A stretch of DNA of 64,000 nt from Trueperaceae bacterium (GTDB lineage: Bacteria; Deinococcota; Deinococci; Deinococcales; Trueperaceae), in the NCBI GenBank assembly GCA_034520945.1, contig JAXHNB010000002.1, positions 96,001 through 160,000 on the forward strand. The letters run 5' to 3'. Below, one piece after another: positions 1 to 64,000 of this stretch. The position numbers and the translations under genes were made by a program. The notes below the pieces were generated by a model. It was not told where the DNA came from, did not search any database, and was given only the letters and a program-made list of their open reading frames with translations. The stretch's first letter is position 1. Each line of letters begins with the position of its first letter.

Positions 1-144
1 TGGACCGAGTGGACGACGGTGTGGAGCTCGCAGTTCCGGCCGATGCTGGCGCAGGCCATGGTCGGCGAGGTGTCCGTGGAGGAGGCTCTGTCCAACGGAG
101 CCGAGGCCTGGACCGAGCTGCGCGACACGGTGCGTGGCAACTGA
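1..144 (+). CDS. 3' end of probable sugar ABC transporter substrate-binding protein (partial)
   Basis: Frame 1 is open from the window edge to TGA at 142-144 (..QAMVGEVSVEEALSNGAEAWTELRDTVRGN), typical of an SBP C-terminus. It precedes two sugar permeases. Confidence 0.7.
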   Translation, partial: WTEWTTVWSSQFRPMLAQAMVGEVSVEEALSNGAEAWTELRDTVRGN

Positions 145-165
145 ACCTCTAGGCGCACGGGATGA

Positions 166-199
166 CGGGCGCCCGGCCCACGGCAGGGTCGGGCGCCCG
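166..199 (+). terminator. Intercistronic stem-loop after the SBP gene (mRNA stabiliser or partial terminator)
   Basis: CGGGCGCCCGGCCC-acggca-GGGTCGGGCGCCCG, 14-bp stem with one G-U pair and no U-tract. Confidence 0.55.
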
Positions 200-216
200 C
201 TCCAGGCGGGAAGCGG

Positions 217-1104
217 ATGACCCGGGAGACCCGAAGCCCGTACTTGTGGATCCTGCCGGTGCTCGTGCCGGTGTTCCTGTTCACCCTGTACCCGGTGGGG
301 TATGCCCTGTGGACGAGCCTGCACCGCATGCAGGTGTTGCTGCCGGGCGAGCCGTTCGTGGGGCTCGCGAACTATGCGAGCGTGCTCACCACCGACAGCG
401 TCTGGACCGCGGCCCGGAACACCCTCGTGTTCACGGCCACCAGCGCCCCGCTCACCGTCGCGGTGGGCCTGGGCGTCGCCTATTTGTTGCTGGCCCACTA
501 CCCGGGCCGGATCTACGTGCGCTCGGTGGTGCTGCTGCCGTGGGCGCTTCCCGGCGCCATCACCGCCGTGATCTGGACGTGGGTGTTCCAACCGTCCTGG
601 GGCATCCTGAACCTGATCCTGCGGTCGCTCGGCATCGTCGAGGAGAACGTGCGCTGGCTCACGCGCCCCGACCTCGCCAAGGTCGCGACGACCGTCGCCC
701 ACGTGTGGACCCAGTTCCCGTTCGCGGCCGTGCTGATGCTGGCAGCCCTGGCGGCGATCGACGAGACGCTGTACGCCGCCGCCGCCATCGACGGCGCCAA
801 CGCCTGGCAGCGGTTCCGATTCATCACGCTGCCCCAGATCAGCACCATGATCGCCATCCTGCTCATCTACGAGACGTTGGTGGCGATCACCAGTTACGAC
901 GTCACCTACGCCATGACGGGCGGTGGACCGGGCAGCGCCACCACGTTGTTGTCGTTCCAGATCTGGAAGCAGAGCTTCAGCGAGCTCAACTTCGGCAACG
1001 GTGCTGCACTCGCGTTCCTGACGGCTTTGTTGTCGCTGGTTTTCATCGTGTCGATCCTGCGCGCGATCCCCACCGAGATCTTCGGGACGAGTGACGGCGA
1101 ATGA
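217..1104 (+). CDS. Carbohydrate ABC transporter permease (MalF/UgpA-like)
   Basis: Several TM helices, FVGLANY motif, EAA-like loop LYAAAAIDGANAWQRF. Confidence 0.93.
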   Translation: MTRETRSPYLWILPVLVPVFLFTLYPVGYALWTSLHRMQVLLPGEPFVGLANYASVLTTDSVWTAARNTLVFTATSAPLTVAVGLGVAYLLLAHYPGRIYVRSVVLLPWALPGAITAVIWTWVFQPSWGILNLILRSLGIVEENVRWLTRPDLAKVATTVAHVWTQFPFAAVLMLAALAAIDETLYAAAAIDGANAWQRFRFITLPQISTMIAILLIYETLVAITSYDVTYAMTGGGPGSATTLLSFQIWKQSFSELNFGNGAALAFLTALLSLVFIVSILRAIPTEIFGTSDGE

Positions 1105-1994
1105 CGCGGGGCCGCGACGTCGGGCGCGCCTTCCTGATGCTGGGGGCGTTCCTGGTGTTTCTGTTCAGCGGTGGACCGGTGCTGCTCGCGTTCATCGGAA
1201 GCATCGTGCCCGACCAAGCGATCTTCAGCTATCCGCCCAACTGGTTCGGGCACGGGGTCACCCTGGACAACTATCGCTACATCTTCACGGGAGAGCTGCC
1301 CAGCGTCTATCAGGAGCAGGGGGCGACGCGCAGCATGATCTCCGACGCCGCGCGGCAGGTCCCCCGGGCGCTGATGAACAGCATGATCGTGGCGGGAAGC
1401 GTGGCGCTGGTCAACCTCCTCCTCGGCGCGCCGGCCGGGTTCGCCTACGCGCGGATGCGCTTCCGCGGGCGCATCCTGACCTTCATGGGGTTGATCATGG
1501 CGCCGCTGGTTCCGTCCATCGCCCTGATCGTGCCGTACTATCTTCTTGTCCAGGAGTTCGGGCTGGTAGGCAGCCGGATTTCGATGATCGCGATTCACTC
1601 CGTGATGACGCTTCCCTTCACGGTGCTGATCTTGTCGGTGTTCTTCCGTCGCGTTCCCGGCGAATTGCACGATGCCGCACGCGTCGACGGGTGCACGCCG
1701 TTCCAGGTGTTCACCCGGATCTTCGTGCCGCTGGTCCGCCCCAGCCTGCTGGCCACCGGCCTGTTCGCGTTCATGTTGTCGTACGCCGAGTTCATGTTCG
1801 CGCACGCCCTCGGGGGCGGCTCGGACGTTCGGCTGCTGCCCGTCGTGATGGCGGCCCTGGCGCGCAACCCCGACGTGTCGTGGGGGCTTCTGAACGCCTC
1901 GATCTTCGTGGCCGTGGTGCCTTCGTTGGTGCTGGTGGTGGTCGTGTGGCGCTTCGTGGTCGAAGGCCTGATGCTGGGAGGCGTGAAGGGATGA
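1101..1994 (+). CDS. Carbohydrate ABC transporter permease (MalG/UgpE-like)
   Basis: TLDNY motif, ELHDAARVDGC EAA loop, C-terminal GLMLGGVKG. ATGA overlap with the previous gene. Confidence 0.93.
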   Translation: MTRGRDVGRAFLMLGAFLVFLFSGGPVLLAFIGSIVPDQAIFSYPPNWFGHGVTLDNYRYIFTGELPSVYQEQGATRSMISDAARQVPRALMNSMIVAGSVALVNLLLGAPAGFAYARMRFRGRILTFMGLIMAPLVPSIALIVPYYLLVQEFGLVGSRISMIAIHSVMTLPFTVLILSVFFRRVPGELHDAARVDGCTPFQVFTRIFVPLVRPSLLATGLFAFMLSYAEFMFAHALGGGSDVRLLPVVMAALARNPDVSWGLLNASIFVAVVPSLVLVVVVWRFVVEGLMLGGVKG

Positions 1995-2731
1995 GACACC
2001 GGCATGGGCGCGGCGTGCGCACGGCCGAGGGCCCGCATGGATCGGACCCGAACGAGGATCCCCAGGCCAAGCAGGGGCCCGCGCCAACGGCTGGAGACGA
2101 CCGCTTCGTGGCGGCACTCACGAAGGCCCGCGTGATCGCGATCGTGCGGGGGCCGTACCAGGTGCCGCAGTACGCCGAGATCGTCGACGCGCTGGTCGAA
2201 GGGGGCCTCAGCTTGGTCGAACTGACGGTCGAGCAACCGCACGCCGTGGAGGCCATCCGCCGTCTCGCGCCGCAGCTGCCGCGCGACGTCTGGTTGGGCG
2301 CCGGCACCGTCCGAACGATCGAACATGCCGAACGGGCCGTCGAAGCGGGGGCGCGCTTCCTGGTGTCCCCGTCCTTCGACGCGGGGGTCGCACGGTTTGC
2401 GAAGGAGGCGGATGTCCCCTACCTGCCGGGCGTGCAGACGCCCACCGAGGTCGACGCGGCGCGCGCTGCGGGGTGCAGCGCCGTCAAGCTATTCCCCGCG
2501 CATCATCTGGGTCCCACCTACCTGAAGGCGATCAAGGCGCCACTCCACGATGTGAACTTCGTGCCGACGGGCGGGATCGGCCCCGAAGATGCTAATACAT
2601 GGATTTCTGCCGGCGCATGCGCGGTCGGCGTGGGCGGATTTTTGGTCGCACCGGGGGACGCGCCGTCCGAGATCCGCGAGCGCGCGCAAGCCATGGTGGA
2701 GGCCCTGAAGGGCGAGAAGACCGATGGCTGA
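1991..2731 (+). CDS. eda: KDPG/KHG aldolase
   Basis: IAIVRG, LVELT, GAGTV, FLVSP, PGVQTPTE, KLFPA and FVPTGGI motifs. Start taken at the ATG overlapping the upstream stop, so it is uncertain. Confidence 0.9.
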   Translation: MRHRHGRGVRTAEGPHGSDPNEDPQAKQGPAPTAGDDRFVAALTKARVIAIVRGPYQVPQYAEIVDALVEGGLSLVELTVEQPHAVEAIRRLAPQLPRDVWLGAGTVRTIEHAERAVEAGARFLVSPSFDAGVARFAKEADVPYLPGVQTPTEVDAARAAGCSAVKLFPAHHLGPTYLKAIKAPLHDVNFVPTGGIGPEDANTWISAGACAVGVGGFLVAPGDAPSEIRERAQAMVEALKGEKTDG

Positions 2732-3710
2732 CGCGACGGCTGCGGATCCAAGCCCCACCTTCGACGTCACCAGCCTCGGCGAGGCCCTGGTGCGCTTGTC
2801 GGTGCCCGCCGGCACGCGTCTATCCAACGCTGCGCGTCTCGATGTGCACGTTGCGGGGGCGGAGAGCAACGTGTGCGCGGCGTTGGCGGGGTTGGGACGG
2901 CGCAGCGCCTTCGTCACGCGCCTTCCGCACAATCCGCTGGGGGACCTCGTCGTGCGCCGGCTGCGCGAATGGGGGGTCGACCCCAGCGGGATCGTACGCG
3001 CCGACCAGGGGCGGGTCGGTACCTATTTCGTCGAGTTCGCAGCGCCACCACTGCCGATCCGGGTGACCTACGACCGGGCCGACAGCGCCTGCACGCGGTT
3101 CACGTCGGGCGAGGTGGACTGGGAATGGATGCTCGATACGCGGGCGCTGCACCTCACGGGCATCACGCCGGCCCTGAGCCCGTCCTGCCGCGAACTCGTC
3201 GGGGAGGCCGCCGATCGGGCACGTGAGCGGGGCGTGCAGGTCAGCTTCGACGTCAACCACCGGGCGCAGTTGTGGAGCGACCATGCGGCGGCCGAGGCCC
3301 TGCGGCCGTTGCTGCGCGCGGCCGACCTGCTGCTCTGCAAGCGCGACGACGCGGAGCGCCTGTTTGGGATTTCGGGGGCGCCCGAACGGATGCTGGACGA
3401 GCTTCAGGACCTGTCCGGCGCGGTGCACGTGGTCATGAGCCTGGGCGAGGAAGGGGCCCTGGCCCGCAGCGAGGGACGGACCTACCATCAGCCGGCGATC
3501 CCGGTGACGGTGGTGGACCGGATCGGCGCGGGCGACGCGTTCGCGGCAGGCGTGATCGATGGCGTTCTCGACGGCGACCTCGAGGCTGGCTTGGCCACGG
3601 GCACTGCTCTGGCGGCGCTCGCGCTGACGCAACACGGCGACGTCGTGGTCACCGACCGGGCCGAGGTCGACGCCGCGCGCCATGGCCTGTCGGGGGGTGT
3701 TCACAGGTAG
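2724..3710 (+). CDS. kdgK: 2-keto-3-deoxygluconate kinase (PfkB family)
   Basis: GEALVRL, AGAESNV, YDRADSA, SFDVNHR and DRIGAGDAF motifs. Adjacent to eda. Confidence 0.88.
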   Translation: MADATAADPSPTFDVTSLGEALVRLSVPAGTRLSNAARLDVHVAGAESNVCAALAGLGRRSAFVTRLPHNPLGDLVVRRLREWGVDPSGIVRADQGRVGTYFVEFAAPPLPIRVTYDRADSACTRFTSGEVDWEWMLDTRALHLTGITPALSPSCRELVGEAADRARERGVQVSFDVNHRAQLWSDHAAAEALRPLLRAADLLLCKRDDAERLFGISGAPERMLDELQDLSGAVHVVMSLGEEGALARSEGRTYHQPAIPVTVVDRIGAGDAFAAGVIDGVLDGDLEAGLATGTALAALALTQHGDVVVTDRAEVDAARHGLSGGVHR

Positions 3711-3791
3711 CCGCCAGACCGACCACCACGTCGGATGCGCAGACGTCGACGCGAACGCCGCGTACGTGGTGGGTCGAAGGGAGGAGCAGGG

Positions 3792-4256
3792 ATGCCGACC
3801 ATCGAAGACAAGCTGCACGAACGCGGCCTGGCGTTTCGGAGGGAGCGCCCCCAACGGCGCTTCGTCGACGCCAAGCAGGCCGGTGATTTGGTGTACCTCT
3901 CGGGCCACGGGCCGGAGGACGAACATGGGCACCTGCCGTGGGTCGGCAAGGTCGGTCGTGAGGTGACGATCGAGGAGGGCTACCAGGCGGCCCGCAGGGT
4001 GGCGGTCAACTGCCTGGGGAGCCTGAAGGTGCATCTCGGCGAGCTCGAGCGCATCGACGAGGTGATCAAGGTGCTCGGTTTCGTCAACAGCGCGCCGGAC
4101 TTCCACCGGCAGCCCGAGGTCATGCACGGCTTCACCGACCTACTGCTGGAGGTGCTGGGCGAGCGCGGCCGTCACGCCCGCTCGGCGATCGGCACGAACA
4201 CCCTTCCCAACGACCAACCGGTCGAGGTCGAAATGATCGTCAAGGTTCGCGTGTGA
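3792..4256 (+). CDS. RidA/YjgF/YER057c family protein
   Basis: VYLSGHGP, KVLGFVNS..DF..QP.V, HARSAIG (conserved Arg), PVEVE. RBS GAGGAG upstream. Confidence 0.9.
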   Translation: MPTIEDKLHERGLAFRRERPQRRFVDAKQAGDLVYLSGHGPEDEHGHLPWVGKVGREVTIEEGYQAARRVAVNCLGSLKVHLGELERIDEVIKVLGFVNSAPDFHRQPEVMHGFTDLLLEVLGERGRHARSAIGTNTLPNDQPVEVEMIVKVRV

Positions 4257-4355
4257 GGACGGGCCAACGTCGTCGGCCTCGTCGCGCCGCAGCCGTCCGG
4301 GTACGCTGAGGCAGAGGGGCGCGCCACCGAACCGCCGCCCCCGAACGGAGCGACC

Positions 4356-5360
4356 ATGACCGGACCCGATGCCACGTCCTCCACCGACCGATTTCGCGTG
4401 GTGGTCACCGACCACGCCTATCCCGACGTGAGTGCCGAACGTGAGGTGCTCGGCGCCGTGGGCGCCACGGTGCACGATGCGCAGGCCCGGGGCCGGGACG
4501 AGCTGATCGAGGCGGTGCGCGACGCCGATGCAGTGCTGGTGCAGTTCGCCCGGATCGACGCGGAGGTGCTGGCGGCCATGCGGCGGTGCCGCGTGGTGGT
4601 GCGCTACGGCATCGGGGTGGACGGCGTCGACCTCGAGGCGGCCACCGAACACGGCATTCCGGTCGCGAACGTGCCGGACTACGGCCTGGACGAGGTCGCG
4701 GATCACGCCATGACCCTGCTGCTGGCCTTGGTTCGCAAGCTGCCGCAGGTCGCCGAGCAGGTCCGCGCCGGCGTGTGGGAACCGAACCCGTGCCGGCCGC
4801 TCCACTCGCTGCGTGGACGGACGCTGGGCCTGGTGGGGTTCGGGGCGATCGCCCGGCGGGTGGCCGCGCGGGCGCACGCCTTCGGGCTCGACGTGCAGGC
4901 GTACGATCCCTACGTCGAGGAGGGTGCCTTCGACGCGCACGGCGTGACGCGGGCCGGTTGGGAGGACCTCCTCGCCACCAGCGACTTCGTGTCGCTGCAT
5001 CTGCCCCTCAGCGACGCCACGCATCACATGTTCGACCGCGACGCGTTCGCGGCCATGAAGCGTGGCGCGTTCTTCGTCAACACCGCGCGCGGCGGGCTGG
5101 TGCGAACGGAGGACCTTCTGGCGGCGTTGGACGATGGCGCCGTGGCGGGCGCGGCGCTGGACGTGCTGGAGCAGGAACCGCCGCCGCAGGACGCGCCGGT
5201 GGTGCAGCACCCGCGGACGCTGGTGACCAGTCACTGCGCCTGGTACACCGAGGAGGCGCGCCAACGGGTGCAGCGCTTCGCCGCCGAAGAGGTCGCCCGT
5301 GTGCTTCGGGGCGAGGGGCCCAAGAACCTCGTCAACCCAGCGGTGGCCCAGAAGGGCTGA
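4356..5360 (+). CDS. D-2-hydroxyacid dehydrogenase (CtBP-like)
   Basis: RYGIGVDGVD, NVPDYG..EVADH, GLVGFGAIA Rossmann motif, VNTARG, DVLEQEP, HCAWY. Confidence 0.92.
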   Translation: MTGPDATSSTDRFRVVVTDHAYPDVSAEREVLGAVGATVHDAQARGRDELIEAVRDADAVLVQFARIDAEVLAAMRRCRVVVRYGIGVDGVDLEAATEHGIPVANVPDYGLDEVADHAMTLLLALVRKLPQVAEQVRAGVWEPNPCRPLHSLRGRTLGLVGFGAIARRVAARAHAFGLDVQAYDPYVEEGAFDAHGVTRAGWEDLLATSDFVSLHLPLSDATHHMFDRDAFAAMKRGAFFVNTARGGLVRTEDLLAALDDGAVAGAALDVLEQEPPPQDAPVVQHPRTLVTSHCAWYTEEARQRVQRFAAEEVARVLRGEGPKNLVNPAVAQKG

Positions 5361-5475
5361 TGGGACGCCTGGCGTGCGGCATGCGCGCCGGGTCGCGCGG
5401 GGCGAGTCGCTGTCCGGTGGAGCCACCTTCGTCGAGCACGAGGTGTACGGTGCCGGTCACTACGGGCGACGACGA

Positions 5476-5507
5476 TTGACCTTCGAGCCCGGTTCAAGGT
5501 GTATGTC
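5476..5507 (+). promoter_or_regulatory. Candidate promoter with long spacer containing a dyad (MerR-type architecture)
   Basis: TTGACC-20 nt-TATGTC. The dyad ACCTT...AAGGT (5479-5500) spans the spacer. The -10 box is imperfect. Confidence 0.4.
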
Positions 5508-5557
5508 TCTCTTCGGATCGAACCTCGAGGCGAGCTTCGAAGGGAGGAACGACCCTT

Positions 5558-5923
5558 ATGCGAGAGCCAGCGATTCGGGTTCTTCGCGCCGCACCTGCGG
5601 ACGCGTGGACGGTGTTGCCCGGTGTGTGGCTGTTGATTGCGCCCGTAGCGCTCGGGTACGCGGGCCTGCCCGACCCGCTCTGGAACGCCGTGTTGGTGGG
5701 TGCGGCCATCACGATCAGCGCGGCGGCGCGTGCGATCGGGGGCGGCGGGGTCCCCGTGCTCGGGTGCATTTGGAATCAGGTGGCGTTGGGCGCGTGGCTG
5801 CTCGTCGCGCCCTGGGTTCTGGGGTACGGCGACGTGACGATAGCCGTGATGAGCGATCTCGTCGCCGGCGCGCTCACGTTGGCCTTGATCTGGCGCGGCA
5901 TGCGACGCCGTGCCGGTGCCTGA
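5558..5923 (+). CDS. SPW-repeat small membrane protein
   Basis: Two GxWLLxAPxxLGY repeats, 4 hydrophobic segments, RBS GGAGG. Confidence 0.8.
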   Translation: MREPAIRVLRAAPADAWTVLPGVWLLIAPVALGYAGLPDPLWNAVLVGAAITISAAARAIGGGGVPVLGCIWNQVALGAWLLVAPWVLGYGDVTIAVMSDLVAGALTLALIWRGMRRRAGA

Positions 5924-5956
5924 GCCAAGCGAGGCGCGTCGTGCGCCAGGCGTGAC

Positions 5957-6200
5957 CTACGCGGCCCGAGCCCCCATGCTGCCCAAGTGGGTGTCTTGGA
6001 AGCCGCTGAACAGTTTGAGGCCGAAGCCCAGCGCGCGGTCGATGCCGATGTGCGTCACCCAGATCGGGGCGTACGGCAGCAGCGATGGCGCTTCGAACGC
6101 GAGGCCCACGTCTAGGAGCCCCAACGGGACGACCGTGGTGTGGACGGCGTTGTAGAGGGCGCTGCCGATGCGAGGGCCGCGCAGGTAGCCGACCATGGAC
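5957..6200 (-). pseudogene. DUF4260-family membrane protein, 5'-truncated
   Basis: SMVGYLRGPRIGSALYNAVH..WVTHIGIDRALGFGLK..FQDTHLG matches the C-terminal part of the family. The upstream in-frame sequence lacks the expected hydrophobic N-terminus. Confidence 0.6.
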
Positions 6201-6383
6201 GTCGCGGCCGTGGCGGGGGGCGTCGAGGGCGTCGTCACGGATGAAGCGTACGCCAAGGTGCTGCCGTGCGTCTCGGCTTCGCCATGCGAGGACGCCGGCG
6301 TTGGTCCTGCGTCTCGCCCGCGGTCGCGCGTCATCGCTTCGGCCCGGTGTCGGAGAGCGACGCCGGCGGGGCTAGGGTGGGGG

Positions 6384-6442
6384 TAGGGCATCTGTCCCTA
6401 CGGCCGTCGACGACGTACGGATAAGTTGGACCTACGTATCCG
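6384..6442 (+). promoter_or_regulatory. nirK promoter region: upstream dyad, -10 TAAGTT and overlapping 25-bp palindrome
   Basis: TAGGG-N7-CCCTA at 6384-6400, TAAGTT at 6422-6427, CGGATAAGTTGG-A-CCTACGTATCCG at 6418-6442 (10 of 12 pairs). Confidence 0.55.
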
Positions 6443-6486
6443 AGTTGGCCGATAGGGGCGGCTTGGAACGAGGAGAAAGGAGCGAG

Positions 6487-7881
6487 ATGGACATGAAGAG
6501 ATTCACGAGCGTATTCGCATCGCTGCTGGTCGGCCTGGCCGGCCTGGGACTGTTCACACTGGCGTGGGCGCAGGACGACGAAAGCCCCGCGGAGTACAGC
6601 GCCGACGTGAGCTACCGCCTCACCACCGGACTCGCCGAAGGCAAGATGGTGTTCTTCGGCGTGGGCGGCGACATCGACGGCGAAGTCAACCCCACGCTGA
6701 CCGCCGAGCCCGGCGACGTGGTGGCCGTGACGCTCGTCAACGGCGACGGCGTCCAGCACGACGTCCTGTTCGAGGGCTTCGCCAACGCGCAGAGCGACAT
6801 GGTCACCACGGAGGGCGCGAGCAGCACCTTCGTATTCCGCGCCAACGAAGAGGGCGCCTTCGACTACTACTGCACCGTGCCGGGCCACCGCCAGGCCGGC
6901 ATGGAGGGCAGCTTCGTGGTCGGCGAGGCCGAGGCCGCGGCCGACGACGCGGAGAGCATCGTGCGTGCCCCGACCGACCTGCCGGGACCGATCGCCGACC
7001 GGGACGAGCCGGTGCACCACGACGTCACCCTCACCACCGTGGAGAAGCAAGGCCGCCTGGCCGACGGCACCAGCTACCGCTTCTGGACCTTCGACGGCCA
7101 GGTCCCCGGGCCGCTCCTGCGGGTCCGGCAGAACGACACCGTCACCGTGACGTTGGAGAACCCTGCCGACAGCACCATGGTGCACTCGGTCGACTTCCAT
7201 GCCGTCACCGGTCCCGGCGGCGGCGCGGTGGCCACCCAGACGGCGCCGGGCGACGCCACCAGCTTCAGCTTCACGGCGCTGCAACCAGGCCTGTACGTCT
7301 ATCACTGCGCCACGCCGATGGTCGCCCACCACATCACCAACGGCATGTACGGCCTGATCCTGGTCGAGCCCGAGGAGGGCCTGGCCGAGGTCGACAACGA
7401 GTTCTACGTGATGCAGGGCGAGCTGTACACCCAGCAGGACTTCGGGCAGAAGGGCGAGCTCGACTTCAACGTCGACAAGCTGCTCGACGAACAGCCCGAG
7501 TACTACGTGTTCAACGGCGCCGTGGGCGCCCTGACGGGCGACGGCGCCCTCACGGCGGAGACCGGCGAGAGCGTTCGCATCTTCTTCGGTGTCGGCGGAC
7601 CCAACAAGACCAGCAGCTTCCACGTCATCGGCGAGATCTTCGAACGCGTCTACGACCAGGCCAGCCTCACCTCGCCACCCCTCACCGACGTCCAGACCAC
7701 CACCGTCGCCCCGGGCGGCGCCACCATGGTCGAGTTCGGCGTCGAGGTGCCGGGGACGTACATCCTGGTCGACCACGCGCTGAGCCGCGCCGAGCGCGGC
7801 CTGGCCGGCCACCTGGAGGTCAGCGGCGAAGGTGACCCCGACGTCTACCAGGGCGAGGTCACCGAGGGCAGCGGACACTGA
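6487..7881 (+). CDS. nirK: Copper-containing nitrite reductase with signal peptide and extra N-terminal cupredoxin domain
   Basis: Signal peptide ending AWAQ; cupredoxin HDV..YYCTVPGHRQAGM; NirK core HSVDFH, YHC..H..NGMYG, SSFHVIG, LVDH. Alternative ATG at 6493. Confidence 0.95.
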   Translation: MDMKRFTSVFASLLVGLAGLGLFTLAWAQDDESPAEYSADVSYRLTTGLAEGKMVFFGVGGDIDGEVNPTLTAEPGDVVAVTLVNGDGVQHDVLFEGFANAQSDMVTTEGASSTFVFRANEEGAFDYYCTVPGHRQAGMEGSFVVGEAEAAADDAESIVRAPTDLPGPIADRDEPVHHDVTLTTVEKQGRLADGTSYRFWTFDGQVPGPLLRVRQNDTVTVTLENPADSTMVHSVDFHAVTGPGGGAVATQTAPGDATSFSFTALQPGLYVYHCATPMVAHHITNGMYGLILVEPEEGLAEVDNEFYVMQGELYTQQDFGQKGELDFNVDKLLDEQPEYYVFNGAVGALTGDGALTAETGESVRIFFGVGGPNKTSSFHVIGEIFERVYDQASLTSPPLTDVQTTTVAPGGATMVEFGVEVPGTYILVDHALSRAERGLAGHLEVSGEGDPDVYQGEVTEGSGH

Positions 7882-7959
7882 GTCACCGCTGAGCCCCGTT
7901 CCACGAAACCCGCGTTCGGCCCGCAGCCCATGCTGCGGGCCGAACGCGTGCGACGCGAC

Positions 7960-9237
7960 TCAGATCCGCGCCAATGCCCGCTCGAACACCTCCAGCGCCC
8001 GCGCCACCTCGGCGTCGCCGATCACCAACGGCGGGATCCAACGCACCACGTGGCCATGGCTGCCGCAGGTGAGCAGCAGCAGGTGTTCCTCGAGGCAAGC
8101 GCGTTGCACCGCCTTCGCCGCCTCCGGGGCGGGCCGGCCGTCCACGCGGAACTCGACCCCGATCATCAGACCGGGACCTCGTACCTCAGCGACCGCGTCG
8201 TGCCGCCCGCGCATGTCGTGCAGCGCGGCGCTGATCTCGCGCCCGCGCACCTCCGCGTTGGCCGGCAGCGCCTCCTCCCGCAGCGTGCGGAGCGTGGCCT
8301 CGGCCGCCGCGAGCACCACGGCATTGCCGCCGCCGTACGTCCCGCCGTGCGTGCCGGGCTCCCAACGTTCCATCAAGGACGCGGACGCGCCGATCGCCGA
8401 GATCGGGAACCCGGAGCCCATGCCCTTGGCCATCACCAGGACGTCCGGCACGACGCCGGAATGCTCGAAGGCGAACATCCGGCCGGTGCGGCCGAACCCC
8501 GTCTGGATCTCGTCCAGCACCAGCAGGATGCCGTGCCGGTCGCACAACTCGCGAACGCCCTGCAGGAAGCGTGGCGGGGCCGGTACGTAGCCGCCCTCGC
8601 CCAGCACCGGTTCGATCACCATCGCGGCCGTCTCGTCCGGCGCGGTCTGCGTCTGCAATAGCAATTCCAGGCGCTCCAGGCAGAACGACACCGCGTCCGC
8701 CTCGCTCATGCCCAGTTGGAGAGGATAGGGGAACGGCGCCACGCTGATGCCGCCCGGGAGCGGCTGGTACTTGTGGCGGTAGACGGTCTTGCCGGTCGTC
8801 ATCGCCATGGTCTGCGCCGTGCGGCCGTGGAATCCGCCTTGGAACACGATCAGGTTGGTGCGGCCGGTGGCATGCCGGGCCAGCTTCACGGCCCCCTCGA
8901 TCGCCTCCGCCCCGCTGTTGGACAAAAAGAACCGGTCCAGCCCCGGCGGGGTGATCTCGTCCAGCGCGCGTGCCAGCGCCTCCGCTTGGGGCGTGATCAC
9001 GTTGTTGATCTGGCCGAAGAACAACCGCTCCGCCTGCGCCCGTACCGCCTCGACCACGCGGGGGTGGGCGTGCCCGGTGCTGGCGACGCCGATGCCGCTT
9101 CCGAAGTCCAGCCAGCGCTGCCCGGCTTCGTCGACCAGCCAGGCGCCCTCGCCGCGGACGGGGCGCATGTGCGTGAGGTGCGTCCACACGGGCGACAGGG
9201 CGCTGGGGTCGCTCGAAACGTTCGTCGCTTGGTTCAT
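7960..9237 (-). CDS. Class III PLP aminotransferase (4-aminobutyrate aminotransferase-like)
   Basis: NSGAEAIE, FHGRT, EPVLGEGG, DEIQTGFGRTG, PLP lysine in MAKG, HGGTYGG. Confidence 0.92.
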   Translation of the reverse strand: MNQATNVSSDPSALSPVWTHLTHMRPVRGEGAWLVDEAGQRWLDFGSGIGVASTGHAHPRVVEAVRAQAERLFFGQINNVITPQAEALARALDEITPPGLDRFFLSNSGAEAIEGAVKLARHATGRTNLIVFQGGFHGRTAQTMAMTTGKTVYRHKYQPLPGGISVAPFPYPLQLGMSEADAVSFCLERLELLLQTQTAPDETAAMVIEPVLGEGGYVPAPPRFLQGVRELCDRHGILLVLDEIQTGFGRTGRMFAFEHSGVVPDVLVMAKGMGSGFPISAIGASASLMERWEPGTHGGTYGGGNAVVLAAAEATLRTLREEALPANAEVRGREISAALHDMRGRHDAVAEVRGPGLMIGVEFRVDGRPAPEAAKAVQRACLEEHLLLLTCGSHGHVVRWIPPLVIGDAEVARALEVFERALARI

Positions 9238-9301
9238 GGTGCCTCCTCGTCGGGTCCTACCCTACGCAGTGCACGCCGGTGCTCACGGGCGCGCCGTTGC
9301 C

Positions 9302-10228
9302 CTACGCGCCGACGCGCGCCAGCGCGTCGTGCGGCACCTTGCACGCCACGGTGTAGGCCGGATCGAACATGTTGCCCAGCTCGTAGCGTACGCACTGGCT
9401 CAAAAACAGCCCCGCCGTCGCGGCGTCCCAGCCGTGGTCGCGCATCAGCCACCGCACCATTTCGGTGGTGGCGTGCTGGGTCGCCTGGTCCAACGGCCGG
9501 GCGTTGCCCAGCGTGAAGCGGTGCGTGTCGTCCTCGCCGCGAGGCCAACCGATGGGTACCCCCTCGACCAGGTCGACGGTGAGGTGAACGTCGGCGGAGA
9601 TCTCGACGCCGGTGCCGGACATCTCGCCGTCCCCTTGCAGGGCGTGCGCGTCGCCGACGAAGAGCGACGCGCCGGGCACGAACACCGGCAAGTACACGGT
9701 GACCCCGCCGCCGAGGCGCCGATAGTCCATGTTGCCGCCGTGCGGCCCGGAGGTGGCGGTCGAGATCGCCTGCCCGCCGGCCGGTGCCACCCCGATGCAG
9801 CCGAGCATGGGCGCCAGCGGCAGCACCAGCCCTTCGATCGGAGAAGAGGGGTGCGTGAGCGTCACCGTGCCGGCTCCTGCGTCGACCTGCCAGGCGGCAC
9901 CGTCGTGGGCTGCCTCCGCCCCCACCTCCGCCAGGAAGTCCGGGTCCAGCACCCCCGGCGCCAGGCTGGCCCGTCCGAACCCGTGCGTGCGGTTGGGCGT
10001 CACGGCGTTCAGGTGCACCGCGAGGTGATCGCCCGGTTCGGCGCCTTCGACGCGAATGGGGCCGGTGAGGGGGTTGCCGCGCGCCGCGACCCTGCTCCCG
10101 TCCGCGTCGACGCCCGCCGCATCGACGGTGTGCGTTCGGATCGTGTCCCCCGGCGCGACCGACAGCGCTGGCGGGTGGGCGGCGAAGGTGTGGTGATGCG
10201 TGACGGGGCGGAACGCGTGGCTGGCCAT
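9302..10228 (-). CDS. Acetamidase/formamidase family protein
   Basis: NPLTGPI.VEGAEPGD, PMLGCIGVAP, HGGNMD, GDAHALQGDGE. TACCAT lies 6 nt upstream of the ATG. Confidence 0.9.
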   Translation of the reverse strand: MASHAFRPVTHHHTFAAHPPALSVAPGDTIRTHTVDAAGVDADGSRVAARGNPLTGPIRVEGAEPGDHLAVHLNAVTPNRTHGFGRASLAPGVLDPDFLAEVGAEAAHDGAAWQVDAGAGTVTLTHPSSPIEGLVLPLAPMLGCIGVAPAGGQAISTATSGPHGGNMDYRRLGGGVTVYLPVFVPGASLFVGDAHALQGDGEMSGTGVEISADVHLTVDLVEGVPIGWPRGEDDTHRFTLGNARPLDQATQHATTEMVRWLMRDHGWDAATAGLFLSQCVRYELGNMFDPAYTVACKVPHDALARVGA

Positions 10229-10455
10229 GCCGGCATGGTAATGCGCCAGGCCGTGGCGCGCGCGGCGTCGGACGGCGCCGACCCCGAGCGGCCGTCCACC
10301 ACGCTGGACATCACCGTGGTCGACACCGGGGGCACGTTCGACGTCACCACCGACATGACGTTCGAACAGCGCGACGTGGAACCCGGCAACCTGCAGCAGG
10401 CTCCGTCTGGCGACCGCGCCACGTGCCGACGCGAAACCGGGGCTCAGGCTTCGTC

Positions 10456-13026
10456 CTACCCGGGCCCGTCGCCGCCGATCCGGTTCTGCTGGTCGACCGG
10501 CTGCCGGTGACCCTCGCATCGCGGCTCGAACACCTCCTCCAGGGCGCTGAACAGTGCACGATGCTCGTCCATCAACGCCTCCGCGTATCGCTCCACCGTG
10601 GTGCGTGGCGCGCGGTGACGGAGCGCCTCCTCCAGCATCGTGCCGGCCTCGGTGAGAGGCGTGGCGCCGAGGCTGCTGGATAGCCCACGCATGGTGTGCA
10701 CCGCACGTTCGGCGGCTTCCAGATCGGACGCACGCAAAGCGGTAGCGAGGTCCGTGGGGAGGTCGCGTTGGTCGTCGAAGAACCCGCACAAGATCTTCGT
10801 GTAGACCTCCGGTTTGCCCATCGCGTAGCGGAGGCCCCGATCGACGTCCAAGCCGGGAACGGTGCGCAGCGTCTCGAGGCTCACGCTACGGTTCATGTCC
10901 GCTTCGTCAGGGGCGTCGTGTTCCGCAGGGGGGGCGGCCCGGCCACCGTCCGGCGGGGCGCCGTGGCTGCGCCCCCTGCCCTCGCTGGGGGCCTCGGCGC
11001 CCTGCGGGCCTGGGGCCCAGCGCAGCAGCGCGCGCCACAGGTCGTCCGGGTCGATGGGCTTGGTGACCACCTCGTTCATGCCGGCCTCGACGCAGTCTCG
11101 ACGGTCCTTCTCCAGGGCACTGGCGGTCATGGCGATGACCGGCAGCGTGGCCAAGTCCGGGTCACCACGGATCGCACGCGTGGCGGCCAAGCCGTCCAGG
11201 ACGGGCATCTGCACGTCCATGAAAACCAGGTCGTAGGGGGCCGCGCGCAGGGCGTCGAGGGCGCGCTGACCGTCGCTCACCACGTCGGCGGCCAGCCCCC
11301 GACCTCGTAGCAGGGCGGTGGAGACCTCCTGATTGAGCTGGTTGTCCTCGACCAGCAGGATGCGCAGGCCACGCAACGCCTCCGCGTCGGGCCCACCTTC
11401 CGAGCCAGCATCGGCCGATGCGGCCGTGCCATCGTGCGCCGACGCCATGCCGAACCAGGAGGCGACCGTCTCGAACACCACCGAACCGTCGACAGGGGTG
11501 GCCAGCACGCCGTCGATGTCGCCGTTCTCCTGATCGGCGTTCTGGCGTGACGGGGCCCCATCGGTGGCGGTGAGGAACACGCCCGGGGCGGGGGTGCGTG
11601 CCCGTTCACGGAGCTGTCGCGCGACGGCGGGGCCGCTCACGTCCGGCAGGTGCGAAGAGACGAACACCAACTCGGGGGCCTGGGCCGCGTCGCGGTAGCG
11701 TCGTAGCGCTTCACGGCCCGAGGTGGCCTCCTCGACGTGGAGTCCGATGCGGTCCAGCATGCTGCACAGCAGTTCGCGTCGGGTGGTGGCGTCGTCGGCG
11801 ACCAGCGCGCGGCGCCCGCGTAGTTCGCTGTGCAGCGCGCGGATCAGGGGACGTGACGCGGCCGGCGCGAAGCGGGCGGTGAACCAAAAGGTCGAGCCGA
11901 CCCCCACGCGGCTCTCCACCCCGATCTGGCCACCCATCAGGTGGGCCAGGCTCTTCGAGATCGCCAGCCCGAGACCCGTGCCGCCGTAGCGCCGGGTAAT
12001 GGTGGGATCTGCCTGCGCGAAGTGGGTGAACAGCCCGCGCTTCTGTTGCTCGTTCATGCCGACGCCGGTATCACGAACCGCGAAGCGCAACGCCACCTGC
12101 TGCGCCTCGCCGGGGAGGCGCGCGACCGAGAGGGCGATCCCACCTTCGTCGGTGAACTTCACCGCGTTGTTGACCAGGTTGACCAGCACCTGGCGAAGCC
12201 TCAAGGGATCGCCTTCGACGCGCTCGGGTACCTCCCGGGCGATGTCGACCGTCAGGGCCAAGCCCTTCTCGTCGCACGCACCGCCGACCAGGGTCGTGAC
12301 CTCCTCCAGCACCTTGGCCAGCCGGAACTCGTTGCGCTCCAGCGTCAGCTTGCCCGCCTCGAGCTTGGACGCGTCCAGGACGGTGTCGATGATGCCCAGC
12401 AGGTGACGGCTGGCGCTCTCGATCTTGTCGAGGTAGTTGCGTTGCCGGGCCGTGAGATCTGTGCCGAGCGCCAGGCGGTTCATGCCGACGATCGCGTTCA
12501 TCGGGGTGCGGATCTCGTGGCTCATGTTGGCGAGGAACTGCGCCTTGGCCTCGACGGCCAGCTCGGCCTCGCGACTGGACCGCCGCAGCGCCTCGTTGCT
12601 GTCCCGAAGCTCCGCCAGCAGCTCCTCACGCGAGCGTGCCGTGACGATCTCGCGGCTCCGCTCGACCTCGTCGGCCCGTGGTGCACCGTCGCGCAGGCGG
12701 CGGCGAAGCGTCAGCCGTCCCTGCGGCCCATCGTACGTGCGGGTGGCGGCGGCGGCCGGCACGGGGGCGTACGCAGCCGTTGCTGCGGCGTCCTCCCATG
12801 CGAACGCCAGGACGAGGTGCGTACCGTGCGCCGCCACCTCGACCGAAAGCGTCAGGCGCGGCCGGGTGGCGTGCGCGGTAAGCCAGCGCGTGACGTCCGA
12901 GGCCTCCCCGGCCATCCGGGCGCCCAGGTCGCGACCCCCTCCGAGCACGCACACGACCTCGTAGGTCTTGGCCCGCACGCGCGCGTGGCCCACGCGCGCG
13001 GGGTCGAGGGTGCCCAGGGGATTCAT
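10456..13026 (-). CDS. Cytoplasmic hybrid histidine kinase (degenerate RsbT-like N-domain, HisKA, HATPase, pseudo-REC, REC, Hpt)
   Basis: FLANMSHEIRTPMN H-box, NLVNNAVKFT, DTGVG, GGTGLGLAI, intact REC DLVFMDVQMP, Hpt AVHTMRG. No TM segment. ATGA coupling to the upstream gene. Confidence 0.93.
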   Translation of the reverse strand: MNPLGTLDPARVGHARVRAKTYEVVCVLGGGRDLGARMAGEASDVTRWLTAHATRPRLTLSVEVAAHGTHLVLAFAWEDAAATAAYAPVPAAAATRTYDGPQGRLTLRRRLRDGAPRADEVERSREIVTARSREELLAELRDSNEALRRSSREAELAVEAKAQFLANMSHEIRTPMNAIVGMNRLALGTDLTARQRNYLDKIESASRHLLGIIDTVLDASKLEAGKLTLERNEFRLAKVLEEVTTLVGGACDEKGLALTVDIAREVPERVEGDPLRLRQVLVNLVNNAVKFTDEGGIALSVARLPGEAQQVALRFAVRDTGVGMNEQQKRGLFTHFAQADPTITRRYGGTGLGLAISKSLAHLMGGQIGVESRVGVGSTFWFTARFAPAASRPLIRALHSELRGRRALVADDATTRRELLCSMLDRIGLHVEEATSGREALRRYRDAAQAPELVFVSSHLPDVSGPAVARQLRERARTPAPGVFLTATDGAPSRQNADQENGDIDGVLATPVDGSVVFETVASWFGMASAHDGTAASADAGSEGGPDAEALRGLRILLVEDNQLNQEVSTALLRGRGLAADVVSDGQRALDALRAAPYDLVFMDVQMPVLDGLAATRAIRGDPDLATLPVIAMTASALEKDRRDCVEAGMNEVVTKPIDPDDLWRALLRWAPGPQGAEAPSEGRGRSHGAPPDGGRAAPPAEHDAPDEADMNRSVSLETLRTVPGLDVDRGLRYAMGKPEVYTKILCGFFDDQRDLPTDLATALRASDLEAAERAVHTMRGLSSSLGATPLTEAGTMLEEALRHRAPRTTVERYAEALMDEHRALFSALEEVFEPRCEGHRQPVDQQNRIGGDGPG

Positions 13027-14108
13027 GCCCGCCACCTCGCCAGCAGGAACGCGGCGTCGTCGTGAGGTCTGGCATGATCCTGCACCACGGCGTCCGCGAC
13101 CGCCAGAAGGTCTCCCGATCCCAGGAGGCCTTGCGCCGTCCGTCCCGCCGTGGCGTGCAAACCGTCGGTCCAAAGGGCGATCACGTCGCCCGGTGCGATC
13201 GTCAACGACTGGACGAACGGCGTGGGCCAGCGGCGGCCCACGATGCCCCCTCGCGACACGCCGCGCCAACTGGTTGCGTGCCCGCCCCCGATGCGGGCCG
13301 CACGGGCGTTCCCGACCGCCAAGTACCGCATGCGGCTCGTCTGGGTGTCCAACAGCGCCAGGGCGACCGCGGCGCCTACCGTGCCGAGGGCCGCCCGGTG
13401 CAGCTGGGCCATCAGCGTGTCCAGCTTCACCTCCGCGTGGTGTGCCACCTCCGCCGCCAGGGTGCGCGCGACGCGGTGGGCGGCGGCGCCGTGACCGGTG
13501 GCGTCCATCATCGCCAGCAGAAGTCGCGCCCCTTGGTCGATCACCACCACATCGTCGCCCGAGACGAGTCGTCCCGTTCGCGGCCGGACCACGCTGGCGG
13601 CCTCCCAGCGCGTCGAGGTGTCGTGCGTGCGGCGGTGGACGGGCGGGAAACGCCCCTGGAAGCCGGAAGCGTCACCCCGTAGGTACTTGCGCACGTGCAC
13701 GACGGTGCCGCCTCCGGGCCGGCTCCGGATCTCGACCTCGTCCGCCATGCGACGAACGCCGGGCAGTCCCAGGCCCAGAGTATGGCCGGTACTGTAGTGA
13801 TCCTCGAACGCGCGTGCGACGTCGGCGATGCCGGGACCCTCGTCGTTGACCAGGATCTCGATGGCGAACGCGTCCTGCGTGGCCCCCTCGCCTGGCAGGC
13901 GGCGAAGCTCCAGCCACCCGCGCGTTCCGTACTTGAGCACGTTCGAGGCGAGCTCGGAGACGATGGTGCCGATGACGGAGCGCTCCTGCTCGGAGGCGCC
14001 CTGCAGCAAGGCCGAACGTTGGCTGCGGAGCACGGCGAGTTGCAGGTCGAGGGGACGTTTCAGTTCGTAGCGCTCCGGGGCCGCGTGCGGTGACTCAGTG
14101 CCGCTCAT
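13023..14108 (-). CDS. RsbT-like Ser/Thr kinase fused to PP2C/SpoIIE (RsbX-like) phosphatase
   Basis: Kinase motifs SELASNVLKYG, DEGPGIAD, YSTGHTLGLGLPGVRRMADE; PP2C motifs SGDD, DATGHG, TDGL, DDA. Confidence 0.9.
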   Translation of the reverse strand: MSGTESPHAAPERYELKRPLDLQLAVLRSQRSALLQGASEQERSVIGTIVSELASNVLKYGTRGWLELRRLPGEGATQDAFAIEILVNDEGPGIADVARAFEDHYSTGHTLGLGLPGVRRMADEVEIRSRPGGGTVVHVRKYLRGDASGFQGRFPPVHRRTHDTSTRWEAASVVRPRTGRLVSGDDVVVIDQGARLLLAMMDATGHGAAAHRVARTLAAEVAHHAEVKLDTLMAQLHRAALGTVGAAVALALLDTQTSRMRYLAVGNARAARIGGGHATSWRGVSRGGIVGRRWPTPFVQSLTIAPGDVIALWTDGLHATAGRTAQGLLGSGDLLAVADAVVQDHARPHDDAAFLLARWRA

Positions 14109-14496
14109 CGTCGCCGGGTTGCTGCGCGAGCGCGTCGTCCAGGTCGCGAAGGGCAGTGAACGACGAGGTGTCGAGGCCTGCATCGACCAAGTAAGCCACG
14201 ATCCCGGCGCGCAAGCCCACCACCACGGGACGGACGCCCAACAAGCGTCCGGCATTCGCCAGCGCCGTCAGGAACGCGAAGTCGGAGGCGTCGATCACCT
14301 CCAGCCCCGAACACTCGAAGATCAGGTCCGTGGTGGGCCGCGCCTGCAACCGATCGAGCACCGCGCCGCGGAGCGTGCGGAAGGTGCCCTCCGACAGTTC
14401 GGAGGGCAGCGTCACCACCAACGCTCGCCCGACGCGCGTGGCCGCAACGCCCGCGGGGCCGTCGGGCTGCGATTCGTGCGACGAACCGGCAGGCAC
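14095..14496 (-). CDS. rsbS: RsbS-like STAS protein
   Basis: STAS pattern LIFECSGLEVID...RLLGVRPVVVGLRAGIVAYLVDAG...DLDDAL, between rsbR and the RsbT-like gene. GTG start uncertain. Confidence 0.8.
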   Translation of the reverse strand: MPAGSSHESQPDGPAGVAATRVGRALVVTLPSELSEGTFRTLRGAVLDRLQARPTTDLIFECSGLEVIDASDFAFLTALANAGRLLGVRPVVVGLRAGIVAYLVDAGLDTSSFTALRDLDDALAQQPGDDERH

Positions 14497-14507
14497 GGGA
14501 ATGCCGC

Positions 14508-15452
14508 TCAGGACTCGTCGGGCGCCCTGCGGGTGCGTGGCAGGTGCGCATCGTCCCCGACGATGCCGAGGGCGATCTCGAACGCGTCGCGCAGGGTCGC
14601 GGTGGTTCGGATCCGGCCGATGTCGACGCCGAGCTCGACCATGGTGAACGCGATCTCGGGTGCGATCCCGGAGACGATCGCTTCGCAGCCCATCAACCGC
14701 GTGGCGTGCGTGATCTTGACGAGTTGGTCGGCGACGGCCGTGTCGACCGTCCGCACGCCGCTGATGTCCAGCATGAAGACCTTGGCGCGACTGTCGGCGA
14801 TCATCGACAACGTCTTGGTCATGATCTCCTGGGTGCGGCTCGAATCGAGCACACCCACCAACGGCAACAGCAGGATGCCCTCCCAGATCGGCGTGACCGG
14901 GGTGGCCTGCTCGAACAGCTCCTCGCTGCGCGCTTCCAGCAGCGCGTTCTCCTCGGCCGCACGTTCGGCGCCCTCGCGTTCCGCCAGATAGATCTGGTCG
15001 ATGACCAGGTGCGTGTCGAGAAAGACCATCTTCTCGATGGCTGCCGCCATGGCGCCGAGCTGTTCAGGCACGGGTCGAACGTTGTGAAGCCGTTCCTGCA
15101 ACAGCCTGTCGGACATGAACATGCCCGCGAAGTAGATGACGTTGGGCAGGTCGATCCGTCCGTGGACCGCCCCGACGTGGCGGCGCGCCGCCACGTAGTC
15201 GTCGTCGATTTTGCCTTGGAAGAAGCCGGTCCAGTGCTCCAGCTGCCGTTGCTGCACGTGCGCCAGCAGGTCGGGCGCGTTGCCGAAGAAGGTCTCGAAC
15301 TCGTCGTGACCCCGCAACCACGCGTACCAATCGTCCACGAAGTCCGGCAGCTGCGGGATCAGGTGCGTACCGGCTTCGCGGACCCGTTCGAGATCGAACT
15401 CGCTGATCTCGAACGTGTCGAGCAGGGTCGTCCGGTCGTCGGCTTCGGGCAT
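14508..15452 (-). CDS. rsbR: RsbR-like stressosome sensor: protoglobin/sensor-globin domain plus STAS
   Basis: Globin pattern FVDDWY..HW..FF.G.IDDDY...RRHVGAVHGRIDL; STAS PVTPIWEGILLLPLVGVLDSSR..DISGVRTVDTAVA. RBS GAGGAG. Confidence 0.92.
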   Translation of the reverse strand: MPEADDRTTLLDTFEISEFDLERVREAGTHLIPQLPDFVDDWYAWLRGHDEFETFFGNAPDLLAHVQQRQLEHWTGFFQGKIDDDYVAARRHVGAVHGRIDLPNVIYFAGMFMSDRLLQERLHNVRPVPEQLGAMAAAIEKMVFLDTHLVIDQIYLAEREGAERAAEENALLEARSEELFEQATPVTPIWEGILLLPLVGVLDSSRTQEIMTKTLSMIADSRAKVFMLDISGVRTVDTAVADQLVKITHATRLMGCEAIVSGIAPEIAFTMVELGVDIGRIRTTATLRDAFEIALGIVGDDAHLPRTRRAPDES

Positions 15453-15640
15453 GCAGGCTCCTCATAGGGGTGCGGCGGCGGGCGCCGTTCGGTGCGGCGC
15501 CGTGCGCAGCGTGCGAGCGTCAATGTCCCCACCGATACCATGGACGTCGCGGTGAGCGGGTGCATGCCGACGCTCACGGCGAACGTCCCGCTGCCCCTTC
15601 AGGCGGTAGCGTACGGCCGAGTCGCGGGGGAGGTGGAACG

Positions 15641-16135
15641 ATGAATGCGGACGGACCGTCCACGAACAACGATGGAGGCAGCCGTCGCAGGCTGACGCGC
15701 CGGCGCGAGGGGCGCGTTCTCACCGGCGTGTGCGGCGGGATCGCCGACTATTTCGGGATCGAGCCGATCTGGATCCGCGGCGCGTTCGTACTGATCGTCG
15801 TCGCCGGCGGCGGATTGGGCGGCGGAGGCCTCGTCGCGTACCTGCTGCTCAGCCTGGTGATCCCCGCCCCGGAGGCCCCGAACGCCGACCCGCGCGAAAC
15901 GGTACGCCGCGGTGCCGACGACATGGCGCAGCGCCTGCGCGAAGGCTTGCGCCGGGCCCAGGGAGACGACGACCGCACACGCTCCACGTTGGGGTTGTTG
16001 CTCCTCGCATTGGGGGCGTTGTTCCTGTTGGAGGGGCTCGGCGCATTCGCGTGGTTGCACGCCGGGGTGGTGTGGCCGCTGCTCCTGATCGCCGCGGGCG
16101 CGTGGTTGCTCAGCCAGGGCGGGTTCTGGCGCTAG
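15641..16135 (+). CDS. PspC-domain membrane protein with C-terminal LiaI/LiaF-like TM hairpin
   Basis: RRLTR...LTGVCGGIADYFGIEPIWIR...AYLLLSLVIP; C-terminal GLLLLALGALFLL..WPLLLIAAG. Confidence 0.88.
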   Translation: MNADGPSTNNDGGSRRRLTRRREGRVLTGVCGGIADYFGIEPIWIRGAFVLIVVAGGGLGGGGLVAYLLLSLVIPAPEAPNADPRETVRRGADDMAQRLREGLRRAQGDDDRTRSTLGLLLLALGALFLLEGLGAFAWLHAGVVWPLLLIAAGAWLLSQGGFWR

Positions 16136-16200
16136 CGACCGGGGGCGTCACGGCAGTCGAAAGCGCGCCATCGTCCCCGCCACCCGCTATGGTGAACGAC

Positions 16201-19164
16201 GTGACGTTGCGAACCTTCGGGGCGTTGACGCTGGGCGACGGCACCTTCACCCGGCCGACACCGCTGATGCTGCTGGCGTACCTCGCGGTCGAGGGGCCGC
16301 GGGAGCGCCGCTTCCTGGCGCAGTTGTTCTGGCCGCACGCGGCGGATCCGCTGCGCAGCCTCGGCGTGGCGTTGGCGCGGCTCAGGCGCGGCGCCCCCGG
16401 GTCCATCGAAGCGGACGCCCAACGCGCCTGGGCGACGGTGCCGTCGGACGTCGACACCTTCCTGACCCGCTTGGAGGAGGGCGACGAATCCGGCGCCCTG
16501 GAGGCGTACCGCGGTCCGTTCCTCGCAGGCGTGGATCTGTCGCGTGCCGGCGTCGAACTCGAGGAGTGGGTGTACGCCACCCGTGAGCTGCTGGCCGTGC
16601 GGGCCGTCGGCGCCGCGCTCGAACTGGCCGAACGCGACGCGGCGGGCGGCCGGTTCGAGGCGGCCGCGCGGCGCGCCGCCGAGGCGTTGGACTGGGTGGA
16701 CGCGTCGGTGCTGGAACCGGAGGACCTCGTCCGCCTGCACGCCGTGCTCCGGGCAGGCGATCACCCCCGTGCCGCGGCGTTGCGCCGTGAAGCCGAGACG
16801 TACGGCCTCGAGCTGGATGCCTCGCGGCCCGAGGCGCGCGGGCGCCTGGGGCGCCGCTCGGCGAGCGTTCTCAGGCGCTCGCACCCCATGCTGGGGACGG
16901 CGTTCGTGGGGCGCGACCCCGAGTTGACGGAGGTGGCGTCGTACCTCTCGAAGCGGGACGGGCGGCTGCTCACGGTGGTCGGAGCGCCCGGGGTGGGCAA
17001 GACCCGCTTGGCGTTGCAGGTCGCCCACGAGCAGGCAGAGCTCGGGGCCTTCCGGGACGGGATCCACCTGGTCGCCCTGGAGGCCGTGAGCGACGCGCAC
17101 CGTGTGCCCGCGGCGATCGCCGAGGCGATGGGCCTGGACCTGGGCGCGGTGGGCGAACCGCTCGAGGCGGTGAAGGACGCACTGCGCGACGGCGACGCGT
17201 TGCTCGTGGTGGACAACGTCGAGCACGTGCTGGAGGGCACCACCGTCCTGCCCGCGCTGCTGGCGGAATGCCCCGGCCTGTCCATCCTGGTGACATCGCG
17301 CGAACGGCTGAACGTGCGGGAGGAGGAGGTGTTTCCGCTCGGCGGGCTGCCGCTGCCCGAGCACGATCCCCCCTTGGAGGAGGCGATCCGTCTGGATGCG
17401 GTCCGGTTGTTCGCGCAACGCGCCAAGCGGGCGCAGCCGAGCTTCGAACTGGACGAACGCACCATCTCGCACGTGCTCCGCATCTGCCGCGTGGTGGAGG
17501 GGCAACCGCTGTTGCTGGAACTGGCGGCCGTGTGGGTTCGGGTGCTGCCGTGCGCCGCGATCGCCGAGGAGATCGCGGGCAACCTCGACCTGATGACGAG
17601 CACGTCGCGGGACAGGCCGGAGCGGCACAAGAGCCTGCGCGGCACCTTCGAGCACTCCTGGAAGCTGCTGGGCGACGCGGAGCGCGAGGCGCTGAAGCAG
17701 CTCGCCGTGTTCCAGGGCGGCTTCGGGCGCGAGGCGGCCCGCCGGGTGGCGGGGGCCACGCTGGCGGTGCTCGCCTCGCTGGTGGATGCGTCGCTCCTCC
17801 GGGTGACGCCCGCCTGGCGCTACGACCGCCACCCCATGCTGCACGCCTTCACCAAGGAGAAGTTGGCCGAGGACCCCCAGGCGCAGGTGGCCGCCCGGGA
17901 GCGGCACGGCCTGTACTACGCGCGCCGCCTGCGAGAGCTGGCCGGCGAGCTGGACCTGGGGGGCGAACGCCAGCGCACGGCCCTGCGGTTCATCGACCAC
18001 GAACTCGAGAACGTGCGGGCCGCGTGGCGGTGGCTGGTCCACGATCAACGCGCCCGCGAACTCGAGGAGGGCAGCGAGGCGTTGCACCGCCTCCTGCAGC
18101 ACCGCGGCCGTCACCGCGAAGGCGAGGCGCTGCTGCGAGAGGCCATCGCCGGCCTGCGTGAGGACGCGTCCGAACACCGCTCGGCGCTGGGGGCGTTGCG
18201 GACCGCCCTGGCGGTGCTGGTGTACCGACTCGGCGACGTAGAGGAGGCCGAGACGCTGTCGCGGGAGGGGTTGCAGCGACTCCCCCAGGACCGCGCGGGG
18301 CCGGCGCATCACCGGGGGCTGAACACGCTGGGCTTGGCCGCATGGCGGCGTGGGGCGTGGGCCGAAAGCCGCGTCCTGTGGGAACAGGCCCTGTCACGTG
18401 CACGGCAGGGCGGACACCCCGTCTCCGTCTACACCTACCTGGTGAATCTGGCGGTCGTCGAACGCTCGGACGGGAACGTCGCGCAGGCCGAGGCCTACCT
18501 GCGTGAAGCCTTGCAGCTGATCCGAGCGCGCGAGGACCATATCAACATGGTGCTGGCGCTGAACAACCTGGGGGAGCTGGCGTTGATGCAGGATCAACCC
18601 GCAGCCGCGGAGGCCCGACTGGAGGAGGCGCTACAGCAGGCGGACGACCTTGGGGCCGACGAGCTGGTGCCGATGTGCCTTCTGAACCTGGCGCTGGCCG
18701 CCTTCGAGCAGCGACGGTTCCAGCGCGCGGCCAGCCGTACCGACGAGGCGCTGGAACGCCTGCAAGGCAGGGGGATGCGCACGCTCGAGATCGGGGCGCT
18801 GGCCCTAAAGGGGCGCGTCGCGGCCGCCCGCAGTCATCCGAAGGATGCCCGCGACGCGTTCGCGGCGTGCATCCGGGCGTTCGGAGAAAGCGGCGCCACC
18901 ACGGTCGTTCTCAAGGCTCTGGGCTGGATCGCCGAGTGGCACGCCCACGAAGGGCGCACCGCCAAGGCGGTCGAGATCGCACGACACGTGGTCGCCCATC
19001 CCGCCACCGAACCGGACGACCGCAAGGGCGGCGCGCGCCTGCTCGACGGGCTCGGCCGCGCTGCACGGGAGGGCGTGCAGGCCGAGGGCGCAGCCCACGA
19101 CCACGAGGCCCGCCTGCCGGAGCTGGTGGCCGAGGTGTCACGCGACGTGCTGCAGGGCGCGTGA
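16201..19164 (+). CDS. STAND-type NTPase with BTAD-like N-terminus and TPR C-terminus (AfsR/SARP-like regulator)
   Basis: LLAYLAVEG..R..LA.LFWP, YRGPFL..LEEW, FVGRDPEL, Walker A GAPGVGKT, DNVEH, TSRERL, TPR-like LNNLG repeats. GTG start chosen from TATGGT 7 nt upstream; alternative ATG at 16189. Confidence 0.88.
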   Translation: MTLRTFGALTLGDGTFTRPTPLMLLAYLAVEGPRERRFLAQLFWPHAADPLRSLGVALARLRRGAPGSIEADAQRAWATVPSDVDTFLTRLEEGDESGALEAYRGPFLAGVDLSRAGVELEEWVYATRELLAVRAVGAALELAERDAAGGRFEAAARRAAEALDWVDASVLEPEDLVRLHAVLRAGDHPRAAALRREAETYGLELDASRPEARGRLGRRSASVLRRSHPMLGTAFVGRDPELTEVASYLSKRDGRLLTVVGAPGVGKTRLALQVAHEQAELGAFRDGIHLVALEAVSDAHRVPAAIAEAMGLDLGAVGEPLEAVKDALRDGDALLVVDNVEHVLEGTTVLPALLAECPGLSILVTSRERLNVREEEVFPLGGLPLPEHDPPLEEAIRLDAVRLFAQRAKRAQPSFELDERTISHVLRICRVVEGQPLLLELAAVWVRVLPCAAIAEEIAGNLDLMTSTSRDRPERHKSLRGTFEHSWKLLGDAEREALKQLAVFQGGFGREAARRVAGATLAVLASLVDASLLRVTPAWRYDRHPMLHAFTKEKLAEDPQAQVAARERHGLYYARRLRELAGELDLGGERQRTALRFIDHELENVRAAWRWLVHDQRARELEEGSEALHRLLQHRGRHREGEALLREAIAGLREDASEHRSALGALRTALAVLVYRLGDVEEAETLSREGLQRLPQDRAGPAHHRGLNTLGLAAWRRGAWAESRVLWEQALSRARQGGHPVSVYTYLVNLAVVERSDGNVAQAEAYLREALQLIRAREDHINMVLALNNLGELALMQDQPAAAEARLEEALQQADDLGADELVPMCLLNLALAAFEQRRFQRAASRTDEALERLQGRGMRTLEIGALALKGRVAAARSHPKDARDAFAACIRAFGESGATTVVLKALGWIAEWHAHEGRTAKAVEIARHVVAHPATEPDDRKGGARLLDGLGRAAREGVQAEGAAHDHEARLPELVAEVSRDVLQGA

Positions 19165-19225
19165 TCCCGCCCGCCCAAGGGAACGGGGGGATCTCGTTTC
19201 GTGATGGCGCGGCTGGGGGCGGTGT

Positions 19226-19480
19226 TCAGCCGTCGCTGTCGCCGGAGGTCTGCTCGCCCTGCTTGGCGGCGGTCATCTTCTCGACCAGATCGGGAAGGTG
19301 CTCGAACAGCTCCGTGAACGCGCCGCGCTTGCCGGGTACCTCGCGACCATGGGCCGCTGCCCCGGCGGCGTCGCTTCGTGCGCGTTCACGGCGCAGCACG
19401 TCTCGCTGCAGCAGGCGCAGGCGCCACGCACCGCGCCCGGGCTCGAACGTCACGCCGATCGCCAGCCAGCGCACCCTCAC
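19226..19480 (-). CDS. Possible small hypothetical protein (about 84 aa)
   Basis: GTG start. The C-terminus AFTELFEHLPDLVEKMTAAKQGEQ has coding-like codon use, and the ORF fills an otherwise empty gap. Confidence 0.35.
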   Translation of the reverse strand: MRVRWLAIGVTFEPGRGAWRLRLLQRDVLRRERARSDAAGAAAHGREVPGKRGAFTELFEHLPDLVEKMTAAKQGEQTSGDSDG

Positions 19481-19603
19481 CCGCGCCGGTCCGTCCCCTC
19501 GGGGGCGTGGCCGGACGATGCGCGGGAGGCTCGAGCAGAATGCGTGACGAACGGCGCCCACGGCCGGCCGTCCGGGGGCGTAGGATGACGTCCGGAGGTG
19601 GGC

Positions 19604-20593
19604 ATGACGCACGTCACCACGCGTGCCGGCGAACGCGAAGCCGCCCCGCGCGCCAGCACGCCGGTGTTCGCGTGCCGGGGCCTTCGCAAGCGGTTCGGCG
19701 CCACCACTGCAGTCGACGACGTGGGATTTCACGTCGAGGCGGGTGAGGCGTACGGCCTCCTGGGCCCCAACGGCGCGGGGAAGACCACGACCATCATGAT
19801 GGCGTGCGGCCTGCTTCGCGCCGACGCCGGCGAGGTCGTCGTCGCCGGCACGAGGCTCGCCGACGCGCCGGAGGCGGCCAAGGCATCGATCGGGTACGTG
19901 CCGCAGGAGATCGCCCTCTACCCGGACCTGACGGCCGAGGAGAACCTGACGTTCTTCGGGCGCCTGTACGGCTTGCACGGCCGGGCGCTGCGGGTGCGGG
20001 TGGAGGAGGTGCTGGACCTCGTGGCCCTGCGCGAGCGTGCACGCGAGCGCATCGACACCTTCTCGGGCGGCATGAAACGGCGCATCAACATCGCGGCGGG
20101 CCTGCTGCACCGGCCGAAGCTGTTGGTGCTGGACGAACCGACGGTCGGCGTCGACCCACAGAGCCGGCACGCGATCCTGCAGCGCGTCGCGGAGCTGAAC
20201 CGGGCGGGCATGGCGTTGTTGTTCACCTCGCACTACATGGAGGAGGTCGAACGCGTCTGCGATCGCGTCGGGATCATGGACGGGGGCCGGATGATCGCCG
20301 AAGGCACCCGCCGGGAGCTGGTCGCCTCGATGGGGAAGGCCGACCGGGTCGAGTTGGACGTCGACGGCGACGCGGCGGCGTTGGCCCGCGCCTGCGAGAC
20401 GCTGGCGGACGTGACGCAGGCACGGGCCAGCGAGCGACGCGTGACGCTCCTCGCCCACGGGGGCCGCAACCTGCTCCCGGCACTGCTGGGGGCGGCCCGG
20501 GACGCGGGGGTCGACGTCACCGGCGTGCAGGTCATCGAACCCGACCTCGAAGCGGTGTTCCTCCACCTCACCGGAAAGGCGCTGCGGGATTGA
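19604..20593 (+). CDS. ABC-2 type exporter ATP-binding subunit
   Basis: GPNGAGKTT, FSGGMKRR, LDEPTVGVDPQSR, SHYMEE. Confidence 0.93.
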   Translation: MTHVTTRAGEREAAPRASTPVFACRGLRKRFGATTAVDDVGFHVEAGEAYGLLGPNGAGKTTTIMMACGLLRADAGEVVVAGTRLADAPEAAKASIGYVPQEIALYPDLTAEENLTFFGRLYGLHGRALRVRVEEVLDLVALRERARERIDTFSGGMKRRINIAAGLLHRPKLLVLDEPTVGVDPQSRHAILQRVAELNRAGMALLFTSHYMEEVERVCDRVGIMDGGRMIAEGTRRELVASMGKADRVELDVDGDAAALARACETLADVTQARASERRVTLLAHGGRNLLPALLGAARDAGVDVTGVQVIEPDLEAVFLHLTGKALRD

Positions 20594-20609
20594 CGATGCG
20601 AGACGAACG

Positions 20610-21836
20610 ATGCGCACGGCCCTCCTGATCGCCGCTCGCGAGCTGCGCGGCCGGCTGCGGGACCGCTCGGCGCTGATCCTCGGCTTCGTCGCGCCGGTGG
20701 GGCTGGCCCTGATCATCGCGTTCGCGTTCCAGGGCGGAGGCGACGCCTTCCACGCCGAGGTCGGCGTGGTGGACCTCGACGGTGGCCGCATGGCTGCGAT
20801 CTTCACCGACGACGTGCTGGGCTCCGACGAAATTCGTGAGGTCTTCGACGTCCGCGCGTTCGAGGGTCGCGCGGCCGCGGAGGCTGCACTGGAGGCGGGC
20901 GAGGTCAGCGCGGTGTTCGTGCTGCAGCCGGGCCTGTCGCGGATCACGGTGGTGCGCGCGGCCCGTGCGCCGGTGGCGGGCCAGATCGCGCTCGCCATCG
21001 CGGAGAGCTTCGCGGCACGGGTCGACGGCGTGTCGCAGGCGATCGGGTTGCACGTGATGGTCGAGCTGTTCGGTTCCGGTGCGTTCGGTCCCGACGGCTT
21101 CGCGCCCAGCGGGTTCCGGGCCGAGCGCTTCGATGCGGCGCCCTTCGGCTCGGACGAAATGACGGCGCTGGCGACCTCCGTGGCGGAGGCGCCGCTACCC
21201 CTGGAGCTGGTGGGGGCCTCCGCCGGGCGTCACGCGTTGTCGTCCGCCAGCTACTACGGACCCGGCATGGCGATGCTGTTCGTGTTTTTCCTGTTGGCCG
21301 CGGCGCCTCGCAGCCTGTTGGCCGAAGCGAGGTTGGGCACGCTGGCGCGGATTCGCGCGGCGCCCGTGTCCCTGGCGGCCGTTCTGGCGGGCAAGGCGAT
21401 CGCCGTCGGGGTCCTCGCCTTGCTCAGCATGGGCACCGTCTGGGCGGTCACGGCCTGGGTGTTCGGCGCCAGCTGGGGCGACCCCTTGGCGGTGGTGGCG
21501 TTGATGGTGGCGTTCGTGCTGGCGGCCTTGGCCATCGCCACGCTGGTGTCGGTGTACGCCCGCACCGAGGCGCAGGCGGACGGCGCCGTGTCGGTGGTGG
21601 CGTTCGTGCTGGCGATGGTGGGTGGGAACTTTTTGTACCTCGGCGACATGCCCCCGGTGTTGCAGCGGGTCGCCATGGCCACGCCCAACGGCTGGGCGCT
21701 GCAAGGGTTCGTGCGCCTCACCGCCGATGGTGGCGGGGTAGGAAGCGTGCTGGGGCCCATTGCCGCCATCCTTGTCTTCGCCGGCGTCGCCCTTGCGGCG
21801 GCCGTTCCCGGCATACGGAGCTGGATCGCGACATGA
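20610..21836 (+). CDS. ABC-2 type exporter permease
   Basis: RDRSAL N-terminal TM, extracytoplasmic loop, five C-terminal TMs, TPNGWALQGF. Confidence 0.88.
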   Translation: MRTALLIAARELRGRLRDRSALILGFVAPVGLALIIAFAFQGGGDAFHAEVGVVDLDGGRMAAIFTDDVLGSDEIREVFDVRAFEGRAAAEAALEAGEVSAVFVLQPGLSRITVVRAARAPVAGQIALAIAESFAARVDGVSQAIGLHVMVELFGSGAFGPDGFAPSGFRAERFDAAPFGSDEMTALATSVAEAPLPLELVGASAGRHALSSASYYGPGMAMLFVFFLLAAAPRSLLAEARLGTLARIRAAPVSLAAVLAGKAIAVGVLALLSMGTVWAVTAWVFGASWGDPLAVVALMVAFVLAALAIATLVSVYARTEAQADGAVSVVAFVLAMVGGNFLYLGDMPPVLQRVAMATPNGWALQGFVRLTADGGGVGSVLGPIAAILVFAGVALAAAVPGIRSWIAT

Positions 21837-23044
21837 GCCGGACCCACACGAACCGAACCGGTTGGTTTCGCGTCGTCGCGGCCGTCATCGCCGCGAACCT
21901 GCGGCGCCTCTCCAATGATCGCACCGCGCTGGTGTTCATGGTGGCCGTTCCCTTCCTGCTGATCCTGATCATCGGGGTCGCGGTGCCCAGCCCGGACGAC
22001 GCCGGTCCCCGGCCCCTCGGGGCGGTCGCGCCCCCCGGGCCGGGGTTGGCGGCGCAGGTCATGGAGCGCCTGAGGGCCGACCCCATGCTGGACGTGACCT
22101 CCTACCCGGACGAGGCGGCCCTCCGCGCCGCCGTTCGGCGTGGCCGCGAGGTGGCCGGGGTGGTCGTTCCGGCCGACGTCGAAGATCGCCTCCGGCGGGG
22201 CGCCCCTACGAAGGTGACCTTCCTGACCGACCCTTCGCGCGCGCCCCCGATGACGGTCCGAACGCACGTGCTGCGGGTCGTCGCCGAGGTGGGGGCCAGC
22301 ATGCGGAGCGCACGGTTCGTGGCCGAGGGCACCGGAATCTCGCTGGAGGCGGCGCTCGCGGCGACGGGCGACGTGCCGGTGTTCGGCAGCACCGACGTGG
22401 TCAGCGAGACGTACGGCGAGGCGCGCGCGGCCCTCCTCGGCGGCTTCGCGTTCGCCGCCCCCCGCTACCTGGTGCTGTTCGTGTTCATCAACACGCTCGT
22501 GGCGGCGTGGGGCATGCCCGCCGATCGCGCGGCCGGATTGGCGCGCCGTACCTTCGCGGCCCCCACCGGCGCCACGGCGCTGCTGCTCGGGGAAGCGGGC
22601 TACCGAATGCTGGTGGCGGTCCTTCAGGCAGCGCTGATCGTAGTCGTGGGCGCCGTTGCGTTCGGCGTCGCGTGGGGCGACCCATGGGGGGTGGCCGCGC
22701 TCATTGCGCTGCTGGCGGCGGTGTCGACCGGGGCGGCGGTGCTGTTGGGGTCGCTGGCCCGTACGCCACAGCAGATCACGGCGCTGGCCCCACCGATCGG
22801 CATCGCGCTCGGGATGCTGGGGGGCTGCATGTGGCCGCTGGAGATCGTCGGGCCGACCCTGCGCGCGATTGCGCACGCCACGCCGCACGCGTGGGCGGTC
22901 CAGGCGTTCACCCGCCTCGTCGGCGACGGCGCCGGCCTGAGCGACATCACCCGGGAGTTGGCAGTGCTGGCGTCGTTCGCAGCGGTGTTCCTGGCGATGG
23001 GCCTGGTCGCGTACCGGCGGGCGTTGCGGGACGGGCCCGCCTGA
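21833..23044 (+). CDS. ABC-2 type exporter permease
   Basis: LGMLGGCMWPLEIV..TPHAWA motif; paralogous to the previous permease; ATGA overlap. Confidence 0.88.
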   Translation: MSRTHTNRTGWFRVVAAVIAANLRRLSNDRTALVFMVAVPFLLILIIGVAVPSPDDAGPRPLGAVAPPGPGLAAQVMERLRADPMLDVTSYPDEAALRAAVRRGREVAGVVVPADVEDRLRRGAPTKVTFLTDPSRAPPMTVRTHVLRVVAEVGASMRSARFVAEGTGISLEAALAATGDVPVFGSTDVVSETYGEARAALLGGFAFAAPRYLVLFVFINTLVAAWGMPADRAAGLARRTFAAPTGATALLLGEAGYRMLVAVLQAALIVVVGAVAFGVAWGDPWGVAALIALLAAVSTGAAVLLGSLARTPQQITALAPPIGIALGMLGGCMWPLEIVGPTLRAIAHATPHAWAVQAFTRLVGDGAGLSDITRELAVLASFAAVFLAMGLVAYRRALRDGPA

Positions 23045-23133
23045 ACGGACCCGCCTGATCGGGGGGCTGGGTGCTGGGCGTGCAGCGCGTCGACGCGTTC
23101 GACGGCGTGCCCCGCGCCGGCTACCATGGCGGC

Positions 23134-24198
23134 ATGACCGATCATGCGAACGGCGCGCGTCCTCGGGTCGCGTGGCTGGCTCGAGCGGCCGCGTGCCTGG
23201 CCGCGCTCGCCTTTCTAGGGTCCGTGGCGCACGCGGACCCTACCTACTACGTCAACACGGCGCGTGACGCACCCGCGGCGTTTCTCACCCTGGACCTCGC
23301 AGACGACGGCACCCTCCATGGGCGCGTGCTGGGCGATCCCGCCCGGCACGGCGCCATGGCGCGCACCTTCGGGGCCGACGTCCAGCGCGAAGGCGGCCGC
23401 GTCCGCGCCGTCGTGTCCGCCGAGCTGGCCGGCGCCCCGGCAGCACGCCTCCCGGCGGACGGCCGCTGGACGACGACCACAGGCCAGGAGGACGCATGGT
23501 CGCTCACGGTGGAGGCCGACGCAGGCGCCGACGACGCCAGCCTCGACCCGTTCGGCACGGCGCAGGTGACGTGGCCCGGCGGGGCGGGGCGCCCGCGTGG
23601 CACCACCACCTTCCGCGGGATCGGCGCGACGGTGCACGAACGCGTCGGCCCGGGCGACGGACCGGTGGGGGCCCGCCGCAGCGTCCCCCGCTTCCACGCC
23701 TCCCCGTGGCGCGAACTGGACCTCGCGGCCACGCTGGGCGGTGTGGCGGACGCCATGCTCCAAGACCCACCCCCTGGGGCGCAGGGCGACGACGGTGGGG
23801 ACGTGTCCGCCCGGCAGGTCGTGCGAACCACCGCCCTCACGGATTCCCTGGTGAGCGTCCTGGTCGTGCAATATGCCCCGTCGGGTGACGTGGAGGCGCC
23901 GACGAGGCTTGCGTCTTGGACGTGGGTCGGCGACGGTCGCGCCTGGCGTGCAGCGTCGGCATGCCAGGCCGCCCGTGCGCTGGTGTACCCCTGCGACGAA
24001 GCGGCGCTCCGGGCCGCCGTGGTCGCGGCCGTGGAGCAGGAGGACCCGGGACGGCTGCGGATGGACGCCGCGCCGTCATTGGACATCTTCACCATCGGCA
24101 TTCGCGGGATCACGGTGTGGTTGCCGGCCGAGGGGGACGATCCACGGGCGCGACACCCGATCGCTGTGCGCGTGCCCTACCACGACCTGCGGCCGTAG
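23134..24198 (+). CDS. Secreted hypothetical protein, C-terminus loosely DUF3298/RsiV-like
   Basis: Signal peptide ending AHA; C-terminal FTIGIRGITVWLP...VRVPYHDLRP; TACCAT 6 nt upstream of the ATG. Confidence 0.6.
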   Translation: MTDHANGARPRVAWLARAAACLAALAFLGSVAHADPTYYVNTARDAPAAFLTLDLADDGTLHGRVLGDPARHGAMARTFGADVQREGGRVRAVVSAELAGAPAARLPADGRWTTTTGQEDAWSLTVEADAGADDASLDPFGTAQVTWPGGAGRPRGTTTFRGIGATVHERVGPGDGPVGARRSVPRFHASPWRELDLAATLGGVADAMLQDPPPGAQGDDGGDVSARQVVRTTALTDSLVSVLVVQYAPSGDVEAPTRLASWTWVGDGRAWRAASACQAARALVYPCDEAALRAAVVAAVEQEDPGRLRMDAAPSLDIFTIGIRGITVWLPAEGDDPRARHPIAVRVPYHDLRP

Positions 24199-24393
24199 CT
24201 GAGGCTCGGGTTCCCTTCGGCGCGCCGGCCGCGAGGCGATCGCGCTGGATCATGACGCGGAGGCCCCGTCGCGGTACCGTCCCAAGCCATGGACCCGTAT
24301 GCACGGCACGACGCCCGGCATCGGGCAGGCGCGGCGGCGCACGCCGCGACCCGCGCTCCCCGTTCGATCTTCACGCCCCGCGGTCCCGCCTAG

Positions 24394-26075
24394 ATGCACC
24401 ATGGCGGACAGTCGCTGGTCGACACCCTGTGCGCGCACGGGTCGACACGGTGTTCACCGTCCCAACCGAGAGGTTCCTGCCCATACTGGACGCCTTGTAC
24501 GACGTTCAGGACGAGATTCGGCTGGTGTCGACGCGGCACGAGGAGGGCGATGCCTTCGCGGCCGAGGCGCAGGCCAAGGCGACGGGCCGGCCCGGGGTGT
24601 GCATGGTCACGCGGGGCGTCGGCGCGACGCACGCCGCCATCGCGATTCACACCGCGATGCAGGACGCATCGCCGCTGGTGGTGCTGGTCGGTCAGGTCTC
24701 CACCCAGCACGCCTGGCGCGAGGCGTTCCAAGAACTCGATCTGCCGCACGCCTTCGGCGCCATCGCCAAGTGGACGCTGGAGGTGCCGCACACCGACCGG
24801 CTGCCCGAACTGATTCGCCAGGCGTTCAAGGTGGCCTCCACGGGACGTCCGGGGCCCGTGCTCGTCGGTCTTCCCGACGACGTTCTGTTCGGGCGTTCGG
24901 CCGCGGACGTGCCTTCGCCCGTCGTCGTGCGCGCCCCCTCCGCCCATGCGGACGACGTGACGCGTACCCTCGAGGCGCTTCGGAGCGCGCAACGGCCCGC
25001 CCTGCTGGTCGGCCGCGAGGTGCTCACGGGCGCGTGCGTGCCCGCTGTCGTGCGGCTGGCCGAGCGGATGGGCGTGCCCGCCTTCACGGCCTTCCGACGC
25101 TTCGACGCCTTCCCCAACGACCACGAACATTACGCCGGCAACGTCGCCTTGGGGACGCCAGCGTCCGCCTTGTTCGGCCTGTACGACGCGGACGTGGTGC
25201 TTTTCCTCGGCGACCGTTTCGACGCGTTCACGGCGCACGGATACCGGCTGGACTTCGCCGGCGCCACGTTGATCCACGTCGCGTCGGACGCGTCGCTGCT
25301 GGGCACCTGGGGCGCGGCGCCGCTGGGCATCGTGGCCCACCCCGCCTCCTTCGTGCAGGCCTGCCTGGACGCGCTAGCCAGAGGCGAAGCGTCCCGGGCC
25401 GAGGCTGCGGCGCACGATCCGGCCCGCGCCGATTGGGTCGCGCGCTGCCGGGCCGCCTACCTGGAGGCAGCACGGTACGAGGCGCCGTTCGGGCCGGAGG
25501 GTGGGGGCGTCAACCTGAGCGCGGTAATGAAGTCGATCCAGACCCTCGCGCCGCGTTCGACGGCGCTGGTGACCGATGCCGGCAACTTCTCGGCCTGGGT
25601 GTCGCGCTACGTTCGGTTCACGGAGCCGCACACCCACTTCGGGCCCATCTCGGGGGCGATGGGGTACGCCGTGCCGGCTGCCGTGGGGCTGGCCCTGGCG
25701 AACGCCGACCGGCCGGTGGTCGCGCTCGCGGGCGACGGCGGGTTTCCGATGACCATGAGCGAACTGGCCGTGGCCCGCGCCTGGGACCTCGACATCGTGT
25801 TCGTCGTGTTCGTGAACCACCAGTACGCCACCATCCGCATGCACCAGGAGCGGCACTACCCGGGCCGCCCCATCGCGAGCGACCTCGCCAACCCCTCGTT
25901 CGCGGGGATCGCGCAGGCGTACGGCATCGAGGCGCATCGCGTCTGGGACGAGCCGGGCTTCGACGAGGCGTTCCGGGCCGCCCTCGCCGCGAAGGGGCCC
26001 GTCCTGCTCGAGGTCTTCGAGGGGGACGAGAAGCTCTCCGCCTGGGCCGCCCCCGTGACCGGCACGCCGGCCTGA
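24394..26075 (+). CDS. ThDP-dependent enzyme (acetolactate synthase large subunit-like), frameshifted near 24440
   Basis: MHHGGQSLVDTLCAHG continues in another frame as VDTVFTVP..RHEEG..GRPGV..GDGGF..VNHQY. One extra base in the GGG run restores the frame. Confidence 0.85.
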
Positions 26076-26090
26076 GGCACGCGCTTCACG

Positions 26091-27653
26091 ATGGGGACGC
26101 CGCCGACGCAGCCGCAGGCCGATGCCGCTGCCGCGCGCGCACGACGCTGGGTGCTCGTCGCTGCGGTGCTGGGGTCCAGCATGGTGTTCCTCGACGGCTC
26201 CACCGTCAACGTGGCCCTGCCGGCGCTCCAAGCGTCGCTGGGAGCCACCGTCGTCGACGTCCAGTGGGTGGTCAACGCCTACACGCTGTTCCTGGCGTCG
26301 CTCCTGCTTCTGGGCGGCTCGCTGGGCGACCGGCTCGGCCGCCGGCGTGTGTTCATGGCCGGCGTGGCGCTGTTCACCGCCGCATCGATCGCATGCGGCG
26401 TGGCGCCCTCCACCGGATGGCTCATCGCGGGGCGCGCCCTGCAGGGCGTCGGCGGCGCATTGCTGACCCCTGGAAGCCTGGCGCTCATCAACGCCGCCTA
26501 TCCCGTGGACGCCCGGGGGCGCGCCATCGGCCTGTGGTCGGGGTTCTCGGCCATCACGGCCGCGGCGGGACCGGTGCTGGGCGGGTGGTTGATCGACACT
26601 CTGTCGTGGCGCTGGATCTTCTTCGTGAACGTGCCGCTGGCGATCGGCGTCCTGGCGATCGGCGCCCTGCGGGTTCCGGAGAGCCTGGGCGAGGGCCGCC
26701 GTGGGCGGCTGGACCCTGCGGGCGCCCTGCTGGCCACCCTGGGTCTGGGCGGCGTGGTGTTCGCGCTGTTGGAGTCGTCGTCCCGCGGTTTGGGCGACCT
26801 CGGGGTGTGGGCGGCCGGCGCCGGCGGCGCGGCCTGCCTGGCGGGGTTCGTGCTGGTCGAACGGCGCGTGGCCACCCCGATGCTGCCGCCGTCGCTGTTT
26901 CGCTCGCGGACGTTCGCGGGCGTGAACGTGCTCACCCTGTTGATCTACGCGACGCTCTCCGGCCTGCTGTTCTTCCTGCCGATGTCGTTGATCCAGGTGC
27001 ACGGCTACAGCGCCACGCAGGCCGGCGCCGCGACGTTGCCGTTCGTGCTGCTGTTGTTCGGCCTGTCGCGGTGGTCGGGCGGGCTGCGGGACCGCGTGGG
27101 CGCGCGCCTCCCGCTGGTGGCCGGCGCGCTGCTGGTCGCGGCGGCGTTCGCGCTGTTCGCGCTGCTCGGCGTGACGGGCCGGTACTGGACCGGCGTGTTC
27201 CCGGCCGTGATGGTGCTGGGGATGGGGATGGCGCTGGTGGTGGCGCCGCTGACCACCACCGTGATGGCCGCGGCGCCGGACGCGCTCGCGGGCACGGCCT
27301 CGGGCGTGAACAACGCCGTGTCGCGGGTGGCGGGGTTGCTGGCGATCGGCGTGTTCGGCGTGGTGATGGTGGCGGTGTTCTCGGCACGCTTGGAGACCGG
27401 CCTCGGCGCCCTTCCCCTGAGCGAAGTGCAGCGCGCGCAGGTGTGGGCGGACCGGACCGACCTGGGCGCGTTGGCGCCGCCGGAGAGCCTGTCCGAGGAG
27501 GCGCGTCGGCAGCTGGTAGCGCTGGTGGACGAGGCGTTCCTGGCAGGGTTCCGGGTGGTGATGTGGGCAATGGCGGGGCTGGGCGTCGCGGGGGCGTGGG
27601 TGGCGTGGGCGACCGTGCCGCAGAGGGCGGTGCCCGACGAGGACGAGGGGTAG
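26091..27653 (+). CDS. DHA2-family MFS efflux transporter
   Basis: FLDGSTVNVALP, QWVVNAY, GSLGDRLGRRR, WRWIFFVNVP; about 14 TM segments. Confidence 0.93.
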   Translation: MGTPPTQPQADAAAARARRWVLVAAVLGSSMVFLDGSTVNVALPALQASLGATVVDVQWVVNAYTLFLASLLLLGGSLGDRLGRRRVFMAGVALFTAASIACGVAPSTGWLIAGRALQGVGGALLTPGSLALINAAYPVDARGRAIGLWSGFSAITAAAGPVLGGWLIDTLSWRWIFFVNVPLAIGVLAIGALRVPESLGEGRRGRLDPAGALLATLGLGGVVFALLESSSRGLGDLGVWAAGAGGAACLAGFVLVERRVATPMLPPSLFRSRTFAGVNVLTLLIYATLSGLLFFLPMSLIQVHGYSATQAGAATLPFVLLLFGLSRWSGGLRDRVGARLPLVAGALLVAAAFALFALLGVTGRYWTGVFPAVMVLGMGMALVVAPLTTTVMAAAPDALAGTASGVNNAVSRVAGLLAIGVFGVVMVAVFSARLETGLGALPLSEVQRAQVWADRTDLGALAPPESLSEEARRQLVALVDEAFLAGFRVVMWAMAGLGVAGAWVAWATVPQRAVPDEDEG

Positions 27654-27673
27654 GGGGGTGGAAACGACGAGGG

Positions 27674-28267
27674 TCACGGCAGCGTCCGGGCCATGATCCG
27701 CGCGTCGGCCTCTTCCGCGACCGGCAGGAAGCCCAGGTGGCGATAGAAGCCGATCGCGCGCTCGTTCTTGGGCGCCACGCCCAGGTGAACGCCGGTGCTG
27801 CCCGACGCCGACAGGGCGTGCAGGAGCGCCTCGATCATGGCGCGGCCGTGACCGTGCCCTTGGGCGTGCGGCAACAGGTCGACGTGCAGGTGTGACGGCC
27901 AGGAGACCAAGCGTGGTGGGGGCGTGCGGGCGGGGTCGTGCAGGGCGTCGACCAGCGCGGCGTCCACTTTGGGGCGCGCAACGTCGCGGGAATACATGGC
28001 GCGCAGCGGCGGCCACCAGCGTGCCTCGCAGCGCGCCTCGAACGCGGCGGTGTCCAGCGCGCCCAGCGCGTAGCCCGCCACCTCGTCCCCGTCGCGCAGC
28101 ACGAAGGCATGCCCCGGTTCCAAGGCGAGGTACGGCCCGACGTAGAGGTGCCCCAGCAGGTTCGGGTCGGCATGCAGGTGGGTGGCGTCGCGTCCGGCGT
28201 CGCCGGTGGCGAGGCACACGCGGTAGGCCCCGGCCAGGTCGCCCGGTCGGCAGCGGTCCACCTGCAT
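27674..28267 (-). CDS. GNAT family N-acetyltransferase
   Basis: HLHVDLLPHAQGHGHG acetyl-CoA motif A; HLGV...NERAIGFYRHLGF. Confidence 0.9.
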   Translation of the reverse strand: MQVDRCRPGDLAGAYRVCLATGDAGRDATHLHADPNLLGHLYVGPYLALEPGHAFVLRDGDEVAGYALGALDTAAFEARCEARWWPPLRAMYSRDVARPKVDAALVDALHDPARTPPPRLVSWPSHLHVDLLPHAQGHGHGRAMIEALLHALSASGSTGVHLGVAPKNERAIGFYRHLGFLPVAEEADARIMARTLP

Positions 28268-28357
28268 GCCCCCACGCCTCCGTCCTTGCCCGGGAGGGTT
28301 TGCGGCGACCTTGCTGCGATGGCCCCACCCCCCGGACGCGCTTGGCCGCCCAGCGTA

Positions 28358-28789
28358 CTACGGCCGGACGGGCTCGGCGTTCAGCACGCGCGCGGCGGCG
28401 TCGAAGTCCTGCTCGCGGACGTACACGATGTAGCCGAAGCGGCCCATCCCGTCCGTGACGCCGGTCGAGGCGTACACGCCGACGCCGCTCTCGCGCAACT
28501 CTTCGTGGACCTCCTTGAGCGCGCCCAGCCGGTCGTCCCCCTGGATCAACAGGGCGTAGAACGGGCCGGCGAGGTTCAGGCCGTGCGTGGCGCTGGAGCG
28601 TTCCAGGGCCCGCCGGTCGACCGGGAACAGCGTGAGCTCCACGTGATCGGGCCCGTACGGCACGGCGCTGAACGCCAACAGGTCCACCTCGGCCGAGGCC
28701 AGCTCGGCCAGCCAGTCGTAGGCGCTGTCCGGATCGCCCTCCACGCGGGCGTAGTAGTACGGTGCGGAGCGAACTCGTGTGTCCTTCAT
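28358..28789 (-). CDS. Tandem ACT-like domain protein
   Basis: Two repeats of a beta-alpha-beta pattern (VEGDPDSAYDWLAELASAEVDL / IQGDDRLGALKEVHEELRESGVGV), ending DAAARVL. Confidence 0.7.
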   Translation of the reverse strand: MKDTRVRSAPYYYARVEGDPDSAYDWLAELASAEVDLLAFSAVPYGPDHVELTLFPVDRRALERSSATHGLNLAGPFYALLIQGDDRLGALKEVHEELRESGVGVYASTGVTDGMGRFGYIVYVREQDFDAAARVLNAEPVRP

Positions 28790-29039
28790 TCGGATCGGCC
28801 TCCGATCTGGCGTCGTGCGGACGGCGCGGCATGGGTCGTACCGTGTGGGCCGGCGCACGGGCCGGTCCGCCGCCGTGGGTCATCACGTCCACTACAGCAC
28901 GCCGGCGGGTGCGTTCGGGTCCGTCGAATTCCTACCCCGGTTCACGCCTCCAGCGGGGCGTTGCTAGAGTGAACGGCCGGTGCGCGCGTTCCGGCGTGCG
29001 ACGGGACGCCGAGCGGGGCGCGCGCCGGAGGGTTCGACC

Positions 29040-30830
29040 ATGACGAAGCATCTCGCCGACCTGGCGCACGAACTGCGACGCATCGACGGCAAGGGCTACA
29101 AGGCCTACAAGGACGTGCGGGGCGGTTGGCGCTTCCAGGGGGGCACCCTGTTCGTCGATCACGTGCAGGCCGATCCCTTCGCCGCGCCGTCCAAGCTGCG
29201 GGTCCGGTGCGACCGGGCGGCGCTGCGGATCCCGAACGACCTGGACGAGAACGCCACCCAGCGGACGGCCCTCGAGGACTTCCTGGCGCGGCGGGTGCAC
29301 GCCGCCATCGGCGAGGTGCGCGCCCGCGCCAAGCGCGAGCCGACGCTCAGCATCGACGCCGGCGGCCAGGCGGTGCTGGAACGCACGGCGATGATCGTGC
29401 GCCCCGACTTCGTCGAGGCGCGTGTCGAGGTCGGCCTGCCCGCGGCGGGGCGCCGTGTGCTCGGTCTGCAGGCCAAGGACCTGCTGTGCGACACCTTGCC
29501 GGAGCTCGTGACCCGCAGCCTGGCGTGGTCGCCGGAGGTGGACGCCGACGGGCGTGCGTTCGTGCAGTGCGTGGAGAACCAGGAGCACGTCCGGGCGCGC
29601 CTGCGGGAGATGGGGCTGGTCGCCTTCGTCGCGGACGGGGCGATCCTGCCGCGTGCCAGTGGCGTCAGCGACGCGCCGCTGCGGTCCCGGGACCGGGTGC
29701 CGTTCGAGAGCCCGGACGCGTTGCGGGTGACGGTGGACCTTCCGCATCCCGCGGACGGGCCCGGCGGCACGGCCACCTCCTTGACCGGAATGGGCGTGCC
29801 CGAGGGCGTGACGCTCGTCGTGGGGGGCGGCTACCACGGGAAGAGCACGCTGCTGCGGGCGTTGGAGGTCGGCGTCTACCCCCACGTGCCGGGCGACGGC
29901 CGCGAGTACGTGATCAGCGACCCCGACGCGGTCAAGATCCGCGCCGAGGATCGACGCCGCATCGAGGGGGTCCGCATCACGCCGTTCATCGCAGACCTGC
30001 CCGACGGGACCGACACGGAGGCCTTCTCGACCGACGAGGCCAGCGGCAGCACCAGTCAGGCCGCTGCGCTCATCGAGGCGGTCGAGGTCGGCGCCCGCGC
30101 GCTGCTGATGGACGAGGACACCTGCGCCACCAACCTGATGGTGCGCGACGCCCGCATGCAGGCGCTGGTCGCCGAGGAGGCCGAGCCGATCACGCCGCTG
30201 GTGGACCGCGTCCAGGAGCTGTACCGCGAACTGGGCGTGTCCAGCGTGCTGGTGATGGGCGGCTCGGGCGACTACCTCGACGAGGCCGACACGGTGATCC
30301 AGATGGAGCACTACCGCCCCTACGAGGTGACCGAGGCCGGCCGGAGGATCGCGCGCGAGATGCCGACGCGGCGCCAGCGGCCCGGGCGCACCGCCGCGCT
30401 GCGGGTGGCCGACCGGGCGCCGCTCGCGAACACGCTCGACCCCTCGCGCGGCAAGAAGGCCGTCAAGATCGACGCGCCCACCCGCGAGCGGCTGCGCTTC
30501 GGCCGCGAAGACGTCGACCTGCGCTGCTTGGACCAACTGGTGGACGTGAGCCAGACGCGCGCGGTCGGGCAGACGATCCGCTTGGCGGCGGGGCGCTGGA
30601 TGGACGGGCGAACGTGGCTGCGGGAGGTCCTGGGCGAGCTCGAGGCGGTACTGGACGGCGAGGGCACCGACGCGTTGAACCCCTTCGGCGGCGACGGTAC
30701 GGAGGAGCACCCGGGCCGTTTCGCCCGGCCGCGCCGGCACGAAGTCGCCGCGGCCTTGAACCGGATCCGGACCTTGGGGGTCCGCCCGGCCGTGGCGCAG
30801 ACCGCGGAAGGCGCGCCCGAGCTCAGCTGA
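29040..30830 (+). CDS. ABC-class ATPase domain protein (PF09818-like, uncharacterised)
   Basis: IDGKGYKAYK, DHVQADPFAAPS, Walker A GGGYHGKST, ASGSTSQAA, LLMDEDTCATN. Confidence 0.88.
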   Translation: MTKHLADLAHELRRIDGKGYKAYKDVRGGWRFQGGTLFVDHVQADPFAAPSKLRVRCDRAALRIPNDLDENATQRTALEDFLARRVHAAIGEVRARAKREPTLSIDAGGQAVLERTAMIVRPDFVEARVEVGLPAAGRRVLGLQAKDLLCDTLPELVTRSLAWSPEVDADGRAFVQCVENQEHVRARLREMGLVAFVADGAILPRASGVSDAPLRSRDRVPFESPDALRVTVDLPHPADGPGGTATSLTGMGVPEGVTLVVGGGYHGKSTLLRALEVGVYPHVPGDGREYVISDPDAVKIRAEDRRRIEGVRITPFIADLPDGTDTEAFSTDEASGSTSQAAALIEAVEVGARALLMDEDTCATNLMVRDARMQALVAEEAEPITPLVDRVQELYRELGVSSVLVMGGSGDYLDEADTVIQMEHYRPYEVTEAGRRIAREMPTRRQRPGRTAALRVADRAPLANTLDPSRGKKAVKIDAPTRERLRFGREDVDLRCLDQLVDVSQTRAVGQTIRLAAGRWMDGRTWLREVLGELEAVLDGEGTDALNPFGGDGTEEHPGRFARPRRHEVAAALNRIRTLGVRPAVAQTAEGAPELS

Positions 30831-31281
30831 GCGCAGCGAGGACGTCGGCCCGAACGCGGGGGATCAGCGTGGCGAGCGCGGCTTCGCCTGTGTCGGATCG
30901 TTCGTCGCCGAGGCCGAACCGCGCCCCCTCCACGGCGTACAGCACCAGCCTGCCGGTGAGGAGCCCTAGCGTCTGGGCCAGCTCGATGGCGACGGCCAGG
31001 TCGAAGGCGTGCGAGGACGGTCCGGAGCGGCGGGTGGGGAGCGGGTCGCGTCCCCGTTCGAAGCGGTGGACCTCGCCCGGCCGTCCGCCGGCGTGGGCGG
31101 CGTCGATCAGCACTACCAGGTCGGCGCCCTCCCACGAAGCGATCAGGTCGACCGGCTCGCCGGGGTGCGCGTGGACCTCCGCGACCCCGTCCAAAGCGGG
31201 CGCCAACCTGCGCGCCGCCTCGAGCCCGAGGCCGTCGTCGCCGCGCTGAATGTTGCCGAGCCCGATCACCACGGCGCGCAC
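30823..31281 (-). CDS. Hydrogenase maturation protease
   Basis: VIGLGN..RGDDGLG, IDAA, SSH motifs; directly after the large subunit. Confidence 0.92.
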   Translation of the reverse strand: MRAVVIGLGNIQRGDDGLGLEAARRLAPALDGVAEVHAHPGEPVDLIASWEGADLVVLIDAAHAGGRPGEVHRFERGRDPLPTRRSGPSSHAFDLAVAIELAQTLGLLTGRLVLYAVEGARFGLGDERSDTGEAALATLIPRVRADVLAALS

Positions 31282-31285
31282 CTTC

Positions 31286-32578
31286 TCACCCCTTCCGGTC
31301 CACGTTCAGGGTCAAAAAGTGGGTGGAACAGGAGATGCAGGGGTCGTAGTTGCGGATCGCCTGCTCGCAGCGCCACTGCAGCTCCTCGTCGCCCAAGTGA
31401 AGGTGGGCCTGCGCGAAGCGGCGCAGGTCGTCCTCGACCGACGCCTGGTTCTGCGAGGTGGGCGGCACGATGGTGCACCCCTCGACCAGGCCGTCCTCGC
31501 TCAGGTCGTAGCGGTGGTACAGCAGGCCGCGCGGCGCTTCGCTCCAGCCGTGACCGCGCGCCCGGCGTGGCTCGGCCTCGAGGTACGGCCGCGTCGGCGG
31601 TTCGTAGCGGTCGATCAGGCGGATCGCTTCCTCGGCGGCGTACACCAGTTCGACGCTGCGAACCACGATGCTTTGGTACGGGTTGCGGCACTCGGGGCCC
31701 AGTCCTGCGGCGGTGGCGGCGTCGCGCGCCAGGTCGGACAGCTGGTCGTAGTTGAGGGTGTAGCGCGCCTGCGGGCCGACCAGGTAGCGCTGTCCGTCCA
31801 TCGCTGCGTGCAGTGCCGTGGAGTGCTCCACCTGGTGCTCTACGAAGTGCGTCTCGTATTCGCGGGCGGGCAGGTCCAGGCCGGTGCTCGACACCAGGCG
31901 GCCGTCCTCGATCGCATAGCGCTCGGGCGTGTGCAGCGCCACGAACGGATGCTCCTGGACCAGCTCCGGCATGTCGAACCCGCCGACCCACCGCACGGTC
32001 TCCAACGCGGCGTCGAGGGCCCGCTGCAGCGGCTCCCGCAGGGCCAGCAGGTCGGCTCTCGAAGGGGCACGGTAGAAGCCGCCCACCCGCACGTTGATCG
32101 GGTGCACGGCGCGGCCGCCGACCGCCTCCATCAGTTGGTTGCCGACCTTCTTCAGGTGCAGGCCACGCTTCACCGCGTCCGGGTGGTCGCGCGCCATCTC
32201 GACCGCGCCCTGGTAGCCCAGGAAGTCGGGCGCATGCAGCAGGTAGACGTGCAGGGCGTGGCTCTGGATCCACTCGCCGCAGTACAGCAGGCGCCGCAGC
32301 TCGCGGACGGACGTGTCGACCTCCAGGCCTAGCGCGTCCTCGAGGGCGTTGCAGGCGCTGACCTGGTACGCGACGGGACAGATGCCGCAGATGCGGGCGG
32401 TGATGTCGGGCGGCTCCAGGTACGACCGGCCGCGCAGGAACGCTTCGAAGAAGCGCGGTGGTTCGTAGATGTCCAGCCGCACCGTATCGACCCGCTCATC
32501 GCGAACTTCGATCGTCATGGCGCCCTCGCCCTCGACCCGCGCCAGGGCGTCCACCTTCAGGGTTCTCGTGTCAAGCAT
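31286..32578 (-). CDS. hyhL: Group 3b [NiFe]-hydrogenase large subunit
   Basis: ARVEGEG, EPPRFFE, L1 RICGICP, EAPRG, L2 DPCISCSTH plus cleavable tail. Confidence 0.95.
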
Positions 32579-33353
32579 GGCGGTCCCCCTCGGTGCGGAA
32601 CGCCGTCGCGCCGGCGTTGAAGGTGCGCAGCGCCCGCTGAATCTCCTGGGGCGAGACGCCGAGCGCCTCGCCGAATCGGCGCGTCAGGGGCGCCGGGTGG
32701 GCCGACTCCATCGGGCCGAAGCAGCCGTAGCAGCCGCGCTGCCAGGCCGGACAGATCGCACCGCAGCCGGCCTGCGTGATCGGTCCCAGGCAGGGCGTCC
32801 CGGACGCCACCATCACGCACGGCGTGCCGCGGGCCTTGCACTCCACGCAGACGGCGTGCCGGGGCAGGACCGGCGCGCGGCCGTTCAGCACGGCCGTGAC
32901 GAACTCCACCAGTTGCGCCTTCGAGATGGGGCAGCCACGAAGCTCGTGGTCGACGAACACGTGCTTGCCGATCGGGTCGGAGGTCGCTAGCGTCGACAAC
33001 CACGCCGGGTTCGGGTAGACGGCCTCCGCGAAGGCCCCTACGTCCGCGAAGTCGCGCAGCGCCTGAATCCCGCCGGCGGTGGCGCAGGCGCCGATCACCA
33101 CCAGCGTGGTCGAGGCGGCGCGGATCTGCTGGATCCGTTCGGCGTCCTCCGGCGTGGTGATCGACCCCTCGACCAGCGACAGGTCGTACGGTCCGGCGAC
33201 GGTGGCGCGGGTGGCCTCCAGGAAGTAGGCGATCTCGATCTGCTCGGCGATCGCCAGCAGCTCGTCCTCGCAGTCCAGCAGGGTCAGTTGGCAGCCGTCG
33301 CAGGAGGCGAACTTCCAGACGGCCAGTTTCGGCTTTGGACGGGTCGCGCCCAT
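32571..33353 (-). CDS. hyhS: Group 3b [NiFe]-hydrogenase small (delta) subunit
   Basis: [31 protein letters not shown]...GCGAICP...GCYGCFG. Alternative GTG at 33359. Confidence 0.93.
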
Positions 33354-33355
33354 GC

Positions 33356-34225
33356 TCACACCTCCGGCACGCCGAAGATCGACGCGATCTCGGGATAGGG
33401 GTAGACCGGACCGTCCTTGCAGACGAAGCTCGGTCCGTATTGGCAATGCCCGCACAGGCCGACGGCGCACTTCATGTTCCGCTCCATGGAGACGAACACG
33501 TCGTCGCCGGCGACGCCGCGCTTCGCCAGCTCCTGGGTCGTGAAGCGCATCATGATCTCCGGGCCGCAGGTCAGCGACACGGTATTGCGCGGGTCGAACG
33601 GCGCGCGCGGGATCAGCTTCGTCACGACGCCGACGTTGCCGCGCCAGTCGCCCGTGGCGCGGTCGACCGTGACGTGGACCTCCAGGTCGAAGCGGGCGCG
33701 CCAGGCCTCCAGCTCCTCCCAGTACAGGATGTCCTCGGGCGTGCGGGCGCCGTAGAGCAGCACGATCTTGCCGAAGCGGTCGCGGGCACCCAGCATCGCG
33801 TACAGCGCGGGGCGCAAGGGGGCCAGCCCGATGCCGCCGGTGACGATGACGACGTCCTTGCCCTCGGCCGCGCTGAGGGGCCAGCCGTGGCCGAACGGGC
33901 CACGGACTCCGATGGTGTCGCCCGGCCGGAGGTTGCTCATCGCCCGCGTCACCGTGCCGACGACGCGCGTGGTGTGCAGCAGACGCGAGGTGTCGGCGGG
34001 ATCGCTGCTGATGGAGATGGGGATCTCGCCCACCCCGAACACGTAGAGCATGTTGAACTGGCCCGGCTCGAACGACAGCACCGAGCCCGTGGGCGCGTGG
34101 AGATCGAGCGTGAAGGTGTCGTGGTTGTCCTGATGGAAGGCATCGACCGTATAGAGCGTCGGCATCATCGGGTCGACCCTGGCGGGGGCTTGCCCGGGCA
34201 TCGGAGTGGCGCCTGAATCAGCCAC
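33356..34225 (-). CDS. hyhG: Group 3b hydrogenase gamma subunit (FAD/NAD(P)-binding, 2Fe-2S)
   Basis: [56 protein letters not shown]. Confidence 0.93.
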
Positions 34226-34715
34226 GATGCCCCTCGCCCTCCGCGCGGGTCGGCGCATCTCCGTACAGGTCGAGGAGTTGCAGCCGCGTCGCCTGGAGCC
34301 GCTCGCCGATGATGTGGGCGAAGCGCTGAAGTAGCTCGTAGCCGAGCCTCGGGTCCTCATCGCACTTGCGGCGCAGGCAGACGCCGTCCATGGCCACCGC
34401 GCGCGTCGGCGTCAGCACCCGCGCGTCGAAGCGTTTGGTGTGCGGTGGCACCAGCCACGACCATCCCAGGATGTCGCCCCCGTGAAGCGTCTGGATGGCG
34501 AGCGGGCCCTGCGGGGCGCGAATCTCCAGGCGCACGTCGCCGTCGCGGAGGAGATGGAAGTGGGTCGCCTCGTCGCCCTCCCTGAAGATGAACGCGCCGG
34601 GCTCGAAGACGACGTTCTGTCCGCAGCCTGCGATCAGGTCGATATCGGCGTCCGGCAACGCACCGAAGAACGGGTGCTCGGCGATCAGATCTCGGATCGT
34701 CTTCTCCGTCGTCAT
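34218..34715 (-). CDS. Stand-alone cyclic-nucleotide-binding (Crp N-terminal) domain protein
   Basis: HPFF..L, F..G..IFREGD.A..F.L...G.V; C-helix [14 protein letters not shown]; no HTH domain. Confidence 0.9.
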
Positions 34716-34716
34716 G

Positions 34717-35865
<1,149 letters not shown>

Positions 35866-36040
35866 GGTGGCGCCTCCTTCGCGCTTCGTATCCAAAGCCT
35901 ATGCAGACGAGACGCGCGGCGGGGAGGGGCGTTTCCGACCTCGGGCGTACGGGAAACTCCTACCCTCTCCGGCGGGCCGCCGCACCGGATCCGACAGACG
36001 AATGCCCCTCCACGTTGCCCCTTTGGAGGCGTAGCTTGGC

Positions 36041-36310
36041 GTGAAAGGAGCGTCCCATGTCCGGAGGCGCCTCGTGGGATGGGAGGATGCCGTGTGCGCG
36101 TTGTTGATCACGCTCGGTAGCGCCATGTTGCTGGTCGGAATCGTGCTGATCATCAGGTTCTTCGTGGGGCGGGGACCGAACCTACCGGACGAGGCAGGAA
36201 CGGGCCGGACCGAATCCATGATCTTCGGGGCCCTGCTGGTCGCATTGGGGCCGCTGCTGCTGTTCCTGGGGCTGACCGAGGCGGTGTGCCGGGCGTTCGG
36301 GCTCGGCTGA
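36041..36310 (+). CDS. Small two-TM hypothetical membrane protein
   Basis: Two clear hydrophobic helices; start uncertain. Confidence 0.55.
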   Translation: MKGASHVRRRLVGWEDAVCALLITLGSAMLLVGIVLIIRFFVGRGPNLPDEAGTGRTESMIFGALLVALGPLLLFLGLTEAVCRAFGLG

Positions 36311-36532
36311 ACGGTCGAGGTTCCGTGGCGTCGCGTTCTCCTGGGTGGGACGCCTCTGGCAGCGGGACTGTGACGGCGAGGAGCGTGACGGTGGCTGACG
36401 CACCGCCTGCTGCGACGGACGGGCCTCGCCATGCGGAGAACCACGCGGGCCCGCGATCCTTGTCACCATGGCGGTGACCGGCCTGGCGCCGACGTCGCCA
36501 GGCACGCGCAGTACCACGAAGGAGGGATTCCC

Positions 36533-37009
36533 ATGGCGTTCGCGCTCTCCGACATGCACGTCGCCAGTACGGCCTTCGCGCCGCACGGCAAGATCCCCGC
36601 CCGGCACAGCGGCGAGGGGGAGGACCTCTCCCCGCCGCTGTCGTGGAGCGGCGCACCCGAGGGCACGCGCTCGTTCGCGGTGATCTGCCACGACCCCGAC
36701 GCGCCCCTGGTGAAATCCGGAACGTACGGATTCGTGCACTGGGTGCTGTACGGCCTTCCCGCCAGCACCACGGCGCTGGAGGAGGGCACCACGCAGGGCG
36801 TGAACGGCAGCACCGACTTCGGCCGTTCCGGCTACGGCGGCCCCAAGCCGCCGCAGGGGCACGGCACGCACCACTACTTCTTCTGGGTGCTGGCCCTGGA
36901 CGCGGAGCTGGACCTGCCGCCCGACCTGGACCTTCCCTCGTTCCTGGAGAAGGTGGAACCGCACCTGCTGGGCATGAACCGGCTGGTGGGCACCTACCGG
37001 ATCGATTGA
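36533..37009 (+). CDS. YbhB/YbcL family PEBP (Raf kinase inhibitor-like) protein
   Basis: SPPLSW, DPDAP, FVHWV, GYGGPKPP.GHG.HHYFF. RBS GGAGG. Confidence 0.93.
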   Translation: MAFALSDMHVASTAFAPHGKIPARHSGEGEDLSPPLSWSGAPEGTRSFAVICHDPDAPLVKSGTYGFVHWVLYGLPASTTALEEGTTQGVNGSTDFGRSGYGGPKPPQGHGTHHYFFWVLALDAELDLPPDLDLPSFLEKVEPHLLGMNRLVGTYRID

Positions 37010-37041
37010 CGCAGCTCCGGCCGACCCCGTCGTAACCGATC

Positions 37042-37068
37042 GCACCCCCGGCGAACTCGCGGGGGTGC
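37042..37068 (+). terminator. Hairpin downstream of the PEBP gene
   Basis: GCACCCCC...GGGGGTGC stem, no U-tract. Confidence 0.4.
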
Positions 37069-37207
37069 ACGCGTGCGGCGCCACCGATCGTCCACCTTTC
37101 GGCGGAGGCCCGGATGGCGCCGTCCGCCTACCATGGGCCGATGGGCGCGACGCTCGGACGTGTTCCCCAGCAGCCGCACCCTGCACGAATCCGAAAGGTG
37201 GCCCGAG

Positions 37208-37570
37208 ATGTCCCACGACGCGACGCACGACGATCACACCCAGGCCGACGCGACCGGCGGCGCCGAGCAAAGCGCGACCGGCCCACGCACCTTCACCGAA
37301 GAGTTCCGCGTCACCGGCGACGCGCTGCTCAGCAAGGTCAAGGCCTTGGTGCGCGAAGGCAACATCCGGCGCATCATCCTCAAGAACGACGAGGGCCGCA
37401 CCCTGGTCGAGATCCCGCTGACCCTCGGCGTGATCGGCACGGCGCTGCTGCCGGTGTGGGCCGCCATCGGCGCCATCGCGGCGTTGGTCGCCAACCTCAC
37501 CCTGACCGTGGTGCGGGTGGAGGACACCGCCACGCCGGAGGAGGAGCCGCCGGCGGAAACGGCGGCGTAA
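37208..37570 (+). CDS. DUF4342 domain protein
   Basis: EEFRVTGDALLSKVKALVREGNIRRIILK...TLVEIPLT.G...PVWAAIGAIAAL. Confidence 0.88.
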   Translation: MSHDATHDDHTQADATGGAEQSATGPRTFTEEFRVTGDALLSKVKALVREGNIRRIILKNDEGRTLVEIPLTLGVIGTALLPVWAAIGAIAALVANLTLTVVRVEDTATPEEEPPAETAA

Positions 37571-37865
37571 CACCGCGCCAGGCAGGCGAGCGGCCGAATG
37601 CGCCGTGACGCCGACCCTGGAACAAGGACACTCGTCTCTGGCCCGCCCCGCCCCGGGGTGGTGTGCTTTCCCCTGAGGGACACGTCCCTCCTCGAAGCGC
37701 CGAGCCTGCCTGCACCCGTGAGGAGCGGGCGTATCCCGACCACGGCTCCGTCCGTGGATGGGAGGTGATGCCGCGACGTCTGGACCCATCGTGGCCCGGC
37801 GTGGCGCTGCACGGCACGGCCTGCAGCGACGCCGGTCGAACCCCTAGGCGACGAGGAGGAGCGAC

Positions 37866-40262
37866 ATGACAGCGACGTTCGTACGTTGGTTCGAGGACCT
37901 CGGCAAGGGCGACGTGCCCGAGGTCGGCGGCAAGAACGCGTCCCTGGGGGAAATGATCCGCGAATTGGGCCAAGAGGGGATCCGCGTGCCCGGCGGGTTC
38001 GCGACCAGCGCGGCGGCGTACCGCCGCTACGTCGCGGCCAATGGGATCGAGGCCGAGATGCGGCGGCATCTGGCCGATCTCGAATCGGGCGAACGGCCCC
38101 TGCACGAGGTCGGCAAGGCGGTCCGGCGGCTGTTCCTGCAGGGCGAGTTCCCCGACGACCTGCGCTCGGCGATCGGCGAGGCGTACGGCACGCTGTCCGA
38201 GCGCTGGGACAGCGACCACGTCGACGTGGCGGTGCGCAGCAGCGCCACCGCCGAGGACCTGCCCACCGCCAGCTTCGCGGGTCAACAGGAGACGTTCCTC
38301 AACATCAGCGGTGAAAACCAACTGCTGGAGGCGTGCCGGCGCTGCTACGCCTCCTTGTTCACCGACCGGGCGATCAGCTACCGGCAGAGCCAAGGGTTCG
38401 ACCATATGGAGGTCGCCCTGTCGATCGGCGTGCAGAAGATGGTGCGCAGCGACAAGGCCTCCTCGGGCGTGATGTTCAGCATCGACACCGAGACCGGCTT
38501 CCAGAACCTGGTGCTCATCAACGCCGCCTGGGGCCTGGGCGAAACGGTGGTGCAGGGCGCCGTCAACCCCGACGAGTACGCCGTGTTCAAGCCGCTCTTG
38601 GACAAAGACGGCCTGGTGCCCATCGTGGCCAAGGACCTCGGCTCCAAAGAGGTCAAGATGGTGTACACCAGTGGGGGGACGGCGACCACCAAGACCCAGG
38701 ACACCAGCACGCAGGAACGAAGCAGCTTCGTGCTGAACGACGAGGAGATCCTGCAGTTGGCCCGTTGGGCGTGCATCATCGAACGTCACTACGACTGTCC
38801 CATGGACATCGAGTGGGCCAAGGACGGGGACACCGGCAAGCTGTTCATCGTCCAGGCGCGACCCGAGACGGTGCAATCCCAGCGCGAGGCGGCGGCGCTG
38901 AAGAGCTACCGCCTGAAGGAGCACGGCACGCCGTTGGTCGAAGGGCTCGCCATCGGCGAGGCGATCGTGGGCGGCAAGGTGCAGGTCATCGAGCGCGCCG
39001 ACGAGATCGGCCGCTTCGAGGACGGCGCCATCCTGGTCACCGGCATGACCGACCCCGACTGGGTGCCGATCATGAAGCGCGCCTCGGCGATCGTCACCGA
39101 TCACGGCGGCCGCACCTGCCACGCCGCCATCGTGAGCCGCGAGCTGGGCATCCCGGCCCTGGCCGGCACCGGCAACGCCACACAAGTGCTGAAGGACGGG
39201 CAGGAGGTCACGCTGTCCTGCGCCGAAGGCGATCACGGCTTCGTGTACGAGGGCCTGCTGGACTACGAGGAGACGGAGCTCGACCTGAGCGACCTGCCCG
39301 AGCCCCGCACGCGGGTGATGATGAACATCGCCGATCCCGCCGCGGCGATCCGCTGGTGGCGGCTGCCCTGCCGGGGCATCGGCCTGGCGCGCATGGAGTT
39401 CATCATCAACAACGTCATCAAGGTGCACCCGATGGCGCTCGTCAAGTTCGACCAACTGGAGGACGGGCCCGCCAAGCGCGAGATCGCCCGCCTGACCCGC
39501 GGCTACGACGACAAGCCGGAGTACTTCGTCGATCACCTGGCCCGCGGCATCGCCAAGATCGCCGCGTCGCACTACCCCGAGCCGGTCATCGTGCGCATGA
39601 GCGACTTCAAGACCAACGAGTACGCCGACCTGATCGGCGGCGCGGGGTTCGAGCCGCACGAGTCCAACCCCATGCTGGGCTTCCGGGGGGCGTCGCGCTA
39701 CTACAACGAGCGCTACGAGCCGGGCTTCGCGCTGGAGTGCCGCGCCTTGGCGCGCGTGCGCGACGAGATCGGCCTGGACAACGTCGTCGCCATGATCCCG
39801 TTCTGCCGCACGTTGGCGGAGGCGGACCGGGTCCTGGAGGTGATGGCGGACCACGGCTTGCGGCGCGGCGAGCGCGGCCTCGAGGTGTACGTGATGGCGG
39901 AGCTGCCCTCCAACATCGTGCTGGCACGCGAGTTCGCGGAACGCTTCGACGGGTTCTCGATCGGGTCGAACGACCTGACGCAGCTGGTGCTCGGCATCGA
40001 CCGCGACTCCGCCGCGTTGGCCGATCTGTTCGACGAGCGCGACGAGGCGGTCAAGCGCTCCATTCGCACCTTGATCGAGGAGGCGCACGCCGTAGGGTCC
40101 AAGGTCGGGATCTGCGGCCAGGCGCCGTCGGACTACCCCGAGTTCGCGGCGTTCCTGATCCAGTGCGGCATCGACTCGATCTCGCTGAACCCCGACAGCG
40201 TCGTCGAGGTGATCCGCCGGATCGCCAAGGAGGAGGAGACGCAAGGGCCCGTGGCGGCCTGA
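37866..40262 (+). CDS. ppsA: Phosphoenolpyruvate synthase
   Basis: VGGKNASLGEM, AVRSSATAEDLP.ASFAGQQET, phospho-His motif TCHAAIVSRE, FSIGSNDLTQ, GICGQAPSD. Confidence 0.96.
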   Translation: MTATFVRWFEDLGKGDVPEVGGKNASLGEMIRELGQEGIRVPGGFATSAAAYRRYVAANGIEAEMRRHLADLESGERPLHEVGKAVRRLFLQGEFPDDLRSAIGEAYGTLSERWDSDHVDVAVRSSATAEDLPTASFAGQQETFLNISGENQLLEACRRCYASLFTDRAISYRQSQGFDHMEVALSIGVQKMVRSDKASSGVMFSIDTETGFQNLVLINAAWGLGETVVQGAVNPDEYAVFKPLLDKDGLVPIVAKDLGSKEVKMVYTSGGTATTKTQDTSTQERSSFVLNDEEILQLARWACIIERHYDCPMDIEWAKDGDTGKLFIVQARPETVQSQREAAALKSYRLKEHGTPLVEGLAIGEAIVGGKVQVIERADEIGRFEDGAILVTGMTDPDWVPIMKRASAIVTDHGGRTCHAAIVSRELGIPALAGTGNATQVLKDGQEVTLSCAEGDHGFVYEGLLDYEETELDLSDLPEPRTRVMMNIADPAAAIRWWRLPCRGIGLARMEFIINNVIKVHPMALVKFDQLEDGPAKREIARLTRGYDDKPEYFVDHLARGIAKIAASHYPEPVIVRMSDFKTNEYADLIGGAGFEPHESNPMLGFRGASRYYNERYEPGFALECRALARVRDEIGLDNVVAMIPFCRTLAEADRVLEVMADHGLRRGERGLEVYVMAELPSNIVLAREFAERFDGFSIGSNDLTQLVLGIDRDSAALADLFDERDEAVKRSIRTLIEEAHAVGSKVGICGQAPSDYPEFAAFLIQCGIDSISLNPDSVVEVIRRIAKEEETQGPVAA

Positions 40263-40338
40263 AGGGGGAAGCGCCGGCGCGCGTGCTCGTCACGCCCACG
40301 GGGGCGCGCGCCGGCCGACCTCGGCGGCGCGCGGCGTC

Positions 40339-40809
40339 TCACGCCGTGCGGTCCGCCTCCGGATCGTGCTTGACGATCAGGACCGGGCACGGGGCGAACT
40401 CCAGCACCCGTTCCGCCACCGAGCCCAGCAGCACGCGGGTGCGCGGGCGGCGCCCGACGTGCCCCATCACGATCAACTCGACGTCGTGATGGCGTGCGCG
40501 GCCGACGATCTCCTCGAACGGGTCGCCGCGCCGCACCTCGGACGCCACCGATAGCTCCATGCGCTCCGCTTCGCCGCTCAGGACGCGCACGTAGCGTTCG
40601 CCTTGCTGCTGCAACTCGCGGCGGACCTCCTCGAGCTCGCGTTGCTCGAAGCGCCGCAGCTCCTCGCACAACAGTAGGTCGATCACGTACAGCAGGAACA
40701 GCTTCGCATCGAACGTGCGCGCCATGCGAAACGCCAAGCGGGCGGCGGCCACCGAGGCGTCCGAGCCGTCGGTCGGGATCAGGATTCGGCGAAACAGACG
40801 TTCAGGCAT
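40339..40809 (-). CDS. Universal stress protein
   Basis: RILIPTDGS, LIVMG, LLGSVAERV...PCPVLIV. Overlaps the stop of ATPase subunit D. Confidence 0.93.
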   Translation of the reverse strand: MPERLFRRILIPTDGSDASVAAARLAFRMARTFDAKLFLLYVIDLLLCEELRRFEQRELEEVRRELQQQGERYVRVLSGEAERMELSVASEVRRGDPFEEIVGRARHHDVELIVMGHVGRRPRTRVLLGSVAERVLEFAPCPVLIVKHDPEADRTA

Positions 40810-41449
40810 CAGGATCCTCCGATCGTTCCTCGGTGAGGCGTGCCTTGACGCGCTTGCCGCGCACGAACGACTCGCGCTCGGCCTCTTCGAGCGTGGCTTC
40901 GACGCCGCGGATCGCCGCCTCCTTCTCGGGAATCAGCATCTTCTCCAGCGCATTCACGCGCCGTTGGGTGCGGGCCAGTTCCGCCGCCACGCGCCATACG
41001 GCGCCGTAGGTCTCGGCCCACACGTCCAGGGCTTCGATGACGTCCAACCAGCGACGACGCGCCTCGTCGAGCTCGACGGGGGTGCCGCCCGCGCTGGTCG
41101 TCAACGGTTCTGGGCGCACGTGCAGCGTGACCTTGGGCAGCACCACGCCCATCAGGTTGCGGGTGTCGACGGTGCAACGCGTGTCCGCCGAAGGGGCGAG
41201 AAGGGCCGAATGCACCACGTCGCTACCGGCGTCGAGCCGTGCGTCCCGAAGGGCCTGGTGTGCAGCGTCGAAGCGCAGGCGGATCCGGTCCTCGTGCTGA
41301 CGCACGGCGCGCATGAGGTCCCACACCTCGCGTAGCAGTACCTCGCGTTTGCGTTCCAGCAGCGCGTGCCCATCGCGCGCCTCGGACAACGACTGCCGCA
41401 GGTACAGCAGCGTCGCCCGGGTGTGCGGAAGGTCGGCGTCACGAGCCAT
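40802..41449 (-). CDS. atpD: V/A-type ATPase subunit D
   Basis: HTRATL..L.....[33 protein letters not shown]...K. Confidence 0.93.
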
Positions 41450-42854
41450 CGGAGGCGGGCTCCAGGCTTCCGCGGTACCGCGCGCGCAGTTCGTCTTCGG
41501 ACAGGCGGTGCAGCTCGTCGGCGGGCAGTTCGGACAACGCCTCCCAGGCGACGTCCAGGGTCTCCTCGAAGCTACGCGAGGTGTCGCGCGGCTGCGCCAG
41601 CAGGCGGTTCTCGAACGCGTCCCCGAACGTCAGATAGGTCCGGTCCGTGCCCGACAGGGCGCTCTCCCCGATGATGACCGCCAGGTTGCGGACCTCACGG
41701 ACACGGGCGTACGAGGCGAACAGTTGCGCCGCGACGTCGGCGTGGTCTTCGCGCGTGCGCCCCGCGCCGATGCCGTCCTTCATCAGCCTGGAAAGCGACG
41801 CCGGCACGTCCACCGGCGGGTAGACGCCCTGCCGGTGGAGGGCGCGCGAAAGCACGATCTGCCCCTCCGTGATGTAGCCGGTCAGGTCGGGAATGGGATG
41901 GGTGAGGTCGTCGCCCGGCATGGACAGCACCGGGATCTGCGTCAGCGATCCGGGGCGGCCCCGCACCCGGCCGCACCGTTCGTACAGGCTCGCCAGATCC
42001 GTGTACAGGTAGCCGGGATAGCCCTTGCGGCCCGGCACCTCGTTCTTCCGGGCGGACAGCTCGCGCAACGCTTCGGCGTAATTGGTCATGTCCGTCATCA
42101 GCGTCAGCACGTGCATCCCGTGCTCGAACGCGAGGTACTCGGCCAGCGTGAGGGCCGCCCGGGGCGTCACGATCCGTTCCATCGGCGCGTCGTCGGCCAG
42201 GTTCAGGAACAGTGCGGTTCGACTCAGCATGCCCGTGGAGGCGAACCGTTCCCGGAAGTACGCGGCGGTGTCGTACGAGATGCCGAGCGCCACGAACACC
42301 ACCGCGAAGTCCGAGTGCCGCCCCTCGTCCGCGCCGCGCGCCGTTTCGCCGAGGCGTGCCTGCAAGGCGATCTGCGACGCGATCTCGTCGTGGGGAAGAC
42401 CCGCCGCCGAGAAGATCGGGAGCTTCTGCCCGCGCACCAAGGTGTTGAGCCCGTCGATGGCGGACATGCCGGTCTCGATCACGTCGTGCGGGTAGGCGCG
42501 CGCCGTGGGGTTCAGGGGGGCACCATGCACGTCCAGCCACGCTTCGGGAACCGGGGGCGGAAGCCCGTCGCGGGGCCGGCCCAGGCCGTCGAAGGTGCGC
42601 CCCAGCATCTCGCGGGCGACGCCCAGGTGCAGCGTTTCGCCGCGGAAGCGCACGCGGAGGTCGTGGGCGCGCAGACCGGTGGTGTCGCCCCACAACTCGA
42701 CGACGGTGACGTCGCTGCCGGCCGACAGCACCTCCCCCAGCCGCGTGCCCGTCGGGGAGGTGACCTCCACGACCTCGCCGTAGGCCGCGTGGCCCACGTC
42801 CCTCAACACCAGAAGGGGGCCGTTCAGCTGGTCGGCGCGGGCGACGTCGATCAT
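41439..42854 (-). CDS. atpB: V/A-type ATPase subunit B
   Basis: [56 protein letters not shown]. Confidence 0.96.
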
Positions 42855-44620
42855 GCGGGTCGCACCTCCTCGACCTCCTGGCGGAGGGCGTTCAGGGTCC
42901 GGAAGGTCGATCGCGCGACCTCGTCGATCTCGCCGGCGTCCTCCGCCGACTCCTTGAGGCGCGTCAGTGTGGCGCGGTCGAGGTTTTCGCGCAGGCGCAG
43001 CAGCGGCACGCCGGCTTCGATCAGGTCGGCGCCCAGCTCGTGCAGCTCGACGAAGAACGCCAACAGCCGGGCCTGCTTGGCCGGCTCGCAGAACGCGTCG
43101 ACGTCGTGCAGGGCGTTCTGGCGCAAGAATCCCTCCTTGAGGAGCTCGGCCGCCGCCAGCACCCACCGTTGCCGGTCGGGCAGCGCTTCGGCGCCCACCA
43201 GGTGCACCATCTGCTCCAGCCGGGCGTCCTCCTCGAGCACGTCGCCGGCGCGCCGGCGCAGGTCGAGCCAGTCCGATCCGGTCGTCTCGCGCCACCACGG
43301 CGCCACCGCGTCCGTGTAGAAGGTGTAGCTGCGGCGCCAACTCACGGCCGGGTAGTGGCGCGCGCTGGCGAGGTCGCGGTCCAGCGCCCAGAACGCCCGC
43401 GTGAAGCGTTGCGTGTGCTGCGTGACCGGTTCGGTGAAGTCGCCGCCGGGCGGGCTGACCGATCCGATGACCGTCACCGACCCCTCGTCACCGCCGAGGG
43501 TGGTGACGTGGCCCGCCCGCTCGTAGAAGGCCGCCAGGCGGGAGGGGAGGTAGGCGGGGTAGCCCTCCTCGGCCGGCATCTCCTCCAGTCGCCCCGCGAT
43601 CTCGCGCAGCGCTTCGGCCCAGCGCGAGGTGGAGTCGGCCATCATGGCCACGTGAAACCCCTGGTCGCGGTAGTACTCGGCCAGCGTGATGCCGGTGTAG
43701 ATGCTGGCTTCGCGGGCGGCGACCGGCATGTTGGAGGTGTTCGCCACCAGGATGGTGCGTTCCATCAGCGGGCGCCCACTGCGTGGGTCGACCAACGCCG
43801 GGAACTCCTCCAGGACTTGGATCATCTCGTTGCCGCGCTCGCCGCAACCGACGTAGACGATCACGTCGGCGTCGGACCACTTGGCCAAGGAGTGCTGCAG
43901 CACCGTCTTGCCGGCCCCGAACGGGCCCGGAAGCGCGGCCGTGCCGCCGCGCGTGAGGGGGAAGAAGGTGTCCAGCACGCGCTGGCCGGTCACCATCGGC
44001 CGGTCGGGTTCCAGGCGGGCACGGCTGGGGCGCGGGCGGCGCACCGGCCAGCGATGGGCCAACCGCACGATGTGCTCGGCGCCGCCGGCGGTTTCGAGGC
44101 GCGCCACCTCGTCCTCGGCGCCCAGTTCGCCCTCCCCCGCCACGCGCTTTACCGTGCCGGACGCCTCAGGCGGGACCAGCACCCGATGCGTCACCAACGG
44201 CGTCTCTGGGACCGTGCCCAGCACCGCGCCGGGACCTACCTCGTCGCCGGCGCGCACGTTCGGCGTGAACGGCCAGCGCCGCGAAAACAGCTGCGCCGTG
44301 GCGCCGCGACGGAGGTAGATGCCCCCTTCGTCGCGCAACGCCTCGAGGGGACGCTGGATGCCGTCCACCGTCGCCCCCACGAGGCCGGGCCCCAGCAGGA
44401 CCGACAACGGGTGGCCGGTCCCCTCCACGGGCTCCCCGGGGCGCAGGCCGCTGGTCTCCTCGTAGATTTGGACGGTGGCCCTGGCGCCGTCGATGGAGAT
44501 CACCTCCGCCGCCAGCCGGTCGTGTCCGACCCACACGTGTTCCAACACCCCGACGGGCGCGTGGGTGCGCATCCGTGCGATCGGTCCCGAGATCCGCTCC
44601 AAGGTGCCGACCACGCTCAT
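42851..44620 (-). CDS. atpA: V/A-type ATPase catalytic subunit A
   Basis: Walker [55 protein letters not shown]. Confidence 0.97.
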
Positions 44621-45264
44621 CGCGACGTCCGCCCGTCCGGTGTGTCTTCGGAGGCCCGCGCTGCGAGGCGTGCCTCGACCTCGCCACGCAAGCGCGTGCG
44701 CGCCCCCTCCAGCCGGTTCGCGAAGGTGGCGTCCACGCTGGCCCGCCCCGAACGGGCCACCAGGCCGCGCCCCTGCTGGAGCGGCTCCGCGGCGCGCTGC
44801 AGGGCCGGTCCGTCCTCCTCGGCCCACGCGGCGACCTCTTCGCCGCTGCACCGGGCGTGCATGGTGGGATCGAGCTGCACCACGACGGTGTCGCCCCCCA
44901 GCTCCCGGGCCGCCTGCCGCGCCAAGCGGGCGAGCGTATCGGCGTACGCCGCTTCGAAGGTGTGCTCCTCCAGCGCGGCCTGGGCCGCGGTGAACGCCTG
45001 CTCGATCCGTGCCTCCCGCGCCTCCAACATGCGCTGCTTCCGCTCCAGCTCCGCGGTCGCCAAGCGCCGGCGCTTCGCCTCCGCCGCGTCGCGCCGGCCC
45101 TGCGCCAGGATCGCCTCGCGCGCGTGTTCCGCGCGCTGCTGGCCCTCCTCCTGGATGCGACGCGCCTCCTCTTCGCTGGATGCCTCTCGCGCCAGGGCGC
45201 GTTGCTCCGCGCGCCGCCGCACGCGCGCGATCAGGCCGTCCAGATCGCCTAGAACGCGGCTCAC
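44617..45264 (-). CDS. atpE: V/A-type ATPase subunit E
   Basis: Long charged coiled coil, then a globular domain ending GL......RASVDATF..RL; operon position. Confidence 0.82.
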   Translation of the reverse strand: MSRVLGDLDGLIARVRRRAEQRALAREASSEEEARRIQEEGQQRAEHAREAILAQGRRDAAEAKRRRLATAELERKQRMLEAREARIEQAFTAAQAALEEHTFEAAYADTLARLARQAARELGGDTVVVQLDPTMHARCSGEEVAAWAEEDGPALQRAAEPLQQGRGLVARSGRASVDATFANRLEGARTRLRGEVEARLAARASEDTPDGRTSR

Positions 45265-45268
45265 GGCG

Positions 45269-45586
45269 TCACCGCTCCAGACGCAGGCCCAGGACGCGTT
45301 CGACCCGTTCGCCCAGGGGCGCGTAGGCGGTGGGGTCGTCCGGGTCGGGGATCTCGACCAGGAGGGGGCCACGGTCGTCCAGCGCGGCACGCTCGACGCG
45401 GTCCCGCAGCGGTTCGCTCCACGCCCGGCCCAACAGCACCATGCACACGCCGGGGGCGGCCAACGCCTCGTCCAGCGCGGCGGCCGCCTCGGCGGGCGTC
45501 GTCACGGCCGTGCCCTCGATGCCCAGGAGGCCCAGGCCGAGGACCGTGTCCGGCGGGCCGACCACCACGATCCGCCCCCGCCTCAT
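45269..45586 (-). CDS. atpF: V/A-type ATPase subunit F
   Basis: IVVVGPPDTVLGLGLLGIEG, PLLVEIP, VERVLGL. Confidence 0.88.
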   Translation of the reverse strand: MRRGRIVVVGPPDTVLGLGLLGIEGTAVTTPAEAAAALDEALAAPGVCMVLLGRAWSEPLRDRVERAALDDRGPLLVEIPDPDDPTAYAPLGERVERVLGLRLER

Positions 45587-45903
45587 CCGCCCCCCAGGAT
45601 GATGAACGACACGATCAGGCCGTAGATCACGATGCCTTCGGCCAGGCCGACGAAGATCAGCGTGCGCCCGAGCAACTCGGGTTTCTCGGCGATGGCGCCG
45701 ATGGCGGCGGCGCCGGCGATCCCTACGGCGATGCCGGCCCCGATGGCCGCCAGGCCGGTCGCGACGGCGGCCGCCAGCGCATCGCGCGACGCCGCGTCGC
45801 CGGCCTCCTGGGCCGCCGCGAAGCCGGCCACGAAGGCGAACATGCATACGAGCACGACCACGACGCGGGCGTACCGGCGGGGAACGAGGGGGAGCCTAGG
45901 CAT
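45583..45903 (-). CDS. atpK: V/A-type ATPase proteolipid (subunit K/c), single hairpin with leader
   Basis: GLAAIGAGIAVG..GAAAIGAIAEKP...IFVGLAEGIVIYGL with the essential Glu; signal-like N-terminus ending AAAQ. Confidence 0.93.
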   Translation of the reverse strand: MPRLPLVPRRYARVVVVLVCMFAFVAGFAAAQEAGDAASRDALAAAVATGLAAIGAGIAVGIAGAAAIGAIAEKPELLGRTLIFVGLAEGIVIYGLIVSFIILGGG

Positions 45904-47788
45904 CGGTACCTCCTGCGAACGAGAACGAAAGGGGACGGAAGGGGGTGCCCGTACCTTGGAAGAAGCGCCCGAAGAACTCGTAGTACTGCAGGCGGAGCGC
46001 CTGGATGCCGACGATGAGGCCCTCGAACCCGACGATGAGGGCGGTGCCGAGCAGGAAGACCGCCCACCCCATCGGCCCGCTGGCGTACTGCAGCACCACG
46101 CCGGACAGGCCTTCGTGCGCGACGGCGAACGCACCCAGCCGCACGAACGACAGGCTGTTCGACAGGTAGGCGATGACCGCTTCGAACAGCTCGAAGAACC
46201 CCGTCACCACGTGTGCGCCGGGCCGGACGGGCGCGCCACGCATCCGCTCCGCCAACGGCTCGCGGAACCACATGGCGGCCGCCAGCGGCGCCAGCAGCGC
46301 CAGCCAGGCGCCGGTCGGGATCCACCCGGCGTACGCCGCCAGCCCTCCGCCCAGCAGCGCCCAGTACAACGCCGCGCCCAGGACGCCGCTCTTGTCGAGC
46401 CAGAAGCGCGGCGCGTCGCCGGTGCGCCACGCCGAGATCAGGTTCAGGGCGAAGCCGAGATTCAGGATGACGGCCCCCGCCACCACCGCCGCGATCAACA
46501 GAGGAAAGATGGCGTGCATCGGCTGCAGCCACAACGGCGGCGTGACGGCCGCGCCGAAGGCGACGCCGTAGAGGGCGCCGAACCCCGTCGCGGTGGCGCC
46601 CGCGGCGGCCACGACGGTGCCGAACGAGGTCGCGCGGCGCAGCAGCAGCCCGACCCCGAACAGCAGCGCGCCGTGCCCCATGTCCCCGAACATCATTCCG
46701 TACGTGAACAGGAACACGATCGCCGTGACCAGCGTGGGATCCACCTCGTCGTACCCGGCCAGGCCGAAGGTGGTGACGAGCGCTTCGAAGGGTCGAAGCC
46801 AGGAGGGATTGCGCACCAGGCTCGGCACGTCGCGACGCCCAGGATTGGGGGGAAACGTCTCCACCACCAGGGGGTACTCGGCCACGGCGCGGACCCGTTG
46901 TTCGACCCGCGCGGCACGCGAGCGTGCCAGCCAGCCCGCGATCACGTACACGCCGTCCCGGTAGGGGAAGTGGCGAATCGCCGCGCACGCCTCGACGTTC
47001 GCTCGCGCCTTCGCGGACGCGGCCAGCACGCGCGGCCCGAGGTCCCGCGCGAGCTCCGCCCGGTGCCCGTCCAGTTCCTCGCGCCGTGCCCGCGCCGGCT
47101 CGAGGTCGGCCGCGACCGCGTCCGACGCCTCGTCCGGGGCGCCCCGTACGTGCGCGGGAAGCTCGACCGGCTCGAAGAACGCGGTACGGAGCGCACGGTC
47201 CAGGACGTGCCCGTCCTCGTGCGCCGTGGAGGCGGCGACCAGGGTGCGTGCCCCCCGGCGCTCCAAGGGGACCAGCACGAACGCCACCTGGAACAGGGCG
47301 GCCGCGACGCGATCGACGTTCGCTTCGGGCAGCGTGCCGATCGCGAGGTGATGGTGACGAAGCGTGCGGAGGTCCTCCACGTTCGCGTCCAGTGGGCCGA
47401 GCAGGGCGAGTTGCCGCTGGGCCTCCTGCAGATCGTCGATGTCGCGTCGCACCTGCTGGACGTCGTCGCGCCAGGAGCCGACGCGGGTTTCGAAGCGCAC
47501 CAGCTCGTCCTCGAGGTCCTCCCGGTCGGTGGAGGGATGCGGCTCCACCTCGTCCAGTGGCAGTGGCGCTTCATTCAGGCCGAGCGCGGAGCGGACGTCG
47601 TCCAGCCGTTGCGCGAGCGTCTGGTAGGCCTCGAAGCGCTCCGTCCACACCGGCGCGGGGGCCCAGTGTTCGCCCTCCTGCACCTCGAGGTGCAGGGCGC
47701 GTTCCCGCATGAGGGCCACCGTGACGCGCTCGAGGTCGCGTTCGTTCACGAACAGGCTCGTCTCCAACAAGCGGTCGGGGGCCAGCAT
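45896..47788 (-). CDS. atpI: V/A-type ATPase subunit I (a)
   Basis: PFE.LV..FG...Y.EVDPT, YGMMFGDMGHG, SNSLSFVRL (essential Arg), EGLIVGIQALRLQYYEFF. Confidence 0.95.
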   Translation of the reverse strand: MLAPDRLLETSLFVNERDLERVTVALMRERALHLEVQEGEHWAPAPVWTERFEAYQTLAQRLDDVRSALGLNEAPLPLDEVEPHPSTDREDLEDELVRFETRVGSWRDDVQQVRRDIDDLQEAQRQLALLGPLDANVEDLRTLRHHHLAIGTLPEANVDRVAAALFQVAFVLVPLERRGARTLVAASTAHEDGHVLDRALRTAFFEPVELPAHVRGAPDEASDAVAADLEPARARREELDGHRAELARDLGPRVLAASAKARANVEACAAIRHFPYRDGVYVIAGWLARSRAARVEQRVRAVAEYPLVVETFPPNPGRRDVPSLVRNPSWLRPFEALVTTFGLAGYDEVDPTLVTAIVFLFTYGMMFGDMGHGALLFGVGLLLRRATSFGTVVAAAGATATGFGALYGVAFGAAVTPPLWLQPMHAIFPLLIAAVVAGAVILNLGFALNLISAWRTGDAPRFWLDKSGVLGAALYWALLGGGLAAYAGWIPTGAWLALLAPLAAAMWFREPLAERMRGAPVRPGAHVVTGFFELFEAVIAYLSNSLSFVRLGAFAVAHEGLSGVVLQYASGPMGWAVFLLGTALIVGFEGLIVGIQALRLQYYEFFGRFFQGTGTPFRPLSFSFAGGTDA

Positions 47789-47791
47789 GCC

Positions 47792-48796
47792 TCACGCCCC
47801 CGGTCGTTCGGGGAGATCGACGTCGCGCCCCTGACGCTTCGCTTCCAACAGCCGGACCAGGTCGTCCACCTCCGCCTCCAGTTCGATCAGGTACGCCAAC
47901 GGCAGGCCGATGCCGAACGGGCTCCGCGCGAAGCGGCGATGCGCCTCGAGGCGGCGCAAGGCCTCGGTACGCTTCTCCAGCGCACGCACGTTCTCGCGTT
48001 CGCTCGCGTCGGGCGGGAGTTCGACGCCCAGCGCGGCGGCCTCCACCTGCAGCGGGGCGCCGGCGGCGACCCGCTGCACCATGGCCAGTCCACCGCCGAA
48101 GTCCTTGTGGAGGCAGAAGTTCACGACCTCCTCGGGGCGCATGCCGGCCACATTGCGGTAGCGCGCGGCCGCCAGCAGATTGCCGCGGGCCAGCCAGCGG
48201 CCCAGCAGCGTTTCGGCGTCCTGCCGGTCGCCACGCCCCAGCGCCTCGATGCGGGACACCAGGCCCTGCTGGAAGGCGAGGTCCAGGGCGACCTCCAGGA
48301 AGAACGGCCGGCGCTCGGCCCGGAACCGGTCCCAGGCGTCGTCCAGCGCCTTGCCGTAGGGACGGCCTGCCATCACGCCGCGGAGGGCGTCCAGCGAGCG
48401 GACAGCGGCCAGTTCGGCGACGATCGGGTCGTCGTCGGCCTGCCGTGTCGTGCCGGCGAGCGCCTCGTCGATCGAGCGGCGATGGTGCAGCGCCCGGATC
48501 AGCAGTTTCAGGTCCTGCACCTCGAAGCGGCTGGCGTACCAGCGGAGCAGCTCCCGCCCCCGGCGCGGCAGCGCGTCCGCCAGGGAGCGCGTATCGCGGT
48601 AGACGTGGCGGCGGAGCGTGCGTTCGACGTGTTCCGTCTGCGCGACGTGGGGGTGCGCGGTCTCGGCCAGGATGTCGAGGGCGCGTTCACGCCCGGAGGC
48701 GTTCAGAAGTTCGCGCCACGTCCCGCCTTCCAGCAGCCGCGCGCGCCGCGCGCGGGTCCGGGCCTGGGCGGAGGCGTAGCCCACCGCGGCCAGCAC
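47792..48796 (-). CDS. atpC: V/A-type ATPase subunit C (d)
   Basis: YASAQARTRARRARLL, E.QDLK.L.R, LEVALD, LAYL..LE.EV.DL. GTG start just after the upstream stop. Confidence 0.85.
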   Translation of the reverse strand: MLAAVGYASAQARTRARRARLLEGGTWRELLNASGRERALDILAETAHPHVAQTEHVERTLRRHVYRDTRSLADALPRRGRELLRWYASRFEVQDLKLLIRALHHRRSIDEALAGTTRQADDDPIVAELAAVRSLDALRGVMAGRPYGKALDDAWDRFRAERRPFFLEVALDLAFQQGLVSRIEALGRGDRQDAETLLGRWLARGNLLAAARYRNVAGMRPEEVVNFCLHKDFGGGLAMVQRVAAGAPLQVEAAALGVELPPDASERENVRALEKRTEALRRLEAHRRFARSPFGIGLPLAYLIELEAEVDDLVRLLEAKRQGRDVDLPERPGA

Positions 48797-48797
48797 G

Positions 48798-49133
48798 TCA
48801 AGGTTCCTTGGCCGTGACCCAGCGAACGATCCGTTCGGCGGCGACGTCCACGCGCGACGCGGCCGCTGCATCGGCTTCGGCGATCCGTTCGCCCGACCGG
48901 CGCGCCTCCTCCTCGACGGCGTCCTCCGCCTCAGCGAGCGCCTCGCGTTGGGCGCGCTCCGCCTCCGCGCGCGCCTCGTCGCGGGCGGCCCGCACCACCT
49001 CGTCGGCCTCGCGGCGGGCGCGCGCCACGTGCGCCTCCGCCGCGGCGTCCGCGTCTTCGACGCGCCCGCGGGCATCCGCCTCGCTTGCGAGCAACCGGTG
49101 CAGGACCTCCTGCGCCGTCACGGCCTGGCTCAT
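48798..49133 (-). CDS. V/A-type ATPase peripheral stalk subunit G/H
   Basis: 111-aa Ala/Glu/Arg coiled coil (L..E..A...VE.A...A....ARAR.EA); first gene of the operon. Confidence 0.78.
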   Translation of the reverse strand: MSQAVTAQEVLHRLLASEADARGRVEDADAAAEAHVARARREADEVVRAARDEARAEAERAQREALAEAEDAVEEEARRSGERIAEADAAAASRVDVAAERIVRWVTAKEP

Positions 49134-49139
49134 GATTCG

Positions 49140-49182
49140 ACGGTAGGGCCGCACCGGCTGTCGCACCAGAGCGAATTGTCCC
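49140..49182 (-). promoter_or_regulatory. Putative leaderless promoter of the ATPase operon with upstream activator-like box
   Basis: TACCGT (49145-49140) 6 nt before the ATG; GGGACAATTCGCTC (49182-49169) 23 nt upstream of the -10. Confidence 0.5.
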
Positions 49183-49337
49183 GCAGGGATCGCGTGCGTA
49201 CCGGGTGGCGCGCCGCGCGCCGATGCGGCTGCACCGCCTGCCAGCGAGGCGTACGCGAATGCGGGTACGCTCGCAAACGACATGCGCCACGCTCCGCGAC
49301 GTGCGTGGCCGACCCCCGCACGCTTGGAGGTTTCGAC

Positions 49338-49964
49338 GTGCCCGACGCTCCCAACACCCCACGCCTTCTGCCCGAGATCGAAGCCCGACGGAGCCCGCGA
49401 GCGTTCGCGCCCCGCGCCGTGCCCGACGCGATCCTGGCGCGCCTCTTCGAAGCGGCCCGCTGGGCCCCGTCCAGCGGCAACGGCCAGCCGTGGCGCTTCG
49501 TGCTGACGCGCCGCGGCGGCGAGGCATGGGCGCGCCTGGCCGCGACCCTGCGGCCCGGCAACGCCTGGGCCCGCGAGGCGCCCCTGCTGCTGCTGGCCGC
49601 CGTGCACACGGTGTTCGACGCGCCCGGCAAGCCGCCCAAACCCAACCGGCGCGCGCTGTTCGAGCTGGGCCTCGCCTGCCAGAACCTGCTGCTGCAGGCC
49701 ACCCACGACGGCCTGGTCGCACACCCCATGGCGGGCTTCGACGCCGACGCCGCCGCCGAGGCCGCCGGGGTGGAGGGCGAGCACCAAATCGTCGTGCTGC
49801 TGGCGCTTGGCTACCCGGGCGATCCCGCCGCCCTGGATCCCGAGGTGCGGGCCAAGGACGAACGGCCGCGCACACGCCTTCCGCAGCGGGACTTCGTGTT
49901 CGAGGACCGTTGGGGCCTACCGGCCGCCTGGACGCAGGACGCCGGAGACGCGCAAACCTCATGA
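49338..49964 (+). CDS. Nitroreductase family protein
   Basis: RRSPRAF, FEAARWAPSSGNGQPWRF, HPMAGFD, ALGYPG, RPRTR. RBS GGAGG, GTG start. Confidence 0.92.
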   Translation: MPDAPNTPRLLPEIEARRSPRAFAPRAVPDAILARLFEAARWAPSSGNGQPWRFVLTRRGGEAWARLAATLRPGNAWAREAPLLLLAAVHTVFDAPGKPPKPNRRALFELGLACQNLLLQATHDGLVAHPMAGFDADAAAEAAGVEGEHQIVVLLALGYPGDPAALDPEVRAKDERPRTRLPQRDFVFEDRWGLPAAWTQDAGDAQTS

Positions 49965-51196
49965 CGCAGGTCGCGCTCCACGAGGCGACCAGGGCGCTAC
50001 GAGCGGTCGCGCCCACGCCGCACCCGCAGCGCATCCCGTTGGACGAGACGCTCGGACGCACCTTGGCCGAGCCGCACGCCGCCCGCGCGGACGTGCCCGG
50101 CCGCGACGCGGCGGCGATGGACGGCTACGCCTGCCGCGCAATGGACGCTGGGCACGCGACGTCGGCAAACCCCGTGTCGCTGGAGGTGGTCGGCGCGTCG
50201 CGCGCCGGCGCGGCGCACCACGGGACGATCGGGCCCGGCCAGGCGGTCGCGGTCGCCACCGGCGCGGTGCTGCCCGAAGGGGCCGACGCGATCGCGGTGA
50301 TCGAGAACGCGGAGCCCGCGGGGAACGCGGTGCGGCTGTTTGCCCCGCCCGAACCCAAGCACGTGCGCCGCAGCGGCGAAGATCTGGAGCGCGCGGTGGC
50401 CGCCTTGCCCGCAGGCCTGGTGTTGGATCCCGTCCACGTCGGGTTGTTGGCGGCCTTCGGCCACGGCGAGGTCGCCGTCGCGCGGCGCCCGCGCGTGCGG
50501 GTGCTGCCGACCGGACCGGAGCTGGTCGCACCCGGCGGGACACCGGGCCCGGAGCAGGTGTTCGAATCGAACGGCGCGCTGGCGTGCGCCCTGCTTCGTG
50601 CCTTCGGGGCCGACCCCGAGCAGGGTCCGAGCGTCGGGGACGACGAGGCCGCGGTGCGGCGGGCGGCGGACCAGGCGGGCGACGCCGCGCTGCTGGTCAC
50701 CACGGGCGGCGCGTCGGTCGGCCGGCACGACGCGGTCCGCCGCGTGCTCGAGGCGGACGGCGACCTGCGGTTCGGAGGGATCCGTGTCCGTCCCGGCCGG
50801 CCGGCCATGATGGCCGTCCGCGACGGCGTCCCCTGGCTGGCGCTGCCCGGCACCCCGCACGCGGTGGCGGTGCTGGGGACGCTCCTGCTCGGCGCGTGGG
50901 CGCACGCCGCGCTGGGACGCGCGGGCGAGCCGCCGACCGCACGGCGCGTGGCCGCCGTGTGCGACGGGCCTGTCCGTGGCGCGCCCGACCGGACCTCCTT
51001 GTGGCTGGCGCGCACCCATACCGATGGCCGAGGCGTGCGCCACGCGGTGCCGGTGCCACGCCCCGCCGCGTCGCGACTGACCGCCCTGGCCGACGCCGAT
51101 GCGTTGATCGAGGTGCCCCCCGGGCCGGACCTGGCCGCAGGCGCGACGGTCGCCCTCGTTCCCTTCGGCCGTGGCGCGCTCTGGGCGCCGGTCTGA
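49961..51196 (+). CDS. moeA: Molybdopterin molybdotransferase MoeA
   Basis: AMDGYA, ATGAVLPEGADA, VRRSGED, ESNG, TTGGASVG..D, RPGRP, LPG.P. Confidence 0.88.
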   Translation: MTQVALHEATRALRAVAPTPHPQRIPLDETLGRTLAEPHAARADVPGRDAAAMDGYACRAMDAGHATSANPVSLEVVGASRAGAAHHGTIGPGQAVAVATGAVLPEGADAIAVIENAEPAGNAVRLFAPPEPKHVRRSGEDLERAVAALPAGLVLDPVHVGLLAAFGHGEVAVARRPRVRVLPTGPELVAPGGTPGPEQVFESNGALACALLRAFGADPEQGPSVGDDEAAVRRAADQAGDAALLVTTGGASVGRHDAVRRVLEADGDLRFGGIRVRPGRPAMMAVRDGVPWLALPGTPHAVAVLGTLLLGAWAHAALGRAGEPPTARRVAAVCDGPVRGAPDRTSLWLARTHTDGRGVRHAVPVPRPAASRLTALADADALIEVPPGPDLAAGATVALVPFGRGALWAPV

Positions 51197-51234
51197 ACCT
51201 CGACGGGACGCGGCGTCCCCTGCCGCCGGCTCGA

Positions 51235-53377
51235 TCAACGATCCAGGTGCGCCCCGTCGGGGCGTTCCTCGAAGCCGCGGCGGGGCGAGGCCGCCGGGAT
51301 CAGCACCAGTGTGGCGAGGGCCGCCACCAGCATCGCGACCCACATCAGGAACGAGATCTGGTGGTGCGGCCTGAGCGGCGAGAGCTGCAGCGCGCTGAGG
51401 CCGACGGCGATGCCGAGGGCGTTCGCCACGATGGGGCGAGTGGCGACGCGCAGCCCCCGGCGCACCCAACCGCGTCCGTCCGGCGCGGCGCGGCGCGCGT
51501 GCTCGATGGCCGCGATCAAGTGCAACGCGTAATCGATGCCGACCCCCAGCACGATGCTGGAGGCGACCACGGTGATCAGGTTCAGGTGAAACCCGGTCGC
51601 CGCCATGAACCCCAATACCACCGCGACGGTGAGCGAGATCGGCGCCAACGCCAGCAGGGCGCGGCCGAGACGCCGGTAGGTGAGCCATAGAAGCAGCGCC
51701 ACCAACGCGAACGCCACGCCCAGCGAGCGCACCTGTGCCCGGGCGACGGTATGGCTCAACTGCTGGAACAGCATCGGCGTGCCCGAGAGGATCCGGATCT
51801 CGGGCGCGTCCTGGGCCGCGTTCCGCCAGGTGGACACGTCGCCGGCGTCGTAGTCCCCCGGCAGGAACACGAAGCGCAGTCCGTCCTCGCGGGCCATCGG
51901 CCCGAAGGGCAGGTCGCCCTCGCCCCTGAGCAGCGCGTCGCGGCGCGATGCCGGCACGCGCGGCAGGATGTCCGCCAGCGACACCACCCGGCGGACGCCG
52001 GGCAGGTCCTCCAGCGCGCGGGCGCGGTCGCGGATCGCGGCCAGCTGCGGCTTTAGGGGCGCGCCAGGGTCCAGCGCGAACTCGCCGAACAGCGGCGTCG
52101 CCCCGCCGAAGGCGTCCTCCACCGCGCGGAAGCTCTGCCGCACGGGGTGTTCGCGGGGGAAGTAGAACAGCGGGTCGCTGTCGACCGACAGGCGGGGCGC
52201 GTACCAGCCGGCGAACGCCAGCAGCGGGACCACCAGGACCCAGGCGGCCGCCCGCCGTGCCGCCAACCATTCGACGCCCCGCACGAGCCCCTTGCCCACC
52301 CCTCGAGGCGTCCCCTGCACGTCGAGCCGTGACATCAGGGCCGGCAGGGTGAAGTACGAGATGGCGCCGGCCAGCGCGATGCCGGTCGCGACGAACGCCC
52401 CGAGCTGTTGCAGCGGCGCCACGCCGGTCGCGATAAGGGAGAGGAACCCCGCCGCGGTGCTGAGCGTGGTGAGGATCATCGGCACGCCCACCTCGCGCAG
52501 GGCGGCCCCCACCCGGCCGGTGCGCGATTCGCCGCGCGTGGCGGCGTCCTGGAGGTGGCTGACGAAGTGCAGACCGTCGGCGGAACCCATCACGATCACG
52601 AAGACCGGCACGATCACCGTGATCAGGTCCACCTCCACCCCCCACGCGAACAGCAGTCCGAACGTCCATAGAGAACCCAGCACGGCTGGCAGCACCGCCA
52701 GCGCCGCCAGCCGGGGGCGGCCCAGCGTCAGCGTGAACACCGCCAGCAGCAGCGCCAGCACCAGCGGCGGGATGGCCAGCAGGAACCACGACAGCAGGTC
52801 CAGCACCTCCGCGTACACCACCGGGTTGCCCGCGAAGGTCGCGTCCACTCCTTCCGGAAGGGCCACGTCGCGCACCTGCCGGGCCGCCGCGACCGGGTCC
52901 CCGCGCGGCTGGACGACCAGCAGGGTGCGGCGCGCGTCCTTCCCCAGCAGCATCTCCGTGGCGGGCCCGGCCCGGAGCGCAGGCAAGCAGCGGCGCGGGC
53001 AGGCCGCGCAGCACCTCGGCGTTCAGCGTGCCCCCCAGCACCGGCATCTCCTGCGGCAGGAACGAACCGACACTCGCGACCGCGTCGCTGGCCGCCAGGG
53101 CCGCGCGGGCCTCCGCCAGCGCGACCATGCCCTCCCGCTCCGTGAAGGTGCCGCCGTCGGTCCGCGTCAACAGGACGGTGATCGGCTCCGCCGCGCCGTA
53201 CCGTTCTTGCAGGGCCGCGAAGGAGCGCCCTTCGGCGCTGCTCTCCGTCAGGAAGGAGGTGACGTCCACGTCGAACGCGACGCGCGGCAGCATCGCCAGT
53301 GCCGCGGCGGTCAGAAGCGCGGTGACGGCCAGCACCAGGCGGGACCGGCCGACCACGAAGCGCGCCAGCGCGTCCAT
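51235..53377 (-). CDS. MMPL/RND family transporter, frameshifted near 52980
   Basis: The N-terminal part (MDALARFV..) and the C-terminal ORF 51235-52986 (GSADGLHF, LTTLST.AGF, GVGIDYALH) are in different frames and join into one duplicated-TM MMPL protein. Confidence 0.85.
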
Positions 53378-53536
53378 GGGCCTCATGGTACGTCCCGGGC
53401 GCCCGTGGTGCGTCGCTTCGTCCGGGGAGGCCTACGCCGTTCGCGTCCTACAGGTGGGCTTGCGCCCAGGCGAGGCGTCCCCTACACTCGCCGCGACGGC
53501 AAGGAGGGTTGGGACTCGGAGAGAGCGAGGAGCGAC

Positions 53537-54775
53537 ATGGGCGAACGCGTGGATACCGTCGTGATCGGAGGCGGGCAGGCCGGGCTGTCCGCGAGCCATT
53601 TCCTCGGCCGGGCGGGCCGCGAGCACCTGGTCCTGGAACGAGACCGGGTCGGCGAGCGATGGCGTAGCGGCGTCTGGGACTCGTTCACGCTCGTGACCCC
53701 GAATTGGACCCTGCGTTTGCCGGAGTTCGCGTACGACGGGGACGATCCCGACGGCTTCCTCGGCAAGGACGACGTGGTGGCCTACCTCGAGGCGTTCGCC
53801 CGCAAGGTCGACCCGCCCCTTCGCACGGGGGTCGAGGTCACCGCGGTTCGCGGGGACGACGCCGCCGATGTTTTCACGCTCGAAACCACCGACGGGACGT
53901 TACGGGCCCGCAACGTGATCTTGGCCACCGGGACGTTCCGGCACCCCCATCGGCCCGCCGCCGCCGACGACCTGCCGCGCGACCTGCATCAGGTGCACGC
54001 CAGCGCCTACCGAAACCCGGACGCCCTTCCGGACGGGGCGGTGCTGGTCGTGGGCAGCGGCCAGTCGGGCACCCAGATCGCCGACGATCTCGTACGCAGC
54101 GGCCGCCGCACCTACCTGTCCGTGGGACGGGCGCCGCGCCTCCCGCGGCGCTACCGCGGCAAGGACCTGTTCTGGTGGGCCACCACCCTCGGCATCTTCG
54201 ACCGGACGCCCGACCAACTCGAATCGTTGGCCGAACGGTTCGCACCCCACCCGCAGCTCACCGGCCGCGACGGCGGGCGAAGCCTGGACCTGCACGCGTT
54301 GGCGCGCGACGGCGTGACGCTCCTGGGGCGGTTCCAGGGCGCCGGCGACGATCGCCTGCAGTTCGCGCCCGACCTGCACGAAACGCTGGCGCGCATCGAT
54401 CAGGGCGTCGCCGAGTTCCAGCGCAACGTGGACGGCGCCGTCGCCAAGATGGATCTCGACGTGCCTCCGCCCAATGAGCACGAGAACCCGGTCCTGCGCG
54501 ACGGGTACGACGAGCCGCTGCGAACCGAGCTGGGGATGCGCGAGGCCGGCCTCGCCGCCGTGGTGTGGGCGACCGGCTACCGGCACGACTTCTCCTGGGT
54601 GGAACCGTTGCCGTTGGACGACTGGAACTACCCCGACCAACGACGCGGCGTCAGCGACGTGCCCGGCCTGTACCTGACCGGCCTGCACTGGATGCACACG
54701 CAGAAGTCGGGCCTGTTCTACGGCCTGGCGGGCGACACCGAGCACGTGACGGATCACCTGCTGGCGCACCGCTGA
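53537..54775 (+). CDS. Flavin-dependent oxidoreductase (FMO/CzcO-like)
   Basis: VIGGGQAGL, WDSFTLVTPNW, HASAYRNP, VGSGQSG.QIA, WATGY. Confidence 0.9.
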   Translation: MGERVDTVVIGGGQAGLSASHFLGRAGREHLVLERDRVGERWRSGVWDSFTLVTPNWTLRLPEFAYDGDDPDGFLGKDDVVAYLEAFARKVDPPLRTGVEVTAVRGDDAADVFTLETTDGTLRARNVILATGTFRHPHRPAAADDLPRDLHQVHASAYRNPDALPDGAVLVVGSGQSGTQIADDLVRSGRRTYLSVGRAPRLPRRYRGKDLFWWATTLGIFDRTPDQLESLAERFAPHPQLTGRDGGRSLDLHALARDGVTLLGRFQGAGDDRLQFAPDLHETLARIDQGVAEFQRNVDGAVAKMDLDVPPPNEHENPVLRDGYDEPLRTELGMREAGLAAVVWATGYRHDFSWVEPLPLDDWNYPDQRRGVSDVPGLYLTGLHWMHTQKSGLFYGLAGDTEHVTDHLLAHR

Positions 54776-54805
54776 GCCGGCCGTCCGGGCGGGTATCCTC
54801 GCGCC

Positions 54806-55936
54806 ATGACGCGCGATGCTGTGAGGGCCCGCGACTTGGGCGTCCCCTTCGATGGCGACCCCGGTCCCCTGAACGCTGTGACCGATGTGCCGGGTGTGGA
54901 GGTCGGGCACGTCACGCGGATCGAGGACCTGCCGGCGCGTGACGATGCCCCTGGGGGCGTGGCGGTTCGGACCGGCGTGACCGCCCTCCATCCACTGGGC
55001 CGCGGCGCGACCGAGGGCGTGATGGGGGGTTTTTTCTCGCTCAACGGCAACGGCGAGATGACCGGCACCGCCTTCCTCGACGAGTTCGGCACCGTCTTCG
55101 GGCCGGTCGTGTCGACCAACACGCTGAACGTGGGCACGGCGCGCGACGCGGTGGCGGCGTGGTGCCGGGCGCGGATCGGGTTCGGCCACGCTGTGACGGC
55201 GGGAAGCCTGCCGGTCGCCGCGGAGACGTGGGACGGCAAGCTGAATGACATCTTCGGGGGGCACGTCCGGGCCGAGCACGTGCACCGCGCCCTGGACGCC
55301 GCCAGCGCCGGCCCGGTCGCCGAAGGCAACGTCGGCGGGGGCACCGGCATGACGGCGTACGACTTCAAGGCGGGGATCGGGACGGCCTCCCGGCGGGTCG
55401 CCACGACGGGTGGCCCCTACACGTTGGGCGTGCTGGTGCAGGCCAACTACGGCAAGCGCCCCCACCTGCGCATCGCGGGCGTGCCGGTCGGCCGGGAGAT
55501 CCCCGAAGCGATGCCGACCGCCGAAGACGGCGCGGAGGCAGGGCGTCCCGCCGGTCCGGATGGCTCGATCATCGCGATGGTCGTTACCGACGCGCCCCTA
55601 CTGCCGGTTCAGCTTCGGGCCGTCGCCAAACGCGTGGCGCTGGGCCTCGGCCGCAACGGCAGCATCGCGGCGCACTCCTCGGGCGACCTGTTCCTGGCGA
55701 TGTCGACCGCCAACCGCGTGGCCTACGACCCAGACGGGGTGCACCGCGCCTCGTTCGTGCCGAGCGAGCGGCTGGACCCGGTCTACGAGGCCACGGTGCA
55801 GGCCAGCGAGGAGGCGGTCGTGAACGCCTTGGTGGCCGCGCGGACGATGACTGGGGCGGGCGGGGTCACCTACTACGCTTTGCCGCACGCGCGGTTGCAG
55901 GAGGTCTTGCATGCCTATGGCCGGCTGGCCCGATGA
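54806..55936 (+). CDS. P1/S58 family peptidase (DmpA-like L-aminopeptidase/D-esterase)
   Basis: NAVTDVPGVEVGH, NGNGEMTG, ETWDG.LND, EGNVGGGTGM, autocleavage site GSII, SGD. Confidence 0.92.
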   Translation: MTRDAVRARDLGVPFDGDPGPLNAVTDVPGVEVGHVTRIEDLPARDDAPGGVAVRTGVTALHPLGRGATEGVMGGFFSLNGNGEMTGTAFLDEFGTVFGPVVSTNTLNVGTARDAVAAWCRARIGFGHAVTAGSLPVAAETWDGKLNDIFGGHVRAEHVHRALDAASAGPVAEGNVGGGTGMTAYDFKAGIGTASRRVATTGGPYTLGVLVQANYGKRPHLRIAGVPVGREIPEAMPTAEDGAEAGRPAGPDGSIIAMVVTDAPLLPVQLRAVAKRVALGLGRNGSIAAHSSGDLFLAMSTANRVAYDPDGVHRASFVPSERLDPVYEATVQASEEAVVNALVAARTMTGAGGVTYYALPHARLQEVLHAYGRLAR

Positions 55937-56772
55937 GCCGGTCGGAGTCCACGCCCGGGTCTGCGACCTCGTTCCTCCGCGGCATCCGCAGTTACCTCTT
56001 CGACCTGGACGGGTGTCTGTGGTTCGGCGACGTTCTGGCCGACGGGGCGACCGAGCTGGTCCGCGACCTTCGGGATGCCGGTCTATCGGTGGGCTTCCTG
56101 ACCAACGCATCCGTCGCCAGCGGCGCTGAGCTTGCCGCGAAGCTGACGCGTCTCGGCATCCCCGCTACGGCCGAACAGGTCCTGGCGCCGCTGGACGTGG
56201 TGGCCGATCACGACGCCGTCCGCGACTCGCAAGGTGCGTTCGTGCTCGGCACGGGCTCGGTGGCGGCGCGACTCCGGGAGCGTGGCGTCCCGGTCGTCTC
56301 CGACCCCGCGCAGGCCGACGTGGTGGTGGTCGGCAAGGACACGAACGCGACCTATCGCGACCTCGCGGCGGCGACGCATGCCCTGCGCCTCGGCGCGCGC
56401 CTGGTGGCGCTCAACCTGGACGCCAGCGTCCCTGCCGCCGGAGGCCGCCGGGAGCCGGGCGTCGGCGCGATCGTCGCGGCCCTCACCACGGCGTCGGGCG
56501 TGGCGGCCGCGTCGGTGGGCAAGCCGAGCGCCCTGTTCTTCCAGGTCGCGTTGCAGAGGTTCGCGATGAGCCCGGAACGGACGGTGATGGTGGGCGACAC
56601 GCCCGAGACGGACGTGCGTGGAGGGCGCGCGGCGGGGCTGCGGACCGTTCTGCTGCGGCCGGGCACACCCGATGCGCCGGAGTCGCGTGGGGGTGAACGC
56701 GACGCAGCCGACGAGCCCGACCTGCAGGTGCCCGATCTGCACGCGTTGCGGCGCATGCTGCTGTCCGGTTGA
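55933..56772 (+). CDS. HAD-IIA family hydrolase (NagD-like)
   Basis: FDLDG, LTN, GKPS, MVGDTPETD. Confidence 0.9.
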   Translation: MSRSESTPGSATSFLRGIRSYLFDLDGCLWFGDVLADGATELVRDLRDAGLSVGFLTNASVASGAELAAKLTRLGIPATAEQVLAPLDVVADHDAVRDSQGAFVLGTGSVAARLRERGVPVVSDPAQADVVVVGKDTNATYRDLAAATHALRLGARLVALNLDASVPAAGGRREPGVGAIVAALTTASGVAAASVGKPSALFFQVALQRFAMSPERTVMVGDTPETDVRGGRAAGLRTVLLRPGTPDAPESRGGERDAADEPDLQVPDLHALRRMLLSG

Positions 56773-56813
56773 CGTCGTCGGTGGGGCGACGGCGCCCCCA
56801 TGCGGTGGCTCGT

Positions 56814-57674
56814 TCAGCGGTCGTCCGCAGGATCGGACGGTACCGCCTCCGTCCCGCGGCTGCTCCATCCCCGCCGCGGGTGACGCAACGGCAGGGACCA
56901 GTGGAGTGGATCGCGGCCGCGTACGGTCCACGTGATGGGGTCGGCCAACTCGAGCAGACCCCAGGCGCCCGAGGGCTCCGGCGGGGTGGTGAAGCACTCG
57001 GTCAGCGAGGGCAACGTCGCGAACGCGATCCCGTCGAGGAACGAAAGCGCGTTCCAGTGGGTGTGGCCGTTCACGCACAGGATCACCTGGCGGTGGCGCG
57101 CCAGGAGTTGCGTCGCCTCGTGCACGTTGGCGTGCCAGGCGCGGCTCGCCGGCCGGTGCTCGAAGTAGAGGTTCCCGTCCATCGGCGCGCGGTGCGCCGG
57201 GGCGTGGCTGAACAGGACCGTCGGCGCATCGTGCGCGGCCAGGTCCGCTTCGAGCCAGGCCAGGTCGCCGTCGCTGAGCCGCATGTTCCCGAGCTTCGGC
57301 ACGTAGCGGCAGTCCGGATTCCAGAACGTCAGGTGCCAACCCCCTTCGTTCCGGCTGTGATGGCGAAGGCCGTGCCCGAGAACCTGCTCGTGCTCGGCGA
57401 CGCTCAGGTTGTCCACGTCGTGGTTGCCCACCAGGTGCACGCGCGGCGTGGCCAGCGCCGCGAACATCTCGGCCACCCTCCTCAGGTTCCGAGCGTCCTT
57501 CGCAGCATCTGCCTGGTTGATCCGATCGCCGAGATCGACCACCAGGTCGGGACGATGCCGCGCGATCTCCGCCAGCGCCGCAGGCAGGAGGTCGGGCGCG
57601 CGGCTGCCCAGCTTCGTGCCCTGATCCTCGCCGCAGTGGACGTCCGCAACCATGGCGATGCGCAGGGGCTTCAC
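56814..57674 (-). CDS. Metallophosphoesterase (calcineurin-like)
   Basis: ADVH, DLGDRI, GNHD, SH, GHTH. GTGA overlap with the upstream gene. Confidence 0.9.
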   Translation of the reverse strand: MKPLRIAMVADVHCGEDQGTKLGSRAPDLLPAALAEIARHRPDLVVDLGDRINQADAAKDARNLRRVAEMFAALATPRVHLVGNHDVDNLSVAEHEQVLGHGLRHHSRNEGGWHLTFWNPDCRYVPKLGNMRLSDGDLAWLEADLAAHDAPTVLFSHAPAHRAPMDGNLYFEHRPASRAWHANVHEATQLLARHRQVILCVNGHTHWNALSFLDGIAFATLPSLTECFTTPPEPSGAWGLLELADPITWTVRGRDPLHWSLPLRHPRRGWSSRGTEAVPSDPADDR

Positions 57675-58039
57675 GCCTTCCCGTCGCCCCGCTCGGTGTC
57701 GGGGAGTCCGCGCCGCTCGTCCTCGGGAAGGCGGCGCCGGGGCGGCTCGCCCTCCGTGGCGTCCGGCGCGAGGACGGGGAGCGGTCCCCGGAAGCGGGTG
57801 GCCAACCACCTGGCGGCCAGGAAGCCCAGCAGCGCCCCGACCACCACGGCCGGGCCGAACCGGGTGAGCCCCAGGAAGGCGGCCAGCGTGATGAGCCCGC
57901 GTACCCCGTAGCTGGCCAGCCGCCACGCCGTGCGCCGGTGGTTCCGCGCCGTGCGCTGGACCGTCCAGCGTAGCCCCGCGAAGTGAATCCAGCCCACCAC
58001 CAGGCCGGCCACGACGCCGAACAGGAGCATGATCAGCAT
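57671..58039 (-). CDS. N-ATPase AtpR-like membrane protein (orphan)
   Basis: G...G..HF.GL.WTV.R.......LASY.VR......F.........GALLGFLAAR pattern with two intramembrane Arg, recognised by eye. Confidence 0.7.
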   Translation of the reverse strand: MLIMLLFGVVAGLVVGWIHFAGLRWTVQRTARNHRRTAWRLASYGVRGLITLAAFLGLTRFGPAVVVGALLGFLAARWLATRFRGPLPVLAPDATEGEPPRRRLPEDERRGLPDTERGDGKA

Positions 58040-58145
58040 GGCGCACCCTCCGATGCGCGGCGGGCGCCGCGTCGCGCACCCGCGTCGGTCACGGGATCGC
58101 CTCCCGTACCCATGGCCTCGCCTCGCCGGTCGACGTCACGTCCGT

Positions 58146-58424
58146 TCACGGCCCGATGGTACCCGACGTGGTGGGCCTGGACCTGCTCTGGCCGGGCGGC
58201 GCGTCGTGCGCTTGGCCCGGCGTCAGCGCGAAGCCGAGGACCCGCCCCCGGCCCGCGGCAGCCCAATGAAGCTTGGTGTTGAGTAGACCGTGTGCCAACG
58301 ACCGTACTTCTTCGGCGAACCCCGCCAGGTGCAGCCGTTCACGGCGATCTTCTCGGGAAACGACCCGATGGAGGCGGGGGCGATCCAGGCCCTTCGTGAA
58401 AGCGGTTTCATAGCAAGTTCGCAC
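58146..58424 (-). mobile_element. IS5-family transposase remnant (internally deleted, frameshifted)
   Basis: NGCTWRGSPKKYGRWHTVY (N-terminal IS5 motif) directly abuts NTKLH..A.......FALTPGQAHDAP (DDE-region motif) in another frame. Ends approximate. Confidence 0.75.
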
Positions 58425-58520
58425 CGGGGGTGGTTCGCGTCAAAGGGGATCGCCTCCACGCGCGTTCCCGTCAGGTATTCCGTCGGTTCAGAAGACGCTC
58501 CGGGCGGGGCGCCGGCGTGG

Positions 58521-59351
58521 TCAGTCGGTCGTCCCCGCCGGCTCCGAGGGGCGGCTGGATGACTGCGAGCCGTGATGGCCGAACCGTTCCGAGATCTCCG
58601 ACGCGGCCTGGAGCACCAACTCCGTATGGCCCGCTACCACGTCCTCGGTCATGTGGAAGATGGCGCCGGCGACGCTGACCGCCGCGATCACGCGTCCGTC
58701 GGCGCGGCGTATCGGGGCCGCCACGCAGCGGATGCCGATCCCCCGCTCCTCGTCGTCGAAGGCGTAGCCGCGTTCACGCACGACCTCCAGGTGGCTTCGG
58801 AGCGCCTCGGGGGTGTCGATGGTGCGGTGCGTCAGCTGCGTCAGGTCGTGCTCATGCAGCAGTGCGTCGAGCTCGGGGCCGTCCAGATCCGCGAGCAACA
58901 CCTTGCCGAGCGCCGTGGCATTCGCGGGATGCCGTCCGCCGATCTCGCCTTGGATGCCGATCTCCCGGTGCGCCTTCTCGATGGCGATGTACACCACCTC
59001 GAACTCATCCCGCACGGCAAGGCTCACCGTCTGACCCGTACGGGCCGCCAACCTCTGCATGAACGGCCGCGCCACCGTGTCCAGCTCGAGCCCGCGCAGG
59101 TAGCCGTGGCTCAGTTCCAGGACGCGCGGGCCCAGGCGGTACACGTCCTTGTCGCGCAACACCACGCGATCGGCCTCCAGCGTCCGAAGGATCCGGAGCA
59201 TGGACGCCTTGTTGACGTCCTCGTGCTGCGCCAGCTCGTCGAGGGTCCACCCGTCGTTGCGGCTCGCCAGGGTCCACAGCACGCGCAGGGCGCGCGCGAG
59301 GATCTGCACCACGTACTTCCCGTCCGAAGTGTCGGCGGAATCGTTGAACAT
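58521..59351 (-). CDS. IclR family transcriptional regulator
   Basis: VQILARALRVL HTH, YRLGP, ATALGKVLLA, RERGYAFDDEE..GIRCVAAP. Confidence 0.94.
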   Translation of the reverse strand: MFNDSADTSDGKYVVQILARALRVLWTLASRNDGWTLDELAQHEDVNKASMLRILRTLEADRVVLRDKDVYRLGPRVLELSHGYLRGLELDTVARPFMQRLAARTGQTVSLAVRDEFEVVYIAIEKAHREIGIQGEIGGRHPANATALGKVLLADLDGPELDALLHEHDLTQLTHRTIDTPEALRSHLEVVRERGYAFDDEERGIGIRCVAAPIRRADGRVIAAVSVAGAIFHMTEDVVAGHTELVLQAASEISERFGHHGSQSSSRPSEPAGTTD

Positions 59352-59496
59352 CACACCACGCCTTTCGATAGCGGCTTTGCGCGACGACGACGCTCCGTGT
59401 CGCATCGAACGTGCCGTACGGGGAGGGCGGCACCGGGGCGGCGGTTCGCAGGTGCGGCCCAATGCGACTCGAATCCACGGACATTCAACCACGAGG

Positions 59497-59525
59497 GTGA
59501 CATGAAATCGTGTTTCGCGTATAGT
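59497..59525 (+). promoter_or_regulatory. Sigma70 promoter of the SDR gene with an IclR-type operator in the spacer
   Basis: GTGACA-17 nt-TATAGT; the spacer holds TGAAA-TCGTG-TTTCG (59503-59517). Confidence 0.7.
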
Positions 59526-59698
59526 CCTGAGCGTGTAGGCGATCTGGATCCCCGCGTGTACGCGCGATGCATGCGCAGAAGCGACGGTGGTCCGGGGACC
59601 TGCCGATCGAAGGTTCGCTCGCGTAGCCGAGACGGATCGACGCCAATGAGCGGCGCGGAGCTGACGCGCCCGGACCCCCAGCGACGAAGGAGTGACAC

Positions 59699-60522
59699 AT
59701 GAACGTTCAATACGATTTTTCGGGACGCGTCGTGATCGTGACGGGCGCGGCACGCGGCGTCGGTCGGGCCATGGTGGGACAGTTCGCGGGCGCGGGCGCC
59801 AAAGTGATCGCGGCCGACCGTGACGCCGAGGGCCTCCAGGGAACGGTCGAGGGCCTGGGCGACGCGGCCGTCGCCGTAACCGGCGACGTGCGCGAGGTCG
59901 AGGGCGCGAAGACCATCGTGCAGTCGGCCTTCGACCACTTCGGTCGGCTCGACGTGTGCGTCAACAACGCGGCCGTCGCCCCGCACGCGGCCCTGCTGGA
60001 CGAGAGCGTCGAGGTGTGGGACACCGTGTACGCCGTCAACTGCCGGGGCACGTTCCTGATGACGCAGGCGGCGGGGCGGGCGCTGCGCGATCAGGGCGAA
60101 GGGGGCCGCATCATCAACTTTTCTTCCGGCGTCTCCAACCGGGGTCGGCCGGCGCAGCGTCCTACGCCAGCAGTCGCGCCGCCACCGAGAGCTTCACGCG
60201 GGTGGCCGCGATCGAGTTGGCCGTGCACGACATCCTGGTCTCGTGCGTCAGCCCGGGGCTGATCGACACGCAACCGAAGCCGCTTCCCCCCGGCATGAAG
60301 GAGGGCCTCGCCAAGCGCATCCCCACCCTGCCGCTGGCCCGCGCGGGCGAACCCGAAGAGGTCGGGAACCTCGTCATGTGGCTCGCGTCCGACGCATCCA
60401 GCTACGTCCTCGGCCACGTCTACGAGGTCGACGGCGGGGCAGGCGTCGGAGCGCGCGCGGGGCACGAGATCGTCGACGAGGACATCCGGTACGACTGGGT
60501 GACGGGGCGGACGCGCTCGTAG
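59699..60522 (+). CDS. Short-chain dehydrogenase/reductase, frameshifted at 60141-60144
   Basis: TGAARGVG, NNAA, IINFSS in one frame; YASSR, VSPGLIDT, GEPEEV, VDGG in another. One extra G in GGGG restores the frame. Confidence 0.88.
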
Positions 60523-60551
60523 CGCGCTGCGGCGCACCAAGGCCATGCGCC

Positions 60552-60608
60552 TTGACCGCGCCGCCGCCGACTGCCTATATTGGGGCCACCGGACAAAACG
60601 TAGTTTCA
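60552..60608 (+). promoter_or_regulatory. Sigma70 promoter of the peptide ABC operon with a second IclR-type operator
   Basis: TTGACC-18 nt-TATATT (60552-60581); CAAAA-CGTAG-TTTCA at 60594-60608. Confidence 0.7.
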
Positions 60609-60670
60609 CTTTCTGCGTCCGGTGGTCCGTTCAAGTCCCCGTCCCGCCCCCGTTCCTTAGGAGGAAATCC

Positions 60671-62243
60671 ATGAAGATGCGCACCGCTTTGGGCGCTCTG
60701 GCGGCCGTGATGTTCTTGCTCGGCAGCGCGTTCGCGCAGCAATCCACGCTGACGATCGCCCGCCCCGATGACATCCGCGCCATGAACCCGATCCGCCAGG
60801 CCAACAACGCCACCTCTCAGGTCACCTACCAGGTGCACGAGGGGCTGGTCACGATGAACCCGGAGCAGGAGCTTCAGCCCGTGCTTGCCACGGACTGGGA
60901 ACTGCTCGAAGACGACGTGACCTGGCGCATCAGCCTGCGCGAAGGGGTCACCTTCCACAGCGGCGAGCCGTTCACCGCCGAAGATGTGAAGTGGAACTTC
61001 GAGCGGCAGCTCGACCCCGACGACCCCGGCATCGCGGCCGGTCTGATCCCGCCCGTCGCAGAGATCGAGATCATCGACGACCACACCCTCGACGTGACCC
61101 TGGAAGAGCCGAACGGCGTATTCATGAACGTCCTGGGCGCGCCCCTGTTCATGATCGTGGATCCGACCCGCTACCAAGAAGTCGGTGATGAAAACTACGG
61201 CAACAATCCCAGCGGCACGGGTGCCTTCGAATTCGCGGAGTGGACCCCCGATCAGCGCGTCATCCTCGAAGCGAACGAAGACTACTGGGGCGAGCCCGGC
61301 GCCGAGGTCGATCGCGTCGTGTTCGAAGTGATGCCCGAGCAGAGCAGCCGCATCATCGCGCTCCGCAACGGCGAGGTCGACATCGCCTTCGCCGTGCCGG
61401 CCGAAGAGATGGAATCGTTCGACGAGAACCCCGACTTCAATGCCATGCGGACGCCGACCATGCGCGTGATGTGGATCGGTGTCAACACCGCGCATCCAAG
61501 GCTCCCGACGCCCGTCCGCCGCGCCATGGCTCACGCCATCGACAAGGAGACGATGATGAACGTCGTCGGCGACAACGGCGTGCTCGCCACCGGCATCGGC
61601 ATGCCCAGCGCCTTCGGCTTCTTCGAGTCCGACTGGGCGTACGATCCCGAGGCCGCCCGCGAGATCCTGCACACGAATGGCTGGACGGCAGGCGACGACG
61701 GTGTCATGACCAAGGACGGGATGCGGCTCGAGTTCGACATCTTGGCCCGCGGGTCCTACCCCGGTGAGATCGAAGGCCTGCAGGTCGTTCAGCTCCAGCT
61801 GCGCGAGGTCGGCATCGCGCTGAACATCGAGCGGGTCGAAAGCGGTGCCTGGTTCGCGGCGCTCGACGAGGGCGCGAGCGGTGCGGACGAAAACGGCGGC
61901 TACCCCGACTACGAGCTGTGGACCGCGGCCAGCGGCATCCGTACCGGTGAGGTCGGCTACATCACCGAACGTCCCAAGTGCGACCAGGGCGGCCGCAACT
62001 GGGAGCGCTACTGCAACCCCGACTACGACGAGGCATTTCGAGACCTCGCAGGCCCCGCTGCCCGAGGAGGAGCGACTCGAGGGCTACCGGACGATGGCCG
62101 AGTTGTTCCACAACGACGCCTTGCGTATTCCGCTGTTCGTGATTCAGAACAACACCGTCACCAGCGACGACGTCGAAGGCTTCGTGGTCAACCCGAACGA
62201 CAGCCTGAACCTCAAAGGCGTCTCGGTCTCGTCGAGCGACTGA
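60671..62243 (+). CDS. Peptide/nickel ABC transporter substrate-binding protein (family 5), frameshifted near 62037
   Basis: Signal peptide ending AFAQ, LREGVTFHSG.PFTAEDV, GTGAF, VRRAMAHAID. Removing one T from TTT (62036-62038) joins the C-terminus ending at 62243. Confidence 0.9.
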
Positions 62244-62260
62244 GCGCACCGAACCAGGAA

Positions 62261-62291
62261 CGTGGGGGCCGCCGTCACGGCGGCCCCCACG
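62261..62291 (+). terminator. Intercistronic stem-loop after the SBP gene
   Basis: Perfect 14-bp stem CGTGGGGGCCGCCG-tca-CGGCGGCCCCCACG, no U-tract. Confidence 0.65.
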
Positions 62292-62314
62292 CCTCCTAGG
62301 GCGCGCCTACCCCT

Positions 62315-63235
62315 ATGTTCGTCTTCATCTTGCGAAGGCTGGCGCAGGCCGTACCCGTGCTGCTCGGCGTGCTGGTGATCGCCTTCCTGGTCACCCGCTT
62401 CACGCCCGGCGACCCCGCACGCATCATGGCAGGGGCGGAAGCCAGCGAAATTGCCGTGCAGGCGATGCGGGAACGCCTGGGCCTCGACCAACCCGGCTAT
62501 GTTCAGTTCTTCCTCTACCTAGGCCGCGTCCTTCAAGGCGACCTCGGCAGCTCGTATCACTTGGGCCGTGACGTAGTGAGCCTTCTCCAAGACGCCCTGC
62601 CGCGCACGGCCAGCCTGGCGGTGATCGCGCTGATCGTCACCGCGTCGGTCGGCATTCCCACGGGCATCGTGTCCGCCATCCGCAAGGACACCTGGTGGGA
62701 TGCCCTCGCCCGCTTCGGGGCGTTGCTCGGCGTGTCGATCCCGGCCTTCTTCGCGGGGCTGCTGATGATCCTATTGTTTTCGTACTACCTGGGCTGGTTT
62801 CCGTCGTACGGGAGCGGCAGCATCCGCCACGTCATCCTCCCCGGCATCACGCTGGGCCTGTTCTCGACAGGGCTGGTGGCACGCCTCACCCGCGCCTCGA
62901 TGCTGGACATCATGGGCCAGGACTACGTGCGAACGGGACGTGCGAAAGGACTGGGCGAACGCATCGTGATCTTCAAGCACGCGCTCCGGAACGCCTCGAT
63001 CTCCATCGTCACCATCATGGGGCTGCAGCTCGGGAGCCTGTTGTCCGGTTCGGTCCTCACGGAGACCGTGTTCGCCTATCCCGGGATCGGCCGCCTGCTG
63101 GTGCGCAGCATCTTCGAGCGTGACTATCCCGTCGTGCAGGGTGTGATCCTGCTGATCGCCCTGATCTATCTCATCGCCAACCTTCTCGTCGACATCACCT
63201 ACGCGGCGGTCGACCCACGGATTCGGTACTCATGA
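62315..63235 (+). CDS. Peptide ABC transporter permease (DppB/OppB-like)
   Basis: PGDPA, GLDQP..VQ, GDLGSS, DYVRTGRAKGL, KHALRN, RDYPVVQG, DPRIR. Confidence 0.94.
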   Translation: MFVFILRRLAQAVPVLLGVLVIAFLVTRFTPGDPARIMAGAEASEIAVQAMRERLGLDQPGYVQFFLYLGRVLQGDLGSSYHLGRDVVSLLQDALPRTASLAVIALIVTASVGIPTGIVSAIRKDTWWDALARFGALLGVSIPAFFAGLLMILLFSYYLGWFPSYGSGSIRHVILPGITLGLFSTGLVARLTRASMLDIMGQDYVRTGRAKGLGERIVIFKHALRNASISIVTIMGLQLGSLLSGSVLTETVFAYPGIGRLLVRSIFERDYPVVQGVILLIALIYLIANLLVDITYAAVDPRIRYS

Positions 63236-64000
63236 GCAACAATCCCCTCCTGCGCGAGATCCGCGTCAGCCCCATCGCACGTACCAGCGTCATCGTGGGT
63301 CTGATCTACGTTTTCATCGCGATTCTGGGGCCCTACCTGGCGCCGTACGACCCCACCGCCATGACGACCCTCCCTCGGCAGGCCCCCAGCGTGGAGCACT
63401 GGTTCGGCACCGACGAGATCGGCCGCGACATCTTCAGCCGCCTGCTGGTCGGAACGCGGACGGCGCTCATCGTGGGCTTCATCGCTGTGGGGATCGGCCT
63501 TTCCATCGGCGGCGTGATCGGCATCGTCGCGGCCTACTTCGGTGGCTGGCTCGAAATGTTGCTGATGCGCTTCGTCGACATCCTGCTGGCGTTCCCAGGG
63601 CTGTTGTTGGCGTTGGCGGTGATCACCTTCCTGGGCCCCGGCTTGACGAACACCATGATCGCGATCGGCATCGGCGGCATCCCCGGCTACGCGCGCTTGA
63701 TCCGGGGCGAGGTGCTCTCCCTGCTCGAACTGGACTACGTCTCCGCCGCCCGAGGCCTCGGTGCGCGTGATGGACGCATCATCGTGCGCCATCTGTTGCC
63801 CATGGCGATCTCGCCGATGCTGGTGTACTCCACCGCGCAGCTTGCGCGCGCGGTGCTGGCAGAGGCCGGCCTCAGCTACCTCGGGTTGGGCGTTCAGCCC
63901 CCGGACCCCTCTTGGGGCGGGATGATCGCATCGGGCCAGCGCTACATCTTCGACGCGCCCTATATGGCGATCTTTCCCGGCTTGGCCATCATCGTCCTGG
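63232..64000 (+). CDS. Peptide ABC transporter permease (DppC/OppC-like), runs off the window
   Basis: ATG at 63232; APYDP, HWFGTDEIGRDIFSR, DYVSAARGLG, RHLLP, LSYLGLGVQPP.PSWG. Confidence 0.92.
   Translation, partial: MSNNPLLREIRVSPIARTSVIVGLIYVFIAILGPYLAPYDPTAMTTLPRQAPSVEHWFGTDEIGRDIFSRLLVGTRTALIVGFIAVGIGLSIGGVIGIVAAYFGGWLEMLLMRFVDILLAFPGLLLALAVITFLGPGLTNTMIAIGIGGIPGYARLIRGEVLSLLELDYVSAARGLGARDGRIIVRHLLPMAISPMLVYSTAQLARAVLAEAGLSYLGLGVQPPDPSWGGMIASGQRYIFDAPYMAIFPGLAIIVL

Follow-up and report, generated by a model that had tools for sequence, protein, structure and literature searches.

A putative Vibrio-type heme stressosome operon in Trueperaceae with an output kinase headed by a pseudo-RsbT domain

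A four-gene operon on the minus strand of a 64,000-nucleotide stretch of Trueperaceae DNA (the window) encodes what, judging from its sequence, is very probably a stressosome with heme, and its output hybrid kinase starts with a conserved domain that is a catalytically degraded relative of the switch kinase RsbT. The overall design is known, being that of the Vibrio-type heme stressosome; that the output kinase is coupled to such a stressosome through this dead copy of the switch kinase is a reading to which we give an even chance.

Results

Operon layout and genomic setting

The closely packed genes rsbR, rsbS, an rsbT-rsbX fusion and a hybrid kinase gene are separated by a gap of 11 nt (rsbR/rsbS), an overlap of 14 nt (rsbS/fusion) and an overlap of 4 nt (fusion/kinase; ATGA). 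Pfam domains and gene spacing thus uphold the compact operon of globin-STAS RsbR, RsbS, RsbT-PP2C and hybrid kinase that a sequence-only reading had described, and a synteny survey recovered the entire four-gene order in related Trueperaceae (loci L001-L005, L022, L025 and L055), so the arrangement is not due to chance. The loci closest to the operon belong to named Trueperaceae, in agreement with the suspected placement in Deinococcota. The cassette was not found in 10/10 other genomes of the same genus, and near-identical DNA was present in a second study (e.g., 21 differences over 1701 letters of an rsbR-rsbS-rsbT piece). The GC content of the operon (0.699, vs 0.708 for the genome) bears no trace of recent transfer; a proteobacterial origin is suggested by an unrooted tree with support of only 80/57. 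No promoter-like site was detected at the operon, and its one terminator is at chance level.

As the earlier reading had stated, neither a response regulator nor rsbU, rsbV, rsbW or sigB lies nearby: the window holds no receiver domain beyond those of the hybrid kinase, and SigB, RsbU, RsbV and RsbW were not found genome-wide (genome 97% complete), nor was a second RsbT/RsbW at the same completeness. Genome-wide, sigma70-r2 had three matches, by inspection two RpoD-like and one ECF-like, and the other matches were two PrpC-like PP2Cs and one SulP STAS. At 2.6 kb from the operon lies a gene for a copper nitrite reductase (TIGR02376 match exceeding the cut-off), with a second copy on contig C6.

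Sensor, scaffold and switch proteins

The rsbR gene (14,508..15,452, minus strand), with GAGGAG upstream of its ATG, encodes 314 aa comprising a sensor globin (residues 9-152; Pfam Protoglobin, E 6e-24) and a STAS domain (residues 186-288; E 2e-11). The best PDB match in a profile search was V. vulnificus RsbR (7O0I; E 1.8e-89, 297 positions, full length). The globin carries Tyr43 and the proximal His97, the STAS domain Asp203, Ser204 and Thr238; among aligned homologues, His97, Asp203 and Thr238 are each conserved in 120/120 and Tyr43 in 118/120. This is the make-up of a Vibrio-type RsbR, with an N-terminal sensor globin bearing proximal His and distal Tyr and a C-terminal STAS domain, and the 7O0I match and the conservation of His97 and Tyr43 bear out the heme-globin stressosome proposed earlier.

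Directly behind it, as in Vibrio modules, rsbS (14,095..14,496, minus strand; GTG start presumed) encodes a single STAS domain (133 aa; Pfam) whose best match is VvRsbS. Alanine occupies the position of the phospho-serine of B. subtilis and Listeria (Ser59 equivalent); at this site the 12 globin-type rows have Ala (9/12), Ser or Thr (2/12) or Val (1/12), and the canonical rows Ser (4/4). As the usual serine is missing from RsbS, Thr238 of RsbR is the most likely phosphosite; RsbS may remain a substrate, since V. brasiliensis RsbS is phosphorylated at a site that was not identified (PMC4976288).

The third gene (13,023..14,108, minus strand) is a single ORF of 361 aa with HATPase_c_2 and SpoIIE domains (Pfam), and the fusion recurs at L001-L005, L020, L022, L025 and L055. 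Its RsbT half (about 13,680-14,075, minus strand) has intact N, G1 and G2 boxes (E52, N56, D89-x-G91, G112-x-G114) and is followed by an RsbX-type PP2C (about 13,029-13,613, minus strand; D185, D202, D315, D350, D351), the catalytic residues of both being conserved in 118-120 of 120 fusions. Vibrio-type modules have these elements as separate single-domain RsbT and RsbX proteins (PMC9237108); here they form one ORF, which makes the operon a variant of that module. In a tree sampling 8 of 119 fusion homologues (P0068 duplicates L025), the kinase half clusters with stand-alone RsbT of the Vibrio type (87/88). Descent of the fusion from a T'X gene left over after RsbT loss was rejected, the fused-domain clade (98/95) standing apart from the T'X domains (100/98). 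Listings from literature searches contained no description of an RsbT-RsbX fusion or of the pseudo-RsbT domain, and no paper on Trueperaceae and the stressosome.

The hybrid kinase

The last gene (10,456..13,026, minus strand; ATG at 13,026) encodes an 856-aa kinase with pseudo-RsbT, HisKA, HATPase_c, pseudo-receiver (400-515), receiver and Hpt domains. His170 (HisKA), Asp604 with its Lys (receiver) and His777 (Hpt) are intact, in keeping with the His-Asp phosphorelay make-up previously recognised, and in the first, degenerate receiver Ser stands in place of Asp at 457 and Thr in place of Lys. The HisKA His, CA domain, receiver Asp/Lys and Hpt His are those of BarA/ArcB-type unorthodox hybrid kinases, the membrane anchor or sensor being absent; the likeness is one of architecture only, because the BarA model scores below its cut-off. 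The one receiver-HD-GYP protein of the genome (C2:305075-306211) was rejected as a cassette-specific partner, having matches in 97/128 family genomes.

No transmembrane segment (highest 19-residue hydropathy 1.33) and no Pfam match to PAS or GAF were found in the kinase, so its description as cytoplasmic and devoid of TM or PAS stands; the label "sensorless" fails, as residues 1-135 (12,622..13,026, minus strand) form a conserved, folded domain, without Pfam annotation, from which a helix runs into HisKA. The model of this domain (pLDDT 89.5) was matched by VIA to RsbW (Z 11.0, rmsd 2.3, 96 aligned) and SpoIIAB (Z 10.5, rmsd 3.1, 110 aligned), with non-GHKL rows at or below 5.8; UsfX, SpoIIAB and RsbW were the top Foldseek rows, none reaching E 0.001. 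Using a trimmed alignment, hhalign matched the domain to 11 stand-alone RsbTs at 96.7% (E 3e-10) and four control profiles at less than 1%; before trimming, the 42-row alignment produced a match that ran through the CA domain of the kinase itself. The 8-row domain profile by itself did not detect the RsbT link (0.2% vs the fusion), querying the PDB by sequence with the domain yielded only chance rows, and the top Atlas features were unnamed clusters, with HATPase_c_2 at 0.86 as a lead only. The domain has the RsbT/RsbW/SpoIIAB-type GHKL fold and is homologous to these proteins. Since its ATP-binding motifs are lost (N-box Asn 0/42, DxGxG 1/42, GxG[LF] 0/42), it is a pseudo-kinase and not an active member.

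Arg18 and Ser43 are invariant (42/42), and Lys/Arg20 and Arg47 are also kept across these 42 diverse sequences, from which P0148 (a HEAT-repeat protein, false hit) and P0130 (same N-terminus as L003) had been dropped. In the alignment, Arg18 falls opposite the arginine in helix A of canonical RsbTs, which by our own mapping would correspond to R19 of B. subtilis RsbT, a partner-binding residue according to the available text of PMC12143880; at the equivalent site of the fused RsbTs, Val is found in 78/120 and Arg falls outside the five commonest residues. The domain is found at the head of kinases, of a PP2C and of a cyclase, and its exclusive linkage to stressosomes is established in Deinococcota only, with gene context for a minority of the 32 family representatives. 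Its identity among close relatives is 40-45%, vs about 89% for the RsbR STAS domain. In the genome counts, 7/8 profile rows came from genomes that were then counted, and the G053 match (E 4.8e-5, positions 20-64 only) was treated as chance. Complex prediction of the RsbR STAS with the domain scored 0.00 in both runs with the controls not folded, and it weighs on neither side.

Discussion

By close homology, RsbR and RsbS would form a STAS cage whose globin binds heme, and loss of O2 would turn on the kinase, as it does in V. brasiliensis. The fused RsbT-RsbX, which has the required residues, would write and erase phosphate, most likely on Thr238 of RsbR, whose phosphorylation would thus follow the O2 status of the heme. 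The pseudo-RsbT domain, whose fold is shown, is probably the input of the kinase. SpoIIAB and SpoIIAA dock through an Arg-Asp pair, which motivates the idea that the domain mimics RsbT and docks on a STAS face of the cage; this is the favoured coupling route, held tentatively and at somewhat below even odds, in which phosphorylation of RsbR would free or re-pose the domain and thereby shift the helix running into HisKA. Phosphate would then pass from His170 through Asp604 and His777, all present, to an unlinked response regulator; analogy alone makes the receiver-HD-GYP protein a candidate for this role. A broader and still more speculative proposal is that pseudo-RsbT may be the missing adaptor of RsbU-less stressosomes, through which hybrid kinases, PP2Cs, cyclases and Vibrio D1-type kinases would dock on the cage as dead RsbT mimics, with the RsbS serine switch gone here and the bifunctional RsbT-RsbX setting Thr238 according to O2; outputs docking on the cage itself would require no diffusing RsbT.

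The domain could also be the input and have released RsbT-RsbX, not the cage, as its partner, through a SpoIIAB-type RsbT/pseudo-RsbT heterodimer or phosphorylation of Ser43. We consider this rather unlikely. The invariance of Ser43 fits it, as does the phosphorylation of V. brasiliensis RsbT on a serine, not mapped to Ser43, in a helix predicted for dimerisation (PMC4976288); however, active RsbTs keep the same serine in 112/120, and its conservation may therefore be structural. The N-terminal domains of RsbU and of Moorella MtG mediate the action of RsbT on these proteins, as far as the available text of the sources goes, and kinase phosphorylation dependent on RsbT has been proposed, but a VvRsbT-VvD1 interaction was not obtained in a two-hybrid assay that also missed RsbT-RsbR and RsbT-RsbS (Heinz 2022, PMC9237108).

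It is quite improbable that what heads the kinase is a vestigial dimerisation cap, the kinase being constitutive or regulated otherwise and this copy of the cassette an orphan lacking a dedicated output. Such decay would accord with the fast divergence of the domain, the first receiver degenerate in this copy only, the failure to find the cassette in the 10 other genomes of the genus and the lack of a linked regulator, here as well as immediately after the cassette in most of the Trueperaceae loci; yet the four basic and serine positions are kept in diverse sequences, the domain recurs on outputs of unrelated kinds, the catalytic residues of all four genes are intact and the second study holds near-identical DNA. 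The wiring may instead be as favoured, with NO or the redox state of the heme replacing O2 as the physiological ligand, which is improbable: the neighbouring nitrite reductase gene and the intermediate activity of the V. brasiliensis system with NO and CO (PMC4976288) speak for it, but 23 related loci searched gave no nirK match, and the Tyr/His pair of the pocket is that of O2-binding Vibrio proteins.

Most proteins behind globin stressosomes lack RsbU_N and no RsbT-D1 interaction was found (Heinz 2022, PMC9237108); a 135-residue domain with two invariant residues makes the route from these stressosomes to their outputs directly testable. Being fully soluble, with one RsbR, a bench-switchable gas and a kinase read-out, the four-protein set suits full reconstitution, and the naturally fused kinase and phosphatase, together with the lack of the usual serine in RsbS, probe the need for two textbook steps, RsbT release and RsbS phosphorylation.

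Comparison with known systems

RSTX modules with a globin-RsbR and HisKA/REC/HPT proteins behind them have already been listed, and Deinococci named among RSTX carriers (Heinz 2022, PMC9237108), so the novelty of the wiring that the sequence-only reading implied is not supported. The V. vulnificus system consists of RSTX, kinase D1 and regulator D2, and its mutants have been examined in vivo according to the available text of PMC10014275. V. vulnificus RsbRSTX-VvD1-VvD2 (7O0I) and V. brasiliensis RsbRST share with this operon a single heme-globin RsbR, an RsbS without the canonical serine, the order RsbT, PP2C, kinase and the lack of a SigB cascade; here, in contrast, RsbT and RsbX are fused, the kinase has no PAS, no receiver-HD-GYP gene is linked and the host belongs to Deinococcota. 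In the matching module of Vibrio sp. THAF64, the kinase is HisKA-HATPase-REC-REC-Hpt, and against the pseudo-RsbT profile its first 140 residues reach 26.8 bits, vs a best of 5.8 for 500 shuffles; the Vibrio D1-type kinase is thus judged, on this profile match, to carry a degenerate copy of the domain.

Kinases behind canonical modules (Deinococcus, Phaeobacter, Paraburkholderia and two Trueperaceae loci) start with a recognisable RsbT-like domain and form one clade (98/94). These R-S-T-T'X-T''kinase modules (D. radiodurans MP1, Deinococcus KNUC1210, Phaeobacter, Paraburkholderia; L058, L017, L018, L059) resemble the operon in that an RsbT-like domain opens the output kinase, followed by a helix into the core, and differ in their non-heme RsbR, separate RsbT and retained RsbS serine. 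DxG is preserved in their T' and T'' domains, as is GxG in most rows, whereas the pseudo-RsbT family has lost both. The Bacillus/Listeria RsbRST-RsbU-RsbV-RsbW-SigB system has in common the STAS core, an RsbT-type switch kinase, PP2C reset and the conserved RsbR threonine, but it uses non-heme sensors, a serine switch in RsbS, the N-terminal domain of RsbU as receiver and a sigma factor as output, none of which was found here. Moorella thermoacetica RsbRST-MtG and the RsbU_N-kinases, as described in the available text, likewise join a stressosome to a non-sigma output by a coiled coil; their input is the helical RsbU_N, whereas that of the present kinase would be an alpha/beta GHKL-fold pseudo-kinase.

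Organisation and distribution of the stressosome operon

The globin-coupled stressosome operon is real and conserved. The four-gene operon proposed from the sequence-only reading occupies 15452-10456, with all its genes in tandem on the minus strand, and the Pfam domains bear out its composition: Protoglobin and STAS in the first (rsbR), STAS in the second (rsbS), HATPase_c_2 and SpoIIE in the third (the rsbT-rsbX fusion), and HisKA, HATPase_c, receiver and Hpt in the hybrid kinase. The kinase ATG at 13026 overlaps the preceding stop as ATGA, and homologues start at the same position. No clear transmembrane segment was found in any of the four proteins (highest 19-residue hydropathy 1.33-1.66), in line with the proposed cytoplasmic kinase. 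The reported absence of rsbU, rsbV, rsbW, sigB and a nearby response regulator also held, with no SigB-like sigma factor, RsbV, RsbW or RsbU-like phosphatase found in the 3.47-Mb, 97% complete genome, and no further receiver domain elsewhere within the window. The label "sensorless" did not stand, as a putative input domain of RsbT/RsbW-type fold (kinase residues 1-135) had been overlooked. The sigma70-r2 matches in the source genome number three, comprising two RpoD-like factors (C1:135.7 kb and C6:252.8 kb) and only one ECF-like factor.

The closest loci all belong to Trueperaceae (7/7), which agrees with the earlier placement in Deinococcota. In the family scan, RsbR-like matches occurred in 15 of 128 genomes (the source genome, nine with a close full-length globin RsbR, one whose globin RsbR is more distant, and four STAS-only); the remaining 10 members of the genus gave no match. 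A synteny survey of the compared loci found the four-gene order complete on L001-L005, L022, L025 and L055, interrupted by contig ends on L006, L007, L020, L023, L053 and L054, and represented by RsbR alone on L021, L024 and L026, with flanks varying from genome to genome. Most Trueperaceae kinases have one receiver; that of the source genome has two, the first degenerate. Among the homologues of the fusion are sequences assigned by name to Pseudomonas, Roseateles and Methylococcales. A transfer from Proteobacteria is plausible, with weak tree support.

Neighbouring genes included a copper nitrite reductase with an extra N-terminal cupredoxin domain (6445-7881, plus strand; TIGR02376 above cut-off), separated from the operon by 2.6 kb. 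Contig C6 carries another nirK-like gene, whereas the related loci showed no nirK next to the cassette. A large ATP-binding regulator with NB-ARC/AAA and TPR domains by Pfam (16192-19164, plus strand) has at least seven strong paralogues in the genome. In a search of 23 loci, in which five contigs were present twice, 10 contigs (L001, L002, L003, L004, L006, L007, L020, L022, L024 and L053) had a TIGR04190 B12-binding radical SAM gene no more than about 6 kb to one side or the other of the cassette. This gene had no match in the source genome; it is possibly an O2-sensitive client or a co-transferred gene.

A degenerate RsbT domain at the kinase N-terminus

Kinase residues 1-135 have no Pfam match. 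The predicted model (pLDDT 89.5) resembled RsbW (Z 11.0, rmsd 2.3, 96 aligned), SpoIIAB (Z 10.5, rmsd 3.1, 110 aligned), and Rv1364c and UsfX (Z 10.3), against Z ≤5.8 for non-GHKL structures; Foldseek ranked the same GHKL family first, with no row reaching E 0.001. The 42-row domain profile matched genuine RsbT genes at up to 40 bits, and its alignment with an RsbT profile (96.7%) covered 77 columns, stopping at the expected position of the DxG box. The ATP motifs are lost, while Arg18 and Ser43 are invariant. Since kinases behind canonical modules begin with a still recognisable RsbT-like domain, this pseudo-RsbT domain seems to be an extreme, eroded form of a more widespread arrangement.

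Among 1.8 billion representatives, a profile search with the domain returned 33 matches, 32 of them credible, mostly hybrid kinases, the others including a PP2C, a cyclase and two kinases with PAS and GAF domains, respectively; three of 20 clusters looked up had named members, all Pseudomonadota. The phylum scan matched 10 of 364 genomes (the source genome, eight strong matches and one weak partial match), and G136 alone had not contributed to the profile; all eight strong-match genomes also carry a close globin RsbR. In Vibrio aquimaris (L019), the domain (32.6 bits) is found on the hybrid kinase behind an RSTX (RsbR-RsbS-RsbT-RsbX) module in which PAS-like repeats replace the globin of RsbR; the domain extends beyond globin modules. 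A receiver-HD-GYP gene accompanies this kinase. The output (D1-type) kinase of Vibrio sp. THAF64 scored 26.8 bits with its linker, against a best of 5.8 among 500 shuffles, and 0.9 bits in its best stretch without it, which is suggestive of a pseudo-RsbT domain there too.

RsbR, RsbS and the RsbT-RsbX fusion

The RsbR profile matched V. vulnificus RsbR over its whole length (E 1.8e-89) and Listeria RsbR far more weakly (E about 1e-27, STAS only). His97, Asp203 and Thr238 are invariant in 120 aligned homologues and Tyr43 is kept in 118; we take the globin position labels B10/F8 to apply to RsbR. RsbS has Ala at the phospho-serine position of Listeria/Bacillus RsbS, a site occupied by Ala in nine of 12 globin-type rows (Val, Ser and Thr once each) and by Ser in 4/4 canonical rows. 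Because V. vulnificus RsbS has Gly there, the missing serine is a trait common to the Vibrio type.

The catalytic residues of both fusion halves are kept in 118-120 of 120 sequences. Many canonical modules have a T'-PP2C gene, with an RsbT-like T' domain, behind a separate RsbT, and the fusion might have been a leftover of such a gene; this was rejected on the grouping of the fused domains apart from T' in a 40-row tree of RsbT-type domains. There, 15 fused domains formed a single clade (98/95) that sat with four Vibrio-type stand-alone RsbTs (87/88, not starred), separate from seven T' domains (100/98). Gene 3 is thus most likely a true RsbT-RsbX fusion. The Trueperaceae locus L043 (G085:C1:3482000-3501000; GC 0.61) has globin RsbR, RsbS and still separate rsbT and rsbX genes in front of a kinase that also begins with the pseudo-RsbT domain. 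Behind this kinase comes another RsbR-like protein, which has two receivers and whose N-terminus is HAMP-like and membrane-linked.

Proposed mechanism and output

RsbR would bind heme and be gated by O2 as in V. brasiliensis, where, according to PMC4976288, deoxy RsbR activates RsbT. Thr238 may be the switch; Heinz 2022 (PMC9237108) gives the aligned Thr as the sole RsbR site accessible to docked RsbT.

The pseudo-RsbT domain would be the kinase input. Docking on a STAS face is favoured because the domain keeps the helix-A arginine, the RsbT half of the fused kinase has lost it and RsbR Asp203 is invariant, an argument modelled on the SpoIIAB Arg20-SpoIIAA Asp23 pair. In the alignment to canonical RsbTs, the arginine maps to B. 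subtilis RsbT R19, a partner-binding residue according to PMC12143880. Action of RsbT on the pseudo-RsbT domain is nearly as likely as STAS-face docking.

A receiver-HD-GYP gene is linked to the Vibrio modules and to L025. The one such gene of the source genome is the best match to these (35-36% identity) and, by analogy, a candidate acceptor for the Hpt, but it is widespread in the family. An identical kinase-regulator pair on two contigs of the source genome (C5:883-885 kb and C10:16-18 kb) represents duplication or assembly redundancy.

Relation to known stressosomes

The wiring had been overrated as a novelty: PMC9237108 already reports HisKA/REC/HPT outputs behind globin RSTX modules, as well as RSTX in Deinococci. 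The proposed input domain, rather than the wiring, is the part that matters. Neither a fusion of RsbT with RsbX nor a degenerate RsbT domain serving as input was described in the literature searched; older reviews or a figure of PMC9237108 could hold one. W-like domains on neighbouring genes were noticed before, as the mycobacterial 'rsbUW' genes indicate. Deinococcota also have a second, non-heme type (R-S-T-T'X-kinase; L017, L044-L047 and L058, the D. radiodurans plasmid MP1), for which the literature search found no study; its kinase starts with an RsbT-like domain in L017, L046, L047 and L058, and 17 Deinococcus plasmid records matched. By analogy, the present cassette would work like the Vibrio O2 stressosome, from which it differs by its fusion and by its host.
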